Assembly: GCA_951406725.2 (NCBI GenBank) | Contig: OX597835.1 | Location: 16,554,001 to 16,618,000 of the forward strand | Direction of reading: 5' to 3' | Length of the DNA stretch: 64,000 nucleotides | DNA from: Octopus vulgaris | Lineage: Eukaryota | Part shown: positions 1 to 64,000 of the stretch, piece by piece | Position numbering within the stretch: position 1 is the stretch's first letter | Layout of the letters: each line of letters opens with the position of its first letter | Notes under the pieces: model-generated | The model's database searches: none | What the model saw: only the letters and a program-made list of their open reading frames with translations | What the model was told of the DNA's origin: nothing | Position numbers and translations under genes: made by a program

Positions 1-440
1 CTTGCTGAGGCAATTACGGAAGGCTATCAAGACCAAACAACCAGGACAACTGACAAAAGGGGTCTTATTTCATGAGGACACACAAATCCTTGGTTTTGAT
101 GGCTCTGGCACAAGGCTCCTTGATTTCAATGGCTGGCGTGCATGCCTGTGGCTTTGAACTGGTTGATCACACTCCCTATTCTTCTAATTTGGCCTCAACT
201 GACTAGCATCTGTTCCCCAACATGGTAAAAAAACACCCGTGGGAAGCAGAGATGATGATGACGAAGTTTTTGGCCAACAGAATGAAAGACTTTTCACTAA
301 TGGGAACCAAGCATTGCAGCATTGGTGGAAGATGTGTGTGGACTGCAAGGGGAACTGTTTGAAACTTAAACATCATTTGGTCACAATTCATGAGATTATC
401 TTGGTCAGTTGATAAACTTTTTAGCCAACGCTCATGCGTA
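1..440 (+). mobile_element. Mariner transposase 3' relic with right terminal inverted repeat (TIR)
   Basis: LLRQLRKAIKTKQPGQLTKGVLFHED ... GFELVDHTPYSSNLASTD*HLFPNM matches the mariner HPPYSPDLAPSDYHLF motif, then ...WKMCVDCKG. Confidence 0.8.
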
Positions 441-837
441 TGTATGAGAACAGCCAAAAGGTGGTAAGAAGGTCAAGCAAAGACGGCTGCAACTAAGCTG
501 GTCATTGCATGCGCCACCCTGAACTGGAAGCATCCGAATTAGTCTTGTGGAACCCACAAGAGGAAAACACCATCACACTTACATGGACAACTTGATTGCA
601 GACACTGGCTTGGAATGTATCCAGGAACTTAAGGAAGTGGAATGATGGTCGGAGAAGTGTGGTAGGTGGACTTCGTTGCTGTGACCTGGGCTGGAACCCA
701 GCCATAACAATAATAACTGTTGCTGAAAAAAAAATAGTTGCAGAAAGAGATGTGAACTCTATAAGCTGTAGCTTGGGCAACCCATCTGGGGTTGAAGTAA
801 TTTAGAATGAAAACTGGAACAGTGTTAACAGATGTCA

Positions 838-1214
838 GGCGGAGGAGGCTGTGTGGTAAGTAGCTTGCTTACCAACCACATGGTTCCGGGTTCATTCCCA
901 CTGAGTGGCACCTTGGGCAAGTGTCTTCTACTATAGCCTCGGGCCGACCAAAGCCTTGTGAGTGGATTTGGTAGACGGAAACTGAAAGAAGCCCGTCGTA
1001 TATATATATATGTGTGTGCGTGTGTGTTTGTCCCCCTAGCATTGCTTGACAACCAATGCTGGTGTGTTTATGTCCCCGTCACTTAGCGGTTCGGCAAAAG
1101 AAACCGATAGAATAAGTATTGGGCTTACAAAGAATAAGTCCCGGGGTTGAGTTGCTTGACTAAAGGCGGTGCTCCAGCATGGCCGCAGTCAAATGACTGA
1201 AACAAGTAAAAGAG
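838..1214 (+). mobile_element. tRNA-derived SINE family 1 (GGCGCAGGAGTGGCTGTGTGG... ending in (GTAAAAGA)n)
   Basis: A/B-box head, internal (TA)/(TG) tract. Many near-identical copies in the window, e.g. 2042-2408, 26353-26519, 31381-31797, 50076-50493, 54049-54700, 61361-61757. Confidence 0.85.
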
Positions 1215-1442
1215 AATCCTCCTCCACATCATCCCACTTGTCACATAAACTGCTAGAAACAGCAGCAGCAAACCCTTCCTCAAACTGCACCCTAATGACA
1301 TAGCCCTAGATGCACAAAAAGACAATATGGTAATAACTGGATTGTCTCTCGTCATAAATGTACTCAATCAGGGTAGACTCGTGGCTAAATAACAACAGAA
1401 AAATTGAAGACATACAACAAAACAGATTCAGTAATCAGGCTT

Positions 1443-1448
1443 TTTAAT
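1443..1448 (-). terminator. Candidate poly(A) signal ATTAAA of ferritin A
   Basis: About 180 nt after the stop codon, followed on the minus strand by TG/T-rich sequence (TCTGTTTTGTTGTATGT). Confidence 0.5.
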
Positions 1449-1625
1449 TCAATACACCAAGGAATAGAATACACGCTAAAATTAGGAAGCCATTTATAAA
1501 ACATCTAAGAAACTTGTAGGGGAACGTTAGAAAAAAAAAGGAGACAGCAGGTTTGTTACTTTAATTCACGAAGAAATTCCTATGAGTAGCTTTGTCTTGG
1601 TGCATTCTTGTAAGTAAAAGTGAGT

Positions 1626-1763
1626 TTAGCTTTCAAGTTGCCTGTCAAACAAGTACTCGCCAAGACCACCACCAACACGTTTCAGGTTGGTAATGTGGTC
1701 GGACAGAACCTTGATGTCATCGACCTGTTCAGCGAGATATTCGCTTTCAATGAAGTCCATCAT
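1626..1763 (-). CDS. Ferritin A exon 4 (coding part, with TAA)
   Basis: Polypyrimidine tract and ctgcAG acceptor, translation [14 protein letters not shown]...[13 protein letters not shown]. Confidence 0.96.
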
Positions 1764-4700
1764 CTGCAGAGAGAGAAAGAAAAAGAAGTTTATTAAAAAA
1801 AAAAAACCCCAAAAATCTAGAGACAGACAGATCTACTGTATTTGATAACATGTAAGATGTACTTTTCCTTCCCAAGATATGTCTAAAAAAAATTCCCACA
1901 GGTGAAGTTGGGTCACCCATGATGAACTTTTAACTCTCTAGCATTTCAATGCCAGCATGGAAAGTGGATCTTAAATGATGATGATGACGACGATTATTCT
2001 GTCATAATTAATGCATATTTATTCACATTGTTTTGGATATAGGCGCAAGAGTGGCTGTGTGGTAAGTAGCTTGCTTACCAACCACATGGTTCCAGGTTCA
2101 TTCCCACTGCGTGGCACCTTGGGTAAGCGTCTTCTACTATAGCCTCGGGCCGACCAAAGACTTGTGAGTGGATTTGGTAGACAGAAACTGAAAGAAGCCC
2201 GTCGTATATGTGTGTGCCTGTGTTTGTCCCCACAACATCACTTGACAACTGATGGTGGTGTGTTTATGTCCCCATAACTTAGCAGTTCGGCAAAAGAGAT
2301 GACAGAATAAGTACTAAGCTTCCAAAGAATAAGTCATGGGGTCGATTTGCTTGACTAAAGGCAGTGCTCCAGCATGGCCGCAGTCAAATGACAACCAAGT
2401 AAAAGAGATTAATTATGCATTATCTTGTAGCTTTGAGATTTCAATGATGGGATTGTTTGTTTGTAGAGTGACATTGCAGGATAGGTGCAAGAGGCTGAAT
2501 CTAGCCAGTTTAAAACATAAGACAGAATATTTCGGCTGGTTCGAATGTTAAATGGTTAAGTGGCTCTGTTGGTTACGACGACGAGGGTTCCAGTTGATCC
2601 AATCAACAGAACAGCCTGCTCGTGAAATTAACATGCAAGTGGCCGAGTATTCCACAGACACGCATACCCATAACATGGTTCTCAAGAGGATTCAGCATGA
2701 CAAGGTTGGCCCTTTGAAATACAGACACAACTCATTTTTTGCCAACTGAGTGGACTGGAGCAACAAGAAATGTATTTTGCTGAATGACACAACATGCAGC
2801 CAGGTATTGAACTCATGCCCTTATGATCTTTAGCCTAATACCCTGACCACTTGCCTTCATAAGACTTTAATGAACTAAAAACGTTTCCCCCCCCCCCCTG
2901 ATCATATGCTGTTGAAATTGGAGTGTCTTATATACCCTTGCATTGTTTATGCCATCAAGTATGGTCAGTTACAACAAGCTGCCACCCCAGAAATGACCAT
3001 CTTGTCTCTTCGGTATGTTTGTTTTGTTGTTGTTTGTTCCTTCTCGAGCCATGCCTGGCTCATAAGGGCTGGTTTCCTGGTCTGTCGCAGGAAAGGAGAC
3101 AACCCCTTGTTCATGTATTATTTGTTTCCTAAGAGCTTCATAGATGTAAGATCCAGACAATTTTGAGTTACGAAAGATAGTAGTGTTTCTTGCCTGCATG
3201 GGAAAGTGGAAACTAAATAATATGTATTTCTTTATTACCCACAAGGGGCTAAACACAGAGGGGACAAACAAGGACAGACAAACGAACCAAGTCGATTATA
3301 TCAACCCCAGTGCGTAACTGGTACTTATTTAATCGACCCTGAAAGGATGAAAGGCGAAGTCGACCTCAGCGGAATTTGAACTCAGAACGTAACGGCAGAC
3401 GAAATACAACTACGTATTTCGCCCGGCGTGCTAACGATTCTGCCAGCTCACCGCCTAAATAATATGGTCATGCACATACACCTGCACAAACACATACAAC
3501 ACACATCCTTTTGAATATGTGTGGTTTCCACTAAAACTTTTCTGAAAGAGAGAGAGAGAGAAATGGGGGGTGGGGTTATATATTTTCTGTATTGCAAGTA
3601 AGATAAAAATAAATTACCTGGGCGTCGTTATGACTATCAGCTATCTTGTGCAGTTCCAGAAGGGATCCGTTGACCTTCTTTTCCAGAGCAAGAGCTGCTT
3701 CCATGGCGTCCAGAGCTGTTCCCCAATCATCATTATCAGGTTTCTGAGAAAAAAATTAGAGCAACAAAAACTTCGTTAATTTTGACAGTGCAAAACAAAA
3801 AAAAAAACCCACCACTCCATTCACCCCCATTTCTACCACTTATTTCCCACAGGTCCTTATGCAGTAGTGAGGAGTAGAGATTACTTATCTCCGTTAAAAC
3901 AATCCAACAAAATAGTGGCCTAGTGGTTAAGGCTGTTGCACTTGCAATCACCAGATCGTAGGTTTGATTCCCTGACTGGGCAGCGCATTGCGTTCTTCAG
4001 CAAAACACTTTTATTTCTTGTTGTTCAAGTCCCCACTTTCAATCGGGGTGGGGGTTGACCTGCTTGCCTAGCCAGCACGGTGGCATCATCCAAAGGCTAA
4101 AGCAATGCAAAGTGCACTGTGATCAGCGATGTGTAACACCTGATAGTCCAGTTGGTCATGTGAGATAGGTTTGGCATATATTACCTTTATTAAATAATAT
4201 ACATACATATATATAGCTCTACAATTATATTTAAAATTTATTTATTAACGACAGAGGCAGTAATAATGAGAGGTAATATTTATCCCCACTTAAACGTAAA
4301 TGTTCAGTTAGAACAAACTATACTGTGGTAGATACCATGAGAGAATCTCTCTTATTGGCTTTTGGTGCAAAAATGCACTTTTTGTTTAAAGATAAACACC
4401 CATATTTAACTGGGGATAAATATTATTTCTCAATAATGTTCACATATATATATATGTATATATATATATCATCATCGTTTAGCGTCTGCTTTCCATGCTA
4501 GCATGGGTTGGACGGTTCAACTGGGGTCTGGGAAGCCAGAAGGCTGCACCAGGCCCAGTCTGATATGGCAATGTTTCTACGGCTGGATGCCCTTCCTAAC
4601 GCCAACCACTCCGTGAGTGTAGTGGGTGCTTTTACGTGCCAGACAAGGCTAGCAAACATCCACGATCGGATGGTGCTTTTTATGTGCCACCATATTCTAT

Positions 4701-5613
4701 GTTCTAAGCTGATATCAATTATTTTCCTGTACATACATAAATATATACACACATGTATGCCCGTCATTGGTTGGTAGTCAGTATTGGCTTGCTTATTATA
4801 CCAACTGTAAGCTGGAGGTTTAGCAAAAAAGAGACAGATAATACTAGACTTCAATATTGTATTTGAAAAATTCAGTCCTGCTCTGCAGCACTTTGAGCAA
4901 ATGTCTTCTACTTATAGCCTTGGGTTGACCAAAGCCTTGCGAGTAGATTTGGTGGATGGAAACTGAAATAAGCCTTTCATATACACGTGTAGCTGTATCT
5001 TTGTCCTGACATCAAGTGATGGTTGTAAATAAGCACCACTGTCATACAAGCGAGGTTGTTAGTTTCCAGTCATCTGTGGAAAACATGTCCAAATATTGTT
5101 AGGAAACCGGTGAGGGTTGGGACAGGGAGAGCTTCCAGCCATAGAAAATCTACCTCAACAAATCACCATCGGAGCCAAGTAAGCATGAAAAAGCAGACAT
5201 TAAATAATGATTATTATTATTATTATTATTATTATTACTACTAACCTCAACTTGCTTCAGAAGGATTCTTCCACCCCTCTTGTTCTGATATTTCATGAAC
5301 TTCTCAGCATGTTCTTTCTCTTCTTCAGATCTTTTCTGAAAGAATTTGTACAACCCTTTCAGGGCGACATCATCGCGATCAAAGTAAAATGCCTGAAAAG
5401 TTAAAGAAACAACAATAAATTAATCAAATGGAGATTCCTTTTACGTATTTCAACATAATTTTCTTCAACTCTTCCGGTGCCAACCTGCCTAAAACCAAAC
5501 CTGAGAATTCAAAGTGGTTGTGTTTAGATTTAAAAATTCAGTTACCAGGGAATAGAATACATGCTAAAAATAAGAAACCATTTCTAAAACATCTAAGAAT
5601 CTTGTAGAGGAAC

Positions 5614-5647
<34 letters not shown>

Positions 5648-8600
5648 AGATTTATTACTTGAATTTACAAAGAATTTCCTGCGAGTTGCTTTGCCTTGGT
5701 GCATTCTTGTAAGTAAAAGTGAGTTTAGCTTTCATGGTGCCTGTCAAACAAGTACTCACCAAAACCACTGCCAACAGGTTACAGGTTCAATCTCACTGCA
5801 TGGTACCTTGGCCAAGGGTCTATGCATCCTCTACTATAGCTTTGGAGCAACCCAAGCCTTTAAACAGATTTGGTAGAGAGAAATTGAAAAAAGTCCATTG
5901 TGTATAGTTGTGTCTGTTTATGTCTCGACAGTGTGATACTTGTATGACAGTAAATGAGTTTCACTGTCATACAAGCGGCACCATTCGTTTCTAATTTTGG
6001 CACAAAGCCAGCAATTTCAAAAGGGAGAGATAAGCTGATTACATTGGTACCAGTGCTCAACTGGTATTTATTTTATTGAACCTGAACATATGAAAGGCAG
6101 CATCGACCCTGGCGAAATTTGAACTTGATGGATGAAATACTACAAAGCATAGAAGGGACAAACAAGGAAAAAGGTATTAAGTCGATTACATCGACCCCAG
6201 TGCACAATTGGTACTTAATTTATCGACCCCGAAAGGATGAAAGGCAAAGTCGACCTCGGCGGAATTCACGATCCATTTAAGAAGCTTTGTTTTTACCAGC
6301 AAGAATAGTGTTGTTTTACATCATAAGAATTTAGAAACTTCAAGAGAACATGAAATAAACGGTTTTTACTAGTGGAACTCAAATTAGGTAAAACTATAAA
6401 TAATTGCTTCTACTACAGGCACATGGCTAGAATTTTTTTTGAGGTGGGGAGGAGGAGGGAGAAAACTAGCCAGTTCCATTGACTCCAGTGTCCAAACTGG
6501 TATTTATCTCACTGATGCTCAAAGGATGAAAAGCAAAGTTTAGCCTCAGTTAAATTTGAACTCAGAACATAGAGACGAAATGCTGCCAAGCATGTGCCAA
6601 CAGTCCTGCCAGTTCACTAGCATGTAAACCCTTTGAAACCTGCCCGACATGTTTACAGACGATAAAGGGTTTGTGTACCCTGGGCAGCCATTGGCCTTTC
6701 TAGTCAAAAGTTGTTTTAAAAAAAATCCAATATTTAACCCTTTTGTTATCTTCCTTCTGTTGAAATACATGCGATTTACTTTTGTTATTCACTTGTTTTA
6801 GTCACCTTGACCATGGCCATGCTGGAGCACTCCTTTGAGAGGCTTTTTTTTAAGTCGAAGAAAGTGATCCAAGAATATTTAAAAAAAAAAAGTCTAATAC
6901 TTACTCTATCAGTCTTCTTTTGCCAAATTGCTAATAATAATAATTCTTTCTACTGTAGACACAAAGCCTCAGATTAGGGGATTAGTCAATTACATCAACC
7001 CCAGTGTCTCACTGGTATTTAATTTATCAACCCTAAAAGGATGAAAGGCAAAGTCGACCTCAGCAGAATTTGAACTCATAACGCAGTGATAGGTGAAATA
7101 CCGCTAAGCATTTCGTCCAGTGCGCCAACGGTTCTGCCAGTTTGCTGTCTTAATGACAATAATAGTAATTATTACCATACACAAATAGGAGTGAGAGAAG
7201 AAGATTCTAACAGTACAGAGGTTCGCTGAGACACAACTAGACTGATATCACAACACTTTAATTACCAGAGAAGTTCAATTTGGTAGCAAGGCTATATAAT
7301 TATATACCTAACTTCTATACAATTCATTCATATATACTCTAGTTTCTCCTTCCCAAGATCACTCTTTTATGTTAAAATAGAGACATAAATCTGTGGCTGA
7401 ATGGCAATCAGAACTGCCAAAGTAACAAAGCTTAAACTTGATTAATGTGTAACATATAGGCAAATCATTGTATGAAGGTCAAGTGCAACAGGAGTGTATA
7501 TAGAAAATACTATAGTGTCTACCGTGTAGGTCATACACACGTAACATTAATAATAATAAAGAGAATGGAAATTTTTCACATTCATAAATTTTATTTAAAA
7601 CTGTTTAATAAAATTTATGGATGTGAAAAATCTCTAGTCTTCTTCCTATTAATCATCATCATCATTTAGCGTCCACTTTCCATGCTAGCATGGGTTGGAC
7701 GGTTCAGCTGGGGTCTGGGAAACCAGAAGGCTGCACCAGGCCCAGTCTGATCTGGCAATGTTTCTACGGCTGGATGCCCTTCCTAACGCCAACCACTCCG
7801 TGAGTGTAGTGGGTGATTTTTACGTGCCACCGACACAGGTGCCTGACGGGGCTGGCAAATGTTCACGGTCGGATGGTGCATTTTACGTGCCACCGGTACG
7901 GGGGCCAGGCGAGGCTGGCAATGGCCACGATCAGATGGTGCTTTTTACCTGCCACCGGCACGGAGGCCCATCGGGGTGGCGCTGGCAACGGCCACGTTTG
8001 GACGGTTCGCTTACGTGCCACCGGCACTGGTATCACAGCTGCAATTTCCATTGTTATTAATTATTCTATGGAACATATGCGGCCCTGAACAAGACATATG
8101 GAATTACCCAACAAGAGAAGTTACCAGTGCTCAACAACTCATTGTTAGCTTGAATACTACATATGGACTGCTGTGGCTAGCCAGCATCCGAAACCAATTT
8201 GAGAGAAAATACGGTAACCACTAGGATAATATATCCTCTTAAACTCATTTGATTTATATCGTAAGTACTGTCATACCAACACAGTGCAAGTCAAGGATAA
8301 ATGTATAAATATGGCAGCTGTGGTTGTGGGTTCAGTCCTGCTATGTGGCACCTTGGGCAAGTGTCCTCTACTATATTGTTGGGCTGACCGAAGTGGATTT
8401 GGTAGAAGGGAACTAAAAGAAGCCTGTCGTTATGAGTGCATGCATGTGTGAGCCTGTGTCCCATAGTGGTTCATCAGAAAGGAACTGATAGAATAAGCAC
8501 CAGGAAGAAAAAAAAGACCAATTTATTTTCATTTAAAAACCTTTAAGGTGATGCTCCAGGGTGGCCTCAATCCAATGACTGAAACAAGGTTAAAAAAAAA

Positions 8601-11306
8601 AAACCCTATATAAATACACACACACACACACACAGTAATGGAGTTCATTATCTTATACACACATACATATATAGGCAAAGTGAGTTTAGAGCTGTATCCT
8701 ACACCAGTTTCACATAACCAGCCCCAGCCCAAACAAAAGTACCTTGAATTGTAAGGCAACCTGCTGTGCCTGAGGAGACCTATTGAGTCAAGTACATCAA
8801 CATCAAAATGAAAATCAAATGGAAATTGTAGTTGTGATACTCGTGACGGCAGCACGTAAAAAGAACTATCCGAATGTGGCCGATGCCAGTGCTGCCTTGA
8901 CTGGCTTCCGTCACCAACCGATCATGGCCCTTGCGAGCCGCCTCTGGCATGTAAAAAGCACCCACGACACTCAGAGTGGTTGGCGTTTGGAAAGGCATCC
9001 AGCTGTAGAAACACTGCCAGATCAGACTGGAACCTTATGCAGCCTCCTGGCTTCCCAGACCCCGGTTGAACCATCCAACCCATGCTAGCATGGAAAACAG
9101 ATGTTAAACGATGATGATGATATGTGTGTGTGTGTGTGTAAAGTACTAAAAACAAAGACTGTAAATCAAGAATAGATAATCAAAATCAATTTAATGACTG
9201 GCATCCGTGCCAGCAAAGAGCACCATACGAGTGTGATCATTGACAGAGAGGCTATTCAAGTATGATCGTTACCAGCGTCGCCTTACTGGCACTTATGCCT
9301 GTGCTAGTAGGGTGCCAAGAGCACCATCCAAGTGTGATCGTTGCCAGAGCAGCCAACTGGCTTCCGTACCCATGGCACGTAAAAGGGCACCATTCGAGTG
9401 GGATCGTTACCAAAGTCGCTTCACTGACACTTGCAAAAAGATTCGAGCGAGGACATTGCCAGTACCGCCTGACTGGCCCCTGTGTCGGTGGCACGTAAAA
9501 AGCACCCACTACACTCTTGGAGTGGTTGGCGTTAGGAAGGGCATCCAGCTGTAGAAACTCTGCCAGATCAAGATTGGAGCCTGGTGCAGCCATCTGGTTC
9601 GCCAGCCCTCAGTCAAATCGTCCAACCCATGCTAGCATGGAAAGCAGACGTTAAACGATGATGATGATGATGATGGTGATGATTTAATGTCTGAAAACAG
9701 ACATTAAATGATATTTTATGTATTTCGTTTTGTAACAAAGCAACTTGTGAATTCATTCTCTGCTGCAGGTAGCCAACAAGGCCTTAAAGTCATTGACACT
9801 CATAGAAACACTTAGAGCCACACAAGGCCGTATTTCTACGTCGTTTTATTGCTTGCTTTCCCCCACTGAAGTGTCTATGTTCTATTACAACAAACTATAC
9901 AGTAATTAGTCCTTCTGGTAACAGGAGACACTGAACATGTGTGATGACTGACCCTGCTGGACTAATGAAAAACAGACTGCTAGCCATACACCACACTAAA
10001 AGAATGTACTGATATATCCACAATACAACACTTAACAGCTATTACTCTAGCTGTGACCTCAATACGTGTGCTTCGCAACAGAACTTTCCAGAAATTTAAA
10101 TACGAATTAAGCAGTCCTATATCCTAAAGTGTTAATGGATTAGACAACAGATACTGAAAGCTTAGTTGATTTCTGAATGCCACTCTGCAATTCTGATAAT
10201 GTTTTTTTAAAAATTTATATTCCCTCAACTTTTTTAATTAGTTCTTGCTAAACTAAAAAGCTGTTTATTAATTGATTGCTGCTAAAACTAACGAGCTGTA
10301 ATTTGATAGGCTTGTTTGTCATGGAGAGATCAGCATTCTGACATTTCTCCTTCAATAAAAGGTTTGCCTCAAAATGCCAGGTTTTTCCATGTCCTTCCCC
10401 ACTTGATTGCAGTTGCTGATGCAAGATGGCACAAGATTTCAAATCCATAACTAGTTTGGCCTGGGTTGCAATCAATAATATCCAACAGAGATCTATTAAC
10501 AGATTCTGGCAAATAGACAAACATATCCACTTCATCAATATCACCATTCTAATATCCAATTTTCCATGCTACCTCCGAGACTCCAGTATGTACAGCATAG
10601 AAGTCAAACTTCTATGTGGTTGTTTAATCTACAAGAAACAGCAGCTAAATCTCATCCTAACATCTTGAAGTCCGAAGTAAACTGCCTAAACGAATAGGAC
10701 CGATCATGAAGAAAATCTTTTAATCACTGATATGTCAGCTTGATTAGGGGCTGGCCTAGGGACAACAACAGTGTCATGCAGGGCCCATATTTTAACATAT
10801 AAATTTAAGGACACCCAGTCTAGTGCCATAAAACTATGTGTAAAATTACAAGTCGCAGAGGAACTAGAAAGGCCACTGGTGCTCCCCGCCCCTCCAGAGA
10901 AGATTGAAAAGGAAAAAGAAAAATACCACGCTCCCTCTCACTGCCCCGACTCAATTATACAATATGGTTACTCACTCCCATCATGGAATATATAAATAAT
11001 TGTTTACAGCAGTAATATGCCCAATAATATATTGTTGCTGAGAAACAACACAGCCCACCCCACCAATCACCTCTCCAGTCTCTGTCCATACGTTATATAA
11101 TTCAAGGCCGAAGCCAGGCATTGTTCAGAATTAGGTTAATAAATGCCATATGTAAAGAGATCTCCCCCTCTCTATACACAGATCTATCTATCTAAATAAT
11201 AGCAGCAGTTAACTATATTTTATATAAACATATTGTAATAACCAAGAACTGAATGATTTTGGCTTCAAGCCATAATTTTGTCAAGTGATATATATGTATA
11301 TATGTA

Positions 11307-11339
<33 letters not shown>

Positions 11340-14300
11340 TTATTTATTTCTTTACTACCCACAAAGGGCTAAACACAGAGGGGACAAACAAGGAATGACA
11401 AACGGATTAAGTCGATTATATCGACCCCAGTGCGAAACTGGTACTTTATTTATCGACCCCGAAAGGATGAAAGGCAAAGTCGACCTCGGCAGAATTTGAA
11501 CTCAGAATGTAACGACAGACGAAATACCTATTTCTTTACTACCCACAAGGGGCTAAACACAGAGAGGACAAACAAGGCAAGACAAACGGATTAAGTCGAT
11601 TATATCGACCCCAGTGCGAAATTGGTACTTTATTTATCGACCCCGAAAGGATGAAAGGCAAAGTCGACCTCGGTGGAATTTGAACTCAGAACGTAACGAC
11701 AGACGAAATACTGCAAAGCATTTCGCCCAGCTCGCAAATATATATATATATATATATCCATCCACAGAGAAAGGAAAGTTTGTTAAATGCTGTGTCCAGA
11801 GGAAGGAAAATTAAATGTTTAAAAAATAAAAGTTCCAATTAGTATCAACCATTTGACCGTTAGGTCATTGACACCATTTTCAAGAATTAGAATCTAGCAC
11901 AGAACTTATCAAAAACTGGAAGCAGAATTTGCATATAACCACCTCCCCATTTTAAAAATAAAGAATGGATTTGTGTGTGTGAGCGAGGGAAGTCAGCAGT
12001 TACTACTGCATGTTGGTAACATGTGAGAGACATATGCAATCAACAGTTGAGCATTTATCATTAAGTCACTCTACACCAACGGACTGACTCAATGCTACAC
12101 TCCCATCCCACCCCACCAATTTAAAATGAGTGTCAGGTTTTACGACCAACGTAATTAGCTAAGAGCCAATAGCTACGTTCGCAAGTTCTCAACACTTCTA
12201 ACCAACTGCAATGTGGTGTATGGCTGTCACAATCAGTATTAAATGAAGTATTTCAAACTACTACAAACATCAGCTACATAACTTTTAAAATATTCGGTCT
12301 AAATAAGACAGGAAGGTCATGGACGGAACATCTCACACCATAGGTTTGTTTGTTGCATCAGAACTTGCCTAGGATAAAGCATCACAAATTTTGTTGGTCC
12401 CATATATGTTGAGAAGGTGAGGTTTCATAGGAACAGAGCCCTTAAGCCAACAAAGATTTTATGTTAGATGTACAATAAGATTAGACGATTAGACCCCTCA
12501 AAATTTAGACCATGTAGTTGTTAAGTGGATTTTTTAAAAAACTATACAGCCTTGCTTTTAATTATCAAATAAAACTGTCCACGGGATAGGGATGAACAGC
12601 ACAACTCAACAGTTTTCTTTCTTACGTAAGTTTAATACCAAAGCAATCACGAACATAGTACAGTGGTAACCCCCTTTGTGCATCTTGTGTATCACATGTG
12701 ATAAATAACACATATTTCTCTGGCATCCATATATGATGCATATCAATTTTTTTTCTCCGACTATAAGAATAACTTGGGACTTATGAAAAAAAAGGGAAGC
12801 TTTTTAGCTCTCAGAAGAAAAGGAACAGGAGCTGCATCTGAACAGAATCAGCAGATGTTTAGGACAAATTTATTAAAATGCTTTGGAGAGGCAAAAAGAG
12901 TCGATGAGTAGAAAGGTAATGGATGGTCGAAGCACTCCATCGGTTACGACGATGAGAGTTCCGGTTGATCCGAATCAACGGAACAGCCTGCTTGTGAAAT
13001 TAACGTGTAAGTGGCTGAGCACTCCACAGACACGTGTACCCTTAACGCAGTTCTCGGGGATATTCAGCGTGACACAGAGAGTGACAAGGCCAGCCCTTTG
13101 AAATACAGGTACAACAGAAACAGGAAGTAAGAGTGAGAGAAAGTTGTGGTGAAAGAGTACAGCAGGGATCACCACCATCCCCTGCCGGAGCCTCGTGGAG
13201 CTTTAGGTGTTTTCGCTCAATAAACACTCACAACGCCCGATCTGGGAATCGAAACCGCGATCCTATGACCGCTGCCCTAACCACTGGGCCATTGCGTCTC
13301 CACTAGAAAGGTAATACAGGAAACACAAAAGATATTTTGTAAGTCCACATGTTTTTATAACTTTTAGCATTTAAACTGGCCACATATCTCGTCAAATACC
13401 TTGTTTTATGTTTTAACGAGCCAAATTGGACCTCACACACCTACCTAGAGTTATTCCAACAATAACCAATCCCATCATTGAAATATCAAAGCTATGAGAC
13501 AATCATCATCATCATCGTTTAACGTCCATTCTCCATGCTAGCATGGGTTGGACGGTTCGACCGGGGATCTGGGAAGCCAGAAGGCTGCACGGCTCCAGTC
13601 TTATTTGGCAATGTTTCTACAGCTGGATGCCCTTCCTAACGCCAACCACTCCGTGAGTGTAGTGGGTGCTTTTTATGTGCCAGGCGAGGCTGGCAACGGC
13701 CACGGTCGGATTGGTGTATTTTATGTGCTACCGGCACGGAAGCCAGTCGAGGCGGCGCTGGCATCGGCTACGAGTTGGATAGTGCAATGTATGATTAATT
13801 AAAAATAATGTGGATAAATAAGGATTACATTTGACAGTAATCTGAATGCTAAAAGGTTAATGCCACTAAATATAATTAATCTCTCTTTTTTATATTAAAG
13901 ATCTTTTACTGTCTTGAAAGAGTCATCATACCAATATTATTAACACAAGCGCCGGTTCAGTTCCACTTCTTTATTATTAGTCTTTTACCTTAGTAACAAA
14001 AGGTGATAAGTCATTGTTTACCGATTCCACACATACTTAACAGGCTTGTTTACAATGGTACTGGACTTTTACCAAAAGACCTGTAGAAACAGCTAGAAAA
14101 AAGTTTGACTGAAACAAATTTAACATATAGCACAAGTAACCAAAAGTAATTTTACCATATGTTGGAATTTGGAATTAAAAAAAACCCAGTTTCATCATCA
14201 TCATCGTTTAACGTCCGTTCTCCATGCTAGCATGGGTTGGACAGTTTGACCGGGGATCTGGGAAGCCAGAAGGCTGCACCAGGCTCCAGTCTTATCTGGC

Positions 14301-17300
14301 AATGTTTCTTCAGCTGGATGCCCTTCCTAACGCCAACCACTCCATGAGTGTAGTGGGTGCTTTTTACGTGCCACCTGCACAGGTGCCAGGCGAGGCTGGC
14401 AACGGCCACGGTCGGATTGGTGTATTTTACGTGCCACCGGCAGTTTGTTTGTTATAATTATAATGTTAGGGGAGACTGAATGGTAAGCAGTTTGCTTTTC
14501 AACCACAGTGATCCAGGTTCAGCCCCACTGAGTGGCACTTTGGGAAATTGCCTTCTACTATAGCTCTAGGTTGACCAAAGCTTTGCGAGTAGATTTGGCC
14601 AGTGGAAACCACAGATGCCTGCCAATATATCTATCTGTATCTTTGCACTTATCTCCCACCATTGCTTGACGATCAGTGTTGGTTTGCTTACATCCTTGTA
14701 ACTTAGCGCTTCACCAAAAGACCGACAGGATTAAAAGAAAAAGTACTAGGGTCGATTTGTTTGACTAAACCCTTCAAAGTAGCGTCCCTGTATGGCTGCA
14801 GTCTAATGACTAAGACAAGTAAAGAAAGAAAGAAAAGAAGTCAGTCAAAAAAAGACACTTAAAGGAAATGTTACTTTTCGTATAGACATCATTGGTGCCT
14901 GATGTTCTGAGTTCAAATCAGATAACAGCCCACTTTACTATTTATTAGCCTGGGGTAGAATTAACCAATTGCCCTACTCTCTTAAAAAAAAAAGAAAGAA
15001 AAAGCTTTGTAAGTTCGAAATATAGGTGATGCGTCAAGCAAAACAGTCATGTGCAGTGTTTAGTATATTGTGATGTTCTACATGCAAATCCTGCCAACCC
15101 GCTAAATCTTAAATTTTGCCCTTCGTCCTGTGATTGTTGATACAGCAAATATTTGCCTATGATATGATCAATATATAGTTTAAATCCAAGTCACAATTTA
15201 TATATATATATATATATATTATATATAGTGGCCCAAAAGTACGTTTAGACTTTAAATTCCTTTTAAAACATTTAATTACATTTAAATTTCTATCTTACAA
15301 TTAACTAAATTAGCATAGAATATATCTATCTATATATATAAAATACAAAATGGGACAAGAACGCAAAACATCTGGATAGCTAGGTGATACAAAGAAATCA
15401 AGGACGGGTCATTCGAAACTCTCTATCTTCAGTCAAGCACCAGGATATCCTCACAATTTCGGCTGATAATCTGGTGCTTTGTATCGCCTATCTGGATGTT
15501 TTGTAGTTCCTTCTTGTATCACCTAGCTATCCGGATGTTTTGCGTTCTTGTCCCATTTTGTATTATATACACAAACACACAATACTATCAACCCACATCT
15601 GTTTTCCAATCACATCACAATGGAAAAATCTGGAACACTGAAGTTAAATATAAAGCACGTGCGCATTTGCAAGTGAAAAGAAAACAAGAATGACCTTTAA
15701 AAGGAAAGGAGCAAGGACAGAAGTAAGAGGGGGGAAAAAATAAACTACACAAAGGGAGGAGGTCATATATTGTTGTGGGAATTGCTTTCTACGTTTCTTA
15801 CCAGTCAACATGAACAACTCAGCAATCTTTTTGGCAACGGATGTTTAATTGATATGAGGCATAATGAGAATCGCATATCAACCAAGTTTATTTATACTAG
15901 CTTTATTTTATACACACCAACGTGTGTGTTTGTTATGTAACGATTTATACACAAACTAGTTGAATATGAGACTTAAAGGATTGCAAATTTGAAGGGGGGT
16001 ACCAACCAAATTTATAAATTTTGGCAAAGAAAAAAAGAAGTCGACAGTGACTTTCATTCAAGTTTCGGCATACATCAGTTTCATGATGGTTCGTAAACCG
16101 AGACATCGAGATCACTATCAACTTTGTCTTTAAATACACACACACACGAGTGGTGCAAAAGTCTCACATCAGTAAAATATAAACATTTATATCACATTTG
16201 CAAAAAAATTACAACAGATTGTTATTTTACTGGTGCGCGACTTTTGCTCCCCCATCTCCAGTATGTATGTATATGTGTATATATATGAGAGAGGTAGTGA
16301 GGGGGCATGTGTTAAGTAAATAGTAAATAAATGCTATATAATTAATAATAGCTCTTTAATTGCTTATAAATGCATTTTGTTTACTGTGTATATATATATA
16401 TATATATATATACGCGTGTGTATAAATCAATGATGGGTGTAACGCACTCGTGCCTGTCGAAAACGGACGAATTCACCTTTACATCATGAATCATATATTT
16501 TCATTAGAACTGAACAGATTCAGACCTCAAGCAGGTTCTTGTAACCTCCATATACAAAAAAGAAGGTTCGTGTACATAAAGAAATATAGACACGAACGAT
16601 ATTTCATTTACCCGTCAACGAGTAGTTTACACGTGCGTGTATATACATATATTTATACATGTATGTGTGTGTATATATGTCGTATTTCCTGCAGCATCGT
16701 TAATGCGTAAATTACGTGTGGTTATATATTATTATACACACATGTACACATATATAGTGTACCTCATATACGCGTTAATGCGTAAATTGTGAGTGTAGGA
16801 AGGTACATATCTACATCTATCTATCTATCTATATATATAGCATCTTATGTTGCATCGTTGCGGTTATATATTATTATACACACATGTACACATATATAGT
16901 GTACCTCATATACGCGTTAATGCGTAAACTGTGTGTGTAGGAAGGTACATATCTACATCTATCTTATCTATCTATATTTATTTATATATATATATATATA
17001 TAGCATCTTATGTTGCATCGTTAAAGTATAGATTGCGACTGTGTATAAATAAATCTATATACACACACATATATATACTGCTTCTCCAGGAAGCACTGTT
17101 AATGCGCAAATTACACACACATATACACATCCTAAACGTGTTGATTGCTTATGTATGTACATAGATCGATACACAGACATACATACTGCATCTTATATAA
17201 TTAATTACTGCGTAGATCACATGCGTGTGAACATATCAATATATACACGCATACACATATATATATATTGCCTTACATGGAGTACCACTGATGTGTAGAT

Positions 17301-19302
17301 TGCGCGCATGTATGTATATTTTGAGAGAGCTAACTGAATACTACATACATATCATTGCTATTATGTTAAACCGTTGTATGTCCAAATTGGGCCAAAATGC
17401 GTTTTTCTTTTTTTGGGGTTTACAATATTCAATTTTGCTTGCAATAGCTGGTTGCTTTGGTCAAACTATCGTATCTCCAACTGCCTCAGATGCCAACGGT
17501 TTGGCATTTTCCAAAGGTGTGTAGTAAATGGCACATACGACAGGTGCAACGATATGTACATTCACCATTCATAATTTTTATTCAAGAGTACATTATCATG
17601 TATATATATATATATTTACACACACACACATATATATATCAGGTAAGGTGAAAAGATTATCTATTCACAAGATAAGCTTAACGAATACGTGAAGTAGTTG
17701 ACGAGTTGAAATGGAAATTAAGTGAAATATAGAGATAAGGTCGACAAACAGATAACCCTGAGATACGATTCGGGTTGATATATAAATAGAAGACAGGTTG
17801 TTGATATATATATATATATGAGAGAGAGGGTGCTCTCCACACAGACTTTGTTTCCTCATAACTTACAGAAAAATTGATGTTTGATGTAGACTAAAGCATG
17901 TTTGTAGGAAATTTCTTTCTCATAAAGTTATGTGGAAACAACGTCAGAGGAGGACGGGGTGCACAATTGTGTAGTTATGCATATATATTGCACACACATC
18001 TCTTTTTTTGGCATCGTTGCATGGTGAGAATAGAATTACAAATAATGTAGGGCATAGTGCACCAAAAACAGCAATTTGTATGGTTGGCTATATTTCAGCA
18101 TCGCAGGTCAACTATTCTGCAAGAAGAAGAATAAAACAATAAATACTCGAGTACGTACTCGTACCCGTTGTGATTTTTCGGTTGAGGAAACTCCAAAGGA
18201 GAGCTGAACAGCCGAAGGTCCTCAGATAAGGAACCTATCTCTTCATGTAAGGGTTTTGGCCCTCAACTCTTAAAAGCAGAAAAATCGCAAGGGTGTGCTT
18301 GTGTGCGCGCGCCAAAAAAACACCTCCAGTACCAAGTTTTCTTTCTCTTTTTGCCAGAATCGTAACCAAAGTCACTCGAAACAGACATTTTCTAAAAGAG
18401 ACTACAGCTTTGGTGTTCAAGATAATTTCGGACTCTATTCTACAGGAATGCCATATAATATATATTATTGGTAGTGATGGTGACTGGGGGAAGAGGAGGT
18501 GGAAGATATAGCTGTGTAATAGAATAGTATAGGGTGTATGAGGGGTAGATTGAGGAGGAGTGAAAGCAACGACAGAGGAACAGAGAGAATAGACTGAGAA
18601 GGTTAATAGTCGGGTGGAGAGAAATAGATAATGGCGGGAGAAGATCAAGAATAGACAGAAAGATGTCTTATTTAGCACACCACACTTATATTTATATTTA
18701 TCTGTAGACACACACGCATATATGTATATAAATATATTTAGGTATACCTCAACTTACGCTGTTTCGAGTTACGTTTTTTTTTCTCTCGAATAACGTCGTC
18801 TTTATAAGAAACCAATGGAAAAAAATAAACCAACTGCACTCTCAATCTCAGTGATCATGTTTAAAAACATTTTTATTTATATCTGATCTATATCTAAATT
18901 TTGTTCTATCCTCCTCTTTCTCTCTCTCCTCACACAAATATACACGCAGAGGCATACCTCAACTTACGTCGGTAATTATTTCCAAACATTTTATATTTTT
19001 GAAAGCACATAAAAACCGATAATGAAGTGGAAAATCAAATGCAATACATGTGAAAATACGGAGAAACCATCTATTAAAAACGGAGATAAGCTAATAGAGG
19101 CTTTTTTAAAAATAGATTTTTCGTGTGAGGCTGTTTGTCCGCATCAAGTCGCATGGCTTGGAGGAAATAATTACCGACGTAAGTTGAGGTATGCCTCTGC
19201 GTGTATATTTGTGTGAGGGGAGAGAGCGAGAGGAGGATAGAATAAAATTTAGATATAGATCAGGTGTGAGAGATAACGATGGTAGATAAGGGTTAGAGAG
19301 AA

Positions 19303-19336
<34 letters not shown>

Positions 19337-19461
19337 AATATATCGCTTTTAGCAATGAGTGGGTGTAGGAACTGACAAATTCATTGATCTCATATCTATA
19401 AAATAGTGTGAGTGCGCGTAAAAGCGAGTCTTTGATATCCGCATAGTCGAGTGTGCGCGTG

Positions 19462-19493
<32 letters not shown>

Positions 19494-19988
19494 GAGAGAT
19501 AAATAAAAGAGAGTATCCTTGAGTAAAAGCACAGTTCGACCAATTTGAAATCAGCGATCTTTTTCGTTACATAATCTACTACACACTGTCACATAATAGC
19601 AGATGCTTGTGTACAAAAAGCACCCAATATGTTATTATATATTAAATTGCGCACTAAGCAACTCTGAGAAGGTAGGTAATTGGTTAAACGCATCTGTACT
19701 GAAACGGAAGGGAAAAAAAAAACCTCAAAGCATTTAACATTTATATATATATATGATGATTTCATTTGAATGAAACAGTTCTAGTCCTGTAGAAGCTCCT
19801 TCTACAAAATAAATTAATTTACTCTGCTATGTATTGAGTACCTTATTTACTGTGGTTAACCCCGACTCAACCCGGGACCTACATATAAATATATATGTGT
19901 GTGTATATATATTGTTCAATATCCTTTTTGTTTTCTTTAAGGTTGTTGCTCTGACACGCATCTTCTTTCATAGTGTGTCTAGCAACCA

Positions 19989-20034
<46 letters not shown>

Positions 20035-20399
20035 TGGCTGCTAGACACACTATGAAAGCAGATGCGTGTCAGAGCAACAACCTTAAAGAATACAAAAAGG
20101 ATATTGAACAATATATAATAATGGACTGATGTCGAAGCAAAATATATTCCTAACATGGAAAGCAATATATATATACGTTAAATCAAGACTAGTAATTAAT
20201 TCAAAAGTAGTAATTTAGAAACGGATTATAGTAATTAAATAATAAAGCAAGGTAATTAGTAACTAATTAAGAGTGGTTTTGTGTTCTTACTTACCATGGA
20301 TTGGTAGACATAGGAAGCATACATTTCCATGTTAATTTGGCGATTGATGCCAGCTTCGGAATCCTCGTGGAAATTTTGGCGTGGGTTACTGTCGCACAT
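1626..20399 (-). CDS. FTH1: Ferritin A (soma/heavy-M type), spliced CDS join(20399-20295, 5392-5246, 3743-3618, 1763-1626), 171 aa
   Basis: Manual splicing with GT-AG phase-0 introns gives [35 protein letters not shown]|[49 protein letters not shown]|[42 protein letters not shown]|[45 protein letters not shown]. Ferroxidase residues E25, Y32, E59, E60, H63, E105 and Q139 are present. No signal peptide. The symbol denotes homology only. Confidence 0.95.
3618..3743 (-). CDS. Ferritin A exon 3 (126 nt)
   Basis: tttctcAG acceptor, translation KPDNDDWG...[17 protein letters not shown] donor. Confidence 0.96.
5246..5392 (-). CDS. Ferritin A exon 2 (147 nt)
   Basis: ttttcAG acceptor, translation [11 protein letters not shown]...[19 protein letters not shown] donor. 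Overlaps ORF 5150..5353. Confidence 0.96.
5535..5787 (-). pseudogene. Decayed duplicate of the ferritin A exon 4 3' half plus 3'UTR, inside intron 1
   Basis: Collinear with about 1445-1688. For example CTTGGTGCATTCTTGTAAGTAAAAGTGAGTTTAGCTTTCA is shared exactly. Translates as [19 protein letters not shown]. Confidence 0.9.
7545..10829 (-). pseudogene. Probable decayed cGAS-like receptor (Mab-21/cGLR nucleotidyltransferase) pseudogene interrupted by SINEs
   Basis: Frameshifted motifs in the expected order on the minus strand: TG(S)..[18 protein letters not shown] (10590-10510), YGLV.AL(K)C and CWLPAA/RE*IH (9832-9744), Y..KVLLF..WLCE (8756-8709), [18 protein letters not shown] (8120-8060). Pattern recognition only, no search run. 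Confidence 0.5.
7654..8053 (-). mobile_element. SINE/LINE-tail family 3 (GCGTTAGGAAGGGCATCCAGC... ending in (GAT)n)
   Basis: Repeated at about 4469-4690, 8784-9120, 9160-9680, 13504-13785, 14193-14440, 57620-57897 and 62081-62280. Internal tandem TTTTACGTGCCACC units and a short TTAATA TSD. Confidence 0.8.
12921..13303 (-). mobile_element. tRNA-derived SINE family 4 with a 12-bp TSD
   Basis: Head GTGGAGACGCAATGGCCCAGTGGTTAGG...GGTTTCGATTCC. TAGAAAGGTAAT at 12909-12920 and 13304-13315. Confidence 0.85.
15342..15564. repeat. Fold-back with about 51-bp arms, inserted in (TA)n (Penelope-like)
   Basis: 15342-15392 is the reverse complement of 15514-15564 with 1 mismatch. Confidence 0.75.
18883..19263. 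repeat. Inverted repeat with about 100-bp arms (DNA-transposon-derived)
   Basis: 18883-18983 pairs with 19163-19263 and contains a Tc1/pogo-like GGCATACCTCAACTTACG. Confidence 0.8.
19906..20117. repeat. Near-perfect palindrome with a (TA)n centre
   Basis: Arms of about 85 bp with 3 mismatches around a self-complementary TA tract. Confidence 0.9.
20295..20399 (-). CDS. Ferritin A exon 1 (coding part, 35 codons)
   Basis: ATG at 20399, translation [10 protein letters not shown]...YVYQSM, followed by a GTAAGT donor. Confidence 0.95.
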
Positions 20400-20692
20400 T
20401 TTTGTCGGTTTCTTGGTTCCTTAACTAATTCTTTGATTGAGAACACTTCGATCTCTTTTTTTACCTTAAATCGCTAGGATTCTAATAAAGGTGACGGCAA
20501 AAGTAATTAATGTTGGTTGATTGAAAAAACAAAATTTTAAATAAAAACTGCGATTATTTAAAATTAAGAACTTTTAAAAACTGGAAAACTGAAAAGTTAA
20601 TTTTCTTTTTTTTATATATATTTATATATAAAAAGGAAGGAAAAATAAGAATTATTAATTAAAAGCGTTTTGCAAAGTATGGTTAAGAATAT

Positions 20693-20720
20693 GTCCGTAC
20701 GTTCACTGACGCAGCTAGAC
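20693..20720 (-). promoter_or_regulatory. Iron-responsive element (IRE) in the ferritin A 5'UTR
   Basis: Sense RNA GUCU-AGC-UGCGU-CAGUGA-ACGUA-C-GGAC: CAGUGN loop, 5-bp upper stem, ferritin-type internal loop with bulged C. Lies about 10 nt from the predicted cap. Confidence 0.93.
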
Positions 20721-20751
20721 TATTTCTTATGCCGAGCTAACGCAACGGTGC

Positions 20752-20802
20752 TTTATATAGTCTGCAGATGCGGCTGGTCACGTGCTGGAAATTTCCGCCA
20801 AT
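20752..20802 (-). promoter_or_regulatory. Ferritin A core and proximal promoter: TATA (20752-20759), E-box CACGTG (20779-20784), kB-like GGAAATTTCC (20787-20796), CCAAT (20798-20802)
   Basis: TATATAAA lies about 32 nt upstream of the IRE. The other motifs are read directly in the next 45 nt upstream. Confidence 0.7.
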
Positions 20803-21862
20803 CAACGAGCTGGGTACATGAAATTGAGTTGAGTACAAGGGGAGATGGGGGGGTGGCAGATGAAATGAGGTGGATGGATAAAGGGGGGGATAGGAGGGTA
20901 GTGGAGGGAATGTTGTTGTTGTTGTTGTTGTTACCCCCCAGGTCGTCCACGAGCGAAGAAATACCTTTAATGGCAAAAAAGGACCCCAGCCATAGCAATC
21001 CCATCTTCTTTTCCAATCGTCATTGTTATCGTCATTGTTTAGTTTAGCCCCAGGCTAACCACCGATCGAACGGATCTGTATTCAAAGGCAACCCAAACAT
21101 GACTATCCAGTCTTTACTCTACGTACAGAGAACCCACGATTAAAATGATCTACAATCCGTCCCGTCTTTTTTTCAGACGGTAGGGCGATCTGAAAAATCT
21201 GCTATTTCTAGCAAATAGAATGACCACGTAGAGGCTAACTTGTTGGCTTACGTGGTAGATTCAAGTAGGATGAGGTACGGGTAGAGTAGGGAAGAATAAG
21301 CGAGTGAATGCGTGAGTGAGTGTATGCATGTATGTATGTATATGTGTGTGTGTGTGTGCGTATGGAGTGGAGTGTAGCTTCGCACTTTAGTATTAGTGTA
21401 TTTTGTGTCGCACGAAAATGATTTGATGAAGAAGCTATTACGTCATGGCAACGTTCGTTTTAATGCTGGAAGATGAAACAAACAAACGAACGAACGAACG
21501 ACCGGATATCATGATGTGGAGGATTGACATTTTCATAGGACAATAAATGAATATAAATAAAAATCAATTCAAATCTTGTAGTATTTAGTTAGGACCCCTT
21601 GATGTTCCTGGTAGAGATCATACTCAATCCCCCAGGCGTTACCTTTCGCCCTCTCCAAAGGTCGATAAAATAAAGCCCTCAATTAAGTACTTATGCCGAT
21701 TTTAATATTCCTATGAAGCATCCTGGAGATGTAAATGGATTTATGATGGAAGGCAGCAAGACGGACGACATGTTGCAATGGTTTTCTAACTTATTTTCCC
21801 ACTGAAAAATTGTTAAAACCCTCGCTTATATTTTAACAGATAAAACTCATTATTCTAATTTT

Positions 21863-22266
21863 GGCAATCTTTCGTCTCTAGTAGACCTTTCCGTCGATTT
21901 CCGTAAAAAAATTTTTTTTTTTACATATGGGCTTGCGGGAACTTTTGAAGTAATGAGAGCGAAAGAGACTAAGAGAAAGCGATTGTATGACGAGGGAAGT
22001 TCTTTTGAAGTTACCGTGCATGTGAAGCATTGATGTGCATGTGTGTGTGTGTGTGTTTGATGGGGTGTGGGAGACAGACAGTATGTTGTGTAAGTGAAGT
22101 GCTTCTGTTAGTGTGTGTGAAAGAAAGAGATAACTGAAATTTTTTACTCGGTGTATGTGTATATGTATGTATATTACTTCAAAAGTTCCCGCAAGCCCAT
22201 ATGTAAAAAAAAATAAATTTTTTAACGGAAATCGACGGAAAGGTCTACTAGAGACGAAAGATCGCC
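21863..22266. mobile_element. MITE with long GGC-terminated TIRs and an 8-bp TSD (Merlin-like)
   Basis: GGCAATCTTTCGTCTCTAGTAGACC...GGTCTACTAGAGACGAAAGATCGCC, flanked by CTAATTTT on both sides. Confidence 0.85.
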
Positions 22267-22664
22267 CTAATTTTAATAAGACATCAGATCAGACGTCGTA
22301 AAAAATGTTTTTGAAATAAAATTTATTCGTATATAGAAACCATACAATAATGTATTTAGGATTGGGTTAAATTATATAACTTCAAAGGCATATACATTCT
22401 TTATTATTAATTTCTAGGAGGAAAAAATGAATTCGATTTTCATCAAGATGTAAAACTATATTAAAGTATCAAGTTTGAAAATTATCTGGTGAAAATTTGA
22501 AAAACTTTTATGTCTGCAGTCTAATAATGATTGAAACAAAATTAAAAGAAAAAAAGATCGGTGTATTATTTTGAAAATGGCGAATATCTATTTTTTTTAC
22601 TATCAAATTTTCAATAAATTTTATTGAAACCTCTTTTTTCACAGAACTCCAGTATTTTATTTTT

Positions 22665-22987
22665 GGCAATCTTTCGTCTCTAGTAGACCTTTCCGTCGAT
22701 TTCCGTAAAAAACTTCTTTTTTTTTTTACATATGGGCTTGCGGGAACTTTTGAAGTAATGAAAGCGAAAGAGACTAAGAGAAAGCGATTGTATGACGAGG
22801 GAAGTTCTTTTGAAGTTACCGTGCATGGGAAGCATTGATGTACATGTGTGTGTGTGTGTGTTTGATGGGGTGTGGGAAATTTTTTACTCGGTGTATGTGT
22901 ATATGTATGTATATTACTTCAAAAGTTCCCGCAAGCCCATATGTAAAAAAAAAAAAATTTTTTACGGAAATCGACGGAAAGATCGCC
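22665..22987. mobile_element. Same MITE family, internally deleted copy
   Basis: Near-identical to 21863-22266, with an imperfect TTATTTTT/TTATTATT TSD. Confidence 0.8.
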
Positions 22988-23851
22988 TTATTATTTTTTT
23001 TAAAGCAATACGGAGATTCTCGAAACTGACTTTAAGTAAGTGTAACTGGATAACGAAGACGAAGATAAAATTTTTGAAAACGAAGACCGGACTGTCGCAA
23101 TTATAACACTTCTGATCATCTCTGCTCGGCCTGAGTTGACCTGAAGTTGAACAACAACAACTACACCAGCAAGAAGAATAGGATGAGGGATAAGCACACG
23201 ATCTCAGATCAAGTCACTTGCTATGCAAGTACATCCCCTGTAATAATAATACTTTCTACTAAAGACACAGGGCCTGAAAAATTTGGTGGAAGGGACTAGT
23301 CGATTACCGACTTAATTTATCGATTTCTCAGGTACTTAATTTATCAACTCCGAAAGGATGGAGGGCAAAGTCGACCTTGGCGGATTTTGAACTCAGAACG
23401 TAGAGACGGGTGAAATACGGTTAAGTATTTCGTCGAGGGAACTAACAAATTCTGCCAGCTCGCCGCTTTGATAGTAATAATAATCGTAATAATTTCTAAA
23501 GAGCTGTTACAGAGACTGACATATTTCATATTATTAGAACAGCAAAAGTGGCTGAATCGGTAGACAGTTGATAAAAATAATGCTTGGCAACGTTTGTTCT
23601 GGCAGTTTGCCTTCTGAGTTCACATTCTGCCGAGGTCGACTTAGCCTTTCATCCTTTAGGAATCGATAAAATAAGCACCAGTTGAGTCTCGGTGGGGGAG
23701 GAGGGAGGCTCGATGTAGTCGACATACCTCTACCCGCGAACTGTTGAAATAAAGTGTCTTGCTCAAGAACACAACACGCAGCCCGGTACGGGATTCGAGC
23801 TCACAGCCTCACGATCGTAAGCTCGACGCTCTAACCACTGAGCCACGCGCC

Positions 23852-24556
<705 letters not shown>

Positions 24557-24802
24557 CAACAAGGCCTGAAATTTGTGGTTTAAGTTCTTAGTCGGGTTAA
24601 CATTGTAGTTTAGAGTCGTAAAAATAGTGTAAGTAAACTGCATCGGGAAAACCGATATTGAATTACCACAATTTCATAAACACGGGTACCTAGTTATGTA
24701 GTATGATCTAAGGATAGCATGAGTATTTCTGAAATAGCAGCTGAGGTACTCTGCCGCTGCGTAGAATAATAATATAGCCAACAACGAACCAAAGGGACGC
24801 GT

Positions 24803-25226
24803 GGCGATCTTTCGTCTTTAGTAGACCTTTCCGTCGATTTCCGTAAAAAAATTTTTTTTTTCTACATATGGGCTTGCGGGAACTTTTGAAGTAATAGACA
24901 TACATATACACATACACCGAGTAAAAAAATTCAGTTATCTCTTTCTTTCACACATTACTCTGTCTCTTCACACACACTAACAGAAGCACTTCACTTACAC
25001 AACATACTGTCTGTCTCCCACACCCCATCAAACACACACACACACACATGTACATCAATGCTTCACATGCACGGTAACTTCAAAAGAACTTCCCTCGTCA
25101 TACAATCGCTTTCTCTTAGTCTCTTTCGCTCTCATTACTTCAAAAGTTCCCGCAAGCCCATATGTAAAAAAAAAATTTTTTTTTACGGAAATCGACGGAA
25201 AGGTCTACTAGAGACGAAAGATTGCC
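24803..25226. mobile_element. Same MITE family, inverted copy with an 8-bp TSD
   Basis: GGACGCGT at 24795-24802 and 25227-25234. Confidence 0.85.
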
Positions 25227-26035
25227 GGACGCGTTTCAAATTCGGTGGGTGGATTGCTATGTTACTTTAGAGCACATGTACACCGTTGTGAAGTTGTGAA
25301 CCATTCTTTCAACTTTGTTGATTTGAGGATGAGAGCATCTGAAAAGACTTCCGCCCGTGCCCACCTCATTTTCTCCCAAATTTGTTCATTTAAAAATATC
25401 TTTTTTTTTTTGCCAAAACCCCCTGTTTTCGGATACGGAGGTTTCGGAAATTTGCCAAAAATCGGCACTGTGAAATTCCACCCCCCTAATTCTTCAATTT
25501 TAACTTTTTTCCCTAATACTAACCCTAAAACCGTAACCATAACCCTAAAACCTTAACCCTAACCGTAATTACAGAAATGCTTTGAAATTTTTGTCCGAAT
25601 CATAATGTCCGTATTTTTCCGCATATTTAGGGAAAAAAAAAATTCTTAAAAAAAAATTTTACAGAAGTTTTTAGAAATTTTTTTCAGAATCATAATCTCC
25701 GTATTTTTCCGCGTATTTTGAGAAAAAAAAATTCTGAAAAAAGTGGAAAATAAAGGAAATGGTGGTGGGCGAGGGAGGGGATAATTTAAAAATGCCGATT
25801 TTTGCCAATTTTTTTTGCAGATTCATATTCCCCGTCACAGAAAAGGGGGGGGGAGTTGTGTCAAAAAATTTTTTTTTTTTGAAAGGTGGTTTTTGTAGGG
25901 GGATGTACACTGATTTGTTCTGCTTTTTATATTTAACCCTACAGTCTCTTATGTGGTGGTTTAATAAAGTATGTGATTGAGTATTATCTGGTAATTGATA
26001 TTTGATTTAGATGTATTTCTCCATTTCCTTATCTT

Positions 26036-26080
<45 letters not shown>

Positions 26081-26178
26081 TAACGGGAAAGTTTACGAAA
26101 ATAAACAAAATAGGAAGGCAGGTGGAGTACAAACAAACAAATGTATTAGTATGGCGCTCAGGAATAGAAATAGAACAA

Positions 26179-26218
26179 GTCTATTACGTTTCGAGCTTAC
26201 GCTCTTCGACAGAAAGAT
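26179..26218 (-). ncRNA. Degenerate hammerhead-like motif in a fragment inserted in (TA)n
   Basis: AUCUUU|CUGUCGA|A-GAGC-GUAA-GCUC|GAAA|CG|UA|AUAGAC. Core A6 is mutated. Confidence 0.45.
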
Positions 26219-26285
26219 ACACAGAAAAAAACAAGAAGAGAAAAAAATGCGTGTAGGAGCTAACGATCTATCATGGCGTCCTGAC

Positions 26286-26354
<69 letters not shown>

Positions 26355-27326
26355 TCCGACAGGCTTCTTTCAGTTTCCGTCTACCAAATCCACTCTCAAG
26401 GCTTTGGTCGGCCCGAAGCTATAGTAGAAGTCACTTGCCCAAGGTGCCACGCAGTGGGACTGAACCCAGAACCATGTGGTTGGTAAGCAAGCTACTTACC
26501 ACGCAGCCACTCCTGCGCCTAAAAAGGGGAAATAAAAACCAAAAATAACCGAAAGGATTCTGTCGGAGGATGTTTTGTCTCAGGGGATTTTGCCCGAGGG
26601 GTTTCGTTCTAGGAGGCTTTTGTCCTACACTCGGATTACACCATCATAACTTCCACTATCGCAATTTACTTTCACTTTTTCTTTCACAACACAGAACTGC
26701 ACATTAACGTTAGTCAATATCCTTGACCCCGTAAGTACTTATTTCATCGATTCCCGGAAGAATGGCAGGCAAAGTTAATTTCAGCAATATTTGAACGCAA
26801 AACAGAGATGGAACAGTTATTACTACGTGACATTGCGAGCTGGCAGAAATGTTAGCACGCCGGGCGAAATGCGTAGCCGTATTTCGTCTGCCGTTACGTT
26901 CTGAGTTCAAATTCCGCCGTGGTCGACTTTGCCTTTCATCCTTTCGGGGTCGATAAATAAAGTACCAGTTTCGCACTGGGATCGATGTAATCGACTTAAT
27001 CCCTTTGTCTGTCCTTGTTTGTCCCCTCTATGTTTAGTCCCTTGTGGGTAGTAAATAAATATATACGTGACATTTCCCCGATGTTCTAACGATTCTGTCA
27101 ACCCAACCATCCTTATAATAGCCCTTTTTACTCTAGACCAGCGCCCCGCAACCAGTATACCGCGGCACACTGGTGCCAGATGTGTTGTAGTGTAACCTGA
27201 ACATAATTCTTTCCCAATACTTTTTGTTACATTTTAATTCAGGTGAAACACTGGGGTCGATGTAATCGACTAGTCCCCTCCGTCACCAAATTTCAAGCCT
27301 TGACCCTATATTAATAATAATAATTG

Positions 27327-27563
27327 TGTACAGTGCTCAGGTGCACTACAACTCATCTAAAGTGTATATATAATCAGGTGTAGTTTCGGCGGATTTCGGA
27401 AAGCATGAGGGCCTTAAAGGATGCAGTGTCATGGCAGTCAACAACTGACGCAGGCAGTTTATTCCATGCTTCAGCAACTCTGAGCGTGAAAAAATGTTTC
27501 CGAAAGTCATGGGAGCTGTGTTGTTTTCTGACTTTGTAAGCATGTCCACGTGTGTTAGACACT
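27327..27563 (-). mobile_element. CR1-clade LINE 3' fragment (ORF2 C-terminus)
   Basis: TRGHAYKVRKQHSSHDFRKHFFTLRVAEAWNKLPASVV...FK is the typical CR1 ORF2 C-terminal signature. Confidence 0.85.
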
Positions 27564-27956
27564 AGACACATGGAGATTAGAAATAGTTCTTCTTCTTCTT
27601 GATTTCATTTCATTCAATTTCTTTGTAAACTTTACCTACATTTTATATTTCTCCCTCTTTTTCTCTCTCCTTCGCCCCCTTCTCGCTCTGTAATGCCCCC
27701 CCCCCCCCCCACGCGTTAGCCCTTGTGACAAATAAATAAATTAAATAAAAGATTATTCTAAATTTCTGGTTGGCCCCACGTGACTCACCTCTTTTTGCAA
27801 TGGTTTCCTTCTGGCATATCACGAGACAGCAAAACGAAAAATATTAAAAACCAAAATTCTAACTACGTATAAGGCACTATGTCTAAATTTTGTGAAAATA
27901 CTGTTTGCTGTTGTACATGTGTTGTTATACAGTCGAACAGAGATATGAAGACACAC

Positions 27957-28387
27957 GGCAATCTTTCGTCTCTAGTAGACCTTTCCGTCGATTTCCGTAA
28001 AAAAATTTTTTTTTTTTACATATGGGCTTGCGGGAACTTTTGAAGTAATGAGAGCGAAAGCGACTAAGAGAAAGCGATTTTATGACGAGGGAAGTTCTTT
28101 TGAAGTTACCGTGCATGGGAGCATTGATGGACATGTGTGTGTGTGTGTGTGTGTGTGTTTGATGGGGTGTGGGAGACAGACAGTATGTTGTGTAAGTGAA
28201 GTGCTTCTGTTAGTGTGTGTGAAGAGACAGAGTAATGTGTGAAAGAAAGAGATAACTGAAATTTTTTACTCGGTGTATGTGTATATGTATGTATATTACT
28301 TCAAAAGTTCCTGCAAGCCCATATGTAAAAAAAAAATATTTTTTTACGGAAATCGACGGAAAGGTCTACTAGAGACGAAAGATCGCC
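27957..28387. mobile_element. Same MITE family, full-length copy
   Basis: Both TIRs present, no TSD visible. Confidence 0.8.
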
Positions 28388-29041
28388 ATGCCGGTTTATG
28401 TTGTAACGTATATTTGCTTCTATGAGTAATCACCAGTTAATGTTACATAGAAACAGTAATTAAAAATTCCAATCTCTTTCGGATTTTATGGTGCATATGA
28501 GTTAAAAAGTAATGAAATGAAAGTTAATTCTCAAACAAAAGTTTTGAAAAATACTTTTATAATAGCAATAATAAATCTCTGAACGAGATATAAACAGTAA
28601 CTGCACGACAATGTGAGGTATATTTGCCATCTCAATATGGCTAAAGCTACAGTAACACCCACCCTTAGTGGTTAGCCATATTCAGATGGCAAATATACCT
28701 CACTTTTATAATAGTAAAAGCAAAATTCTGTCTGTCCCTGTATCTCACTCTACGTTTGCTCTGCGTAGATATATTATACCTTTTTGGAAACAGGATGATC
28801 CCAGGATTGAAAATCTGACCTTCATTTGGTTCTTGAACATCCTGCGTTGGAGTCTGATTTAAAAGTATTTGGGTTGTTATTTCTAGCAGGTAAAGCTTGG
28901 TTGACTCACGCCATCTTGGCTGGCGTTTGTCTGATCACATCAGAGATCAAGGGGGAGATAAATGACATTCGCTTCGTTAATTTTATGTCGAGACTCTTAA
29001 GAACTTTGGAACAAATTGAACAACAGTTAGAATTCAACTTT

Positions 29042-29355
29042 GGGATCTTTTCCTTTTGATGGACGGAATTTTCTAGTTAACTAAACAATCTGAAACTTCG
29101 TATACTGGTAGAATGTGTCAAAAGAAAACATTATTGTAAACAAAATTGAAAACAAAATTGTAATTTGTAAGTTTAACGTAGTTTAATTCTTCGAATTTTA
29201 ACCAATGAAATCCCAGCATCTTCGAATTTCAACCAATGAAATCGCAGCATTTGAGCTCAAATCATTTGCTGCGTTATCGATATTGATAAAGAAACATAGC
29301 AGACGCATGCCGCATACACACACACACATATTCAGATACATACACACGTACACTT

Positions 29356-29428
<73 letters not shown>

Positions 29429-29438
29429 CACACACACA

Positions 29439-29537
<99 letters not shown>

Positions 29538-30332
29538 AATTAGTATATAAGCGCACTCACACATACAAACGGAGATATACATACACACACATACGTACAC
29601 AAGCATACATACACGTTTGTGTGTTCGCACTGGTGTCGATAGAATCGACTTAATACTTTTGTTATCTCATGCTTTGTCCCCTCTGTGTTTTGCCCCTTGC
29701 CGCAACAAATTTACACAAAAGGTAAATAAACCAGAAGGAGTGGGGTCAATCTTTCATCGTTTCGGAGTCGATAAATTAAGTACCAATTACGCACTGGTGT
29801 CGAGGATTTTTTTCCCAATTTATATCACAGCCTCCGACAAGCTGGGGCATCCTTTTATGAAAAAATATTTACAATACGACTCACACTCCACGCGCAAACT
29901 CTAGACCGCTTTAGGCATATTATTGTTTTGTTTTTGTTGTTTCTGGCCCTTCAAAACCATGGGAGAAGCCTTTTCGGTAAAAAAAAATAAAGAAAATATT
30001 CAAAAAATATCGTTAATATTTTTATTGGGCGACGAAATTCATCGAATTAAGAGATATAGCTGTTATTTCTAGCACATGCAGAAGACAGAAGAGAGAAGGA
30101 TGAATAAGACGTGTGTGTGTGAGTTTTTAGACGCAGAAAATGATTTGAGCTCAAATGCTGGGATTTCATTGGTTAAAATTCGAAGAATTAAACTACGTTA
30201 AACTTACAAATTACAATTTTGTTTTCGATTTTGTTTACAATAATGTTTTCTTTTGACACATTCTACAAGTATACGAAGTTTCAAATTGTTTAGTTAACTA
30301 GAAAATTCCGCCCATCAAAAGGAAAAGATCCC
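29042..30332. mobile_element. Fold-back DNA element with about 200-bp TIRs (GGGATCTTTTCC...GGAAAAGATCCC)
   Basis: 29042-29267 is the reverse complement of about 30138-30332 with few mismatches plus a small tandem duplication. The interior holds (CA)n and SINE debris. Confidence 0.8.
29357..29534. repeat. (CA)n microsatellite
   Basis: Direct reading. Confidence 0.97.
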
Positions 30333-31380
30333 AACTTGAGACTGGAACAATAGAATGATTGTATTGCAGAATTAATTATCATCCGTCCTTAACTTCTGAT
30401 CAAATACCACCGCGGGGAATATAGTCATTATAAATGTATTATAATCATGCTATTTATCTCTGTTTAGTTTTGGGCTGCAGGCCTAATTAGCCCCCCACCT
30501 CACTCTGCAGAAGCTAGCTTAAAAGCCGCACTCTGTGCGGACTTTTAAGCTAGTGTTGATTAAAAATAAATTTGGCTAGGAACAATTTTCTCTTTCTGTA
30601 GTTGTAATAAATGTACATTATCAATAACCATAGTACTGTTTAACTATCAAATGCAATAATACTGAAATATACTGATAGCGAAGGAGATGGCTCTGTGATT
30701 ACGAAGTTCGCTTTGCAAAAACGATATTTCGGGTGCAGTCCCTCTGCATAGCACCTTGGTTGAATAACTTCTACTACAGACTCAGGCCGACCAATATACT
30801 GGGGGTTGATATAATACTATGGCGGACATCATGCTTCAACGGAGGTGAAGTCTACTGCCGCAACGCATTGTGGAATGTAGAGAGCAAGATGAGACAAGTA
30901 AGCTATCTTGGTTAGTCATCTACAGCATCCGTTTCCACCCTCAGTGCATGTCATCCCAAACTCTTTGGGAAAACGATGTTGGTTTGATTACATCGTGTAA
31001 CTTAGAGGTTTGGTAAAAAGAGAACGATATAAAGGTGGTGAGCTGGCAGAAACGTTAGCGCGCCGGACGAAATGCTTAGCGGTATTTCGTCTGTCGTTAC
31101 GTTCTGAGTTCAAATTCCGCCGGGGTCGACTTTGCCTTTCATCCTCTCGGGGTCGATAAATAAAGTACCAGTTACGCACTGGGGTCGATGTAATCGACTT
31201 AATACCTATGTCTGTCCTTGTTTGTCCCCTCTGTGTTTAGCCCCTTGTGGGTAATAAAGAAATAGATATAATAAGTATTAGGGTTAAATTAAGTACTGGA
31301 GTCGATGTTTGCGACCGAATCTTTTAAGGTGGTGCCCCAGCATGGCCGAAGTCTGATGACTGAATATAAAAATCCACATG

Positions 31381-31797
31381 GGCGCAGGAGTGGCTGTGTG
31401 GTAAGTAGCTTGCTTCCCAACTACATGGTTCCAGGATCAGTCCCACTGCGTGAGACCTTGGGCAAGTGTCTTCTACTATAGCCTCGAGCCGACCAAAGTC
31501 TTGTGAGCGGATTGGGTTGACGGAAACTGAAAGAAGCCAGTCTTATGCACACAAACACACACACACACACACATACACATGTATATATTTGTGTGTCTGT
31601 GTTTGTCCCCCCAACCATCACTTGACAACCGATGTTGGTGTGTTTACGTCCCCGTAACTTAGCGATTCGGCAATAGAGACCGATAGAATAAGTACTAGGC
31701 TTTCAAAGAATAAGTCCTGTGGTCGATTTGCTCGACTAAAGGCGGTGCTCCAGCATGGCCACGGGCAAATGACTGAAACAAGTAAAAGAGTAAAAGA
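31381..31797 (+). mobile_element. SINE family 1, full-length copy
   Basis: Near-identical to 838-1214. Confidence 0.85.
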
Positions 31798-32362
31798 GAG
31801 TAACTGCCTTTTTGTTTTAATACAAAAAAGACAATTCCATAAAAAGACAATTGTTTAATCAAGTTTAGTACAGTCAATTAAGTTTAATTTACACGTAGAA
31901 ATCTGCAGATTCATTCAGTGTGACGTCATGAGTTTTTCTCATACTATTTTGAAATCTCCTCTTCTAAACTTTCTACGCTTTGGGAGGTAACTCAATAGGA
32001 CTGGCAATCTCGAAATTGAGGTAGTCATAGATACCAGGACGTCGTTAACAACTTCTATTGGTTAAAAAAAACGAAGGTGATCTATTGTTTGACATGTCAA
32101 TGGAGAGCTACAACGGAGCTGAGAATACTGACCTCGTTTGATTATTCTGGATATCATCAGGAGACATGCACACACACACACACACTTATATAAGGATAAT
32201 GTCCTCGAAATTGTGTGTAGTATGAACAGTCACGACTCGTACAGATTTAGGAATTTTCAATGTTTGTCCTTAATATAACTATCACCACTAATCGTACTAC
32301 AGTCAACTTTTTTTAGCCACGACTTTAGACTGAAAGATAGGCAAGTAATAACTTTATTGAAA

Positions 32363-32745
32363 ACTAGCAGTATCGCCCGGCGTTGCTCGGGTTTGTAAGG
32401 GAAATAACTATAAAGCATTTTTAGAGAGTTATAGCCAAAAAATAGCAAAAAAATGGAAAAAAAATGATGGTGAATTTTTTTGAGAGTTAAAAAGGTCGAG
32501 TTGCGTCCCCTAGACAGTCTGGTTTGTGTTTCTGATTCTCGACCCTATGTCGAATTTATCGATTTTTTTCAGAACTGGGGGAACTTTTCAAAATTTTCGC
32601 TGCGTTAGTTTTGAATTATGACATTGGGCTATGTGTGTGTCAAGTTTCATCAGAATCGGTTGAAAGCCGTGGTCAGGGTGAGGGTACAACCTAACAGACA
32701 CACAGACACGCAGACAGACAAACTGCCGTTTATATATAGAGAGAT
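32363..32745. mobile_element. Non-autonomous Helitron-like element (ACTAGCAGTATCGCCCGGCGTTGCTCGGG...TTTATATATAGA)
   Basis: CTAG end with a subterminal GC hairpin, and CAGACA repeats near the other end. Multiple copies in the window. Confidence 0.7.
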
Positions 32746-33846
32746 CTAATGACAGTATTGTATGCATTCTTATAAATTCAACCAACCACTTCACTCCAGC
32801 TAAAGTTAGAAACTTATCGAGAATTTGTTGAAGAACCTCCAATATATTCTTAGACAAAGATATTTTCGACAGTCACACTCATTAAAACAAGATGTTGGTG
32901 AGCAGCGATTGTAGTGAGAAATTGATGTACATGGGAGATCCCCTCGTACACTTCCGAAGAGTGTTACAAAGAGAAAAATTACTAGGTTCAGTTATCTGTT
33001 AAAACTAGTTTTCTCTTTGAACATCACAAGAAATTTTTCATCATTTATTGGATATCATTTCTCAAGCAAATATAAATAACACAATCCATTTAATATGCGT
33101 TATATTAAGATTAGTTACTCGCGTCTAGATCGTACTGCTTTCAGGATCTCAAAGAAACTGCATATTTTGAAACAACCCTCTGAATCTACTATGAGAAAAT
33201 TGTCATCAATGAAGGTCACTATTAGCTAATTTTAGACCATTCTTTGATAACTCCTTTTGATAATTTTCACTATTAAACTTCTATTAAAACTATTAAAATT
33301 CTAGCGGAATTGAAGACAAGTGAGATTGCTCTTATATATTTTGCTAAAGTCGTCTCCTATTCAGCAGTCGCTACAACACTAAGCATTCGCCTAGATTTCA
33401 TTCCACAAGACCCAATTTTAAGAATACCCGTTTCTCTATCTACTTTTTGTTGTTTTGTTGTTATTTTTATTCAATTTTTTTATTTGCTTGTCGTGATATG
33501 GATTTGAAGTTTCGATTATATTTACCACCAAAGAGACTTCACCCACAGAAACTAAGAAGCAAACAAATAAGGACAAACACATAAAAAAAAAATACGCTAA
33601 TACAAACACAAATAACTGAAGATAATCGCTTCTTCCCGTAGCTGTTCTAATTTTGTATACTGCTACAAAGAATGAGTTCACGAAGTTATTTGACCCAGAT
33701 TTGAATTTTTCTTATTCATGTCTAGAAAACTGAATCTCCTCATTGTAAACAATGACAAAAGAAATGAATACGAAACATACAAATACGTTTTTTGGTGGGA
33801 TCGGTGTGGGCGTGAAATATTAGAATCCTGAAATGAAATATTCAAT

Positions 33847-34361
33847 ACTAGCAGTATCGCCCGGCGTTGCTCGGGTTTGTAAGGGAAATAACTATATAAG
33901 CATTTTTAGAGAGTTACTTCCTTTATAGATGCCAATTCGGGCTTTCTTAGCCATTTCTGTTTTGGTGTCTTCAAGCCATGAAGTCGTTGTTCTAAAAGAA
34001 CGCTGGTCTCCTTGACAACGCTTTACGACGTTGATTTCGTTAAACTCCCTTCCCCATAGCTTCACGAGGGAGGGAAGAAGGGGGAGAAGCACACAAGTGC
34101 AGGTGTGACCATGGACGCCAACTCCGCCGCCATCGACACACGAAAAATTATGCATTAAAATGGAATAAAAAATGATGTTAAATTATTTTTAAAATCGTAG
34201 ACTCATCGTAGACGCGCGCTAATACTCAGACGGGCTCGATATTAATCACGACTATAAGATACCCGAATTTGGTTAAACTGCACCGCAAAATGTGGGAGGA
34301 GTTAGGAATCTAAATCGTAGGAGACAGACACTCACACAACTACAGTTTTATATATATAGAT
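33847..34361. mobile_element. Helitron-like element copy
   Basis: Same termini as 32363-32745 with a different interior. Confidence 0.7.
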
Positions 34362-35934
34362 TTTCGTAAGATAAAGAAAATAGCGAAAGCTACTGTGTGT
34401 ATATCATGAAACATTCTCTAAGATGGCTCCACTGTATTATAAAAATAATAGTTTTAGTGTCCTTTAAATGGTAATTACTGTATATATTCGACTATAAAAC
34501 GCCCTCACTTATAAGACGCACCTCCGACTTACTGGGTTCAAATCGGGTATTTTATCACTGATCCGACTGTAAGTCGCAGCGACTTTTTCGATGGTGGAGA
34601 GCAAAGTTCGATTAGGAATCGCGTCGACATTGTTGTTGTTCGGTAACTGAGCTTTCAGTAAGCTGAAGATGACTTACAACAACTGTTGTGCCATGAAGTC
34701 TATGCATTTTAGAAATCGTTGTTTATAATATAAAATGTTATCCTTTTCAGTTATTCCAAGTGCCGGAACTTCAGACGTGGCTTGTACCTAGAAAATATCT
34801 GATGATATTTTTATAGGACGTGCTTATAAGTCGCATTCCCAACTTTAGGGGAAAATTTCAGGGAAAAAAAGTGCGACTTATAGCCGAGTATATATGATAT
34901 ATTTGGATGAAACTGTTATGCTTTCATCTAGGATTCCTGAACGTGTATATATGTTGGATTTGCCTAGTTTCAAAAGACAGTAGGATTGATATAAATATTT
35001 TAGGCGATGTTATTAACTTGAAAGATTAAAAGTGTTTACTATTAAGTGAAGAAGTAAGCATATTAGAGTTACATATAGGGCAGGAAACTATTCTAAAAGG
35101 AAGATTTCTGATATTATTTTCATATATGGAAGCTACAGAATTGATTTTGCAAGAATATCAAGCGATGGGGGTGTCATTTAACCTATAAAGTAGATTGCAC
35201 CACAAAATTTTTCTTTTTTTTAACGTTTATTGGCATTATTATTTTTTTTTATACAATTTTCTCTGCAAAACCACTATTTTGGCCAAATATCTTTGTAATT
35301 GACATATATCCAGCTCCCCTGAAACTTCTGTTCTTGTGCCAAAATTTCAAACCAATTTTATTTTGTAATCAGTGATTCACGTTAGTAGCTGCTTGATCAT
35401 GTGGTCCATCTTCCTCTCATGTGATCTACCTTTTTTTTAAAAAAAAAATTTTGTTTTATTTGTTTCAGTCATTTGACTGTGGCTATGCTGGAGCACCGCC
35501 TTTAGTCAAACAAATCGATTCCCGGGACTTATTCTTTGTAAACCTAGTACTTATTCTATCGGTCACTTTTGCTGAACTGCTAAGTTACGGGGACGTAAAC
35601 ATACCAACATCGGATGTCAAGCAATGGTGGGGGCGGGGACAAACACACACACAAACACACACACACACACGCACACACACATTGCAATTTTGGTGTTAGG
35701 GACTACTTAAGAGGCCTATTCACCTCGTCAAGGGAAATATTCATATAGACAGAAATCAAAACATGACTTTATCTTGGGGCTAGCGTGAATCCTGACCGGC
35801 AATAGAAATGTTTTCACAGATCTTTTCGCTTTGACTGGTTCACTAGCCACAGCAAAACCACCAGATATGAGTTGGGAAAATGTAAAATAAGTAGAGAGTA
35901 ATGTAAAAACATTATGAAGGATAAATTATAAATA

Positions 35935-36332
35935 ACTAGAAGTATCGCCCGGCGTTGCTCGGGTTTGTAAGGGAAATAACTATATAAGCATTTTTAGAGA
36001 TGTAAAGTATAATAACCATCTCAATATGGCTAACCACAAAGGGGGGGTGTTACTGTAGCTTTTTACGTTCTGAGATTTAATAATAAATTTTTAGAGAGTT
36101 ACTTCCCTTCTATATGCCAAAAATACATTAAAAATGGGAAAAATTGATGGTAATTTTTTTTTTAAATCGTAGACTCATCGTAGACGCGAGCTAATACCCA
36201 GAAGGGCTCGATATGAACCACGACAATAAGATACCCGGTTTTGGTTAAACTGCACCGCAAAATGTGGGAGTAGTTAGGAATCTAAATCGTAGGAGACAGA
36301 CAGCACACAACCTCACTTTTATATATAAAGAT
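35935..36332. mobile_element. Helitron-like element copy
   Basis: Same termini as 32363-32745. Confidence 0.7.
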
Positions 36333-36978
36333 TAAGATTATTTATGAATATATCAATGGCCAAATATGTTATCATAAAATATGAAGAAGAAAAACGTTTA
36401 TAAAGGTGATGAATGTGATGATGATGATGATGATGATTTAAGCAAAAGGCTAGAAGTTTTCAAACCAGTGTTTAGTAGATACCAACGACTTTAGTATTTA
36501 ACTGCCTTCAACAAAAGGAAGAAAGGCTAAGTTGACCTCGTATGGTGTGTCAGTGTTTGTGCTTGTTGTGTGTGTGTGTGTGTATGTGTGTCGGTGTGTA
36601 TGTGTGTGTGCGTGACTTATCAGCTATTTAGTGTGTTACCATGATAACCATTTGATACAATCCATAGTTACATTAGTATGTAATGCATATATGTGTGTCT
36701 GCTTGTTGATGTATCCGAGTGTCTGTGGAGTGTGTGTGTGTTCGTGTGTGTGTGTAAACGTTTGTGTATGTCGTTTGATAACACAAAATCAATGTATTTT
36801 TCCCGCTCATATATCAATATATAGGCGTAGGAGTAGCGTTGTGGTAAGTAGCTTGCTTACCAACCACAAGGTTGGTAAGCCACTGCATGGCACCTTAGGT
36901 AAGTGTCTTCTACTATAGCCTCAGGCCGACCAAAGCCTTGTAGTAGATTTGGTAGCTGGAAACTGAGAGAAGCCTGTA

Positions 36979-37050
<72 letters not shown>

Positions 37051-37662
37051 TTGTATGTGTGTGTGTTTGTCCCCCCCAACATCGCTTGACAACCGATGCT
37101 GGTGTGTTTACATCCCCGTAACTTAGTGGTTCGGCAAATGAGACCGACAGAATAAGTACTAGGCTTACAAAGAATAAGTCCTGGAGTCGATTTGCTCGAC
37201 TAAAGGCCTGGCCACAGTCAAAATGACTAAAACAAGTAAAGAGTATGTATGCATATGTGTGTGTATATATATATGTTTGTGTGTCTGTTTGTCCTCCCAA
37301 CATCGCTTGACACCCGATGGTGGTGTGTTTACATCCCCGTAACTTAGTGGTTCGGCAAATGAGACCGACAGAATAAGTACTAGGCTTACAAAGAATAAGT
37401 CCTGGAGTCGATTTGCTCGACTAAAGGCGGTGCTCCAGCATGGCCACAGTCAAATGACCGAAACAAGTAAAAGAGTAAAAGAGTGTACATCAATATACAG
37501 GTGAAGGAGTGGTTGGGTGGTAAGAAGTTTGCTTCTCAACAACATGGTTCTGGGTTCAATCCCACTGCAAGGTATTTTTGAACAAGTGTCTTCTACTATA
37601 GCCTCAGGACAACCAAAGCCTTGTAAGTGGATTTGGTAGACAGAAACTGAAAGAAGCCCATC

Positions 37663-37725
<63 letters not shown>

Positions 37726-38690
37726 TAAGTATATATATATATATATATATATATATAAGTGCAAGAGTGGCTGTGTGGTAAGGATCTTGCTTACCAACCA
37801 TGTGGTTCTGGGTTCAGTCACATTGCGTGGCATGTTGGGTATGTGTCTTCTACTATAGCCTTGGGCCGACCAAAGCCTTGTGAGTGGATTTGGTAGACAG
37901 AAACTGAAAGAAGCCCGTCGTATATATGTATATGTATGTATGTATGCATGCCCCAGGGGCCATGCAATGGAACTAAACCCAGAACCATGTGATTAGGAAA
38001 CAAACTAATTACACAATATCATTAAAAGGAGAGAGAGAGAGAGAGAGAGAGAGATAGTGAAATTAAAGTGCATTAAGTACAGAAGGTTTGATACCGTCTT
38101 TTAAAGAAATGCTTAGCAAATGAAAGAGGGTGGTAGGAGGACGAGGGCGATCCAATGCAGTGAGGGGGACAGAAGAGGTGTGAGGATGATGCTATCACTA
38201 CAAGTGGTGGTGGTGGTAGTGGTGGGGATCAATGAAGTGGTGAAGAGACGGATGAAGGAGAGAGAGAAGGAGGTGAGCAACAGCTTGATGCAAAGGGTCG
38301 ATGGTTGAAGGATGAGGGCAGACTCTGTGTGTGTGTGTGTGTGTGTGTAGGTGAAAGATATGAAACATCCCATCAATCATCACCACTCTTGTTTCAACAT
38401 ATGTTTAGTCATGGCTGGTTGGATCTTACATAATTGCCATCTTTTGTTATCTCTTTCATGAGATACAACATCTACAGATCAGCCAGTCTCCCTTCATTCA
38501 ATCCCAAGTCTTATTCTGTCTGTAAGTTCTTACTAACGAGTAGTACTGGCCACTTCCATGCGTAGCAATCATCCCCCATACACAAGGTGTACCCATACCG
38601 GTACTTCTTTCCTGTTTGTACTCTATACCTCAGTCCTCTTATAACCAAGGTTGTCTCTCAGCTTATTTGTACTCTGGTGTTTATGCATAT

Positions 38691-38721
<31 letters not shown>

Positions 38722-38799
38722 CATATATACACAAACAAACATACATGCATGTGTATATAGATAAATAGACAGGGAGGCAGCCAGGTAAGTAGGAAGGTA

Positions 38800-39102
<303 letters not shown>

Positions 39103-39705
39103 ATTAAACATTCATTAGAATGTGCGTGCTTTATTCCTTCTTAGCCTTCACATCCAAAGCTCACAACTCACTACCATGCAGAACTACATTAGATTCTTAT
39201 TTCTTTATTGCCCACAAGGGGCTAAACATAGAGGGGACAAACAAGGACAGACATAGGTATTAAGTCGATTACATCGACCCCAGTGTGTAACTGGTACTTA
39301 ATTTATCGACCCTGAAAGGATGAAAAGCAAAGTTGACCTCGGCGGAATTTGAACTCAGAATGTAGTGGCAGACGAAATACCGCTAAGCATTTCACCCAGT
39401 GTGCTAACGTTTCTGCCAGCTCACCACCTTTTTAGAACTACATTAGATTCACAAGCATCATTCAATCCACTCGTCACTCTCAGGAAGAAGACCATTGTTG
39501 TTAGCAGAGGTAAAAAAAGCTTTCTAAACTTTTACCATTCCATTCTTACCCTTGCAACTATGCATTCAGAACAACCATTTCCACTGAAAGTGATGTGAAG
39601 TAAGGTGATAGAAGCTGTCAATTACTTCAAGCAAGATAGCTGTGCATTTAAGGCAATTTATTTCTGGTGTACTCTCTCTTCACCTATATATTGATGTACA
39701 CATAA

Positions 39706-39748
<43 letters not shown>

Positions 39749-40000
39749 CTACAGGCTTCTCTCAGTTTCCAGCTACCAAATCTACTACAAGGCTTTGGTC
39801 GGCCCGAGGCTATAGTAGAAGACACTTGCCTAAGGTGCCACGCAGTGGCTTACCAACCTTGAGGTTGGTAAGCAAGCTACTTACCACAACGCCACTCCTA
39901 CGCCTATATATTGATATATGAGCGGGAAAAATACATTGATTTTGTGTTATCAAACGACACCCACAAACATTTACACACACACACACATACATACACACAT

Positions 40001-40033
<33 letters not shown>

Positions 40034-40281
40034 CACACACACGCACACACACACACACACACACAGACTCCACAGACACTCGGATACATCGACAAGCAGA
40101 CACACATATATGCATTACATACTAATGTTACTATGGATTGTATCAAATGGTTATCATGGTAACACACTAAATAGCTGATAAGTCACGCACACAGTGCATC
40201 TACCACATACAAACCAGTCGTTTTATGAAATAAAAAGAATAACAAAAAACACACAGGATTTGCAATGAAACAATTAATTTT

Positions 40282-40287
40282 TTTATT
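40282..40287 (-). terminator. Candidate poly(A) signal AATAAA of ferritin B
   Basis: First AATAAA I find after the stop (about 800 nt downstream), followed by the GT/T-rich element TGTGTGTTTTTTGTT. An ATTAAA near 40400 is an alternative. Confidence 0.45.
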
Positions 40288-41089
40288 CTCTTTGATTCTC
40301 AGACTATACTTCAGTAATCATACATCAGGCTGAAATCTGGGAGATTTCTTATTATTTTCTGATCTTAAAGGTGCTGGTAATGGAGAGGCTGAGTTACTTT
40401 TAATAGAATTACAATTTTTGTGGACCTTTGACTTCATCTTCAGAAATGAAACACATATAACATATACATCGTCATCACATTGGAATTGGTGAGATGTTCG
40501 ATTGTCAGCAGCTGCCAGAGATACCAAAACTTGTGGTTGGAAAGCTCAAAGTAAAACCAGGAATGATACCTCTCACTAGTCTGTTTTTTGTTTCAGGAAA
40601 TTCCAAAGTAGAAAAACTAGAGTCTTTCTACTTTGGAATTTCCTGAAACAGAGAGGAACAGCATGGTAGAGGGTTTCACTGCCAATACTTGTAATTTCAG
40701 GAAAAATGCTTATTTTCTGAAGGGACTGAAAAAAGAGACAGAATTATGAACATTCTGTACAAGTTTTTCAAACCCATCAGTAATGGATATATACATAGTA
40801 CTGAGCTAAATTCCAAGCAGTTGTGTTCTATATACATATCTAGGAATAATACTCCAGATGACCATCGAAAATCGCACCAATTGAAATGTAATGTAGATAT
40901 AATAAATTAAAATGTTTGTGCTCTAAATATAAAGTTTACAGTTCCCCAAAAATTCTAATTGCTAGAGGGGTAAGTTAAGGAACACATTTGAGGTTGGTTT
41001 CTGAATTATTTTCTTTCTCATTGTAAGGTTTCTGATTGTGAGTTTAAATCATCTGGAAACTTCTAATCTGGTGGGAAACATTCCAAAGC

Positions 41090-50676
<9,587 letters not shown>

Positions 50677-50785
50677 TGTGTTCTCACTGGAAATTTCTTG
50701 AGAATGCTATAGTTGAAGAATTTCAAAGCAACAGAAAAATTGATTGAAATCAATGCGTTTGGTTGTTTGGATTGTGTTAGAATTA

Positions 50786-50813
50786 GCCTGTACGTTCACT
50801 GGCGCAGCAAGAC
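50786..50813 (-). promoter_or_regulatory. IRE in the ferritin B 5'UTR, variant with C.A mismatch at the loop-closing pair
   Basis: Sense RNA GUCU-UGC-UGCGC-CAGUGA-ACGUA-C-AGGC. Confidence 0.88.
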
Positions 50814-50845
50814 TGACTCTAACTGTTCTACGGCAATGCCGCCCC

Positions 50846-50852
50846 TTATATA
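50846..50852 (-). promoter_or_regulatory. Ferritin B TATA box
   Basis: TATATAAG about 33 nt upstream of the IRE, nearly the same spacing as in gene A. Confidence 0.7.
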
Positions 50853-51867
50853 ACAACTGCAAGATAAACGATTCCATTGTTCTCTTTATCTAATTTTGTC
50901 AAAACTACTTGACTTTCGATTCTTCTAGTTCTTATCGAAGTGAAAAAAATTTCAAGAAACAAACAAACAATACAAGAAAAATCGTAAGATCAAAATGATA
51001 ACTGTAAGATTGGTGTAAATCTTTGGTATTATGCAATTAGGCAAAGAAATTACATAGATTATTAGACTTTATACTAATTGATTGTTCATTATCTTATCAG
51101 TACTACATGTTTTTTTAATATCAATTTATTTTCTCTGTATTCAAATATTTGATAATAAAACACTTAACGACAAACAATTAAGTAACTTTGTTTGTCATCA
51201 ATATTTTCTTCAGTTGTTTGTTGTATTGTATGTTTTCTAATTAACTCATAAACAATCTTAATTATTAAATGAACCTTATATAATTCTGGAACTAGTTGAA
51301 TTATCCAGAAATATTTAAGACAGGCTTATTTTTAACCCTTGAACCAGATTGAACCTTTGATGTGGTTGAGCAACCAGTCTTGACCAATCTAGATTCAGAG
51401 TGTAGGTTGTAGTGGTCATCCTTTCGGATACTGAATACAACATGGGGCTTGACTCCATCTGAGTGATTTTCCTGGGTCACCATTTCATCCTTGTATGCCA
51501 ATCCACCTCAAAGTTATCCATTTACAGCTGAATGACCCTGGAGCAATGTGAAATGGAAGTGTTTTGCTCAAGAACACAACACACCACCTGGTCAAGGAAT
51601 TGAAACCATGACCTTGAAAATGTGAGTGCAACACCCTAACCACCAGAGGCAGGTACCTGATATTGGTAGCATTAGTGCTAGGGTATTTAGAGCACCAGGC
51701 CAGCCCAGCCCTACAGTGCCTGTCCCCTTCTTCCAGTCCTTCAATGAGATACTCCCCACCCTGTTTCTCCAGTTTTATTTTGTGATCTCCTCCGACTATT
51801 ACTCTCATTGCATCAACTGGAAAATGCAAATGCAAAAATATAATTAACATACAAAGAAGTTAATTAT

Positions 51868-52855
51868 GAGCTATAGTTTTAAGATCATCTTAAATGTTAT
51901 GACTGATAGTTAAGATCACGCTATGATGTAAATGCTATCATCTCTAGTTAAGATCTATATACTATTTACTGATAGTTATGATGATTTTATGACCTATGTT
52001 ATGATCTATAGTTTTATGATCATGTTATGATATCTGTGTTATAATGTATAGTTTTAAGATCATGTTATGATATATGTTATTACTGATAGTTAAGATCATG
52101 CTATGATATAAATGCTATCATCCCTAGTTAAGATCTATATGCTATTTACTGATAATTATGATGATTTTATGACCTATGTTATGATCTATAGTTTTATGAT
52201 CATGTTATGATATCTGTGTTATAATCTATAGTTTTAAGATCATGTAATGATATAGGTTATTACTGATAGTTAAGATCATGCTATGATGTAAATGCTATCA
52301 TCTCTAGTTAAGATCTATATGCTATTTACTGATAATTATGATGATTTTATGACCTGTGTTATGATCTATAGTTTTATGATCCAGTTATGATCAACATGTT
52401 ATTATCTATAGTTTTAAGATCATGTTATGATATATGTTATTACTGATAGTTAAGATCATGCTATGATGTAAATGTTATCATCTCTAGTTAAGATTTATAT
52501 GCTATTTACTGATAGTTATGATGATTTTATGACCTGTGTTATTATCTATAGTTTTATGATCATGTTATGATATACATAATATTATCTATAGTTATGATCA
52601 TGTTATGATATCAATAGTTATTATAAATAGTTATGATCATGTTATGACCTAAATGTTAAAATCCATAATTTTGCGATCAAGTTATGATCTGTATATTATT
52701 ATCTATAGTTATGATCATGTTATGGTTATTACTGATAGTTAAGATCATGCTATGATGTAAATGCTATCATCTCTAGTTAAGATCTATATGCTATTTACTG
52801 ATAATTATGATGATTTTATAACCTGTGTTATGATCTATAGTTTTATGATCCAGTT
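51868..52855. repeat. 180-bp tandem satellite built from about 20-bp subrepeats
   Basis: ACTGATAGTTAAGATCA recurs at 51902, 52082, 52262 and 52442 (period exactly 180) and near 52731. Confidence 0.9.
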
Positions 52856-53029
52856 TAAGGTCTGATCAAAAAGTATTGGGTCTGTTGCTATGGTAACTGA
52901 GCTAAAGGATGCAGAGTGAAGCTGCTAGGCACAGATTGACCTTAAACCCTGTCACACATGCACACTAAGTCATAACATGCTCGCTCACTTCCATTGTTTG
53001 TAGCAGTGACTGGAAGTAAAATATGTAGA

Positions 53030-53803
53030 ACTAGCAGTATCGCCCGGCGTTGCTCGGGTTTGTAAGGGAAATAACTATAAAGCATTTTTAGAGAGTTATA
53101 GCCAAAAAATAGCAAAAAAATGCATTAAAAATGGAAAAAAATTTATGGTAAATTTTTTTTTAAATCGTTGACTCATCGTAGACATTTTTAGAGAGTTACT
53201 TCCCTTATATATGCCAAAAATGCATTAAAAATGGGAAAAATTGATGGTAATTTTTTTTTTAAATCGTAGACGTGCGCTAATACCCAGAAGGGCTTGATAT
53301 GAATCACAACTATAAGATACCCGGTTTTGGTTAAATTGCACCGCAAAACATGGGAGTAGTTAGGAATCTAAATTGGAGTAGACAGACACACAACCTTTCT
53401 TTTATATATAAAGACTAGCAGTATCGCCCGGCGTTGCTCGGGTTTGTAAGGGAAATAACTATATAAGCATTTTTAGAGAGTTATAGCCAAAAATTAGCAA
53501 AAAAATGCATTAAAAATGGAAAAAAAATGATGGTAAATTTTTTTTTAAATCGTTGACTCATCGTAGACAGTTTTAGAGAGTTACTTCCCTAATATTTAAA
53601 AAAAATATGCATTAAAATGGAAAAAATGATGGTAAATTATTTTTAAAATCGTAGACTCATCGTAGATGCGCGCTAATACCCAGAAGGGCTTGATATGAAT
53701 CACAACTATAAGATACCCGGTTTTGGTTAAACTGCACCGCAAAATGTGGGAGTAGTTAGGAATCTAAATCGGAGTAGACAGACACACAACCTTTCTTTTA
53801 TAT
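53030..53803. mobile_element. Head-to-tail tandem dimer of the Helitron-like element
   Basis: Units 53030-53413 and 53414-53803 abut directly, inside older DNA-transposon-like sequence. Confidence 0.75.
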
Positions 53804-54048
53804 CTTAAGATGTGGTCATCTCACCACACCACAGAGGTTTCATTGTGTTGTTTGAGACATTTGTAGGGAGGAGGATGAATCTGGGCTGAGCTGCTGACGA
53901 GAATGTTTTGGACTTCTTTGGAATATCTTTCCATTGAAGTTTCACATAATGATTGTGAGGTTGTCTTAGCGATACTGGAATCTCAGTTTGGTGATCACCA
54001 GTAGTAATGCTGTTTGGTGTATTTTCGGTAGCTTCAAAAATGTTTATA

Positions 54049-54700
54049 GGCGCAGGAGTGGCTGTGTGGGTAAGTAGCTTGCTAACCAACCACATGGTTC
54101 CGGGTTCAGTCCCACTGCGTGGCATCTTGGGCAAGTGTCTTCTGCTATAGCCCCGGGCTGACCAATGCCTTGTGAGTGGATTTGGTAGACGGAAACTGAA
54201 AGAAGCCTGTCGTATATATGTATATATATATATTTCTTTACTACCCACAAGGGGCTAAACACAGAGGGGACAAACAAGGACAGACAAATGGATTAAGTCG
54301 ACTACATCGACCCCAGTGCGTAACTGGTACTTAATTTATCGACCCCGAAAGGATGAAAGGCAAAGTCGACCTCGGCGGAATTTGAACTCGGAACGTAACG
54401 ACAGACGAAATACGGCTACGAATTTCGCCCGGCGTGCTAACGTTTCTACCAGCTCGCCGTATATATATGTGTGTGTGTGTTTGTGTGTCTGTGTTTGTCC
54501 CCCTAGCATTGCTTGACAACCGATGCTGGTGTGTTTACGTCCCCCGTCACTTAGCGGTTTGGCAAAAGAGACCTATAGAATAAGTACTGGGCTTACAAAG
54601 AATAAGTCCCGGGGTCGATTTGCTCGACTGAAGGCGGTGCTCCAGCATGGCCGCAGTCAAATGACTGAAACAAGTAAAAGAGTAAAAAAGAGTAAAGAGT
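54049..54700 (+). mobile_element. SINE family 1 with a family 2 SINE (54233-54459, minus strand) nested in its TA tract
   Basis: Family 1 head and tail flank a complete reverse-oriented family 2 copy. Confidence 0.85.
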
Positions 54701-54990
54701 AAAGGGAAACATTGTTTACTGTTAGAAAACGTTAATAATAAACAATCTTTAGCAGCATAAATAAATAAATAGATAAATAATGATAACTAAATAAACAATA
54801 CAGTTCTATATATGAGAGATGAAGAATTATGTACATTATTTACATTATTTACATTATTTACATTTGACGGATATTTGTCCTCATCTTGTTTGTTGTTAAT
54901 ATGTTTTGGCTGATATACTCTCCAGCCTTCTTCAAGTGTCCTGGGGGAAATTTTGAACCTAGGTTCTCATTCCTAAGGTATTTTTCGATG

Positions 54991-55049
<59 letters not shown>

Positions 55050-55392
55050 GAGTGAGAGAGCAGTTCATGCCATCAAAGTGACACTGGGGTAAAATATACG
55101 AAGCCCAATACACCCATCATGACTACCCGTCTGATAAGGGTACACTAGGCACATGCACCCCAACCATATGTGCGCAACATGATGATGATCTCATATCAAG
55201 ATAAACAGCACATGACCTTGCAGGTGGGGCCCAGTTAGAATTTTCTTCAGGTTGAGTAGCCCATCCCGCTCAAAAGGTCCCTGAATAAGGGTTGTTTAAG
55301 GATGTTGAAAGAACCACCCATGTTTCCAGAGGTGAATTATTCAAACCCCAAAGAATCCCTCTCAACACATGGCTATGATGCTCCCCCACGAC

Positions 55393-55441
<49 letters not shown>

Positions 55442-56095
55442 GTTATTCAACTCACGGCCTGGAATCAAATCTCTTGTGAGTTAACTCGGGATCTCGTGAT
55501 GACAATGTAACCTTCATTTAACTAAGGTATCTTCAGCCTGATGAGTAGGTAGTAGAGTAACCTTCATTGTGTAATTACTAGGTTCTGCTAGCTAAGAAAC
55601 ATATGTAGCCTGGATTTTACCTGCTCCATTCCCTAAAATTGTATATATATATATATATATATCTGTATATATAAAAGGCAGGATGTGTGTGTGTGTGTGT
55701 GTGCATGTGTGAATGTAATTTATGCACGTCCACAAATTAGCACACATGTCACTCCAATTTTAGGAGGACATTCGTTAAGACCCTAGCTGTATTTTTGTCA
55801 ACTTATTTTTACCAGAGTCACCAGCGAATAACAGTAAATATAAATTTACAACCAAAACTTTTAACAATTTTCAAGTCGGAGAAATCACCATTGTTTGCAA
55901 ACAGGAGCTAAGTCCCCTTCTAGCGACGAGTAAGTTTTTGTTAAGACTTTTGTTGTTCTTTTTTTATCGAGGAAAAGTGTTCTGTTGATATACGGGCAAC
56001 ACACACACACACACACACACATGGACGCGTATGCAAGCAAAAAACATGTATGCAATAGGTGTATGTACATACATGTGTGTGTATGTGTGTTGCCC

Positions 56096-56129
<34 letters not shown>

Positions 56130-59100
56130 ATATAAACCAATTTCAACAGATTTGACGTCGATGTTACTTAGTTTGGTTTGAAATAAAGAACTTGATTAGC
56201 TTAATAATCCTAACATAATCCCGAGCAAAGCAGGGTTATACTGCTAGACTCTACGACAATAATACTCTTGTGTATTTCTCCATCACATTATATGAATGAG
56301 AAAGGAAGAGGTGATAGATGAATAAGGAAGAAGGAATGATAGCAAACGTTTTGGGAAGAGGGCCAGTTGCTTAGATCAACCCCAGTACACAACTGGTGCT
56401 TAATTTATTGACCCTGAAAGAATGGAAGGCAAAGTCGACCTTGGTGGAATTTGAACTCAGAATGTAAAGACAGACGAAATGCTGCTAAGCATTTTTCCCG
56501 GTTTGTTAGCAATTCTCCCAACTTGCCGCCTTAGAAATGTTTCTATATTGTGAGAGGCAAGATTCTCTGTAAATTCTATCTTATTTTTTTATTTTTATAT
56601 TGCCCACAAGGGGCACATAGAGGGGACAAACAAGGACAGACAAAAGGATTAAGTCGATTACATTGACCCCAGTGCATAACTGGTACTTAATTTATTGACC
56701 CCGAAAGGATGAAAGGCAAAGTCGACCTTTGCAGAATTTGAACTCAGAACTTAAAGACAGACAAAATACCTATTTTTTTACTACCCACAAGGGGCTAAAC
56801 ACAGAGGGGACAAACAAGAAAAGACAAACAGATTAAGTCAATTACATTGACCCCAGTGTGTAAGTGGTACTTTATTTATTGACCCCAAAAGGATGAAAGG
56901 CAAAGTCGACCTCGGTGGAATTTGAACTCAGAACGTAACGGTAGACGAAATACGGCTACGCATTTCACCTGGCGTGCTAACGTTTCTGCCAGCTCACCAC
57001 CTGTATTCTAACTATCAAGCAAAAACCTTATTACATTTTATTTATTTATTTTATTTATCTAGTTTCAGCTCACGAGCTGTGGCCATGCTGGAGCACCGTC
57101 ATTGTATATCTGAGTTCTGAAAAGGGGGAAAAAAAAAAAGGAAAAAGAAAAGGGCGAACAGCATATTGAAGCACATGGATGTCTTTAGCTGAGCCCATCA
57201 TGTAGCAGGCCATCAGATTAGGTGTAGCTGCTTCACTCTACTCATGCTGTGATGAATAACTCACTGACTGCTGGTATAGCCCACCGCTCTCTCTCACTCT
57301 AGCCATCACATCATTGATGACCAAGAAATTATCTATGTTCATTGAAGCTACATAAGTGTGTGAAAAGGCCAGCGAAAGCATAGGTTGTGCTATCAAGTTT
57401 TACTTGTTTGTGGTAGAGGAATAACAGCTATGGTTATCTAGGTCAGTTGTCAAAATGTTCAATAGAACTGAATCATTTACATTAATAAATGCAAACAAAA
57501 GACATACACACACACACACACACAAAAATCGTTTTTATTTCTTTCTGTTTTACGTAAATGTACATTTAAAATTAGTGTCCTCTTCACGCCAGTAGTTTCT
57601 GAAATATCAGAATGAATATTGAAGTTGCCAGCCTCGCCTGGCCCCCGTGCCGGTAGCACGTAAAAGCACCATCCGTTCGTGGCCGTTTGCCAGCTTTGTC
57701 TGGCACCTGTGCAGGTGGCATGTAAAAAGCACCCACTACACTCACGGAGTGGTTGGCGTTAGGAAGGGCATCCAGCCGTAGAAACACTGCCAAATCTGAC
57801 TGGGCCTGATGAAGCCACCCGGCTTCACAGACCCCAGTTAAACCGTCCAACCCATGCTAGCATGGAAAACGGACACTAAATGATGATGATGATGATGAAT
57901 TAACCAGTGAAAACATAAGACAAACATAAAGCAGACACAACATGGGGCAAATACAAGAAGAAAAAAAGGCAAATGTGACATAAAGCAAATATAAAGCAAA
58001 CACAAGGCTAATATAACATGGCAAACATAAACATTAGGCCACTGTAACATAAAGCATACATAATACAAGGCAAATATAAGGCAAAGACAAGCTAAACATA
58101 TGACAAACTTAACACAAGGCAAACATAAAACATAATGTTATGGCATATAATCAAATAAAATCAAAAAGGGAACTCAAAGGATATCACGGTACACGTGTTT
58201 CAAGCTTTATAAACGACCGGTTCTTACATCAGTGTATAATAGATATAAAAGATGGTTTAAGATGGCATATAAGATAAACATGACATAAGAACAATGGTAA
58301 TAGAAGACAGACATAACATAACGCAAGGCTTATGTAATAGAAGGCAAGCATGAAATAAGTCTAATATAAGGCAAACCTAATATAAGGTTAATGTAACTGA
58401 AGGCAAAAATAACATAAGACCAAGGACCTGGATTGAATGCTTACAACAGAATGGACTCTGTTAACCCTTTAGTGTTCAGATTATTCTATCAAACATAACG
58501 CTTATTGATTCACATTGATTTGAATTAATCATGCATTATCTCATATCTTCACCATCTTGATGGTGTAATTACTTAATGTAGAATAACATTGTAGGGTAGG
58601 TGTGAGGGCCTGGATCTGGTCAGTTTGAACTTAAGGCAGATTAAATATCTTGGCCGGATATGGCCGGTTTAAATACTAAAGGGCTAAAGGTACTGAAGGA
58701 CCAGGCAGAGGTGTTAAATCATATAGCAGAGTAAGTACACCAGTAAAGAGCAGCAAAGGTACACCATGTGGGATTGGGGTGGGGTGTGTGTGTGTGTTCT
58801 ACGTACCACCTCCCCCAACCTCCTCTCTCCACCAAATTTTATTCAGAAAACTTTCAGCGACCCCAGGTACCATTCAGTAAATTTGAACCAGTTTAAGTTA
58901 AAAGATGTTATTTCATTTTTGAGATAAGAAATGTAACAAAGACCAATTGTAAAAAAAAAATGGTCAAGTAGATTGCAGGATAGGCAGGTGGATCACAAGA
59001 CAAGCAGGTGGATCACACGACAGGCAGTTGAATCACATGACGAGCAGGTAATAATGCGAATCACTGGTAACAAAATAGTAATAACAACAAAGCAAGTCCA

Positions 59101-59878
59101 TGAAGTTATTTGTAGTACTCCTAGTAGTAGTAGTTGTTGTAGGTGTTAGTGGTGATGGTGGTGGTGGTACTGGGGGATTGTGCTGGTGATGGCAGTGGTG
59201 GTGATAGTGGTAGTGGGGGTGGTGGTGGTGATGGTGGTGGCGGTGGTGTCTTTCTGCACCTGCATGCCATTGGTCTTATTTCTTTATTGCCCACAAGGGA
59301 CTAAACACAGAGGGGACAAACAAGCACACACAAAGGTATTAAGTCGATTACATCGACCCCAGTGCGTAACTGGTACTTAATTTATCGACCCCGAAAGGAT
59401 GAAAGGCAAAGTCGACCTCGGCGGAATTTGAACTCAGAACGTAGCGGCAGACGAAATACTGCTAAGCATTTCGCCCGGCTTGCTAACATTTCTGCCAGCT
59501 CACCGCCTTTGGTCTGCATGCCATTGGTCTGTTGTATCAGAGATGATCTGTTTAATCTCTACAATACACAAGAAGAAGAAGGTCAGAATAAACTATAAAT
59601 GGTGCACTAGTTATAGTATGTGGTGTAGTGTAGACAATGAGGGGTGGTGTAGTTGCTGTTGTTGTTGTAGTTTTCATGGCTTTCAGTGTCGTTGTTCTTG
59701 TTTAGCCCCCAAGTCAGTTCTATGATCAAATTATTGTCCATTTACTTTCTGTAGCACAGCCAGCATCACATTATCCAATGTGCCTTCTTTCAGAGAATGT
59801 GATTTGAAGGAGATTTGGCTGCTATTTCTAGCAGTCTCTTGTTCCAAACTAGTAAGTTACTGGGATCTAAGCACACCA

Positions 59879-59879
<1 letters not shown>

Positions 59880-59909
<30 letters not shown>

Positions 59910-60082
59910 CTTCTTCTTCTTCTTCTTCTTCTTCTTCTTCTTCTTCTTCTTCTTCTTCTTCTTCTTCTTCTTCTTCTTCTTCTTCTTCTTCTTCTTCTTC
60001 CCCTTCTTCTTCTTCTTCTTCTTCTTCTTCTTCTTCTTCTTCTTCTCCTTCTTCTTCTTCTTCTTCTTCTCTTCTTCTTCTT
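59880..60082. repeat. (TTC)n microsatellite
   Basis: Direct reading. Confidence 0.97.
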
Positions 60083-60343
60083 CGTACAGCATTCACCCGG
60101 GGTGGGTTGAGCTGGCTTCATTCATCATCAATGCTGCATCTCTCACAAACACCGACCAGGCCTGGCGATTTGAGGCTAATGATCTCCAACCACTCCTTAT
60201 TCCAGTTGACAAGTGATAGTGGGGGACAAAGACAGACAAAAACAGGTACACACACACACACACTCACTCACACACATATGATGCCAGCTGTATATATATA
60301 TATATATATACTTTATTTTAAGCAGCAGAAAATTCAACAAAAT

Positions 60344-60381
60344 CTGTTACTCTGAGTTTCTTGTTGCCGTTCATCAGACAG
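60344..60381 (-). ncRNA. Inverted second copy of the hammerhead motif
   Basis: Reverse complement of 60388-60425 with one G>A change in stem II. Confidence 0.65.
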
Positions 60382-60387
60382 TTTTTG

Positions 60388-60425
60388 CTGTCTGATGAAC
60401 GGCAACGAGAAACTCAGAGTAACAG
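60388..60425 (+). ncRNA. Minimal type-I hammerhead ribozyme motif (Penelope-type)
   Basis: CUGU|CUGAUGA|A-CG-GCAA-CG-A|GAAA|CUC-A-GAG|UA|ACAG: intact core boxes, stem I CUGU/ACAG, GUA cleavage triplet, AATAAA downstream. Confidence 0.75.
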
Positions 60426-60710
60426 ATTTTGTTGAATTTTCTGCTGCTTAAAATAAAGCATATTACTCTACCACTGGTATTTGAGTACTCTTTTTTTCCA
60501 CCTTGTTTCACATTTATGTGTTTACTCCGGTATATATATATATATATATATATATATCATGGGGTTTGTGTTTTTTGACGTCCTGTACCCATATATGCAT
60601 GTGTATATGCATATATATCTAAGTATGTACATGTATGTATATATACATATATACATATTATCTACATTATTATATGATCTAACGCCACACATCCATTCCC
60701 AAGTAAGTTT

Positions 60711-60770
<60 letters not shown>

Positions 60771-61518
60771 CGTGTATTCTTCTATTCTTTTACTTATTTC
60801 AGTCATTTGACTGCAGCCATGCTGGAGCACTGCCTGGAGTATACTTTGTAAGCTTGGTACTTGTTCTATTGTTCTATCAGTCTCTTTGCTAAACCACTAA
60901 GTTACGGGGATGTAAACACACCAACATTGGTTGTCAAGTGATGGTGATGGTTGTAGGACAAACACACACACACACACACATAAATGTATACACACATATA
61001 CATATACATACATAGATACATACACACACACACACACATACATATATATACAGATATATATGTATATATATATATGTCATCATCATCATCATCATCATCA
61101 TTTAGCGTCCGTTTTCCATGCTAGCATGGGTTGGACGGTTCAACTGGGGTCTGTGAAGTCAGAAGGCTGCATCAGTTATATTCCACCAGCTTTTCTTTTT
61201 CCAACTCCACCTGACCAAGGTCATTTCTATACCATTATCAAATTTATTCCCAAACACCACAAACCAGTTTTGATGACTTATTTAAATAATTGCGCGCTTA
61301 GTAATGAAAAAGTGTTAAGTTTCTGGAAGACGGTTGGTTTTTTTAAGCCATGTATTATACAGGAGTGGCTGTGTGGTAAGTAGCTTGCTAACCAACCACA
61401 TGGTTCTGGGTTCAGTCCCAATGCGTGGCATCTTGGGCAAGTGTCTTCTGCTATAGCCCCGGGCCGACCAATGCCTTGTGAGTGGATTTGGTAGACGGAA
61501 ACTGAAAGAAGCCTGTCG

Positions 61519-61554
<36 letters not shown>

Positions 61555-64000
61555 GCTGTGTTTGTCCCCCTAGCATTGCTTGACAACCGATGCTAGTGTG
61601 TTTACGTCCCTGTCACTTAGCGGTTCGGCAAAAGAGACGGATAGAATAAGTACTGGGCTTACAAAGAATAAGTCCCTGGGTTGATTTGCTCGACTAAAGG
61701 TGGTGCTCCAGCATGGCCGCAGTCAAATGACTAAAACAAGTAAAAGAGTAAAAGAGTAATATGTATCATTATGAGGCATTTGTTGTCAGTTTGAGACTGC
61801 AAAATGAAAGGGGAAACTTATTTTAAAGCAACTGGTATTAAAATAATTGAAATTACTCAGAAAAAGAATTTTTTTCACAATCATAATCCATGTTTTGAAA
61901 TATGGAGTTCACCAAAAGGATATTTCACAAAGAAATTTTTTTAAAACAAATGGCTTGTGACTGGTAGGAAAATTATAAATTTGAAAAGCTGGTTTATTTT
62001 TGGCTTCCTCATGAGATATCAGGTGGAGTGGGGTGGAGCATATGGCATCATGGTTAGGACATTGTGAAAAACAGTAAAATCATCATCATCATCATCATCG
62101 TTTAACGTCCGCTTTCCATGCTAGCATGGGTTGGACGAATTTGACTGAGGGCTGGCGAACCAGATGGCTGCACCAGGCTCCGATCTTGATTTAGCAGAGT
62201 TTCTACTGCTGGATGCCCTTCCTAATGCCAACCACTCCGAGAGTGTAGTGGGTGCTTTTTACGTGTCACTGGCACGTAAAAATGGTGTAAAATGGTGTAA
62301 AAAATGATGTAAAAAAATGTCCCAGTGTATAACTTGTACTTTTTTTTTATTGACTTCAGAAGGATGAGAGACAAAGTCCACTGGGTGAGATCTAAGATGT
62401 AATATGATGTTCTTTGCTCTACTGATTCTGCCAAGAATCTGGGAAATGGATTTGCTAGAAATAACAGTTAAATTTCTTTTGGATCATTCTCACACAGTTG
62501 AATAATTGTAGTCCCAGACATTGAAAAAGATGTGATGGTCTAAGCTGGAACGTCTCTGATCATTGGTCTGCTGTATCAGAGTTGACATGATATGAAACAA
62601 CTATTACAAAAATGGTTAATACCAGTAATTTTAGTGGGGGTTGGTATCATCAATTGATATGTCTGTAGTGGTTCAGAAATGATTATGGTTTCTAAGTCAC
62701 AAAATTACTAGTTGTGAGGGGAAGGGAAGCAGTCAATGCCTTCAACCCCAGTGTATGACTGGTACTATATTTTATCAACCCCTAGCAGGACAAAATGCAA
62801 ATTTGATATTTGGTGAGATTTGAACACAGAATGTAAAAAGATGGAACAAATATTCTTTTCTACTCTAGGCACAAGGCCTGAAATTTTTTAGGGAGGAGGC
62901 CAGTCAATTAGATCGACCCCAGTATGCAACAGGTACCTAATTTATTGACCCTGAAAGGATGAAAGGCAGAGTCGACATTGGTGGAATTTGAACTCAGAAC
63001 GTAAAGACAGACGAAATACCATTAAGCATTTCGCCCTGGCATGCTAGAGTTTCTGCCAGCTCACCACCTTATGAGGAGAAAAATATTCTTTTCTACTCTA
63101 GGCACAAGGTCCAAAATTTTGGGGGATGTGGTCCAGTTGATCAGATCGACCCCAGTAATGCAACTGGTAATTAATTTATCGACCCTGAAAGGATGAAAGG
63201 CAAAGTTGACCTCGGCAGAATTTGAACTTAGAACATAAAGACGAAATACTGCTAAGCATTTTGCCCGGCATGCTAACATTTCTGCCAGCTCACCACCTGA
63301 GATGGAACAAATATTGCTAAGCACTTACCTGACACTCTGGTTTACAATCAGGAGAACAGCATGTTGGATTAACCCTTTTGTTACCATATTCCTGCTGAAA
63401 AGTATTGCTTTTGTTTCAGTTAATTTTGAAATTAGTAAAATAATAACCCTTTTTACTATAGGCACAAGGCCTGAAATTTTTGGGGAAGGGGCCAGTCAGT
63501 TAAATCGACCCCAGCACACAGCTGATACCTAATTTATTGACCCCGAAAGGATGAAAGGCAAAGTCACCCTTAGCGGAATTTGATCTCAGAATGTAAAGAT
63601 AGACGAAATACTTATTTCTTTACTACCCACAAGAGGCTAAACACAGAGAGGACAAATAAAGACAGACAAACAGATTAAGTCGATTATATTGATCCCAGTG
63701 CGTAACTGGTACTTATTTAATCGACTCTGAAAGGATGAATGGCAAAGTCACCCTCAGCAGAATTTGATCTCAGAACGTAGAGGCATTTGAAATACTGCTA
63801 AGCATTTCACCTGGTGTGCTAACGATTCTGCCAGCTTGCTGCCTTGAGTAAATTTAGTAAAATAAAAATGGTTTCAAATTTTGGCAAAATGCCAGCAGTT
63901 CTTGAAGAGAGGGAGAAGTCAGTTACTTCAAACCTAGTACTTGACTGATACTTTTTTTTATTGACCCTAAAAGGATGAAAGTGGAGGCACATGGCCTAGT

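Follow-up and report, generated by a model that had tools for sequence, protein, structure and literature searches.

Positions 18151-18306 of the window, which is the whole 64,000-nt stretch of Octopus vulgaris DNA analysed here, had been predicted to encode a multibranch RNA that is specific to the + strand and antisense to ferritin A. The question raised by this locus is whether such an RNA exists or whether the pairings have another source. We conclude that the 156 nt are probably a composite of two repeats, in which a relic of a HERO-type LINE end, likely functionless here, was likely inserted between the inner repeats of a foldback element, and that the LINE family carries a motif predicted to be a hammerhead with its blocks in the order S-G-C. 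The site is located within the ferritin intron that follows exon 1:

20295-20399, minus strand: ferritin coding exon 1 (PDB ferritin match, E 7e-15)
5255-5392, minus strand: next ferritin coding exon

The ferritin context of the original prediction was therefore right, whereas its structured + strand RNA was not supported; the retroelement core at this site reads on the minus strand, which is sense to ferritin.

The helices can be drawn on the + strand of 18151-18306 with the coordinates and pairings that had been claimed:

P1a, + strand: 7 pairs, 3 of them G·U
P1b, + strand: 7 pairs, 2 of them G·U
P1c, + strand: 12 pairs, 1 of them G·U
P2, + strand: 8 pairs, 1 of them G·U
P3, + strand: 4 pairs, no G·U
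P4, + strand: 11 pairs, 3 of them G·U
P5, 18224-18228 with 18236-18240: 5 Watson-Crick pairs

A recount of P1a to P4 gave 10 G·U in 49 pairs, in agreement with the roughly ten that had been reported. The statement that the structure matches no named family also held, as a search of the window with Rfam covariance models gave nothing at the gathering threshold (two chance matches, E 7.7-9.7), and a tRNA scan found nothing.

Compared with shuffled sequences, the whole 156 nt folded better than most on both strands, more so on the + strand (-51.5 kcal/mol, z -3.16, with 2 of 200 shuffles equally good) than on the minus strand (z -2.23, 4 of 200). The three-way-junction core, 18180-18268, taken by itself without P1, folded no better than shuffles (z -0.94 on the + strand and -1.2 on the minus strand), which indicates that the folding signal comes from P1c. 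Pair probabilities were 0.96-1.0 for P1c, about 0.8 for P2 and P3, 0.11-0.63 for P4, 0.26-0.64 for P1a and 0.13-0.15 for P1b. A z of -3.16 or lower was reached by 16 of 450 fixed 156-nt tile-strands of the window, in a scan that skipped simple repeats and was noisy, with 15 shuffles per tile. Of 3439 positions sampled, 7 had a flank helix like P1c, and these represent 4 distinct sites, so that P1c at a given site is more than chance.

The G·U pairs had been taken as a sign of strand specificity and of RNA-level selection on the + strand, and neither reading was borne out. The minimum free energy structures contained 7 G·U in 53 pairs on the + strand and 6 in 49 on the minus strand, and shuffles of the + strand composition averaged 6.6, so the numbers are at chance level on both strands. 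The argument is also circular, because a drawn structure may contain G·U and never A·C. Five of the ten G·U pairs are in P1a and P1b, with pair probabilities of 0.13-0.64.

To identify the sequences that make up the site, we searched the genome with 18100-18460, which returned 20 matches among 20 candidates: the locus itself, 14 to the core and 5 to 18392-18460. The 14 core matches span 18180/18187-18272 at 75-83% identity, and the family they represent has at least 714 candidates (40 scored), whose copies have one fixed and one variable end. The match corresponds to the following feature:

18188-18272, minus strand, maybe up to about 18180: decayed terminal fragment of a HERO-type RLE LINE of family A (75-83% genome matches, with longer copies that contain an RLE-type ORF end)

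Read on the minus strand, longer family A copies proceed from a broken ORF through a 3' UTR to the fixed end, and the window retains about the last 85 nt of the LINE. The open frame of one family A locus (L076) matches the C-terminal 110-118 amino acids of RT proteins of fish and lancelet (E 2e-19 and 6e-14), and family A loci align with residues 764-1062 of the protein P0072 at 42-59% identity; family B is 69-74% identical to P0072 and thereby far closer to it than family A. A single decayed family A frame found nothing useful in a large protein collection, Pfam or PDB, and the identity was obtained through sister families, which the L076 frame finds in the genome. Sister family D carries RVT_1, and its protein has 125 homologues of about 1,000-1,200 amino acids. 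The layout is that of RLE non-LTR retrotransposons (R2 group), with an RT followed by a C-terminal restriction-like nuclease region; the RT domain is seen in family D, and the evidence from family A is its C-terminal region alone. By sequence homology, then, the core is derived from an RLE-type non-LTR retrotransposon. An LTR or SINE origin of the 400-nt match was excluded, as the copies continue into the RLE-type ORF.

We take the element to be a member of the HERO clade by likeness. As in that clade, a single ORF encodes the RT with a C-terminal Cys/His knuckle and PD..E-type nuclease region after it, relatives are found in lancelet, lamprey and fish, and the copies have a fixed 3' end and variable 5' truncation. 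The lancelet and fish homologues agree with this assignment, and the RLE and host range given in passages of PMC9004415 fit the name.

The sequences that flank the relic were found to belong to a different repeat:

18011-18076, no strand assigned: left terminal inverted repeat of a foldback (MITE-like) element, to which the right arm and four other copies align in reverse complement
18398-18452, no strand assigned: right terminal inverted repeat of the foldback element (5 of the 20 genome matches)
18165-18179, no strand assigned: inner inverted repeat, 5' arm (P1c), likely from the foldback host
18279-18293, no strand assigned: inner inverted repeat, 3' arm (P1c)

The terminal repeats are imperfect and common to four other loci, which also hold nested inner inverted repeats. 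Terminal inverted repeats, several copies and no coding capacity are the features of MITE or foldback DNA elements, and the host resembles these in its length of about 440 nt, its long imperfect terminal inverted repeats, its nested inner repeats and its absence of an ORF. The P1c arms align with the inner arms at three of the loci, with a similarity that is short and A/T-rich; the exact two-arm pattern of the inner repeat gave no match. P1 lies outside the retroelement part, and P1c is best read as a DNA palindrome. From these alignments, its origin in the inner arms of the foldback element is likely. The 85-nt LINE end, in minus-strand orientation, would have been inserted between the inner inverted repeats, and the foldback arms would supply P1c and most of the folding signal.

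P1c and P2 might instead have arisen after the insertion by a local inverted duplication, through a template switch at a quasi-palindrome. Apart from a 10-nt gap, 18160-18187 is matched in reverse complement by 18261-18297, and the 5' strand of P2 mirrors a variant that is private to the window copy and one other locus (L002). Both arms, including the first bases of P2, nevertheless resemble the inner inverted repeats of other foldback copies, and we regard the duplication as improbable.

We then asked whether the + strand fold is retained by relatives. In 83 rows of the core family, the majority letters are unpaired on the + strand at 4 of 8 positions of P2 and at 2 of 11 positions of P4, and P5 is not present in the majority. 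For the alternative pairing that had been suggested as a switch, the majority of these rows likewise gives no support at 4 of its 8 positions. The 18214-18257 G·U of the window is G-C in 40 rows, and the wobble arises from the same change that removes G12 on the minus strand. One family A copy and two family B copies held 9, 8 and 6 of the 11 P4 pairs, and six copies of families D, E and F held 4-6. The expected conservation of the + strand helices among genomic copies was thus not seen, as P2, P4 and P5 are not retained in relatives.

A last defence of the fold would be that this one copy was co-opted, with the fold of the + strand or of the ferritin pre-mRNA strand selected here. P1c and P2 have 20 paired positions with 2 G·U only, and several private changes of the window copy improve P2 and P4 and strengthen the + strand fold. 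In the orthologue found in a run with another organism label (X8), one of the two substitutions turns an A-U pair into G·U at 18153 and so keeps the pair. Against these points, the other substitution disrupts a G-C pair of P2; the 2 substitutions in 156 nt compare with 5 in about 578 flanking nt; an allele in run X5 has a 12-nt deletion, 18144-18155, that takes away five of the seven bases in the 5' strand of P1a; and, as described above, the core folds no better than shuffles and 16 of the 450 tiles fold equally well. Runs X2 and X6 did not cover the locus. On these few data the variation at the locus looks like neutral decay, and co-option is very improbable. Neither covariation nor constraint among homologues, the mark of a functional antisense ncRNA, was found, and a stand-alone undescribed ncRNA obtained no support from the relatives, the orthologue or the allele. 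An IRES was not supported either.

The reading as a composite of two repeats leads to the LINE families, in which the conserved structure is on the minus strand, the sense strand of the element. Five LINE families of the genome (A, B, D, E and F) share the letters of the hammerhead core, NUH, GAAA and CUGAnGA, in the order S-G-C, and three single copies (C, D2 and G) also carry the shared strand order downstream of the ORF. This order is strand y, a hairpin, strand x, the 5' strand of stem III with U-H, the 5' strand of stem I, the partner of x, GAAA, the 3' strands of stems III and I, CUGAnGA, and the partner of y. Of 32 copies tried, 27 could be anchored, and majorities were taken from 24 copies of the five families, with the three single copies excluded.

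At the family level, stem I is paired at 25 of 25 pairs, with changes on both sides at 5 of 5 positions and a swapped-family control of 0.49; helix IIb is paired at 46 of 50, with both-side changes at 10 of 10 and a control of 0.45, although the IIb fit of family E is unstable. Stem III (20 of 20 pairs, both-side changes at 2 of 4, control 0.80) and helix IIa (24 of 25, 3 of 5, 0.81) have weak controls, and for all these figures the 5' strands were positioned for maximal pairing. IIa includes the invariant G-C11.1 pair, with the G supplied by the upstream strand x, and IIb begins at the base after A9. CUGAnGA is the majority in families A, B, D and F and is found in 2 of 4 family E copies. Except for one C-A, the A15.1-U16.1 pair occurs in all 27 anchored copies; H17 is A, C or U in 25 of the 27, and positions 10.1/11.1 are C/C or U/C in all five families.

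The canonical stem II, in which the strand that follows A9 would pair with the one that precedes G12, is absent; each of these two strands pairs with a separate upstream strand, so that a four-way junction takes the place of stem II. Stems I and III are pseudoknots. A descriptor of the motif, composed after the sequences were seen, gave 14 matches in 1.31 Mb, all at LINE ends (10 in family D, 2 in A and 2 in F by site signature), and none in three shuffles. Rfam searches of three loci with better-kept copies found no ribozyme family among 49 matches up to E 10. We consider it probable that the family motif self-cleaves at the predicted NUH site.

Further structures were observed around the motif in individual families. 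The loop of the junction hairpin often contains a 6-nt palindrome in families A, B, E and F (L084, L085, L175 and L174), which by its sequence could permit loop-loop dimerisation, and family D has a GAAA tetraloop. At the fixed 3' end of families A and D, the last bases are the complement of those that come just behind the predicted cut, and they are similar to the 3' strand of stem I; they could, judging by this complementarity, compete with stem I or close a post-cut domain. The 3' UTR of family B (L085 and others) has a tRNA-like stretch with a T-loop motif upstream of the ribozyme region.

The closest known system appears to be type SGC. According to Eckert et al. 2023 (PMC10085705), type-SGC hammerheads (HRIMA-1 and variants) come from metatranscriptomes, with none recovered in that study from genomes of known organisms, and the words "Hero" and "octopus" are absent from its main text. 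The LINE motif agrees with type SGC, as presented there, in the block order of site, GAAA and CUGAnGA, in stems I and III being pseudoknots, and in a 5-bp stem I with a short linker to the strand before GAAA. The difference is in stem II. In type SGC the strand that follows CUGAnGA forms it with the one that precedes GAAA, whereas in the LINE motif these two strands pair with two different upstream strands around a hairpin. The LINE motif would thus work like type SGC, and we do not file it as a member, as block C is interrupted. The open literature, including passages of PMC12222951 and PMC4758252, yielded no description of a hammerhead in HERO or of the split topology.

The window copy corresponds to the downstream half only of a type-SGC arrangement, and its core fragment represents the stretch that follows the predicted hammerhead cut:

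18270-18272, minus strand: U16.1-H17 position, with the predicted scissile bond between 18271 and 18270, by analogy with the hammerhead core
18250-18262, minus strand: block G, with the 3' strand of helix IIa (18258-18262), GAAA with G12 changed to A at 18257, and the 3' strand of stem III with one change (18252)
18209-18230, minus strand: block C, with the 3' strand of stem I (18226-18230, one change), an intact CUGAnGA (18219-18225) and the 3' strand of IIb (18209-18218)
18191-18201, either strand, Watson-Crick: P3 of the + strand drawing, the mirror image of a small hairpin near the fixed end of the family

Strand y, the hairpin, strand x and the 5' strand of stem III are missing, the 5' strand of stem I is one base short, and stems I and III are broken; the 3' strand of IIb has no partner strand. 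Because the upstream half and G12 are absent, the window copy cannot form the family fold, and it is predicted from its sequence to be inactive as a ribozyme. The hammerhead descriptor had no match in the window on either strand. The copy is among the more diverged, with 59 of 81 positions equal to the column majority against a median of 88%, a figure that is partly an effect of alignment and sampling. A search for a window-like subfamily with a compensatory IIb change gave 4 matches only, the window included. A canonical type I-III hammerhead was rejected for both strands of the window, as the motif order does not fit. The original suggestion of a structured retroelement leader, possibly ribozyme-like, therefore stood as to the retroelement and the ribozyme-like region and fell as to the strand, the helices and the inclusion of P1. 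In the young sister family D, the 5' leader and the ORF come immediately after the homologous post-cut segment.

The layout of the copies bears on what the motif may do for the element. Family D is young (1,114 exact 25-mer matches in the genome), and among its first 30 copies, which were surveyed for their ends, 28 extend to a point some 110 nt beyond the predicted cut, where 27 of them end. Their 5' ends are scattered, and one copy of the 30 begins no more than 10 nt from the cut; with six duplicates counted once, the same holds for about 2 of the 24 independent family A loci other than the window copy. No pile-up of 5' ends at the predicted cut was seen in either family. The homology of the window to four long copies stops, in local alignment, at 18272, 2 nt upstream of the predicted cut, and this is suggestive only.

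Two family D loci continue past +110 into the leader and the ORF N-terminus. In a set of 12 leader-bearing family D copies, which includes these two loci, the leader is joined directly to the fixed end (the +110 segment) in all 12. Nine of these copies extend back past the cut into the 3' UTR or the ORF end (8 by BLAST and 1 by eye), and three start inside the +110 segment. Seven long family D copies extend to the locus edge. Six of them exceed one unit and continue across some 3.9 kb to +110, and four of these six carry the core at each end; the seventh ends within the ORF. This read-through layout was established in family D and not in family A, to which the window copy belongs. The longer-than-unit copies fit two schemes. 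The reverse transcriptase may travel round a ring whose ends meet at the site, from a priming point 110 nt further on, or it may change strands on a linear RNA with redundant ends.

In the first case, the ribozyme would cut a unit-length RNA of about 3.9 kb from a transcript with the motif at both ends, and the fold would keep the two RNA ends together for rejoining as a ring. Reverse transcription would begin about 90-110 nt past the joint, go round and halt at variable points, and would have left the window copy as a very short product, without the upstream half and G12. From the copy sequences, the chance that the RNA ends are joined into a ring is about even. The most far-reaching reading, tentatively held at slightly under even, is that HERO-type LINEs use a hammerhead split at A9/10.1 to excise their RNA, form a ring and prime inside it, with the window as a dead 85-nt product that ends at the cut site.

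The same relic and ribozyme could also operate on a linear template with no ring. The RNA would have redundant ends of about 110 nt and the reverse transcriptase would pass the site by homologous strand transfer or by jumping between templates, or it would copy transcripts that read through tandem copies. This accounts equally for the longer-than-unit family D copies; L165/L194 and L166 show template jumps, and two family A loci have short tandem ends. It is harder to reconcile with the junction at the site, which is one seamless join in the 8 copies that have a neighbouring BLAST match, as simple end-to-end jumping should duplicate the 110-nt segment, and with the predicted fold, which bridges both ends. 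A linear template is a possibility to which we give roughly one chance in three.

Both templates assume cleavage, and the motif may instead be hammerhead-derived and non-cutting, a recognition structure for the RT or endonuclease of the element that sets the priming point. Most copies pass through the site, 5' ends show no pile-up there, and the canonical stem II cannot form; the break at A9/10.1 violates the block rule (PMC10085705), so the fold could be a protein-binding structure that has ceased to cut. With 27 of 30 family D copies ending some 110 nt beyond the site, a signal for priming must lie close by. The catalytic letters, U16.1, an H17 of A, C or U, and G-C11.1 are, on the other hand, kept in five families with differing stems, which is hard to explain without catalysis, and we think a non-cutting motif unlikely.

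Tandem arrangements were also noted in family A. Two unlinked loci (L162 on C13 and L163 on C27) each end in a tandem array of three units, about 120-127 nt long and similarly joined, that all contain the site, GAAA and CUGAnGA; these are possibly a mini-element or repeated template jumps. Seven near-identical short family A fragments with common flanks (L045-L050, G000:C29:24.24-24.55 Mb) represent a local segmental or tandem duplication.

Penelope-like elements and retrozymes contain circularly permuted type I/III hammerheads and have a GIY-YIG endonuclease or none. The LINE families resemble them in a hammerhead within a terminal repeat, a partial tandem copy upstream of a full unit and a possible circular RNA, and differ from them in being RLE LINEs with a non-circular, split topology. 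The locus itself is of little weight: a decayed retroelement end within a DNA palindrome mimics a strand-specific structured RNA. If the family motif cuts, it would extend hammerhead topology beyond the six published block permutations, place a non-circularly permuted hammerhead in animal genomes, and provide a LINE clade with a ring-shaped or end-joined template, which would explain a fixed internal 3' end without poly(A) together with partial 5' self-repeats. A circular-template route, if true, would be unexpected for LINEs.

Other features were observed in the window. About 300 nt upstream of the ferritin ATG, a hairpin at 20688-20724 (minus strand) has a CAGUGA loop, a 5-bp upper stem and an unpaired C; it looks like an iron-responsive element and folds in that shape with a z of -1.1. 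Rfam had no match to this hairpin up to E 1. Further ferritin last-exon sequences are located at about 41100 (minus strand), where a second ferritin gene lies around 41.1-42 kb, and on the minus strand at about 5760 and 1660-1760, where there are two last exons of similar sequence; by their sequence, the extra last exons suggest tandem ferritin copies or a duplicated exon. The same ferritin intron contains two long DNA palindromes (foldback elements) at 18940-19245 and 19920-20115, one of them with an (AT)n centre.

Follow-up and report, generated by a model that had tools for sequence, protein, structure and literature searches.

The contact between an IRP and an IRE is made through C8 and the loop triplet A15-G16-U17, which are held in place by a helix of five base pairs, and the cross-loop pair C14-G18 rests on the pair N13-N20. 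Of the 38 rows of Table S1 in Volz 2021 (PMC8466369), 36 classic IREs were evaluated by eye, and every one of them has N13 paired with N20. For human FTL, single upper-stem changes found in hereditary hyperferritinaemia-cataract syndrome (HHCS) are described, in the portions of the two sources used here, as lowering IRP binding and de-repressing ferritin (PMC5740175, PMC3585816); the first source, citing earlier work, calls the top pair +38/+45 crucial, and according to the second, binding losses of 30-40% de-repress ferritin in people and cause disease. The upper-stem point mutations of HHCS in Table 2 of PMC12652614 lie at +34, +36, +37, +46, +47 and +49. These are rare disease alleles, whereas the octopus change described below is fixed in a duplicate gene.

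In the ark clam, an SbFn probe carrying A19 binds IRP1 in an EMSA, and knockdown of IRP1 raised ferritin, as stated in the sections of PMC8947174 drawn on here. Another mollusc, a chiton, has an iron-gated and a proposed constitutive soma ferritin (isoforms 1 and 2), which arise from one gene by way of an alternative first exon that has no IRE, according to the corresponding part of PMC7850002; the octopus differs in having two genes with two hairpins. In the black soldier fly, the predicted IREs of the two ferritin genes Fer1HCH and Fer2LCH differ, as in octopus, in that one has a C-A mismatch where the other has a pair; unlike the octopus proteins, these are secreted heavy and light subunits of an insect, both proteins rise similarly with iron, and the part of the report available to us (PMC13646257) gives no position for the mismatch. 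The prediction program SIREs includes a Hao1-type class with a single upper-stem mismatch, for which, in the passages of PMC2896125 and PMC12230718 that state the rules, one mismatch at n13-n20 is permitted, as in octopus ferritin B; the mismatch in Hao1 is an A:A at n11-n22, however, and the class is a prediction rule and no proof of regulation (PMC2896125).

The window, by which is meant the whole stretch of 64,000 nucleotides of Octopus vulgaris DNA that was analyzed, lies on contig C22 of the 2.8-Gb genome and contains two intact ferritin genes, A and B, which form a head-to-tail tandem pair on the minus strand (Table 1). Each gene has four exons (start codons at 20399 in A and 50676 in B) and GT-AG introns at matching places. 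The predicted proteins are identical at 124 of 171 amino acids, and as 19 of the 37 four-fold sites differ between A and B, the duplication must be old. The PF00210 ferritin domain is recognized in both (45.2 bits in A and 41.7 bits in B, cut-off 24.5), and the ferroxidase residues E25, Y32, E59, E60, H63, E105 and Q139 as well as the channel residues H116, D129 and E132, in the numbering taken from the relevant part of PMC13026281, are complete in A and B. Exon 3 of A and exon 3 of B are each 100% identical to an Octopus vulgaris record named soma ferritin-like. The leaders, about 148 nt long in B and about 331 nt in A, contain no upstream ATG, and each holds a single cap-proximal IRE. Within the first intron of A, about 140 nt ahead of exon 2, there is a decayed copy of the 3' half of A exon 4 and of the 3' UTR (5787-5535, minus strand; 207 of 242 nt identical), which has acquired an AATAAA ahead of a T run and is likely a remnant of an earlier tandem copy. 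An AT-rich tandem repeat array, noticed by eye, occupies positions 51850-52850 of the window, about 1 kb upstream of the B TATA box. In the promoter of A (20800-20775, minus strand), a CACGTG and a GAAnnTTC are located at -54 and -65, respectively, relative to the inferred start; neither occurs within 2 kb in the B promoter. A single TGCRCNC, which we take to be metal-response-like, is present at -806 in the B promoter.

Table 1. Positions of features of the ferritin genes A and B in the window.
Feature	Position	Strand	Remarks
IRE of ferritin B	50786..50813	-	C8 = 50807; loop CAGUGA 50801-50796; UGC/C internal loop
IRE of ferritin A	20693..20720	-	C8 = 20714; U13-A20 paired (20709/20702); AGC/C internal loop
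TATA box of B	50845..50852	-	TATATAAG; 39 nt ahead of IRE
TATA box of A	20752..20759	-	TATATAAA; 39 nt ahead of IRE
Whole B hairpin with flanking stem	50776..50823	-	8 bp + C.A + lower stem; predicted fold
Whole A hairpin with 6-bp flanking stem	20683..20730	-	in register with that of B
Ferritin B coding exons	50676-50572, 43037-42891, 42138-42013, 41227-41090	-	171 aa; span 41090..50676; P0003
Ferritin A coding exons	20399-20295, 5392-5246, 3743-3618, 1763-1626	-	171 aa; span 1626..20399; P0005
TGACnnnGC overlapping A upper stem	20707..20715	+	by-product of IRE consensus; 17 found, 16.5 expected

Read on the minus strand, IRE A (20720-20693) consists of GUCU, AGC, UGCGU, CAGUGA, ACGUA, C and GGAC, and IRE B (50813-50786) of GUCU, UGC, UGCGC, CAGUGA, ACGUA, C and AGGC. 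Thus, as the initial annotation had claimed, the upper stem of A (UGCGU/ACGUA) closes the loop with U-A and that of B (UGCGC/ACGUA) with C.A, formed by N13 = C at 50802 and the opposite N20 = A at 50795. The letters given for the two internal loops were read correctly as well, the lower-stem differences do preserve pairing, as they are U-A/U.G swaps, and the distance from the first base of the TATA box to the first base of the IRE is indeed conserved. The further statement that the rest of the leaders is unalignable does not hold throughout. In a test against 2000 shuffles, the score of the 60 nt that follow the IRE was reached by 28 of them, a better alignment than expected from shuffling, and that of the 31 nt before the IRE by 125, a marginal result; the remaining leader, with 1653, shows no alignment beyond shuffles. 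The pattern GCTGCGYCAGTGAACGTAC has two matches in the 2.8-Gb genome, namely IRE A and IRE B, and its reversed control has none. With R1, a covariance model for which 15 other invertebrate ferritin IREs were used, A scores 45.8 bits and B 40.0 bits, the next best place in the window reaches 10.8 bits, and chance pattern matches score at most 28 bits, with the exception of one locus (L078) described below. Neither A nor B was matched by the Rfam IRE families at the gathering cut-off or at E<=10, and as IRE A, which is of the invertebrate consensus type, was missed too, the Rfam library is blind to this invertebrate subtype.

The canonical features against which both hairpins were compared are those set out in the part of Volz 2021 consulted (PMC8466369). 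IRE B lies on the sense strand in the 5' UTR of a metazoan iron gene and is cap-proximal with respect to the inferred cap. It keeps the contact bases with their spacing, that is C8, the triplet A15-G16-U17 (50800-50798) and the cross-loop bases C14 (50801) and G18 (50797), the pairing of which is not favoured by folding. Both IREs have A19 in place of the U/C expected at N19, a feature that does not discriminate between them; A19 occurs in 16% of the classic IREs of that same source (PMC8466369). The upper helix has five base pairs in A and four pairs plus C.A in B, and because this feature fails, B is filed as an IRE variant and not as a canonical IRE. The one-mismatch rules of SIREs (motif 1 loop, C8, no more than one mismatch and no more than two G.U), applied by hand, accommodate B with CAGUGA, C8, a mismatch at n13-n20 and a G.U at n10-n23. 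In the case of IRE A, the stretch of the core that runs from G7 through the lower stem is letter for letter the ark clam probe, so that the CAGUGA loop, C8 and the UGCGU/ACGUA stem are common to both; octopus B differs from it by C13 and a longer flank, and the clam study, in the part used, deals with one gene having an intact stem (PMC8947174). No published description of this octopus IRE was found in a literature search that covered few subscription papers, and no measurement of an N13-N20 mismatch was found in the accessible literature.

A metagenome scan in which N13 was left free yielded 101 loci, 25 of them with a ferritin frame downstream and 76 without. The 25 ferritin-linked invertebrate IREs had to match the other 17 fixed letters and are not all independent, as they come down to 21 distinct stretches of which some are nearly the same; all 25 have U at N13, in a U-A pair. 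Two loci, L020 and L054, equal the 28-nt core of B in all but N13, indicating that C13 is derived and that the lower stem of B is ordinary; in relation to the invertebrate consensus, the core of B has no change besides N13. Of the 24 loci in which the base is visible, 5 share the AGC loop of A. The side features that had been taken to tune the two elements differently, the AGC loop of A and the lower stem of B, are therefore ordinary variants among ferritin-linked IREs. Among the 76 loci lacking a ferritin frame, N13 is C in 40, none of which is a full IRE by score, and the best of these (L092, 21.5 bits) was rejected as a chance hit that falls on the end of an antisense reading frame. A full IRE with U13 and C23 was encountered at L078:98-145 (42.2 bits), with no ferritin frame within 600 nt. 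The absence of an N13-N20 mismatch from the 36 classic and the 25 invertebrate IREs points to selection against such a mismatch.

The initial annotation had asked for confirmation of the base in reads and in related species, and public contigs bear it out. Eight public runs were compared with B at the level of contigs, from which rare alleles drop out. In six of them, from six studies and with six organism labels, no letter other than C is found at 50802, and one of these six could be the source of the assembly. In X3, X5 and X8 the position is covered far from the contig end with no difference listed, and in X13, X18 and X10 pieces with zero other letters span it, that of X10 ending 3 letters off. 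The contigs of X13, X18 and X10 are spliced from exon 1 to exon 2, and therefore B is transcribed with the hairpin. The contig of X19 stops at 50787, short of the position. The eighth run, X20, comes from a diverged relative (about 10%, with 26 differences plus 2 gaps across 267 nt) and lists no difference in 50785-50813; as the list omits 6 of the 26 differences, which are near the ends, and the aligned part stops 36 letters away from 50802, the C is probably present in X20 too. For the C to stem from a faulty assembly or from a rare allele, the probability is practically nil given its presence in six runs from six studies, and a sequencing or assembly error is ruled out by the six concordant runs.

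When folded, the B hairpin reaches -15.4 kcal/mol (2 of 200 shuffles are as good) and that of A -11.1 kcal/mol; the flank of B is longer and its hairpin more stable overall. In the folding model, which represents neither C.A wobbles nor protein binding, the change at N13 costs B about 1.4 kcal/mol, the predicted B loop opens to eight bases, and C14-G18 forms in the free RNA with a probability of 0.12 in A and 0.00 in B. In every context length tried, the pairs N9-N12 of B form at 0.95-0.98 and C8 is unpaired at 0.98. A shifted register of B in which C13 pairs with G18 was discarded (probability <=0.01). In a 100-nt context, A has a competing fold and its IRE pairs form at about 0.44 at 37 C and at 0.02 at 18 C, and the B hairpin dominates its own ensemble better than that of A does. 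Given the greater stability of B and this competing fold of A, the tighter of the two elements is not necessarily A. In the flank stem common to A and B, the first bases pair with bases after the IRE, and its six pairs are in register, with one two-sided change (A-U versus U-A) and one one-sided change. When pairs were counted over 7 hairpins, no significant covariation emerged in the long flank (score equalled in 45 of 500 shuffles), so that it is the A/B comparison on which flank conservation rests. Cap sites placed about 28-29 nt after the TATA box would be at 20730 in A and 50824 in B. The B hairpin would then begin about 1 nt after the cap site and C8 would be at +17 in A and +18 in B, a cap-proximal placement that would explain the shared TATA-IRE spacing. 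One spliced B contig begins at 50820. The spliced RNA-library contig of X20 runs into the TATA box (50838-50849) with the same TATA-to-IRE length, and some X20 transcripts may start further upstream.

With respect to the evolution of B, its IRE is identical in close relatives. Over 109 nt, the leader in X20 differs from that of B by 14 substitutions and 2 gaps (about 13%), and the IRE part 50786-50806 by zero listed changes (Fisher p 0.07, or 0.05 with gaps; a single contig); the sole hairpin change, in the 3' flank stem, concerns an unpaired A at 50784. By this borderline and weak signal the B hairpin looks conserved rather than decaying. In a tree of 11 proteins, from which the divergent frame L104 (see below) and the last 12 residues of P0007 were excluded, A and B group with the ferritins of Argonauta and Enteroctopus in a single clade (support 100/99), in which the branch of B has a length of 0.41 compared with 0.016-0.049 for other octopod ferritins. 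An AU test on the order of duplication and speciation rejected neither A+B nor A+Argonauta+Enteroctopus (p-AU 0.24 and 0.27), and an earlier tree that included L104 was also undecided. Only 1 of 122 shared residues differs between B and an O. bimaculoides record, so the fast change of B is not recent. Of the two copies, B is the derived one both at the protein level and in its IRE.

The proposal of a two-gene system is too narrow, as the genome has a third four-exon soma-type ferritin in which no IRE was detected. Eight ferritin matches were obtained in a Pfam search of the genome. The third soma-type gene is located at C7:96.51-96.53 Mb (L124:7571 onward, and L126), and as R1 found no match in 60 kb around it, 37 kb of this upstream, it is likely IRE-less. 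It stands head-to-head with a frame starting MAFKFG, about 200 nt from the ferritin ATG, which is rich in S, T and A, has FG-like motifs and presumably resembles a nucleoporin. L104 (C15:66.289 Mb), an intronless divergent ferritin frame with 41-47% to A and B and no IRE model match nearby, is likely a retrogene, and four further divergent ferritin-like exon matches, three of them mutually similar, are on C14 (L108-L111). A gene for an IRP1/IRP2-like cytosolic aconitase is present at C18:65.19-65.21 Mb (L112, L115, L116, L118, L120). There is a second aconitase gene at C18:33.47-33.49 Mb, which by its motifs we take to be of the mitochondrial type.

Taken on sequence grounds, IRE B is a real, fixed and rare natural variant for which an effect is plausible. 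The likeliest reading, to which we give about an even chance, is that it is a weakened but still-working IRE on the faster-evolving duplicate, predicted to bind IRP1 more weakly and to be released at lower iron. The fixed U13C would open the pair beneath the loop and thereby lower IRP1 binding to B without abolishing it. It is established that an IRP bound to a cap-proximal IRE blocks translation when iron is low. In B, such a complex with IRP1 would keep ribosomes from loading, and as the floppier loop would cost binding energy, B would be released at lower iron and would be translated more strongly than A when iron is scarce. The leakier B is favoured because N13-N20 is paired in all classic and ferritin-linked invertebrate IREs compared, the top pair is described as crucial and mild losses of binding matter in vivo. 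The analogy to human FTL that had been drawn for B is valid insofar as upper-stem changes there cut IRP binding, but none is tabulated at +38/+45, and as the mutation table has no point mutation at the loop-closing pair, the analogy is indirect.

It is possible, although we doubt it, that the mismatch is tolerated, the C.A stacking as a wobble between G12-C21 and C14-G18, the longer flank compensating and the IRP1 contacts remaining intact, so that the change would be nearly neutral and A and B regulated about equally. For this speak the retention of all contact bases with their spacing, the greater stability of the B hairpin and its apparent conservation in X20, the lack of a pair-type preference at N13-N20, the mismatch allowed by SIREs, and the HHCS table with no point mutation at this pair. 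In the black soldier fly, moreover, Fer2LCH with its C-A mismatch IRE (score 7.5/8) goes up about 70% in protein with iron versus 75% for the heavy chain, although co-assembly may confound this comparison (PMC13646257, as far as the part available goes). What speaks against tolerance is that such a mismatch is missing from every classic row and invertebrate ferritin IRE compared and that binding losses as small as those named above already cause human disease. Alternatively, and improbably in our estimation, the IRE of B would be functionally dead and B constitutive, the hairpin being kept because the loss is recent or because it has another cap-proximal role. B lacks the five-pair upper helix that defines an IRE, its predicted loop widens to eight bases, its protein evolved fast after the duplication, and chitons have IRE-less ferritin forms, but decay should have hit the contact bases too, the core of B is otherwise unchanged from the invertebrate consensus, no core change is listed against X20 despite the leader divergence of about 13%, and a likely IRE-less ferritin is already in the genome. 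The HHCS table, the SIREs rule and the fly ferritin count against weakening, and this is why a tolerated mismatch and a dead IRE keep the standing given here.

The same base had also been said to remove an ARE-like TGACnnnGC from the opposite DNA strand. The motif does exist at 20707 on the plus strand of A, is missing in B and has no further match near either promoter; as a regulatory element, however, it was rejected, being a core-only match at chance frequency in the window (Table 1) that derives from the IRE consensus common to all 25 comparison IREs. The motif of A lacks both the flanking purine and the final A that belong to the fuller ARE consensus. That the base acts at the DNA level, its change leading to a different Nrf2-type transcriptional control of A and B, is thus scarcely credible. 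A selected C.A pair, braced by the extended cap-proximal stem, that retuned B to a lower iron threshold after an octopod-specific duplication is an unlikely extension of the weakened, still-working IRE; as part of it, a protonatable C.A+ wobble could make the repression of B pH-sensitive.

If such a retuning were true, octopus would have a three-step graded ferritin set, composed of a tight IRE A, IRE B and a likely IRE-less third gene, obtained by changing a single base in a pair that none of the functional IREs considered here has open. As graded IRE strength and IRE-less ferritin forms are already established, this would refine and not overturn the field. If B is weaker and yet selected, it would constitute a natural experiment on the one upper-stem pair that has no tabulated human point mutation, and would show in a simple way how one base of an RNA switch can retune a duplicate gene.
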